Source: Sphaerodactylus townsendi
Taxonomy: Eukaryota
Assembly (NCBI RefSeq): GCF_021028975.2
Contig: NC_059428.1
Location: 149,482,001 to 149,546,000, forward strand
Direction of reading: 5' to 3'
Length of the DNA stretch: 64,000 bases
Part shown: piece by piece, positions 1-64,000 of the stretch
How the letters are laid out: every line of letters begins with the position of its first letter
Numbering within the stretch: the stretch's first letter is position 1
Position numbers and translations under genes: made by a program
Notes under the pieces: generated by a model
What the model was told of the DNA's origin: nothing
What the model saw: the letters and a program-made list of their open reading frames with translations, nothing else
The model's database searches: none

Positions 1-83
1 TGAACTGGCTGAGACTGAGAGAGACTTTGGGGTTCTCCTGGACAGGTCTGTGAAAATATCGACTCAGCCAATATTGTATTGTC

Positions 84-1260
84 CTCACATGGAGCTGTGG
101 TGAGGGGGTGCCTGTACTGTTGGGGGTGGGTCCGTCGGGGTCCAAGAGGGCCCAGAGAATTTGCCCCCGCCGGCCATAACAGCGAAGGTCCCCCCACCCC
201 CTGAAGACGCCGACAAGCGGCCAGTAAGCAACGCCCGCAGGCTGTGCCAACTTCCAGGCGGTGGCTGGCGATGGCCGGCAATCCCGGCGGGGCTGCAGAG
301 ATCGCCTCCTCTCCTGGCCAAGGGGGCGGCTTCGACGGGTGGCCTGGACGGAAGGCAGACCCGCCCCCGCCCCCCAAATCTCCCGGAGGGCCCCGGCCCC
401 GAGCTGGCAACCCCACGCGACTCTGCTCTGAGGTGCCTGCTCGCTCCGCCTGCCGTCGAGTCTACCTGGTTGCCGCAGTCCGCAGCCGGCGGGGGCCCCT
501 TCCCTCCCACGCTGGGGGAGGGAGAGGGGATCGGGCCGCCCACCGCCGGACTCCGGAGCCGGGCCCAGGCAATGCACCCGCTGAGCGTCAAGAAGGGGGC
601 TGCGGGGCGGGGGAGGGGGGCGAGGAGGAGTGCCGCCTTCCCTGGTTCTGCCCGAGGCCCCCAGGCAGGGCAAGGCAAGGCGGGGCAGGGCGGGGCGGAG
701 GAGGCGGGGGCCCAGGTGCCCGAGCAGGCGGCGGGAAGGAGGAGAGGCGCACCAGGCCACTGCTTGGCCGCCTGCGGAACTCCTGGCCACCGCCGGGGTC
801 TGCCTCGCCGTCTGCCCCGCTGGAGCGACCGTAGCCGCCCCGTCGATCGCTGGAGCTGCAGCCCCGATCGCCGCAGAGTCCCCCACCGGCCCCGGCCGCC
901 TTGCGCTGCCCTCCCTGTCGTGGGCAGGAGCCGCGCTGTGCAGGGCCCGCCGCCCAGGAGGAGCCCGCAGGTAAGGCTGGCCGGGCCCGGGGGGAGGGGA
1001 GGCCGGGTCCAGCGCCACCGTCCCTCTGGCTCTTGGCCCGTCCATGTGGCTCTCCGAGAGGGAACCTGCCCAAAGCCCACTCCCAAGCCTGGCTGGGGCA
1101 TCGCTGGGACCCCCGAGGGCCACAGGCTGGCCAAACACACCCGGGGGGGAGGGGCGTGGAGCTGAAAGGGTTCCTGCCGGGTTTGCCAGCAGGCGGAAGG
1201 TGGGTCCGGGGGGGGGGGGGTCCTGCCTGAAGCCTGGGTGGCAGAGGGTCACTCCCGGGT
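84..1260 (+). promoter_or_regulatory. SCNN1B: CpG island; probable SCNN1B promoter and non-coding first exon ending at 970
   Basis: Very CpG/GC-rich with multiple GGGCGG boxes; strong donor CAG|GTAAGG at 970/971; the first coding exon has its own acceptor at 5523-5524, so an upstream non-coding exon is required. Confidence 0.65.
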
Positions 1261-3299
1261 AGCCCCAGCAGCGCGGGGAGGGGGGGGGGTCAGCCACAGG
1301 AGAGTGGCTGTGCCTTGCCTCTGCACCAGGGGTGCCCTTAGAATAGATTGCTGCAGAGAGTGGGAAGCTGCCAGGCCTTTCTGGCTTCTGTCCTCCAGTC
1401 TCTGAACCCCATTCCCACTCCCCCCCCCTTTCTGAGCTCCCCCCCCCCGTCAAATGCGTCTTTCCCCCCCTGGCCTGATGGTCCCACCCGAGCTCACCCG
1501 ACCCAGCGCTTCTCCCTGGAACTGGGAATTTGGGAAGCTGTAGGCCTTGCGGATCAATGAACCTGCTCTCCTGACCCTTGAGGTGAGGCCAGGGGGTTGG
1601 GGGAGCAGGAAACCACCCAGCCATTTTCCAGCTTGACGGGCTGGAAGGACTGAATGTTTGTTTGTTTTTGGGTATTGCTTTCTGCCCTTCCTCCTCGGAA
1701 AGGTCACGACGGGGCTGGTTTTCAGGGGAAGCAAACAGAGATCCGTAGCAGTTAAAAATTTCCCATGTGTACGTAAACCCAGCAGTCAGCCAGCCGGCCC
1801 GATCAGGGAAATCATCCTCTGCCTGGTTTTGAGGGGCATCCTCTGTTCTTAAGGGGCAGCCTGCAAAAATGTGGCACAGTGCGTGGAAGATGCCAACGCC
1901 GCCCTCCTTGTTCTGCCTTGCAGGAGACATCAGACCTGCCTGCCAGGTGCCCGGATCCGGATGCTCTTGCCAGGCCAGGGACCGGACACTTGATCCACGA
2001 AGGTCAGAGTGATTAATCCCAATAAGGAGGCTGTTGACGGAGGTGCTCCTGGCCCTGCCCAGCGCTGGAGCCTCAGGAACGGCCTCGCATTCCCTGCAGC
2101 CTCGTTCCCAGCACAGAGTTAAGCTGCTCTCCGAACTGGCTTAGTTGACGATGGATCTGCCGCCGCCACTTCCGTCCGAAGATGGGAGTGGACCAGGTGA
2201 GGGCAGAGAACGTGTCTCTGTCTGCTTCTGCGGCTGCCGCTGGGAGCGAGAAGGGGAAGGGGGCCCTGCCATTTTCTAGCCAGGCTTGGTGGCCCCCCAA
2301 GTGAACGAGACCCGCTCAAAGAGTCTGGAGGCAACACTGCCCTGTCCTTTTGCGGCTCCTGGCTGTTCCTGGGTGGAGGGAATCGGGGCCACTGCCTCCT
2401 GGGGACTCACAGGGGTGGGCATTTTCCACAAGAGCCAGGGGTCCAGCGGGGGAGCCTCTCCTCCCTTCTGCCGCCCATCCTCTTCTGGTGGTGGCCCAGC
2501 CGAACTTGAGCTCCAGGGTGGCTCTTCAAAATGACACCCTCTGCATGGCTTCTTCCAGAGCGGGGAGGGGGGAGGAGCAGGCACCCACAGGTGTTCTTCA
2601 TTGGCCACGGAGCCACCTACAGAGGGGAGGACAAATCCTGCCCCAGGCCACCAAGGAGGTTCCCGTTCCCATACGTGGAGCAGAGCCCTCATTTCAGCCT
2701 GATGAGATGGCTTGTGAGATGGGCACCACAAACGTCCAGGGGTGCAGCCGGCTCCCTCTTCTGCAGCTGAGGCGGAGGGTGAGTTCTGCCTGCTCCGCTC
2801 CTGTGAATGCTGCTAGGCAGCCGTCGCACAAGTGAAGCAAGGAAGGGGTTGCATAAAGGGAATGTGGAGAGGGCCCGGGGGACGTCCCTCCAGCTCCCAG
2901 TGCCCCACAGCCCACAGCCCCGAGCCCTGCTCCCACCTGCTCCCAGGCAGAGGTCTGGCCCAGAGGGACTGAGCTTCCAACACCTCTCCAGGGGAAGGGG
3001 GCTGACCTCTTTCATAACCCATGTGGGAAGCCCAGGCTCTTCAACCGGAACGTAAACGTGCCCCACACCTCTCTGTTGGGCTGCCGGCCCTCTCCTCTCC
3101 TCCCCGCCACCCACCTGCTCTGCCTTTTGGAGGAGGCTGGACGGGTCTATCTGCTTCTGTTTGCTGTTGATCCCCAAACCTGCATTCCTCTCCGGCTTTG
3201 GCTTCGAGCATGTTTTGATGCTTGAGGGGCAGCCGAGTCAGCTAGCTGGGTCAAAACAAAACTGCAGTCCGGTGGCACCTCGAAGAAGGCTGCTAACCT

Positions 3300-3785
3300 G
3301 TGTTGAAGGCTTTCGCGGTCAGAATCAACTGGCTGGTGTGGGTTTTCCAGGCTGTGTGGCCGACGTGGTCTGGTAGTTTTTGCTCCTAATGTTTTGCCCG
3401 CATCTGTGGCTGGCGTCTCCAGAGGCACGTCACGGTGAGAGGTCTTTCTCTCTGTGGCACAGTGTTAGGAGCAAACATACAATACAGTACAATAAACCTT
3501 GAATGGCATGTTACCAGTACACAAGAGAAAATCATATAAATATATTAAAAAGGTTAAAAAATAAGAACTATATACGACATAATTAGATTAAGTTTGCTTA
3601 TTAACAACCAATTTAAGAAACCTTGCAGTCTGTTCTAGGATGGCTCCAGGGTTGTTATTTAATAAATAAGCAGTCTTTTGTTGGTCAGCCCATTTATCTG
3701 TGCCGCTCAAACAGGGCAATGATACATTAGGAGTAAAAACTACCAGACCACGACCACACAGCCCAGAAAGCCCACAACAGCCGGC
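3300..3785. mobile_element. Penelope-like pLTR-derived inverted repeat (degenerate hammerhead), interrupted by a LINE fragment
   Basis: Matches the other copies (GAAGGCTTTC..GGTTTTCCAGGCTGTGTGGC..GCATCTGTGGCTGGC). Confidence 0.65.
3476..3725 (-). mobile_element. Short RTE-X-like LINE 3' end nested in a Penelope-derived repeat
   Basis: AT-rich, peptide ...AYLLNNNPGAILEQTARFL, (ATTGT)-type tail; flanked by TTAGGAG(C/T)AAA. Confidence 0.55.
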
Positions 3786-5532
3786 CAATCTTCATTCAGA
3801 AGCAGCAGGGCAGAGAGCTGGACAGCTGACCCATTTGGTCCCTGGGCTTGGCTACTGCTGGTATGCGCCAGACACAACATCCTTATGGGCACAACTGGGC
3901 ATAACTGCCCCTGCCGCCTCTGCCCAGACCTCCCCATTTGGGAAGAGGGCATCGATTCCTGGGTGCTGGCCCCCCTTCTGGAGCAGTTCCCCCCCCCCAG
4001 AAAAGCATCAGCGTCCCACTGAATGGCTGCTCCCACTCAGCCAGCTGTGTCAACTTCTGAAGGGTGGTCCTTGAGAAGGGAGGCGGCACTTCCTTTGCCC
4101 GGAATGCTCCTGCCGTGCCCGGCTGACAGGGAGAGAAGCCGCTCTCGGGAATTCCCAGTTGACTCTGCCGCTGCGCTGTCAACTGGCCGGGCTGGACCAG
4201 CAGCCTCCATATTGGGCAACGAGCCACAGCTAATTGGGATGCGTGCAGCCCGTTCCCTTCCGGCGACGGGTGTTTTTCCAGCATAGCAAGAATGTGAGGG
4301 AAGCCACAAAGTTGGAGGCAGACCTTCTTCAAAGGTTGGGTCAGAATGGGGAGCCGACGTGCAGGGCTTCGTTCACCCCTCTACCTTACTGGGTGGGATC
4401 GACCTGCAGGTTGCAGGTATGAAGGAAGTCGGTTTGGTGGGCCAGTAGGACACTCTCCCCTCCCCCGGCTCCTGCTACCAAAAGCCCCCTCCCCACAATG
4501 GCTTCTCTCCCTGCCCCTTGGGTGTCTCTGAGCTTCCCTTCGGCCAGCCCCAACCTTCTGAACCGTCGCCTCAACAGCAGTGACGTCCGTGGCCTTTCTC
4601 ACACACACACACTCACACATGCACCCGCCTGGGGAAATAAAGATTCCGAAATATGCAGGCAGAAGTATTCTTTAGGGATCGCAAGGCCCGTGCGAACTAT
4701 GCCACATCCCTCCATCGGCAGAACAAAATGTACTGATGGTATCTCGACAACAAAAGGAATGCAGAAAACAGAACCTCTTGTCCTCTCCCTGGCAGCTACG
4801 TTGCGCCTCTGAGGAATCTCCCCTTTCCAGCAAAGAGGAGGCTGGAGGGGGAGACGGGCGGGCTCAGCGCCCCCCTCCTCCCGTGACTCCTCATTGCTAA
4901 GTGGGGAAAGGGCTTGGGCCGTGGGCACCTTCTCCACACAAGTATGGTCCGGGAAGTAGCCACCCTCACGGGGGTCCTGCTAGCTGCCAACTATCAGCAG
5001 GTGACTGGCACTCCCTCACGCGACCACTGGCCGGGGCTGAAGCAAGCCCTTGCATGTTGCTGTAGGGCTGTCTGGCCAGCATGCCTTGCTCGAGGTGGCC
5101 CAAACCAGTCTTGGGACCAATCTGCCACTTCCAGTTACCAGCTGTCTCCAGAGGAAAGGCAGATATAGCAGGGGCAGGCGACTACCAGATTCCTCAGACG
5201 GTGGTCCCTGCTGGGCCAGTTGAAAAATGAGGGGAGGGGGCAGTTGGAGAGAAGAGGGAGCCATCCAGTTCTGTGCTGATCCCAGCTAAATCATTTCACG
5301 TCAAAGTTATCTTTTGGTGGAGCCCCCAAGTCTGAGGGCAGCCGTGCCATCCACCACAGCTGCCCTTCTGAGCCCCACAGAGCCATTGCCGGAAGTGACT
5401 GCCTCCTTTGGCCCTGGCTTCAAAGCACACGGCCTCACCAGTAGCCCCCGACAATGCCTTTTTGCAGCGAGGGAATGGGGCAGAGTCCTTTGGGGTGAGA
5501 CTCTTCCTTATCTCTTGAGGGCAGGTTCCAAA

Positions 5533-14003
<8,471 letters not shown>

Positions 14004-14484
14004 AGACCTCTGCCCCCCATGAAGCAGGAGAGCCAAAGAGCCGGGGGGGGGGGCGCCTCTCCACTTCTCTGCAGGGGGGCAGTTGCTGCCCCAGCCCCAT
14101 GGGGATCTCTCCTGCAGCACTGGGGTGAGGTGGGGTCCAGGAGTTTGGGAGGGAGTTACCCTTGGCTGCTTTCCCACCAGACCATTGGAGAGACAGCTTC
14201 AAGGGTAGATGATGGGGGCTTTGGGAAGCCAAGGGGGGGTGGGGGTGGCAATTAGTAGGGCCTGAATGTGGGACACAGCTTTGGGGTTTTGGTCCCAAAT
14301 GGAGCGTCCCGCCCCCGTCTCGCCTCGTCCCTTCACTGGTGGGAGCTGGCATCAGCTGGCAACTTTGCTGGGCTGGCAGCAGAAGGACCAAATCGATGAT
14401 GACCCCACCCACCCACCCACCCCAATCTGGGGGAAAGAGCACACCTGTTAGTTTGCTCTGGAAGAAAGCAGCGTTTTACAGACC

Positions 14485-14490
14485 AATAAA
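14485..14490 (+). terminator. Polyadenylation signal (SCNN1B)
   Basis: AATAAA ~480 nt after the stop codon, followed by GT-rich sequence. Confidence 0.6.
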
Positions 14491-15980
14491 GATGCCGGCT
14501 GCTGGAAGTGCTTCTCCCCTGGGAGACGTGGTGCTCTTTATTATGGGGCTGCTGTTGGGTGTGGGTGGGTGTGGGGGGGGGATAATGCTGCAAACTCTGA
14601 ATATGGGCAAGGGAGGGTGGGGGGTGGCGGCTTGGCGAGAAGCATCAGAGCCCCTCTTTCTGGGCCCAGCCCCACGGGAGAAGCGAGGGCCTGCTCCGTG
14701 AAGAATGAGTTTGGCCCAGCCCAGGTTCCTTCACCCACGGGCGCTCTCTGGGAAGAGCTCTGACCACGACGTCTTCTGGGGATCAGTTCAGGCCTGATGG
14801 GGAAGGGATGGAAGCCCTGGCGGAAGGGGCGAGGGACAGCCCATGGGGCCTGGTGGGCTGGCCACCGCTGGCCAATGCGCCCACCTGCCAAAGGTGCTCT
14901 CGCCGCCTTGAACACCAGCTTCTCCAGGGGCGCCCAGACAGCGGTGGCCAGGCCAGCCTACCAGCAAAGCACCAAGGACGCCTGACGGCAGCAGGCCAAG
15001 CAACCCCGCTTCCTCTTGCCAAGCCGTGGCTGGGGGTTGGGGGGGGGGGGCAAGGCAGCCCTCAGGCAGCTCCCAGAGTGGCTGTAGGGCTCTCGGGACC
15101 AGCCTCTAGGCCTGTGATTGAGCCCCGTGTGGAGCCTTCGCGTTGGCTGCCCACCTGCGGCAGAGAGCAGAGCCCCACCCTGACCACTGAGCAGTTCAGC
15201 AGCAAGAAGGCCATGGAGAAGGGGGCAGTGTGTCGGGGGGAGGCGGCAGGCTGGCTAGACGCAGGCAGCAGGATCCAGTTCTCCCAGGTCCTTCTCCCCT
15301 GGAGCAGCCTGTTCTTCTGCCTGGCCCTTGTGCAAAGGTCCGCATACACAAGAGCCACAGGGTGGCCGCAGAGGCCACGAACGCAGGCCTCAGCGGCCAC
15401 GCTCTGCAACACGGGGGATTGACCCCTGGCAGTCCGGCCCAAACCTATAAGCCCCACCCCACACAGGGGGCCAAACCACCCCATGCAGCCAGATGCGGGT
15501 AAGCAGAACTGCCAAAGCGCAGCTTGCCTGCCAGGAATCTGTCGCAACTTCCCTGAGCCGGCCAGGAGAGGCCCTGCAGATGACGTGCCCCGACTCCACG
15601 GGATCGACACAGGAGGGAGCGTTTGTTAGCTGGTGCACCTGATAGGACCGGTTTCCCTGCCCAGGGAAGGCCTGCACCTGCCGGGCTGCTGGCCAAAGGC
15701 AACCTGGCTCAAAGGGCAGTGGGGGCAGGGGGCATCCCTTCCCCGATCCCGCCCAGCTGCCCTGGGCCTCAGCAGCGGGGCTCCGCAGCCAAGGTGGCAG
15801 AAGAGCTCCTGGGGGAAAGCCTGACCTGCCCCTTTCCCGCTTTACTCCCAAGCTCCTTTGCAGGGACCACGCTGCACGCCGGCCCCTCCGGCTTCAGCCA
15901 CACACCCCCACACAGAGCTTTCCTGCTGGCCGTCTCTGGCACACCCTCTTCACAAACAGGGCTGGTGGCTGCTCCAAGCC

Positions 15981-15986
15981 TTTATT
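15981..15986 (-). terminator. Polyadenylation signal (COG7)
   Basis: TTTATT on + (AATAAA on -) ~95 nt past the COG7 stop. Confidence 0.7.
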
Positions 15987-16078
15987 GAGTTCTCTGTTCC
16001 CCCTTTTTACAGCCACCCGTTCTCCCGGGAGGTCCCCGCGGCTCCCCATCTCGGCCCCCGGAGTTCTGCCCCTCAGGC

Positions 16079-30004
<13,926 letters not shown>

Positions 30005-30564
30005 GCTGGCCTGCAGCAGCCCTTGATTGGGGCAGAGGAATGAAAGCAGGGGAGCTGGAAGGACAGAGTTAGGAACCAGGAATTAGCATCATCCCATCCC
30101 TCAAGGCCAAGTGCAGCTAGCCCAACCACTCCTAGTCCCAGAGGCAGGAAGGTCTAAAGTGACCAGGAGCCCAAGCAGCTCGGATGTTGACCCCAAACCA
30201 GACCGGGCAAGGGCTTCTGCAGAACCTCCTGGAAGGCAAAAATCCCCAAACCAAGGGCACCCCTCCCCATCCCCATTAGATCTTCCAGGGTGTGTGTGTG
30301 TGTGTGAAAAACCCGCCCAGGAGAACTCAATGCTGCAGGGCCAAGTGGCCGGGTTCACACGTGCAAGAAAATCAAGATCTGAACACACTGGATAAGTAGG
30401 CGGGCGTACACAAGAAGCAATTCAGGTGGATCGTGACCAAACATGAGCTGTCACTTACAGGAGGGAAGGGATGCCTTCCAATGCTATGGATCTACTGCAC
30501 ACATTCACACACACGCGTGCATGCACGAGCACCTGGGCACGGTCCTGGGAGGAAGGGGGCTCAC

Positions 30565-30911
30565 CTGCGCACAGGTGCAAAGCAGCGCGACCTGCGGCTT
30601 CCCCAGTCTAAGTCAAGAAGCCGCCATCTTGCCTGAGGGGTGCTGCGCACTCCGAAGCTCCGCCTACCGTGGCTTCATGCCCTTCTTTCAGAGACTTCCC
30701 AGAGCCCTCTCCTCTGCGCCTGTGATTGGCTCAATACTGCCCAACGGGGCCCAGGATTGGTTCAGAAACCACGGCGCACGGCATCCGGCGATTGGGTACT
30801 TGGCATGAAGGGGAGGGCGGGCAATTGCTGCTCATCCTCCCCGCCAGGCGGAATTCTCCGCCCCTTGTAGCGCCTCCTCCGAGGCGGACCTGGCAGAAAA
30901 CTACATAGTCA
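30565..30911 (-). promoter_or_regulatory. COG7: COG7 promoter and probable non-coding 5' exon
   Basis: Donor-like CAG|GTGAG on - at 30565/30564; acceptor 6 nt upstream of the ATG (30011-30012); YY1-type AAGATGGCGGC at 30620-30630; three CCAAT boxes (ATTGG at 30725, 30756, 30791) spaced 31-35 bp; GC boxes. Confidence 0.65.
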
Positions 30912-30969
30912 CGCGCGCCACCGGCGAGCCTGCGCACCAGTGGTCTCGGCAGGCAGGGTCGGTCTGAGG

Positions 30970-31201
30970 CAGGGGGTCTGCAACCTGCGGCTGTCCAGAT
31001 GTTCTTGGACTACAAATCCCATCAGCCCCTGCCAGCCCCATGCTATATAGAAAACCAGGGGCTGATGGGATTTGTAGTCCAAGAACATCTGGACAATCTT
31101 TATTTTAAATGTCAAAAATTATTTGCAGCTCCAAGTGTTTTCTTTTCCCATGGACAACAGGTCCAAATGGCTCTTTGAGTGTTAAAGGTTCCCTACCCCT
31201 G
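30970..31201. mobile_element. hAT MITE (CAGGGGTCTGCAACC family)
   Basis: CAGGGG..AACC start, GGTTCCCTACCCCTG end; internal palindrome; no matching TSD. Confidence 0.7.
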
Positions 31202-31204
31202 CAC

Positions 31205-31365
31205 TAGACAGTGTGAAACAGACTTTTCTCTGTGATACACCTCTGAAGATGCCAGCCACAGATGCAGGCGAAACGTTAGGAACAAGATCCACCAGACCAC
31301 GGCCACACAGCCTGGAAATCCCACCACAACCAGTTGAATCCGGCCGTGAAAGCCTTCCACAATAT
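31205..31365 (+). mobile_element. Penelope-like pLTR fragment with intact-looking hammerhead motif (31240-31280)
   Basis: CCT-CTGAAGA-TGCCAGCCACAGATGCAGGC-GAAAC-GTT-AGG. Confidence 0.7.
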
Positions 31366-31652
31366 ATAGTCAAAGTCTTTCCTCCGTAGAAACGCATTGG
31401 GTAGACCTGGCCTCCTTCTTCCCCTCCAGGCCTATTCCTTTGAGCAATTTAATAAAATTCTAATGTTTTACTGCTGAACTTGAACAGCCTCTAATGGTTA
31501 TAATATGGGTCTAGGAAGTAAAAATAGAAAGGAAAGGCAGCTCTACCAAGCGGCCTAACTTGCAGGGTCGTCGTGCACCGTGGGGGGATCTGAGTGAGGC
31601 CCCTTCACAGCCCGACTCCTACGCTCTTGACCTCCCCCCCCCTTCCTCCCTC

Positions 31653-31743
31653 CAGGGGTCTGCAACCTGCGGCTGTCCAGATGTTCTTGGACTACAATTT
31701 GTAGTCCATGAACATCTGGACAGCCGCAGGTTGCAGACCCCTG
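31653..31743. mobile_element. hAT MITE collapsed to a near-perfect palindrome
   Basis: 45-bp arms, 1 mismatch, 1-nt spacer. Confidence 0.85.
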
Positions 31744-31825
31744 GCCCAGACCGCGCGTGCCTGCCGAGAACAGCGGCGCGCATGCTCGCCGCTGGCGCTC
31801 GTGAAGGGCGGCGGAAGAGGAGGGG

Positions 31826-31900
31826 CGTATTTTAAATCCCGTCGGCCAATCGGAGCGCGCAGCGTCGCCCGTAACGCCCCGGACTCAAGTTTGAAAGAGT
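31826..31900 (+). promoter_or_regulatory. PLK1: PLK1 G2/M promoter: CCAAT box, MYB-like site and CHR element
   Basis: TTTAAA 31831-31836, CCAAT 31846-31850, CGTAACG ~31870, CHR TTTGAA 31890-31895; same order as I recall for the mammalian PLK1 core promoter. Confidence 0.8.
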
Positions 31901-32032
31901 TGCCGGGACGCTGCAGCAGGAGCAACAGCCGCCGCCGCCGCCGCTTACGGACCGCACCGAGCACCGCAGCAGAAGCAGCGACCGGTTGGTCTCCCCGGTT
32001 GGTCTCCCCAGCAGCAGCAGCAGCGGCGGAGG

Positions 32033-37483
<5,451 letters not shown>

Positions 37484-37662
37484 ACGCCAGCCAGGACTGA
37501 GGCCGGACTCCCACCTGCACAGAGGGTTGACAGGTCCACTACCTAAGCCCGAGGCCGCTTTGCAGCTTGGGCAGTCTGCTCCTCTGGGTTACGCAGAACT
37601 GAAGCAGTGTGGAAGGGGGGGGTGTGTGTCTTCTTTGTCCTGCTTGGGGGGGTGTCTGTCTT

Positions 37663-37713
37663 TTTTATGTTGTTCGTTCTGGTAACTTCTTTTTTAAAGT
37701 AATATTGAATAAA
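37663..37713 (+). terminator. PLK1 poly(A) signal with upstream CPE-like element
   Basis: AATAAA 37708-37713; TTTTAT 37663-37668; GT-rich downstream. Confidence 0.6.
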
Positions 37714-38134
37714 GGTCATTTTCATACTGTTTGACTTGAAACCAAAGACATCGTTACTGGGGTGTGTGTGTGTGTCAAGGTTAATGGCTAAAGATGTGAG
37801 GACCCCAAGGAAAGCCACTCCTTACATTGGATTATCCAACTGGGATTTTTTTTTTTTACGCTGCCCATTACCCCAAACAAAATCTGGCGGCTCAACAGTG
37901 AGAAGAATTAGTGGTTAGAGCCAGCTACAGGCTGTATCTGCTCCGAAAAGGATGGGGCCAGAAGGCCCTCCTTGGCTATGGCTATGCTGAATGCCCCAGG
38001 GGGTCCTCTTGTAAGTCAAAGGAAACCCCGGCCAACACTGTTCACGAGAGGACTGCTCTGGAGGGCATTCAGACCTAGCGTTGCCCTCGGTAAGTGGTGA
38101 CTTGGTGGCACTTAACATACAAATGGACAGGAAG

Positions 38135-38275
38135 CGTTTTGCAAAGATGTGGCCTTCAACAATACACTGACAAATGCAGGGTTCTCTACCTGGGTAACAA
38201 AAAAACATACTGGGAGGGAAATACACTATTGAGTAGCAGTGTGCGTGAACAAGATCTGGGAGTACAGGTGGGTTG
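38135..38275 (+). mobile_element. CR1 LINE fragment
   Basis: Degenerate FN..KC.VL.LG..N / EQDLGVQV peptide typical of the CR1 ORF2 region after RT; a similar fragment lies at 1-70. Confidence 0.6.
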
Positions 38276-38279
38276 TGAC

Positions 38280-38672
38280 CACCTACCTTGGCTTCATGTT
38301 CTTTCTTTCAGACTTCCCAGAGCCCTCCCCTCTGCGCCTGTGATTGGCTCAGCACTGCCTAATGTGGTCCACGACTGGTCAGAAACCATAGTGCATAGCA
38401 TCCTGTGATTGGGTACTTGGCATGAAGGGGAGGGGGCAATTGATGCTGGTCCTCCCAGCCAGTTTGAATTCTCCGCCCCTTGTAGTGCCTCCTTCAAGGC
38501 GGACCCATCAGAAGACTACAGTCAAAGTTTTAGCAGCGCAATTGGGTAGACCTGGCCTCCTGTTTTCTCTCCAGGCCTATTCCCTTGACCACTTCAATAA
38601 AACTAATATTTTACCGTTGAATTTGAAAAGCTGCTGGTTGTGATAATATCTGATATAAAAATAGAAGGAAAG
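38280..38672 (+). repeat. Diverged direct duplicate of the COG7 promoter region (copy of 30661-30911 plus 31366-31536)
   Basis: Long shared blocks, e.g. GACTTCCCAGAGCCCTC, CTCTGCGCCTGTGATTGGCTCA, GATTGGGTACTTGGCATGAAGGGGAGGG, GAATTCTCCGCCCCTTGTAG, ATTGGGTAGACCTGGCCTCC, CTCCAGGCCTATTCC. Confidence 0.9.
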
Positions 38673-39028
38673 TTCCCTTAGTTCCTTGAGCTGGTTCAGT
38701 TATTAATTTACTTTGGACAGGTACAGGGTGGGACAAGTGAATACCCCCCCCCCCCCCCGGAAGGTTATCTATCAATGAGCTGATCTGTGAGAAGATGAGA
38801 AGAATTAGGGAAGAATCTTGCCTTTGGGACTGGTGAGGGTTGAAGATGCCCCGGTGACATGTACTGGTGACCCACAATTAGATACTCTCACCATAAATAC
38901 TATAGAAGGAAACCTTTCAAAATCTGAGATACTTTATCTCAGCCAGAAATGGTCCCATAGCAGCCCTCCCTCCCTCCGACATGGTGAGCATCAATATCAC
39001 ACCGGGCCTCTTCAGTCTGAGTCTGCTT

Positions 39029-39034
39029 TTTATT
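39029..39034 (-). terminator. Polyadenylation signal (EARS2)
   Basis: AATAAA on - about 200 nt past the stop. Confidence 0.55.
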
Positions 39035-39233
39035 ATTGCCACAGGCTATATTTGGATCAACAACCTATGAGATTGTATTCGGAAATTTGTTAGGATTTTT
39101 TTTCAGCATCGAGTCCTCCTACCACAGCAGCTCACAGGTCTTCTGGAAGTCTGGATGGTTCGGACAATCTGGCAGCCAATCACAACACTCCCCCGGCCAG
39201 CGGGGTCATCACATCTTTCCCCCAGAGGATGGG

Positions 39234-42200
39234 TCAGCCACACAAGGCCCTTCGTATCCGCGTCCGAACTTCTCCACGGCCCAAGGAGACCATCATTTCG
39301 GCAACGGCTGGCCCTTGCTAAAACACAGAAGAGAGTCACCACACGTGCAGAGACACGGGAACCTTTTCTGGTTCTCAAGATCCAAGTGGGTGAACTTGGG
39401 AGTTTGCTAACTTTCTGGGCAGAAAAGTCAAGGCCAGCAGCAATGAAAAATACCTCCTGGCAGCAGCAGTGGCATTTGCTCCAATGCCATGTGGGGCAGC
39501 TCACGACGTAGTGGTTAAGAGCAGGTGCACTCTAATCTGGAGAAACCAGGTTTGATTCCCCGCTCTGCCGCTTGAGCTGTGGAGGCTTATCTGGTGAACT
39601 AGATTAACTTGTGCACTCCCACACATGCCAGTTGGGTGACCTTGGGCTAGTCGCAGCTCTACAGAGCTCTCCCAGCCCCACCTACCTCACCTACCTTGTT
39701 GTGAGGGGGGAAGGGAAAGGAGTTTGCAAGCCCCTTTGAGTCTCCTACAGGAGAGAAAGGGAGGATATAAATCCAACTCTTCTCCTCCTCCTCCTCCTCG
39801 CTATCATCCTCACAAGACTGAAGTGGAGAGGTAGCTGAAATTTTGGCAGAACCACGACTGGCACGTGCGCCAAGCAGGCTTATCGTTACCCTCTTCCAAA
39901 GATACTGGAAGACTTTTTTTAAAAAAACGGCAATCACACCAAACATAGCTGAGCCAGGACGACTGTGCAGTTCCATAAACCACCTGATAAATCATTTTGG
40001 AAGAGGAAGGTTTGAAGCGGGGACTCACTTGCTGGCCACTGAGGGCCATGCGGAGGAGCTTCATCATGATGCTGAACTGGGTGCCTTTGACCTGCTCTGG
40101 CAGCTGGCGCAAGTCTCTGTTCAGCTCTTCCATAGTCAGGGCAGCTGCCGGGCGATCCAACAACCTAAATCCAAATCCAAATCCAAAACCTAGCTATTGT
40201 GGGCTTAAAACCGAGGTGCAAAAGCAATTTCAAATACAATAAAAAGATCATTATTTAACTCAACTCTGCATAATACACCGAAGCAAAACATACGCCGCCC
40301 AACAGCTTCAGATATTTCCACACTAGAGCTATTTAGAAGCTTAGCCATTTTTGTTTTATCAGAGAGGAGCATAAATCCTGTAAATAACACAGTTCTCAGA
40401 ATTGGTTCCTGATGTTGTTGTACTTTTGAACAATGGAGCAGGAATATGAGAAAGTGTTACAGTTGTATCCAGGACAGAATTGATGGAAGCACGGCGTTTC
40501 ATGCCTTGTGGAATACCAGAGAATAGACCTTGCAGAAGATGCTGCTTTGACGGAAGAGTTTACACCTTACGCTCTTGGTCATGACCCAGTCCTGCTATTG
40601 TGAATTAATAGAAGTTGTTGCAGATATATAGCAGGGCTAGTTTTCTGAGGGATAATCCCAAAGACTATTGGAGAGCAAGAGCTTTGTGCTTTGCTCAGGA
40701 GAAATTGGTACTCTTGATCAAATAATCTAGACTTTAAGCGATGGTAAATCTCCGGAGCGGTGAGCATTTGTAGGGCCTCCCAAGAGAATCCAACAACCTT
40801 TGCAAGGAGGGAGAACCAGACACCACTCACCACAGGGCAGCATCCCGCCCAACACGAAAAGGTATCCTTACACCTCGCAAAGGTGTGCACAGGTGGGATA
40901 AATGCCAGATAAAATTCACTCTGCTCTGGGAGTCATACTAAGCCAAGGAGCACTGAAAGAAAGCCAACCTCTGAGACAGAGGAGGCTGAGCAGTACCCGG
41001 GGATGCACCCGCTTACCCAAGGACCAGCCGGCCTATCTCATCTGCCTCTGGAGAAATGGCTCGCAGCTCTTCGAAAGGCACCGTGGGGCGGATCCATAGG
41101 AAAGCATACTTGGGTGACACCAGATCCTGGAGACGGCTGATGTGACCCTGGCAGAGGAAGGAGAGACAGTAGACCGGGAGTCCCCGGCCTTTTTCAGCCT
41201 GTGGGCAACTTTGGAACCCTGACTATTGTGGTTGTGGACACAACCACAAAATGGCAGCCACAAGAGGTGGAGTCAGCTGCAAAATGGCAGCCACAAGGGG
41301 TAGAGTCAGCTGCAAAATGGCAGCCACAAGAAGTGGAGTCAGCTGCAAAATGTAAAAAAAAATCAGCAATAAAGGTTCTCCATAACTCTAAAAGTATCTC
41401 AGACAAGAGCTCTGCTTAACAGGAATGCCTTTTTAAATTACCAGATTGTTTACTTTTCTTGCTTACACACAGATTATTATCAGTCATGCAGTGAAGATCC
41501 TTGTGCTGTGGCGGCACCCGCTGCCTGAAGCAATTAAAAAAACCCCCGTGCACAGCCAATGAGAAGCCGTGCAGGCCAAAAGCACCCGCCCACTTTCTAA
41601 AAACGCTTGGTGGGCGCCATGAAAGGTGCTGGTCAGTGCCACGGCTCCCCTGGGTGCCACGTTGGGGGCCCCCACAATAGATAGTCAGGAGATAGACTAG
41701 GCAGGGTTGTTTCTGGCCAAGCAGAGGGGACCCTGCGTGGCAACTGCGCCAATGCGCAGGCTGTAGGGGTATCTAAAAGGGAAACCCGGACAGCATTTGG
41801 CAGAGGTCACCCCCTCTCCCCAATCTGACTTACCCTTCTCAGCAAAAGCACCTGTTCCACATAAGAGGGCTCGAGAACCCCTCTGTCCATCAACTGCTCC
41901 CCATAGACCTGCTCCGCAGCTGCCAGCACCTCTGCAATTAGGCTGGGCCGTCGCCTCTCGTCCCCAATCTGCTGGGCCAGGTGGATTCTGGGTAAACACA
42001 GAGCACATTCAAGCAACCTTTAAAAATGCAGCAGCAGCAGCAGCAGCTCACAGAGAGGATGAAGGGACTTTTGGCAGGGCCAGTAGCAGACCTGCACGGA
42101 CCACCCTTCCTTAGCTCCACCGCAGCTGGGGCCTCGGCTGCTCTGGCAGAAGAATTGGGGAGGAAGATGAAGGTGGGGGCTTCCACGAGGAAAGCAGACG

Positions 42201-45200
42201 GCTGCAGAGAAGCCAGGGCAAAAGGGGCAGCAGAGTGGGACCCCAGGTCACGCAAACAGGAAAGCAGCCCCGGAGGTGAGGCGAAGTGAATGCAGGCTGC
42301 TTAGAATCAACGGTGTGCCAGGAGAGGCAGGCAGCCCGACCCCAACCGTCTCTACCTGTTGAACTCGCCCAGTTTCTCTAGATCCAGCAGGGCAGAGTGC
42401 TTCTCAATCCGGCCCACATCAAACTCGGCAACCAGCTCCTCCAGGGTCCTTCCCATCCGGTTCTCTGAGAAAGAGAGAAGCGAGCCCAGCGAGATCCCTC
42501 GGCAGCCCCCCCCCCCTTTCATGGCTGCAGCACCTTCTATTGGAAGCGGAGCCTCCAAGGACCGGTCCCTGGTGCTTGGGAGCCAGAGAGGTTGTCCAGA
42601 GAGAAAAGCCCAGAGCCAGCCAGCTGAGTCAGAAGAGCTCAGCAAGGTGCACGGGCCCTCCCAGCAGCTCCTGGCCGAGGTCTGGTCAGCCTCCCCTACA
42701 GAGTGCTCCCACAAAGCATCCAGGCCTACACCCCCATTCTGAGGGCGGCAGGAGGGTCAGGGTAGCTAACAGTTCCCTGCAGATGCTACATTACCTGCAA
42801 ACCCAGAGCCACAGTTGGTGATGGCGTCCAGCAGAGCCGCTGGCAGGTAGCCGTCCTGAGCAAACTGTTCTAGGAAGACATGGCCCTGCCGCTTGGACAG
42901 TTTGCTGCCGTCTGCGTTCAAGAGCAGGGGGAGGTGGCCGAAGCGAGGAGGGTCCCAGCCCAAGGCCCGGTAGAGGAGGAGGTGCTTGGAGGTGGAGACC
43001 AGCCATTCGGCTCCGCGGAGCACGTGGCTGATGCCCATGAGGTGGTCATCCACCACGTTGGCCAGGTGGTACGTGGGGAAGCCGTCGCTCTTGAGGATCA
43101 CCGGGTCGCCTTCCACACTGGCCACCTCGTGCTTGCTCCAGCCGTAAACCAGGTCGCAGAAAGGCTCCGCCCCCTCCTGCAAGCGAAACCGCACCACATG
43201 GTTGGCCCCTCGAGACACCTTCTCAGCCACCTGCTTGGGACTCAGGTGACGGCACCTGTTGTCGTAACTGTAGGGAGAGAAAGGAAGGGCAGAAGATGCT
43301 TGAGGTCACAGCTAGCCCTGAAGCAGGGTCCCGACGCACACGCCCCCTGCAGCTGGCTCATCTGAGGCCTTTGGCAAGACTCAGGCCCTTTCCGCACAGG
43401 CAGAAGAATGCACTTTCAATCCACTTTCACAATAGTTTGCAAGTGGATTTTGCTATCCCGCACAGTAAAATCCAGCTGCAAAGTGCACTGAAAATGAATT
43501 GACAGTGCATTATTCTGCCTGTGCGAAAGGGTGTTAGGACCATACGAGAGACATGCCAAGCCACAGTAGAGGCCACACCACAAGTCAGCTCGCAGGCCCT
43601 TACCGGGGTGTTTGTTGGCTCTGCAGCGCTGCCTTCTTCAGCAGCTCCAGGCGCTGGGGAGTACAGAAGCAGTGATAAGCGGCCCCCTTGTCGAGAAGCC
43701 GCTTGGTGGCTTCCCTGTACAGATCGAGCCTTTCAGATTGCTGGTAGGGTCCGGCAGGACCGCCCCGGCGAGGGCTCTCGTCAGGAGGGATGCCTGCAAG
43801 AAAGCAGCCGGGGCTAAATACTTTGAGGCTTCCCCCCTCCCCAGCTGCACCATTTCGTCCCTGCTAGTGGCACTTTGTGATATGCTATGGAAGCCTATAG
43901 GGATCACCTGCCCACTCCAGCATGTCCTCGATCCCTGCAGCAGCTCCAGGGACAACCCGGCTCTGGTCAGTGTCCTCCAGTCGCAGGACGAAGCGGCCTC
44001 CGTGCTTTTGGGCAAAAATGTAGTTGTACAAAGCTGTCCGCAGGCCCCCCAAGTGCAGGAAACCTGCCCCAAAGAGACAGAGAGGAAGTGACAAGAGGGT
44101 GCTAGGAATCTGACACTCTCTCTCAGTACAGCCTGCCCCATAAGGCGTTTGGCAGCCTAAAATGGAGGAGAGAACCACATGTACCACTCCTTGGATGAAG
44201 GGCTGGACAAAAACTGGGACAGACAGCCAGATTGTCTGCCAGCTGTGGCATTTGGGAGTGGAACCCCACTCTTTAGGAGCAGTCTGCCTGCATCAGAAAC
44301 TTTTTTAGGAATACATTGGAGGAAGAGCAAGTGGTGGTTTTTATCCACTAGAAATGCAACTAAAACCCAAGAAGGTGTGGCCACAAGGCAACAGGAAGGA
44401 GAGGTTACAGGATGTTACAATAGAGCACAGGTGTCAAACTCACGGCCCTCCAGATGTTATGGACTACAGTTCCCATCATCCCCTGCCAGCATGATGCAAT
44501 AGAGGTAACAACTGCATCAAACTCCCCTTCCATACTGGTTGTTGTGGGCTTTCTGGGCTGTGTGGTAGCTCTTGGTCCTAACGTTTGGCCTGCATCTCTG
44601 GCGGGCATCTCCAGAGGTGCCTCAGAGAGAAATGTGCTAGCTGTGATATACCTCTGAAGATGCCAGCCACAGATGCAGGCAAAGCGTTAGGAACAAGATC
44701 TACCAGACCGCAGCCACACAGCCTGGAAAGCCCACAGCAACCAGTTTAGTCCGGCCGTGAAAGCCTTCGGCAAGACATTCCCCTTCCATAAATCTATTGT
44801 ACAAAAAAATAACCCATGCATTTTCTACCACGCATGTCAAGAAGAAGAAGAAGAAGAGTTTGGATTTATATTTCCCCTTTCTCTCCTGTAGGAGACTCAA
44901 AGGGGCTGACAATCTCCTTGCCCTTCCCCCCTCACAACAAACACCCTGTGAGGTGGCAGGTGGGGCTGAGAGAGCTCCGAGAAGCTGTGACTAGCCCAAG
45001 GTCACCCAGCTGGCGTGTGTGGGAGTGTACAGGCTAATATGAATTCCCCAGATAAGCCTCCACAGCTCAGGTGGCAGAGCTGGGAATCAAACCTGGTTCC
45101 TCCAGATTAGATACACGAGCTCTTAACCTCCTACGCCACTGCTTCAAGCATGAAATCTGGCCTTTCCTCTGAAAGGCAACAATGCACAAGAGGTACAGTA

Positions 45201-45938
45201 AGCAAACTGTTAACGCTATAACACACGGGGGTTGCATGTCAGACCTGCACTGTCTATTGAGGGGAACCTTGTGGGGTGACTGTTCCAGCAGCACAGTCCA
45301 GCCCGCTGCTTGGGAGTCACCTCCACTGCATCCAGTGCGCCTCCTCAGCCAGTCTGGGAGAGCTGCCCACCCCCCTGACCAGCCTACCCCGCAATACACC
45401 CTGACTGATCCCAACAATGGCTTACTGGTCCCAAGCCATAGGCATAGATTTTTGATGGGGTGGGTTCGGTGACTGAGGGCCTTCCGGCTGTTCCCTTCCA
45501 TGCAAAGTTTCAAGCAAGCTGGACATGTCATGGGAGGGGGTCTGAACCCGTGAACCCAGGGCTGACTGCGGCCCCTTCCGCACATGCAGAACAATGCACT
45601 TTCAATCCACTATCAATGCACTTTGCAGCCGGATTTTACTGTGCGGAATAGCAAAATCCACTTGCAACCAATTGTGGAAGTGCATTATTTTGCATGTGTG
45701 GAAGGGGTCCCCCTGGCATCATCCCGGGATGCGACCTGCTGCTGCTTCTCCCTTCTGACAGGTGACCCCCCCCCCCCCGCGACAGAACCACTTTCAGGGC
45801 ACTCGCATGCATTGGCGCGCACACCAACACACCCACCCACGCACAACGGTGGGGATCGGGAGGTGCCGCCGGCTCACCTGTGGGGCTGGGCGCGAACCTC
45901 ACCCGCGGCAGAGAGGCCGAGGCCGCCGCCGGACCCAT
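39234..45938 (-). CDS. EARS2: Mitochondrial glutamyl-tRNA synthetase, ~497 aa, 9 exons
   Basis: Exons 45938-45878, 44063-43908, 43793-43604, 43267-42795, 42464-42356, 41987-41834, 41147-41017, 40164-40029, 39317-39234; 1494 nt. [16 protein letters not shown] (HIGH motif), [23 protein letters not shown] (KMSKS motif). The start codon is the least certain part. Confidence 0.93.
39505..39800 (+). mobile_element. Squam3-like SINE
   Basis: Same consensus; EARS2 last intron. Confidence 0.8.
40167..40787 (-). mobile_element. 5'-truncated non-LTR retrotransposon (RTE-X-like) at the EARS2 exon 8 acceptor, 12-bp TSD
   Basis: TSD ATCCAACAACCT at 40155-40166 and 40788-40799; (GGATTT)3 tail; frameshifted peptide [41 protein letters not shown] homologous to the COG7 insert. 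Confidence 0.85.
41248..41351. repeat. 33-bp tandem repeat, 3 copies
   Basis: AAAATGGCAGCCACAAG.(G/A)GT(G/A)GAGTCAGCTGC units in EARS2 intron 6. Confidence 0.85.
43384..43532. mobile_element. Palindromic MITE (PIF/Harbinger-like), copy 1
   Basis: TIR GGCCCTTTCCGCACAGGCAGAA..TTCTGCCTGTGCGAAAGGG. Confidence 0.65.
44535..44775. mobile_element. Penelope-like pLTR inverted pair, degenerate hammerheads
   Basis: Inverted arms around a ~30-bp spacer; same family as 31205-31365. Confidence 0.7.
44839..45143 (-). mobile_element. Squam3-like SINE, full length
   Basis: Same consensus; flanked by GCATG..AA-like short repeats. Confidence 0.85.
45570..45710. mobile_element. Palindromic MITE (PIF/Harbinger-like), copy 2
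   Basis: TIR GCCCCTTCCGCACATGCA..TGCATGTGTGGAAGGGG; similar to 43384-43532. Confidence 0.65.
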
Positions 45939-46640
45939 TTTGGGCGCTGCTGCCGGATGGAGCTTCCCTGGCCAGGCGCAATCTACCCTCCTCTTCCTCC
46001 TCCTCTCATAAGTCTCCCTCCAGCCGCGTCGCGAGGGGGCCGAGGGGCGGGGCAGGCTCGGACGCCCCGCCCCTCGCTGTTGCGAATCGGACGACGGCGG
46101 CCGGCGAGGGCCAACCGCGGCTCCCGACGCGCTTTTTTTTCCCGGCACCCCCCGCGGGTGGCTTGTACACAATCATCATGGCCGCCGCCGCCGCCGCATC
46201 TCCCGGTGCGCCAGCAGGAAGGCCGGTCGGGGCGGGAAGGGCCGGGGCGGTCTGAGGACAGCGGCCCGGATCCGAGCGCCGGAGGGGGCGGGGTCTGGTT
46301 CTTGACTGACGGCACCTTCTCTCTCTTTCTCTCTCCGCCCCGCAGACTCGGAGGAGGCCGGCATGGACGCCGAGGCCCAGAAGCCGCCGCTGGGCGCCGG
46401 GGAAGATGACGACCCTCCTCAGGAGGACGACCCGCCCCAGGACGACGACCCCCCGCCGGACGCCTCGCGGGCCCCGGTCAGCAACGGCGGAGACCCCGAG
46501 CTGGAGAAGGAGCTGGTGGAGCTCCGGGTCATCTGGAACAAGAACAAGTACGACGTCAAGTTCCCGCTGGACAGCACCGGCGCCGACCTCAAGCAGAAGA
46601 TCCACGCGCTGACCGGTGAGGCCGCCGCTGCCTCATTGCC
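45780..46640. promoter_or_regulatory. CpG island; bidirectional EARS2/UBFD1 promoter
   Basis: Divergent ATGs only ~240 bp apart (45938 on -, 46178 on +), GC boxes, high CpG; head-to-head as in human. Confidence 0.85.
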
Positions 46641-48925
46641 GCTGGGGGTCTGCAACCTGCGGCTCTCCCGGTGCTCATGGACTACAAACCCCATCAGCCC
46701 CTGCCAGCATGGCCAATGGTAGTCCATGAGCATCTGGAGAGCCGCAGGTTGCAGACCCCTGCTTCTAGGAGCAGCAGTGGCGTAGTGGTCAAGAGCAGGT
46801 GCACTCTGATCTGGAGGAACCGGGTTTGATTCCCAGCTCTGCCGCCTGAGCTGTGGAGGCTTATCTGGTGAACTAGATTAGCTTGTGCACTCCCACACAT
46901 GCCAGCTGGGTGACCTTGGGCTAGTCACAGCTTTTCGGAGCTCTCTCAGCCCCACACACCTCACAGGGTGTTTGTTGTGAGGGGGGAAGGGCAAGGAGAT
47001 TGTCAGCCCCTTTGAATCTCCAACAGGAGAGAAAGGGGGGATATGAATCCAAACGCCGCCGCCTCCTCCTCCTCTTCTTCTTCTTTACACAGTATATTGG
47101 GAGGGTGAGGGGGGCCAGCATCTGGACATGGCCCACCCACCCTAGCGGAGGGGAGGGGAGGTGGAGGGGCAGTATGCAAGGGGAGGGAGGGGTGCCATGC
47201 AAGTGATAGGGAGGGAGGGGGACTGATATACTGGGACTATGTGAAGGTTCTGGCAGAACCAGTTTAACTTCAATCTAATTGTGGAAGTGTATTGAAAGTG
47301 CATTATTTTGCACCAGGCTCTGTAACTTGAGGGTTAAGTAGTCTTTATTGGTAGATGCATAGGGAAGAGGGGAAAAGCTGGTTCTGCCAGAACCTTCACA
47401 CAACCCCAGTATATCAATCCCCGTTACTCCTCCCCCCTACAGCCAATAATACCATCCCAAGCAACAGAAGACATGAAGAGCAGGAATATAAGATGAACCC
47501 AAGGTCAGAAGAATGAGACAAGGCATTAGATGTGAAAGTCTCTTCTCAGGGAAAACGAAAGTTACTTAGTTAACTCTGTGGAGCTCCCCCCCGCCCCCCC
47601 CCCGGCTCTTTTGCAGGTTGCGAGACTCCAACCTGACATCCCCCCTCCTCCCCCCCTCGAGAAAGCCTCCCTCTTCCCCTGCTGACCATGTGGCTGTCTC
47701 TGGCGCAGGCCTCCCACCCACCATGCAGAAAGTCATGTTCAAGGGTCTTCTGCCGGAGGAGAAAACCTTGCGGGAAATCAAAGTCATCAACGGGGCAAAG
47801 ATCATGGTGGTGGGCTCCACCATCAACGACGTCTTAGCGGTCAGCATACCGAAGGATGCGGCGCAACAGGAGGTGAAGTTGGAAGAGGCCAAAAAGGAGC
47901 CCCTCTGCAGGCAAAAGGTGAGTTGTCTCTCTTTGTTGATGTTATTGGGATCAAAGAGTGCAGCACTGACAGGTTAGGGAGCTTGAAGTTGCCTACTGGG
48001 TGGATAAGCGATCCTGTAATCTGCCCTGGAGTAGGTCAGCTATGGAACTTCAGCGCCATTGGATTGCTTGTCTTTTAGAACTGCTTTGTGTTGAGCCAGG
48101 CTGTCTGTCTTTCAAGGTCAGTCTCGTTTCCAGGCGTTAGGACAGAGATCTTTCATGTCACTTACTGCCTAATGCTGTTTAACTTGGAGCTAGTGAGACT
48201 TCAGGTGTACAAAACAGGTGTTTCTTAAGTAGGAAGGCATGCAGTGGGGGCAGAAGAATACATAAAGTGAACTGATAATGCATCAATATATTGTTGAAGG
48301 CTTTCACAGCCAGATTCAACTGATTCTGGTGGGTTTTCTGGGCTGTGTGGCTGTGGTCTGGTAGTTTTTGCTCCTAAGGTTTCACCTGCACTTATGATTG
48401 GCATCTTCAGCTGCCACACAGCCCCGAAAACCCACCAGAACCTGATAATGCATCTGTTGCAGTGTGGCTGTAGGCTTTATTATATTATAGGGCGTACATT
48501 AAGTTGTACAAATGCCTTCCTGAACAATATATTGTCCAAGGTTTTCATGGCTGGAATCAACTGACTGTTGTGGGTTTTCTGGGCGGTGTGGCCGTGGTCT
48601 GGTAGTTTTTGTTCCTAAGGCTTCACCTGCACTTATGGTTGGCATCTTCAGCTGTATGTCACAGCCACACAGCCCAGGAAATCCACAGGCTTCCTGAACA
48701 AGTGGTTTTTACAAAGTCTGTGAAAATGTAGGACTGTGGAAACTTTTCTGACCTCCGCAGGCAGGCAGTCCATTCTTGAGGGGAGGGCCACAAGTATACT
48801 GTTGCCCATTTGTCAGGTGGCTGCATTCAGACAAAAACATCTGCTGCAGAACAGCACAGGAGGAGGGGTGGCTTTCAGAAATGAGGATCCAAGGCCATGA
48901 AGTGCTTTGTACGTGGCAGATTACC

Positions 48926-49001
<76 letters not shown>

Positions 49002-52000
49002 TGTATTTATAAACCGCCCTCAACCAGAGGGCTCAGGGCGGTGAACAAACAAATAGATAGAGCACAGTAAAAACAAGTTATAGATAATCATTAAATATGG
49101 CTCTATATATTAAAATCAACCCCCAATTAAAATGCAGCATCTTAATATCAGAATTACCGATGGCGTCCTACTCATGGTCCCCTAAGAGAGGGGGGAGGAA
49201 GAGGGAGGGGGGAACGGCAGGGTCCACAGGTGTTAGAAAAATCCCACCTTGAGTGGGATTTAGTAACTGAGAGGCAGCCAATAGAGTGACTTCAAAATGG
49301 GAGTAGCAGGTAAATTCTCCGTGCCTCCCAGTGGCATACCTGAGCTGCAGCATTCTGTACCAACTGGAGTTTCTGAGTTGACTTCCAGGGCAGGCCTGTG
49401 AAGAGAACTAAATATTTTGACACTTTCTGTCAGATAGCTCTGCTAGTAACTGGCCAAATGTGTAGCTGGATTTCAGTTAAATATTCACGTTTCTGAAACG
49501 TGCACAATTATTAATTAAGCTGCTTTGTCAATTATTGAACTTTCTTCTCTCCTGGGTTCTTTTCTGCTGCTGATTACAAGATTAGATCTTCAGTTACAAT
49601 TCTAAAAACTATGTTGTTAACATATGGGAAAGTTTAGCCAAAACTACCTGAAACATGTGTTAATTCTGCCTGCCAAGACACTAATGGGGGTGTGGGGTGT
49701 GTGTGTGTGATATCAGCTTCTGTCTTTTCTGTTCAGCATCCAAATGGCTTGGATTATTTTACAGACGTGTGACTCATAACAAGCTACTTTTATGTTGTGT
49801 GTGTAAGTGCCGGCAACTGGGCAGAAGCGAATTCCTTCTAGGCTTCTGTCTTGTTGAATCTCCTCTGATTTCTGCTTTGTCACAGCAACACAGGAAAGTG
49901 TTGGATAAAGGCAAACCTGATGACGTGATGCCATCTGTCAAAGGCGTGCAGGTGAGCAAGTAGGCATGGTTGTTCTCAAGGTATTTAAGCACCTGAGGCT
50001 CTCCTTGAAACTTGTTTTCCTTCTGAATACACACAGAGTGCTCTTCTGCCGAAACAAACTTTTGTGCTTTACCTCTTCAGGAACGCCTGCCAACCGTTCC
50101 TTTGTCGGGTATGTACAACAAGTCAGGCGGGAAAGTGCGGCTCACTTTTAAACTTGAACAAGATCAGCTCTGGATTGGCACTAAAGGTAATGGTTTTTAA
50201 GACGTTATTTTATTATGAAGGTTGAGCGCTGTGTGTGGCCTTTGTGAGGGGTAGATAAGTGGTTTGTAGAAAGGTGGTGGATATATTTTGCCACATTAAA
50301 ATTTCGTTCTCCTTTTGTCTTTTTGTATGGAACTGTTGCTTCTTTGGCGGAGTCAGGGCCATTCTTGTCCATAGGCTAATGAGGAGTGGGTGGATCCTTG
50401 CCTCAGGGAGAGTGGTCAGATGCAGCCGCACTGTAGTTTAGCTCTGGAAAGGAACGCGGCAGTCAGGAGAGCTGTGGCAGGTGGCCTTGACCTGTTCGTT
50501 CCCAGTGGCAGGTGCTTTGCTTCCTTGCTGGAGAACCTGGATGGTGCAGGGTGGGCAGAACCAGAGAGTTGAAAGCTCTGGGGGGCTCTGGAGCTTTTCT
50601 TTGTCCACCTCATTCACCACAGAGTTGCAGCTTCTCTTAACCACCCTGGATTTCTGTTTGTGCGTGCATGCCAGAAAACCACCAGGAAGGGATAGAGAGC
50701 AGGCACGTTCCTGGAGGCTCCTCTGGCCCTCGAGGGGGGAGTGGGAAGGCAGGCCTGTCTCCTCAAGAGTATGGCATGCTGTGCTGCTTTTTTGTGCAGA
50801 GGGAGGGGGAGCAATAGGACCCCTACCTTAGAATTCAGAGCTGCTCATAAATCCTCATGCAAAGGCCAGAAGTAACAGACTTGGAGTGTCTAGGCCAGTG
50901 GTTCTCAACCGTCCTAATGCCACGACCCTTTAATACAGTTCCTCGTGTTGTGGTGACCCCCAACCCTAACATTTATCCATTTTACAGATGGAGAACACTG
51001 ATGCAGGGTGTCTTAGGTGACCCCTGTGCAAGGGTCGTTCGACCCCCAAAGGGGTCGCGACCCACAGGTTGAGAACCACTGGTCTAGGCAGAATTCAGCT
51101 GCTTGTAGTACCCCCGATCCCAGTGAGCAAGTGAAACTTTGACTTCCTTTTGTCCTGTAGATCTCGCAGTGCTTGGCCTGCTGCCTCCACAGGCTTTGCA
51201 CAGAGATGTGCTTCGATTGGTCAGGTTGCATTCACCCAGACAGGCAGCTGATTTGACTGCTCTGAGCCATCTTCGCCCTCAGCAGATGTGTCATCTTTTT
51301 TTGTCATCTTTTAGGGCAGTGAGTCACAACTAGCCGGAAAGAAGCAAGCATAATATATACATATTTCAATGATGCTAAAGCTTCGTTGTTTTTATACCTC
51401 TGCATCTCTTTCATTTTGTATGTTTGATTCTTTCTTGCAAAAAGCAAAATCCCAACCTAATGCTGTCTGGCCTGTTAGGCCACGCTCTGAGTTCACACAG
51501 CCCAAAGTGAGAGGGAAAGGCCTTCTAAGAAACCGGAAAAGCAAAGAAGTGTTGCACATTTAGCTGCATGCCCAGTTTACTGTTTGTTCGGTGTCTCAGT
51601 GGTGAAAGCATGCAGTCTTCTGTAGGTGCTGGAAATGAGTTGGAGCTGGGGGTGTTTATAGTGCACCTTTTCCCTGGTCCTGGAAGGGGAAAAGTGGAGG
51701 CAGAGGCCCTTGGGGTGGCAAGCAGTATAAATGACGGGCCTTCTTGTTCCCATCTAGAGAGAACTGAAAAATTGCCCATGGGGTCCATCAAGAATGTGGT
51801 GAGTGAACCTATTGAAGGGCACGAAGATTATCACATGATGGTAAGACTATCACATGATCGCTCTGCTCTGGTGGGGGGTACGTGCAAGGGGTGTGGAAAT
51901 CTTGTGGTGCCGGCAACTTGTTGTGTCTCACTAGCAAGCCTGTGTTCGTTGAAGTCCACTTCTTTCTGGTCCTGCTTCCGAGAGAAGAGCAGCCCAACCT

Positions 52001-54723
52001 TGGAGGTCATTTTCTGGTGTCCCCTGCCGACAGAGGCGAAGTGGGCAGGCAGGTAGTCAGGGGAAGGGCCTCTTCAGTGGTGGGATTGCACCTCTGGAAC
52101 GCTGCTCCCCAAGCAAGAACGCAGGTCTCAAGCACAAGCCTTTTGATCCTTTTGGTTCTCCTCCCCAAGACATTTTTGCTTTTTGTAGCCTAACTTTGCT
52201 TCAGTGAGTTCCCTTCTGTGGAGGGTGATTTGCCTGAGCAGCTGTTCAGACTGATGCTCTAGTGCAGTGATGGCGAACCTTTTCGAGACCGAGTGCCCAG
52301 ACTGCAACCCAAAACCCACTTATTTATCACAAAGTGCCAACACGGCAATTTAATCTCAATACTGAGCAACCAATCTTACTCCCAGGTAAAGGATCGCGCT
52401 TTAGTTCTTCACATGAAAATCAGCGGGGTTTAACAGCGCTTAACAGAGTTACCTACACTGCTTCCCCAAAACGAGGTCTTAGGTTTAATGCTAATAATCG
52501 AGCCCAGCGGCCCTGGCCAACCAAGATGTGTAGGAGGGGAGGGCCACTTTCCCTCCCACATGACGAATGATATTTGCACGTGCCCACAGAGAGGGCTCTG
52601 AGTGCCACCTTTGGCACCCGTGCCATGGGTTCACCACCACTGCTCTAGTGGTTGGTTTGCTCCTTCTGTGTGAATTAGTTTCATTCATTCATTCATTCAT
52701 TCATTCATTCATTTATTCATTCATTTATTTATTAGCTGCCTCCCTTATGAAGCTTAAGGAGTCTTACAAACATAGATAAAACATAAAATAAAATACATTA
52801 AAAACAGAATTTAAATCACGCAGGACTGCTGGTAAATGTAGCCAAACACAGTCCTGAATAACACTGTCTTCAAATGCCTCCTAAAGATCAAAAATGAGGG
52901 GGGCCTTAATCAGCTTCCAGGCACTTTCCAAGGGTAGCCTCAAGCAGAGTGCATTGCAGTAGCCCAGTCTTGATGTAACTAAGGCATGATCACTGCGGCT
53001 AGATCCAAATAAACCTGGAATGAATGCACCAGTTAAAGCTGGGCAAATCACCATGAGCCACCACAGCTACTGGATTTCCCAAGGTGACTGCTGTGTTAAG
53101 TAGCAGTCCCAGGCTGTGAGCCAGTCTTTTTAGAGGAAGCATGATCAAGACAGGAGAGATCTCGAGTCCCTGGCCTGCCTTTCTACTGACCCAGGGAGCC
53201 TCTGTCTGTCAGGATTCAGCTTCGGCTAGTTCACCCTCATCTAGTTAATAGTTTTATTGTTTCTCTCATGTCCTAAATCACATTCGACAGTTAATTTGGA
53301 AAAAACAGGGTAGAAATATTTTTAGTCGATAAAGTATTGTGGCACCATTTGGATGATGAGGCTTCTACACCTTTTTAACAGCCCGCTTCTGTAATCTTTC
53401 TTGATTTTGCTGCTACTAGCAAAGAGGGTGGAATGTGTGCTTAAAACTGCAGTAGCTGCCGGTATTTGCACTTGCGATGCCAGGGCTGTGTTGCTGTCTA
53501 GAACCAGGGAACGTGTGCCAGCCTCTTCCAATCTGGCCAGTCCCACCTTTCCTCTTGATCTTCCTCCTCCTGTTGGGACTTACCTCGAGTCCAAGAGCAG
53601 CTAGCTTCCATCTTCTCCTGCCTCTCCTGCTCTCGTGGCAGGAAACGATGACCGAGCTTTCAACTGTTTGGTTCACTTATGCTTTGTGCAGAATTAACCC
53701 CTGTCTAATCTTCACCGGGGCTAGGAACAGATTTCAGCCCCCGGCTAACGAAGGGAGCAGTGATGAACATCTGGAGATGCCTGGTCCTGATCTTGCCTGT
53801 GCCAGGAACTCCATCCCTGGGTCCTATCCACAATGTGCAGAGAGGAATATCCACATAGTCAAGGGCAGAACTGTGTTGCCATCCCGCTTCCTCACAACTT
53901 AGTTCTTTTCTCCAGGGGTGCCAGATGTGGCCGTGGGGGGGGGCTGCCCAGCTTGAGGGCTGAGGAGCTGCTTCACTCTTTTCCATTGTGCTCCCCAAAC
54001 GTGCCATCCCACCCATACCTCCCAAGGTGCTCTTCCTTTCACTGTAGAAATGATGCGAGTGTCCATAATTTCCCCCCAAGATGCTTTTAAAAGCAATTTT
54101 AGTGGGGATTCATTCTATCACACACATCTGCTTCCCCTTGAGATCAAACCCCCTTTGGAGACTTTGCCAAAGTATGCATTATGTAATTCCACTGTATGAG
54201 GAAAGTAGTAAGGATTTATTCTTTGATGGGAGGGCTGTTGCAGATGTAGAAGAAGAAGAGTTTGGATTTATATCCCCCCCCCCCTTTATCTCCTGTAAGG
54301 AGACTCAAAGGGGCTGACAACATCCTTTCCCTTAGCCCCTCAGCTGGCGTGTGTGGGAGTGCACAGGCTAATCTGAATTCCCCAGATAAGCCTCCAAAAC
54401 TCAAGTGGCAGAGCGGGGAATCAAACCTGGTTCCTCCAGATGAGAATGCACCTGCTCTTAACAGCTGCTCCCACTGCTGCTCAGTGTACCTCAGTTCGCA
54501 GTGTACCTCAGTTCGCACTTGCATGGGATGAGTTGTCATTGTCTCCCGTCTGTTCTCTGAAGGACGTCTGTTCTCCCGTCTGACGCTGTCGTTCTCTTCC
54601 TGCTTCCTCCAGGCCTTTCAGCTGGGTCCTACCGAAGCCTCTTACTACTGGGTCTATTGGGTCCCCACTCAATATGTTGATGCAATCAAGGACACGGTGC
54701 TGGGGAAGTGGCAGTATTTTTGA
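46178..54723 (+). CDS. UBFD1: Ubiquitin family domain-containing protein 1, ~290 aa, 7 exons
   Basis: Exons 46178-46205, 46346-46615, 47709-47917, 49886-49951, 50081-50186, 51758-51840, 54613-54723; 873 nt. WNKNKYDVKFPLDSTG, QKVMFKGLLPEEKTLRE; C-terminus WVPTQYVDAIKDTVLGKWQYF. Confidence 0.95.
46643..46761. mobile_element. hAT MITE (same family)
   Basis: GGGGTCTGCAACCTGCGGCTCTCC..GGAGAGCCGCAGGTTGCAGACCCCTG; related partial copies at ~22755-22845 and ~44427-44495. Confidence 0.75.
46769..47085 (+). mobile_element. Squam3-like SINE, full length
   Basis: Same consensus; UBFD1 intron 2. Confidence 0.85.
47220..47421. repeat. Inverted repeat (~42-bp arms), probable MITE
   Basis: TGATATACTGGG..TGTGAAGGTTCTGGCAGAACCAG versus CTGGTTCTGCCAGAACCTTCACA..CCCAGTATATCA. 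Confidence 0.65.
48288..48690 (-). mobile_element. Two tandem Penelope-like pLTR fragments
   Basis: Direct copies at ~48288-48440 and ~48528-48690 ending GGCATCTTCAGCTG. Confidence 0.65.
48928..48999. repeat. (TAT)n microsatellite, tail of an L2-type repeat on -
   Basis: ~24 perfect trinucleotide units followed by TATTTATAAACCGCCC..GGCTCAGGGCGG. Confidence 0.9.
50896..51081. mobile_element. Non-autonomous hAT (Charlie-type) DNA transposon
   Basis: TIR CAGTGGTTCTCAACC/GGTTGAGAACCACTG; perfect 8-bp TSD GTCTAGGC (50888-50895, 51082-51089). Confidence 0.9.
52265..52642. mobile_element. Non-autonomous hAT DNA transposon
   Basis: TIR CAGTGATGGCGAACC/GGTTCACCACCACTG; 8-bp TSD CTCTAGTG (52257-52264, 52643-52650). 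Confidence 0.88.
52680..53240 (-). mobile_element. L2-type LINE 3' fragment with (TCAT)n tail
   Basis: Tail microsatellite plus degenerate S.LDYCN-like and LNP.KTE-like coding remnants on -. Confidence 0.55.
54248..54479 (-). mobile_element. Squam3-like SINE with internal deletion
   Basis: Head and tail present, middle missing. Confidence 0.75.
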
Positions 54724-57700
54724 AGGCACGCTCACCTCTGGCACTGGAGACTGACACGGACCGAAGGACACTGCTCTGGAAGGACTGGACCTGCTCGGTC
54801 CTGGGACTTCTTAAATCAACACGCTCTCAAAGAGGCTCAGGAGAGACGCCAGAGGTGGGGATCTCTTGCCATTAGTTTATTTTTAACTTAAAACAGCGCA
54901 GCGGCAGCGGCATCCCTTTTTTCTCCAGGCGGCTTCCACGCTCCTTAAAAAAATGAAAACGCAAATATGATGGAAATCAATAAACCTTACTTCACAAACC
55001 AGTGTGCGTAATACACTTTGCTGAGCACAGCCCCCTTCCGGTGGGTAGTTCCTGCGAGGGGGAAGTGGAGACACCACTAAAGATTTTCTACCCGTCTTGG
55101 AGAAGAGGCCGACCTTTCATACTCTTCCATTTACGAACACCGGGGTTTCTTGCAGCCGCGTGCTTGTGACTGGCAGTTTGAGGAACGGGTTTTTGGCTCT
55201 CTCGCCGTTTTCTTTTTCTCCCCCACCCCCCCCACCCCACTATTACAAGGGATCTTTTCAAGTGGTATGCAAACATCGGCATTCATAAGCCATATCTTCC
55301 GGGCCCTTGAGTTTCCTTGAGGCTTTTTCTGTAGCAACCTTCTCTGTTAACCCAAAGATGCTCAACTCCTTCTTTCTGAGACATCACAACAGCTCTTCCG
55401 CGGGGAAGTTTTGAGCGTCTCAAGTTTCAAGGAGGATACTGATGTGGTAGCCTTCCGGCCAAGGGGGCTCTTGCTTGCTTGCTGTGATCTCTTTTCTCTC
55501 TCCCCTCCCACAATGCTCCGAGTGTTCATCTTTAAGGGTGGGGGGGAAGCTGTGCCTTATGGAGAACTTCTCTGCCATCTGTGTTGTGGTCTGCGCCCCG
55601 TTTGCAGTTGAGCCGATAGTTGGTTTTGGGAGCTCTGGTTTCAGTGCCCAGCGATCTCTGCATACAGCCTTCAGCTGGCACCTGAGGGGCTTTGGCAGCG
55701 GGCACACTCGGGCTCCCACCCTTCCCTTTCCCCTTCCCTTCTTGTTCTGATCTGGGAGGGGGGAGGGGGAGGTGCAAATCCGTGCCAGTGCTAGCTTGGC
55801 TTCTGTTGGAGAACTTGGCTTTGAGTGGCGTAGTCTTCATACCACTTCGTGCGGGGTCACTGGTACGGTCAATTACTTAACAGCCTTCCAGAGAACGTGA
55901 AAGTACAGTTAGCATTGGGGCTGGATGTTGGGTGCTGTTTTTGTCACAAAACTCGTGACCGCAGCTGCAGCAGCGTCAGGCCTTCATCCCTTCAAAAGGA
56001 TGTGGCCCTTGCTTTGTTTTGAGCAGAGGTAGGAAGGCGAACTTTTCTCTGGGGAGCTCTGCGGTCACTCTCTTCAGCTGAGCAAATGAGTACTCCCGAT
56101 ATTCCCTTGGTCCTCAGCCTGTTCATGCCGAAGCAATGTTGTCCAGCGTGGACCACAGGTCCAACAGAGGTGTCTTGGGATAGGAAGGATGCCCAGAGAC
56201 CCATTGAGCCCATTGACTGAGCCCAAAGGAATGGCTGAAAACGCTGGCACTCCTGATGGGAAGGCCAGGCAGGGCTGGCTAATCCAGGGAAGAGGCCCTG
56301 GGAGAAGAACAGTGCGGAAGGACTTCCTGTTCCTTGCTGGGCTGAGCCTGACTGTCTTTCCGTGTCGGTCACCTGTGCCCATTAAAGAGCAGCAAATCGT
56401 TGCAGCAGCATTTACTTTCTGCCCAGCCCAGTTTGGTTTGAGTGTTTGAATTGGAGAAATAAACCTCTTAACCAGAGATTGCCAATAACACGGATGGGAT
56501 GCCCGGTGGCCACAAATGAGACCATTTTTCTCCTCGGGCTGTTCTTCCACCCGGGCTCTATTTCAGGGAGAATTTTGTGTGTTTCTTGCCTCAGCCGCCT
56601 CAGTTGGCTTCTCGGCACTGCACTCTATTCAAGTGCCGCTGCTCTCAGGTTTCTTGATTCCCCAGCAGCCGTCTTGGTTAACAGACCACCAGCCGCAGCC
56701 TCTGTATCTCCCCTGTCCCGGTCAGTTCAGGGCGGGGCAGCTCTGGATTTCAGGGGCTGCTTGAGGCGAGGTCTCTTTCCATCAGGGCTGTTCTCGTTCC
56801 AGCGGTCGCTGGGGGTGCAGGGGAGCTTCTGGAACTGATTTCGGTGTTGATACAAGCCTGCTTTGAGGAACAAGGAAATCTTCCTCTCTTGATTGATTTA
56901 CAGAGGCTCTCTGCAGCTCCGCTCTGCTTTCTGGAGAGGAAAGAACCTCCCTCTGTCATATTCTGGAGAAGAGTGGGGGAGCAGGCCTGATTTTAAAAAC
57001 AACGTGTCCCTGAATCTGCTCTCCCTGTGAGAACAGAAAGCCAAAAGGCACGCAGGGCCTGTTGAACTGAAATGGGCACTTTGCTGACCCCTCCCAGTGA
57101 TGAAGGGAGTCCCAGAGGTCTGTGCTCCAGTGTCTGAATCCTCCATTGCTACCAGAGCGGACTTCCCTAGGCCTGTTGTTTCCTCTCCGGGAAGCAGGGC
57201 TGAGGCGCCTGGGTTGGCCATGCACGTGAGCAGTGCGTGAGTGCCAACAGAGGCCATTTTGCCTCCCCTCCTGTCAGGGTGCAGCTGAGGAAGCGCAGCC
57301 GCTTCGTGCTTCCTGACGAGCGTGCGCAGCAAGGTCCTGAAGGCAGCGCCTCGATTAAGAGGGAGAGGGATGCAGGCAGTTCCAAACAGGTGCTTGTAGC
57401 TGCCACAGTCTGGGGGTTCTTTGGCAGGCAGGTGCAGTAGTGATGGGACTCACCTGGGCTTCCTTTTGGCTGAGGTGCAGAGGGCTGCCTGTGTTGGTGC
57501 TTGGGGACCCTCAGGGACTGGGATTTCTAGGCGCCCATACCTCATTTTCTACTTTAGAGCCATCAGCACTTGTTGAGTTCCCGGTCTTTCCCCAGGCACA
57601 GCAATATTTCGCCGATTGTGCAGCTCCAGCCCCTAATTTCTCAAGAGGCCGGGGATTTTCCAAGGCTGCCAAATAGACCTCCAAGCTTGCGCAGGGGGCG

Positions 57701-59699
57701 CTTTCTCTTGCCTAGCAAAAACGTTCACACAGCTGGAGGCTTGTAGTGTTCAGGGCTCGAGGTGCGGAAAGGACGCGTCTTCGTGCCTGGCCAAAAGCAA
57801 CGTTTACAGTTTGTCTCTGGGCTAACTTGGAAAGGGAGGTGGATTAGAAAAGATTCCTTCTTGGCAGCCAAGAACAGAGTTGAACAGTTTTTTACCCTAA
57901 CAGGAAACACACCTTTGGAGGGGGGCGGAAGCATCTCAGTGCCTAGAAAGAGAATGCTGGAATGAAGGGCAGCGCCCGGGAGCTGGGACCACACGGTCCG
58001 CTCACATCACGCTCCTGCTGGTGAGCAGCCCTTTCGTCTAGGGCTCATTTCGCAATACCTCTCCTCCTCAAAGGTGTCATCTCTCACTTGTGGTTTCCTG
58101 ATTCTCAGGCTTGGAGCTGGGGAGAGCCCTAGCACCTCCCCCCCTCTATGCACACCTGGTGGGGGATGCAATATCAACTGGAAGGGCTGCCCCCCCCCCC
58201 CCCGCTTATTCCCCTCTCCCTGTGGGAGGGCCAGGCTGTCTGGTTTCTCAAGAGAGAACCCTCTCCTCACCAGCTGGCGCAGAAGCCTGTTGCCCGGTGG
58301 GGGTGGGGGTGCTGGCTGCTCCTGGAAGCAGCCACTGGAGGGGGGCGGGGGCTGGCTGATGGCTGACCCCCAGTAAGACTCAGGTTGCTGGGATGTTGGC
58401 ATTCCGCTTTGGGAAACCCTTTCCCTTCCAGCTAGCCCCCCAGTGTTTGTTTCCCAAGGGTGCCATGTTGGAACTGTACCTGTTGCTGATGGGCTGGGCA
58501 ACATGCCAGCACTCTCGGGCTATCTTGAGTGGCGGGGGGGGGGCGTCGGGGGGGGGTGTCTCTGCAATATGTCCTGTATTAATTCTACTTCCTCTGTAGG
58601 CTAACAGACGGTGAAAGCTCTATCGGTGGGGGCCTGGCGTAGGGGGTGGGAGACAGGGGAGGGAATGATCTAATCTTGAGCCTGCACCGCTAGGGTGGTT
58701 TTAAGTGTGACCGTGTCCGGTTATTATCCTCCTTGTTCTGTCCTGTAAGATAAATCAGTCTTGTCGATTAAAGTTTGATAATGAAGTGCTTTATCTGTGG
58801 AGTGCTGGTCTCTTTCTGCTTCGTGGGTGTGGTGGGTGGACTTCACAGCTTGTTTTGAGAATTCAAGAGTTGGGGGGGACGGAAGGGGGAGTCACACGAG
58901 GGGCACCCCCATCTCAGATGCTGACATATCCCCCCTTAGCTTAGTGCTTGGGTCCTAGAATCAAAACCACGGTGCTTGGAGATGCTTTGGGCTTTCCCTG
59001 CCATTTGTCCAGGTTGCCAACTTGCATTTGCTGCAGCTACCTTGGACAGCGCCCGTTAGTGGATAGCTGAGGGGCTTCCTGCTCCCTTCTGCTGGCACAC
59101 TCTGTGCCCCCCCCCCCCACTCCCTGCCCTGCCCAAAACTCATTCAAAGGGATGCCCACCCCAGCTGGGCTGTGCGAAAAATGCCACTGGTGAACTCCAA
59201 GGGTCCTGCCTTCGCCTGCTGCCATTAAATCCTGTGTGTGCCTGCACATCCCCCCCCTTCCCTCCTGCAGCATTGCCTACCAAAGGGTCAGAAGAGGAGG
59301 TCTTCCCTTGGGGCACCCAGCCCCCTCCTGAGGGCAGCAGGTGGGGTGGGTGGGGGGGAGGGACACCAGCTGGCCCAGTTGGGGAAGTGCTGGGGAGGGG
59401 TGGGAATGGGGGCTGCCCTCTCTCTGCTCTGACACGGGAAGGGGCAGATCTCACAAACAAGCTGGCCGGGGGGTGGGGGTGGGGGTTCAGCCTGGCCTCC
59501 CAAGTGCCCCCACGGGGTTTTGTGTCTGCCCCAGAGAATTCCAGTGGGCCGCATGTGGGGCTGGAGGGTCAGTCACCAGGCCTTGCTCCAGAGACCGGCG
59601 AGCGGCTTGGAATGAGTTGTGAGTGGGAAAGGTCGGGGTGGGGGGGGGGGCTGCCTGGGCACGGCGCCGCTTGGGCCATCCGCTGGCCCTGGCCTACCT

Positions 59700-60350
59700 G
59701 ATGGGGTTGCCGTGAAGTTCCGGTGGGGGAGCGGGAGCGAAGTGGGCCGGCCTGAGCCGATGGGGCGGCACCCCAGGGCGACTGCCAGGCTCGGCCCCGT
59801 CCCCGACTGGCCAGCACGCCCTGGGGCGGGCGGGCGGGCGGGCGGGGGGGAGGGACGGTGTGGGGCGGGGCGGGGCGGGGCGGCGGCCCGGGAACAGATC
59901 CGGCTCCCTGCGGGCGGCACCTGTCGCGTTGGCCATGCGGGGCTCCCGAGGGGGCTAGCGGCCCGGCTGGGCATGGAAGGCGGCGGGGGCAGCAGGGCCG
60001 AGCAAGGCTACCCATGGACGGCTCCGGCAGGCTCCGACGGGACCCCTTCGGGCGGCTACTGCTGCTGCTGCTCCTGGCGCCGGTGAGGGGAGGAGGGGCA
60101 GGCGGGGGGGGGGCCAGCGGAGGCGCTCTGGCCAACTGCCCTCGGGGTGCCCCCAGCAGACTCTACCTGGGGCAGGAAGGGAGCAGGGGAGTCGTCCGGG
60201 CCCCCTGATTTGGCCCCGCGCGTGCCAAGGAAGGCCCCCCTCCCGTCCCAGCCCTGCTCTGTTTGCCCAGGAGGGCGGGGCAGGGGAGCTGGCAGCCGGA
60301 CGAGGCTCCCAATCCGGGTGGCGCACCCTGCAGAGGGCACCTGCGCGCCT
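59700..60350 (+). promoter_or_regulatory. ERN2: CpG island; ERN2 promoter
   Basis: Tandem GGGGCGGGGC boxes 59820-59885 upstream of the signal-peptide exon. Confidence 0.7.
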
Positions 60351-63300
60351 TTCCACCCTGCCCTGTGCTCCTGCGTGCCCCGCTGCGGAGCCCCCCGCCC
60401 CATTTCCGAAGCCAGGGTTTGGGGAGGAGGAGGAGGGCTGGATCCCTTGCCCTATTGCCATGGCCGGCCCACCCCTGGGCACCTGGGAACACAGTCCCCC
60501 CCCCCCCCCGTCCCTCCACCGACCCCGACTGACCTGGGGAAGGGGCATCTGCCCTCCTCCGGCAAAAGGCTGAACGGGGCAGGGAGAGGGGGGCTGCCCC
60601 CTGCCCCCCCTGGCATCAGCCTTTCCTCTCCTCCCCCTCTCCTCCCCACATAGCATCTCTCTGGCAGCACCAGCGCTGGCCCCGAGGGGCTGCTCTTCAT
60701 CTCCACCCTGGACGGCAGCTTCCACGCTGTGAGCAAGAAGACGGGGGACATCCAGTGGACTCTGGAAGACGGTGAGTTCCCCCACCCCTGGGCAGGGGTG
60801 GGAGTGGGGGTGGAGGACCCCCCCTCTTCTGAGAGCCTCCAGATGCTTCTCTTCCTCCCCCACCTGCCTCCAAAGAGTACCATTCAGCCCTGGGCAACAG
60901 TTCTCTCAGTTTTGCCCTGGGAGGGGGGCATCATGGGGAGGTGGACCTCGTGAAGTCCTTTTCTGACCTGAATCTTCCCCCCCCCCCTTCAGCACCGACT
61001 CTGCAGGTACCCGTGGACATGGCCGAGTGAGTCTCTTCTATAGGGTTTGGCCCAGTGGATTGGGGGGCAGGGGCAGATCCTTGCCAGGGGAGGGGGCACA
61101 GGATTCCTTGAGTGGTCCTAGCCATGGGCCTCCCAGATGTACATCCTTTGCAGGGCATTGTGGTTCTTCCAGAGAGTACCTGACCAGTCCTTGGAGAGGG
61201 ACAGAAGGGGGTTGGGGGGAGAAGGGGGAGATGCTGGAGCTCTAAAGGGGCAAGACTCCCAAAGCCCCACTGCTGGCTGTGTTCCGAGCCCTTTTAGAGC
61301 TTCCTCAATGGCTGGGGCAAAGAACCTGAATGGCCCGGAGGACCCCCGGCTAGAGCAGGGGCTGTGCACCTCTGAACCTCGGGGGGGGGGGGGCTTCTCC
61401 TTTTCCCTACTGGTTGTCATGTGTGACTCCTGATTCCCCCTGCCCAGGCCGGCCTTCCTTCCGGACCCCAACGACGGCAGCCTGTATGTCCTGGGGGGCA
61501 AACACAAAGAGGGCCTTATGGTGAGTGGTGGGCTGGGGGGGGGGGGGCAGCCCCGAACTGCTTGAGAGCCAGCGTGGTGTAGTGGTTAAGAGCAGGTTTG
61601 ATTCCCCACCTGAGTGGAGGAGGCTGATCTGGTGAACTAGATGTGTTTCCGCACTCCTACATTCCTGCTGGGTGACCTTGGGCTACTCACAGTTCTCTCA
61701 GAACTCTCTCAGCACTCTCTCAGCCCCATCTACTTTACAAGATGCCTGTTGTGGGGAGAGGAGCCCCTTTGAGTCTCCTTACAGGAGAGGGAGGTGGGGA
61801 ATGAATCCAAACTCTTCTTCCTTTCCTCAGTCCCCCTGGCAGGATTCCTCTCTCTGTTGGCTGGCTTTCTCCATCAGGGAGAAGGCAGATTTCCAAATCC
61901 CCCCACGGAAGAATTAGCCTCTTCATGGGCCCCGAGGGAAGGCGGCTGGGGCAGGGGTCTTGCAGTGGATTCTGCTGGAGGGGAGGGGTTGCCCGGAGGA
62001 GGAGCTCTGTCGGAGGTCAGCAGTCTGCAGCCCCAGGAAAGACCTCCCCTCTTGAGCCCTCCCCTCCTGGGGTGCCACCACACCCCAAAAACTACCCAGG
62101 TTTGCCAGCCCTCACGGATCCTTTGATCTTTCTCTCGCTGCTGCAGAAGCTGCCGTTCACCATCCCTCAGCTGGTGCAGTCTTCCCCCTGCCGGAGCTCC
62201 GACGGAATCCTCTACACGGGTAAGACCTGAGCGGGTGGGCGGGCAGGCAGGCAGGCAGCTGGGGAGGTGCCCAGCTGTGCCCCAAGGCCAAGGCCGAGTT
62301 CTTGTGGCTCTGCCCTAGAGCCACCTTGTGAGGGGTCCCTCTGCTTTCCCAGGCAAGAAGGAGGACACGTGGTTCGTGGTGGACCCCGTGACGGGCCAGA
62401 AGCAAAGCACCCTCTCGACAGAAGCCTGGGACGGGCTGTGTGCCTTGACCCCGTTGCTGTACATCGGACGCACCCGTAAGACATTGCGTCCCCTCCCCCG
62501 GGTCTCGCCCAGCCCAAAATAAGAAGGGCCTCCTCCTCACCCTCCCTGAGATTTGTGGATGAGATGCCTGCTTTGGTCTCAGTGATCTGAATGCCATAGA
62601 AAACTCAGGCGTGTGCGGCCATAGCTGCGTGGGGAGCGTTGGCGCATGCTGGTTTTGCAGCTGGCCTTTGTGTCAAGGAGCCCTCCTGGTTTCCACTCTT
62701 CCACCTGACAGGGTGGGTTTTCTTTGTGACGATGCCCTTTCTTTGGCCGCAGTGCCTCCCCCACATGCCCTTCCTGTCTGCAGAATACATCATCACCATG
62801 TATGACACCAAGACCCGTGAGCTGCGCTGGAACGGCACTTACCTGGACTACTCTGCTCCGCTTCACGATCCAAGTCAGGATGACGGTGAGGGCGACAGTG
62901 AGTCGCTGGGGATCCCGGGCAGCAAAGGCCACCCCGCCAAAACAGGGGGGACACCTTCGCCCTCCAGCACGGTGTGGTTGTTAAGAGCAGGTGCACTCTA
63001 CTCTGGTGAACCCGGTTTGATTCCCCGCTCTGCCACTTGAGCTGTGGAGGCTTATCCGGTGAACCACATTAGCTTGTGCACTCCAACACATTCCAGTTGG
63101 GTGGCCTTGGGCTAGTCACAGTTCTTCGGAGCTCTCTCAGCCCCACCTACCTCACAGGGTCTTTGTTGTGGAGCAGGGGAAGGGAAAGGAGCTTTTAAGT
63201 CCCTTTGAGTCTCCTTACAGGAGAGAAAGGGGGGATATAAATCCAAACTCTTCTTCTCCTTCCTTAGCGGCTGCAAGCAAAGGGCCCGAGTGTATCCATT

Positions 63301-63846
63301 GCCTGAGGAGAGTTTAACTCACCCACCCAGCCACCCACCCACTCCCCCTGTTGAAAATCCACAAGGCAAGAGAACTACACGAGGTCTCTGGGTGTTTGCA
63401 AAATGCCGAACACCCAGGTCTCTGGGTCCTACTCCTCACATTAATGACCTAGGAAAGTCCACCAGCTGCTCTGAGCTGACCCGAGCGGAGAGAAGGCCTG
63501 GGCCTCTGGGCCAGCTCCGCCTTCGGACAGTGTTTTTGGCCACTGGACCCGTCCCCCAGCCAAGCGCCATCCTGCCTGTCTCCCCAGGAATGGCCCACTT
63601 TGCTTCGAGCGGGGAGGGGCTGCTGGTGACCCTGGGCCAGGCCAGCGGGGAGCTGCTGTGGATGCAGGACTATGGGTCTCCTGTGGTGGGGGTCTACGCC
63701 TGGCACCAGGACAGCCTGCGGCGCCTGCCCCACCTCAACGTCGGCACGGAGAGCCTGCGCTACCTGGCCTTGCGCTCCCCGGACCCCCACCTCCTCAACT
63801 GGAACTACCCCTCCCCCAAGGAATTCGCTGCCAGGATGCAACTCCT
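60014..63846 (+). CDS. ERN2: IRE1-beta kinase/endoribonuclease, 5' part (signal peptide and luminal domain, exons 1-8); continues beyond the window
   Basis: Exons 60014-60082, 60654-60771, 60993-61026, 61448-61520, 62147-62219, 62353-62475, 62784-62885, 63588-63846. [67 protein letters not shown] and synteny favour ERN2 over ERN1. Confidence 0.9.
61569..61821 (+). mobile_element. Squam3-like SINE
   Basis: Same consensus, more diverged. Confidence 0.75.
62965..63262 (+). mobile_element. Squam3-like SINE, full length
   Basis: Same consensus; ERN2 intron 7. Confidence 0.85.
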
Positions 63847-64000
63847 GTGGGTATCTGTGTGGGGCGGGCTAGGGAGCCGAGTTGGGGGCTTGCGGGAGGG
63901 GAGAGTGTTCAGCAGGGCCCACTCAGCACTTCAAGGCAGGCCCCGAAGCGGCTGGATTGGGGGAGGGAGAGCTGCTCTGGGAGTCTTTGTGGTGGTCCAT

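What the first reader, a model, noticed from the sequence alone, without database searches (positions are those of the whole stretch)
40155..40825. LINE inserted into the start of EARS2 exon 8 duplicates the splice acceptor
Seen in sequence: a 621-bp 5'-truncated LINE (40167-40787), sense to EARS2, is flanked by a perfect 12-bp TSD reading AG|GTTGTTGGAT on the coding strand, which is the acceptor AG plus the first 10 exon bases. The upstream copy keeps a good pyrimidine tract (TTCTCCCTCCTTGCAAAG, a 219-nt intron), but using it runs into TAA after 20 codons. The downstream copy precedes the intact exon and has only the LINE tail (GGTTTTGGATTTGGATTTGGATTTAG) as its tract. Inference: an essential gene survives an exonic insertion either by switching to the TSD-derived acceptor or by recursive splicing, since the upstream AG is followed by GT (a weak donor). 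The old acceptor could now be a poison/NMD switch. Caveat: the insert has many frameshifts, so it is either old or a poorly polished haplotype-specific segment.
Basis: partly seen in the sequence, partly recalled or inferred. Interest (0 to 1): 0.82.

Follow-up and report, generated by a model that had tools for sequence, protein, structure and literature searches.

The report
Retroposon in EARS2 exon duplicates acceptor
A real, lineage-specific jumping-gene insertion sits 10 bases inside a coding exon of the essential mitochondrial glutamyl-tRNA synthetase gene, and the insertion's own target-site duplication copied the splice acceptor, which most likely lets the cell splice the whole insert out as part of an enlarged intron.

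Summary
A 621-nt AT-rich insert (40167-40787) with a (GGATTT)3.5 tail lies between two perfect 12-nt repeats. On the gene (minus) strand these read AG|GTTGTTGGAT: the acceptor AG plus the first 10 bases of exon 8 of a bacterial-type GluRS gene (EARS2 orthologue).

Public contigs show it is not an assembly artefact. Two samples of one organism, 0-1 mismatches to the window in 860 nt of flank, run from unique flank into both ends of the insert and show no empty-site contig. A relative about 3.8% diverged has one contig that skips exactly 633 nt (621 + 12). The insertion is therefore younger than that split, not old. The insert belongs to a very high-copy repeat family, but I could not confirm the LINE family.

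Using the old acceptor gives TAA after 20 codons. Only the downstream, duplication-derived AG restores the conserved C-terminus. No RNA runs were available, so use of the downstream AG is inferred from three things: an essential gene, a single copy, and apparent homozygosity. Recursive splicing is unlikely because the regenerated donor is TGG|GTTGTT.

This is a new variant of known phenomena (the canine merle SINE in PMEL; introner splice sites taken from target-site duplications). Interest is moderate.

The parts
41017..41147 (-). EARS2 exon 7 (131 nt; ends in GG, the first two bases of a split Gly codon), with donor GT at 41016-41015
   Evidence: Open frame [10 protein letters not shown]...EIGRLVL+GG with acceptor cAG at 41149-41148 and donor TGG|GTAAGC
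40798..41016 (-). Ancestral intron 7 (219 nt), ending in the original acceptor AG (40799-40798) with its native pyrimidine tract
   Evidence: Sequence. Tract is 80% pyrimidine, longest run 12, with A at position -3. The same sequence is contiguous with exon 8 in the empty-site contig of organism D
40788..40799 (-). Upstream copy of the target-site duplication (AG|GTTGTTGGAT): old acceptor AG plus 10 exon bases, now followed by the insert
   Evidence: Perfect 12/12 direct repeat. Twelve letters fit both sides of the 633-nt skip in X7
40167..40787 (-). 621-nt retroposon fragment in the same orientation as the gene; no intact ORF
   Evidence: Summed contig depth 10^3-10^5 against 20-49 in the flanks, in four runs. 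GC 40%. Stops in all three frames. No Pfam, Rfam or Atlas match
40167..40187 (-). (GGATTT)3.5 microsatellite tail of the retroposon. It now serves as the only pyrimidine-like tract before the downstream AG
   Evidence: TRF reports period 6, 3.5 copies, 100% match. It is the only such tract in the window
40734..40736 (-). First in-frame stop (TAA) if the old acceptor is used
   Evidence: Translation of GG + 40797 onwards has its first stop at codon 22
40565..40570 (-). Two donor-like sites inside the insert (AGC|GTAAGG with G at 40570; AAG|GTGTAA with G at 40565). Paired with the old acceptor they would define a 227- or 232-nt poison exon
   Evidence: Consensus scan
40155..40166 (-). Downstream copy of the target-site duplication: a new acceptor AG (40166-40165) directly before the intact exon 8
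   Evidence: Tract is 55% pyrimidine (all T), longest run 4, with T at position -3
40029..40164 (-). EARS2 exon 8 (136 nt), encoding (G)[45 protein letters not shown], with donor GT at 40028-40027
   Evidence: The frame continues into exon 9
39234..39317 (-). Coding part of EARS2 exon 9 ([27 protein letters not shown], then stop)
   Evidence: Matches the last 25 positions of Pfam Anticodon_2 (PF19269), E 4.6e-4

Best explanation
A 5'-truncated non-LTR retroposon copy, LINE-like, with a (GGATTT)n tail, integrated by target-primed reverse transcription 10 nt inside exon 8 of the single-copy mitochondrial glutamyl-tRNA synthetase gene (EARS2). This happened after the window's species split from a relative about 4% diverged.

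The staggered cuts duplicated 12 nt, which happened to be the acceptor AG plus the first 10 exon bases. The intact exon 8 therefore still has an AG directly in front of it.

Productive mRNA is made by splicing the exon 7 donor (41016) to this duplication-derived AG (40166-40165). The old acceptor, 10 duplicated exon bases and the whole insert become part of an intron 7 enlarged from 219 to 852 nt. The retroposon's T-rich tail acts as a makeshift pyrimidine tract.

The old acceptor keeps its stronger tract and probably still captures some transcripts. Those carry a premature TAA, either through a 769-nt retained exon or a 227/232-nt poison exon, and should be degraded by nonsense-mediated decay (NMD).

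Shown: the insertion, its exact boundaries, the empty site in a relative, its presence in two samples, the single-copy status, and the coding consequences. Inferred: which acceptor is used and in what proportion.
For: - Exact anatomy: target-site duplication, tail and reading frames.
- Gene identity: the exons match bacterial-type glutamate-tRNA ligase TIGR00464 (3e-52 and 8e-20) and Pfam PF00749. The HLGG and KLSKR motifs are visible in the translations. The last exon matches the end of the GluRS anticodon-binding domain. COG7 lies downstream.
- Filled site in organism A: in samples S1 (X2) and S2 (X3), contigs run 39810-40188 and 40759/60-41240 with 0-1 mismatches. They cross both junctions without a break at the branch point, and no empty-site joint was listed.
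- Single copy: no extra contig or intron-less joint over exons 7 and 8 in X2 or X3, so there is no second copy or retrogene at 85% identity or more.
- Empty site in organism D: one 893-nt contig in X7 skips exactly 633 nt, with 12 letters that fit both sides.
- Only the downstream AG keeps the frame into the conserved C-terminus.
- No canonical poly(A) signal in the insert.
- The principle that a target-site duplication can supply a 3' AG is documented for introners (PMC11282704). Acceptor competition after an insertion at an acceptor is documented for the merle SINE (PMC7349775).
Against: - No RNA evidence of any kind. No listed run is RNA.
- The downstream acceptor looks poor: 55% pyrimidine, longest run 4, other AGs 25-39 nt upstream, and no clear yUnAy branch site (sequence). 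The old acceptor keeps an 80% pyrimidine tract.
- Contigs reach only 22 and 28-29 nt into the insert, below the tool's own 31-nt bridging rule. Contigs also show presence, not absence, so homozygosity is an inference.
- One of the two samples may be the individual that was assembled.
- I could not check the exon 7/8 boundary against orthologous proteins.
Confidence: 0.7

Rival explanations
1. The insertion is a segregating loss-of-function or strongly hypomorphic allele. It is tolerated because carriers keep an empty (wild-type) allele that the contig data failed to show. The downstream AG is used little or not at all.
For: The downstream acceptor is weak and the old one is strong. The insertion is young, since it is absent in a relative about 3.8% diverged. 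Contigs drop variants and cannot prove absence (tool caveat). Recessive EARS2 loss is tolerated in heterozygotes (established knowledge from human disease genetics).
Against: Two different samples both carry the filled site. In both, the flank contigs run through the junction without the break that a 50% empty allele would cause in a de Bruijn graph, and no empty-site joint was listed. The window assembly carries the insertion as well.
Confidence: 0.13
2. Recursive (two-step) splicing. Exon 7 is first joined to the old acceptor. The junction then acts as a new donor (TGG|GTTGTT) and is re-spliced to the downstream AG, removing the 633 nt.
For: The old AG is followed by GT, and the end product would be the correct mRNA. 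Recursive sites of the form AG|GT exist in vertebrate long introns (established knowledge).
Against: The regenerated donor matches the 5' splice-site consensus only at positions -1, +1, +2 and +6, and lacks +3 purine, +4A and +5G. The native donors here have the full GTAAG or GTGAG core.
Confidence: 0.05
3. The gene is functionally truncated or decaying. Transcripts use the old acceptor and encode a GluRS that lacks its last 72 residues, and this is tolerated or compensated elsewhere.
For: The old acceptor is intact and stronger. Its product ends after 20 foreign codons.
Against: The premature stop lies far upstream of the exon 8/9 junction, so NMD is expected (established rule). There is no canonical poly(A) signal in the insert. 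Exons 8 and 9 remain open with intact splice sites, and exon 9 still matches the end of the GluRS anticodon-binding domain. No second copy was seen.
Confidence: 0.05
4. Assembly artefact: the repeat was misplaced into the exon.
For: Compared with other family copies, the interior of the insert carries about a dozen extra single letters (40399-40503). That could reflect unpolished sequence.
Against: Both junctions are reproduced with 0 mismatches in short-read-derived contigs of two samples. A perfect target-site duplication and the exact empty site in a relative are signatures of a real integration.
Confidence: 0.02

Closest known systems
Canine merle SINE insertion in PMEL (intron 10/exon 11 boundary)
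   Same: A retroposon landed at a splice acceptor with a target-site duplication (15 bp) that contains the original acceptor. The retroposon tail acts as the pyrimidine tract, and the phenotype depends on which of two acceptors is chosen (PMC7349775).
   Different: Merle is an antisense SINE whose poly(T) lies between the branch point and the original acceptor, and it competes with a cryptic acceptor inside the SINE. It is a visible, semi-dominant mutation. Here the element is in sense orientation and lies 10 nt inside the exon, so the acceptor AG itself is duplicated. The native tract stays with the wrong copy. The allele looks homozygous in an essential gene.
Introner elements and transposon-derived introns whose 3' AG comes from the target-site duplication
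   Same: An element inserted into coding sequence is removed as intron sequence, with a splice site supplied by the target-site duplication (PMC11282704).
   Different: Introners are mostly short DNA transposons in protists, algae, fungi and tunicates. They bring their own donor and create a new intron. Here a non-LTR retroposon in a vertebrate brings no donor, and an existing intron is extended across it (219 to 852 nt). Splicing was not shown here.
Disease-causing exonic L1, Alu or SVA insertions in mammals
   Same: An insertion by target-primed reverse transcription into a coding exon, with a target-site duplication and a premature stop if retained (for example the reports listed).
   Different: Those are deleterious, rare alleles. 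This one appears homozygous in two samples and has a built-in rescue acceptor.
Vertebrate recursive splice sites (AG|GURAGU)
   Same: AG followed directly by GT at the old acceptor.
   Different: The regenerated donor GTTGTT lacks the RAGU consensus, and the intron is short. Tested here: not met.
[quoted passage not shown]
   Same: Retroposons with hexamer or trimer microsatellite tails and target-site duplications of 10 nt or more (PMC13295347).
   Different: Their tails are (CAA)n and (ACCTTT)n, not (GGATTT)n. No tRNA-like head was found. The family of this insert stays unassigned.

Membership tests
Non-LTR retroposon (LINE or LINE-dependent) insertion by target-primed reverse transcription | Perfect target-site duplication flanking the insert, and a matching empty site in a relative | tested here: met
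   12/12 repeat. The X7 contig skips 633 = 621 + 12 nt, with 12 letters fitting both sides
Non-LTR retroposon (LINE or LINE-dependent) insertion by target-primed reverse transcription | 3' terminal simple-repeat or A-rich tail abutting the target-site duplication | tested here: met
   (GGATTT)3.5 at 40167-40187, directly before the downstream copy of the duplication
Non-LTR retroposon (LINE or LINE-dependent) insertion by target-primed reverse transcription | Member of a dispersed multi-copy family | tested here: met
   300-400 contigs per run lie on the insert, with summed depth 10^3-10^5 against 20-49 in the flanks. There is no second copy in the 64-kb window
LINE proper (autonomous element fragment) | Homology to a LINE ORF2 (reverse transcriptase or endonuclease) or to a named LINE 3' end | tested here: inconclusive
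   No Pfam hit on the four longest stop-free translations. Atlas look-alikes were uninformative.
SINE | tRNA-, 5S- or 7SL-derived head | tested here: not met
   No Rfam match at E up to 1 on 40100-40860, either strand
EARS2 (mitochondrial, bacterial-type glutamyl-tRNA synthetase) | Class I Glu/Gln catalytic domain that scores best against bacterial gltX, with HIGH and KMSKS motifs | tested here: met
   PF00749 on three exons. TIGR00464 at 3.2e-52 and 8e-20, ahead of GluQRS, archaeal GluRS and GlnRS. HLGG and KLSKR seen in the translations
EARS2 (mitochondrial, bacterial-type glutamyl-tRNA synthetase) | C-terminal anticodon-binding domain encoded by the exons downstream of the insert | tested here: met
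   Exon 9 matches PF19269 positions 117-141 of 141, E 4.6e-4. Exons 7 and 8 alone give no hit
EARS2 (mitochondrial, bacterial-type glutamyl-tRNA synthetase) | Exon 7/8 junction at the same residue as in orthologues | not tested
Transposon-derived intron sequence with a splice site taken from the target-site duplication | The duplication supplies a canonical AG directly before intact coding sequence | tested here: met
   AG at 40166-40165 lies inside the downstream copy. The frame is restored only from 40164
Transposon-derived intron sequence with a splice site taken from the target-site duplication | The element is actually removed from mature mRNA | not testable with these tools
   No RNA run holds the locus
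Recursive splice site | AG followed by a sequence that regenerates a consensus 5' splice site (GURAGU) | tested here: not met
   The regenerated site is TGG|GTTGTT, 4 of 9 consensus positions

The most novel reading that the evidence does not exclude
A young exonic retroposon insertion, fixed or nearly so, in an essential vertebrate housekeeping gene was neutralised at once because its target-site duplication copied the splice acceptor. An exonic hit became an intron extension. It left behind a competing old acceptor that now diverts part of EARS2 pre-mRNA into nonsense-mediated decay. The split may be tunable by the length of the (GGATTT)n tail, much as the merle poly(A) length tunes PMEL splicing.
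Probability: 0.3. Interest if true: 0.7.

Novelty: new variant of a known kind. Interest (0 to 1): 0.5.

Why it matters
If RNA data confirm use of the duplication-derived acceptor, this would be a clean natural experiment in a vertebrate, with the empty-site allele of a close relative as a built-in control. It would show two things:
- How an exonic transposon hit in an essential gene can be tolerated from the first generation.
- How introns can grow or slide by absorbing exonic insertions.

It would also allow a direct measurement of competition between two identical AG|G sites, one with a native branch point and pyrimidine tract and one with a retroposon tail. It predicts lower EARS2 output in this species than in its relative. 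If RNA data refute it, the locus is an ordinary loss-of-function allele.

Tried and rejected
- **RNA evidence.** The look-up of sequencing runs (kind any) returned no RNA run.
- **Orthologue check of the exon 7/8 junction.** Exons 7 and 8 alone gave only chance hits in the PDB and nothing in Pfam or NCBIfam.
- **Naming the LINE family.** There were no Pfam hits on the insert's stop-free frames, no Rfam family and no useful Atlas look-alike. There is no other copy or other (GGATTT)n tract in the window. The last 134 nt form no unusually stable 3' hairpin (z -0.63). Its tail differs from the Bov-B (CAA)n and Sauria SINE (ACCTTT)n tails.
- **Premature polyadenylation inside the insert.** There is no AATAAA or ATTAAA, only one GATAAA.
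- **Assembly artefact.** Rejected.
- **'Old, decayed insert'.** Rejected, because the empty site persists in a relative about 3.8% diverged.
- **Earlier scan notes.** Nothing near this place.
Full report
**1. What is in the sequence**

On the minus strand, an exon ends ...CTGGTCCTTGG|GTAAGC at 41017. A stretch of 219 nt follows, ending ttctccctccttgcaaAG (AG at 40799-40798). After it comes GTTGTTGGAT and then 621 nt of AT-rich sequence (40% GC against 50-52% in the flanks). That sequence ends in GGTTTTGGATTTGGATTTGGATTT. Then AGGTTGTTGGAT appears a second time, followed by CGCCCGGCAGCT... up to CAGCAA|GTGAGT at 40029.

The repeat finder gives the two 12-mers as a perfect pair, 40155-40166 and 40788-40799. 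TRF gives the tail as 3.5 perfect copies of a 6-nt unit.

**2. The gene**

Stop-free translations on the minus strand match the class I Glu/Gln tRNA synthetase catalytic domain, PF00749 (E 6e-40, 5e-17, 7e-10 for three exons). They score best against the bacterial-type glutamate-tRNA ligase model TIGR00464 (3e-52 and 8e-20), ahead of GluQRS, archaeal GluRS and GlnRS. HLGG (HIGH) and KLSKR (KMSKS) are visible in the translations.

The last coding exon (39317-39234, [27 protein letters not shown]) matches the final 25 positions of the GluRS anticodon-binding domain PF19269 (E 4.6e-4). COG7 exons lie downstream on the same strand. From my own knowledge, this fits the vertebrate EARS2-GGA2-COG7 neighbourhood. 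The gene is therefore the EARS2 orthologue, and the interrupted exon is the eighth of nine.

Exon 7 (41147-41017) ends with GG of a split codon. Only an exon starting at 40164 keeps the frame through ...[12 protein letters not shown] into exon 9.

I could not compare the junction with orthologous proteins. 

**3. Is the insertion real, and how old is it?**

The locus search found DNA-type runs from five coded organisms and no RNA run. I laid contigs of four runs on 39810-41240.

- **Organism A, sample S1 (X2).** A 410-nt contig covers 39810-40188 with 0 mismatches. A 536-nt contig covers 40760-41240 with 0 mismatches.
- **Organism A, sample S2 (X3).** The same picture: 39810-40188 with 1 mismatch, and 40759-41240 with 0.
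- **What the A contigs show.** Both junctions of the filled site exist in two samples that are essentially identical to the window. The contigs reach only 22 and 28-29 nt into the insert, below the tool's 31-nt bridging rule, because they break where the sequence becomes repetitive. Even so, they pass the junction itself without a break. A half-frequency empty allele would create a branch exactly there. No empty-site joint was listed for X2 or X3, and no intron-less joint or extra contig over exons 7 and 8. The gene looks single-copy and the insertion looks homozygous in both samples. This is an inference from contigs, which show presence rather than absence.
- **Organism D (X7).** One 893-nt contig covers 39810-40154 and 40788-41223 with 30 mismatches and 1 gap in 780 nt (about 3.8%). 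It skips exactly 633 nt, with 12 letters fitting both sides. This is the exact empty site. It proves a true integration with a 12-nt target-site duplication, and it dates the insertion to after the A/D split.
- **Organism C (X5).** The picture is mixed. There are window-identical contigs on the exon 7 side. One of them starts at 40787, with 30 unaligned letters before it. There is also a 479-nt contig 11-14% diverged in exons 7 and 8, with 235 letters between them, against 237 expected for an empty site. I leave C unresolved.

**4. What the insert is**

Three to four hundred contigs per run lie on it, with summed depths of 10^3-10^5 against 20-49 for the flanks. It is therefore a very high-copy dispersed family in all four organisms. 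Together with the target-site duplication, the 3' hexamer tail and the absence of an RNA-gene-derived head, it is a non-LTR retroposon copy in sense orientation to the gene.

I could not confirm 'LINE' at the family level:
- No protein family matched its frames.
- The Atlas gave nothing.
- There is no other copy in the window.
- The tail differs from squamate Bov-B (CAA)n and Sauria SINE (ACCTTT)n tails (PMC13295347).

Two oddities remain. Summed depth is lower over the last ~120 nt (40194-40289) than further 5', although contig depth is a poor measure. And the window's copy carries about a dozen extra single letters at 40399-40503 relative to other family copies (table 4). These may be subfamily differences or unpolished indels in a repeat.

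**5. Consequences for splicing (inference from sequence)**

*Old acceptor (40799-40798).* The native branch region and tract are intact (80% pyrimidine, run of 12, A at -3). Using it reads [24 protein letters not shown] (stop at 40736-40734). That happens either in a 769-nt retained exon or in a 227/232-nt poison exon closed by the donor-like sites AGC|GTAAGG (40570) or AAG|GTGTAA (40565). The stop lies far upstream of the last exon junction, so NMD is expected (established rule). There is no canonical poly(A) signal in the insert.

*New acceptor (40166-40165).* It is preceded only by the retroposon tail (55% pyrimidine, all T, longest run 4, T at -3). Other AGs lie 25-39 nt upstream. It looks clearly weaker, but it is the only route to an intact protein.

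*Recursive splicing.* This would need TGG|GTTGTT as a donor. It matches the consensus at 4 of 9 positions and lacks +3R, +4A and +5G, whereas the native donors here have the GTAAG or GTGAG core. I rate it unlikely.

**6. Best reading**

The gene encodes the only mitochondrial GluRS. From established knowledge, EARS2 loss causes severe recessive disease in humans. It is single-copy here, and the insertion appears homozygous in two samples and in the assembly. At least part of the transcripts must therefore use the duplication-derived AG, so intron 7 has in effect grown from 219 to 852 nt by swallowing the insert. The old acceptor probably remains a leak into NMD. I give this 0.7.

The main rival, at 0.13, is a segregating null or hypomorphic allele whose empty partner was missed by the contigs. 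Recursion, a tolerated truncation and an artefact share the rest.

**7. Comparison with what is known**

The closest case is the canine merle SINE at the PMEL intron 10/exon 11 boundary. There a 15-bp target-site duplication contains the original acceptor, and the retroposon tail serves as the pyrimidine tract and decides between two acceptors (PMC7349775).

The principle that a target-site duplication can supply the 3' AG of transposon-derived intron sequence is documented for introners (PMC11282704).

This locus differs in four ways:
- The element is a sense-oriented non-LTR retroposon.
- The insertion lies inside the exon, so two identical AG|G sites compete.
- An existing intron is extended rather than a new intron gained.
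- The insertion is apparently tolerated in the homozygous state in an essential gene.

It is a new variant of a known kind. Its value rests on RNA evidence that I could not obtain.

**8. Earlier scan notes**

There are no earlier notes near this place. Two unchecked notes elsewhere in this genome mention chimeric retrocopies on LINE 3' ends. They raise the untested possibility that the 5' part of this insert is also a captured sequence.

Noticed in passing
window 40039-40141 and 41012-41151 (run X5, organism C): The same run holds window-identical contigs and, at similar depth (11 against 12.5), a 479-nt contig 11-14% diverged in exons 7 and 8. That contig has 235 unalignable letters between the exons, which is the length of an empty-site intron. 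This suggests a mixed sample, a hybrid genome or a second species in that run.
   Followed up: no
window 40399-40503: Relative to other copies of the repeat family, the window's copy has about a dozen extra single letters clustered in about 100 nt. The 40482-40577 stretch attracts almost no contigs at 85% identity. These may be unpolished indels in a repeat or a divergent subfamily.
   Followed up: partly
window 40194-40289: Summed contig depth over the 3'-most ~120 nt of the insert is 10-50 times lower than over its 5' and middle parts. For a 5'-truncated LINE family the opposite is expected. The insert might be a chimera of an abundant repeat on a rarer LINE 3' end, as earlier unchecked notes in this genome describe elsewhere.
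   Followed up: no
window 41247-41352: A 33-nt tandem repeat (3.2 copies, 93% match) in intron 6 of EARS2, next to another multi-copy repeat (depth 450-1280 at 41154-41240 in all four runs).
   Followed up: no
window 27668-30082, minus strand: The first exons of COG7 (PF10191 positions 1-202) lie downstream of EARS2 on the same strand, consistent with conserved vertebrate synteny.
   Followed up: partly
window 40073: Of the listed differences between the window and the empty-site relative within exon 8, three are synonymous (40029, 40038, 40080) and one changes Ser to Cys (40073). This is too few to test for constraint.
   Followed up: partly
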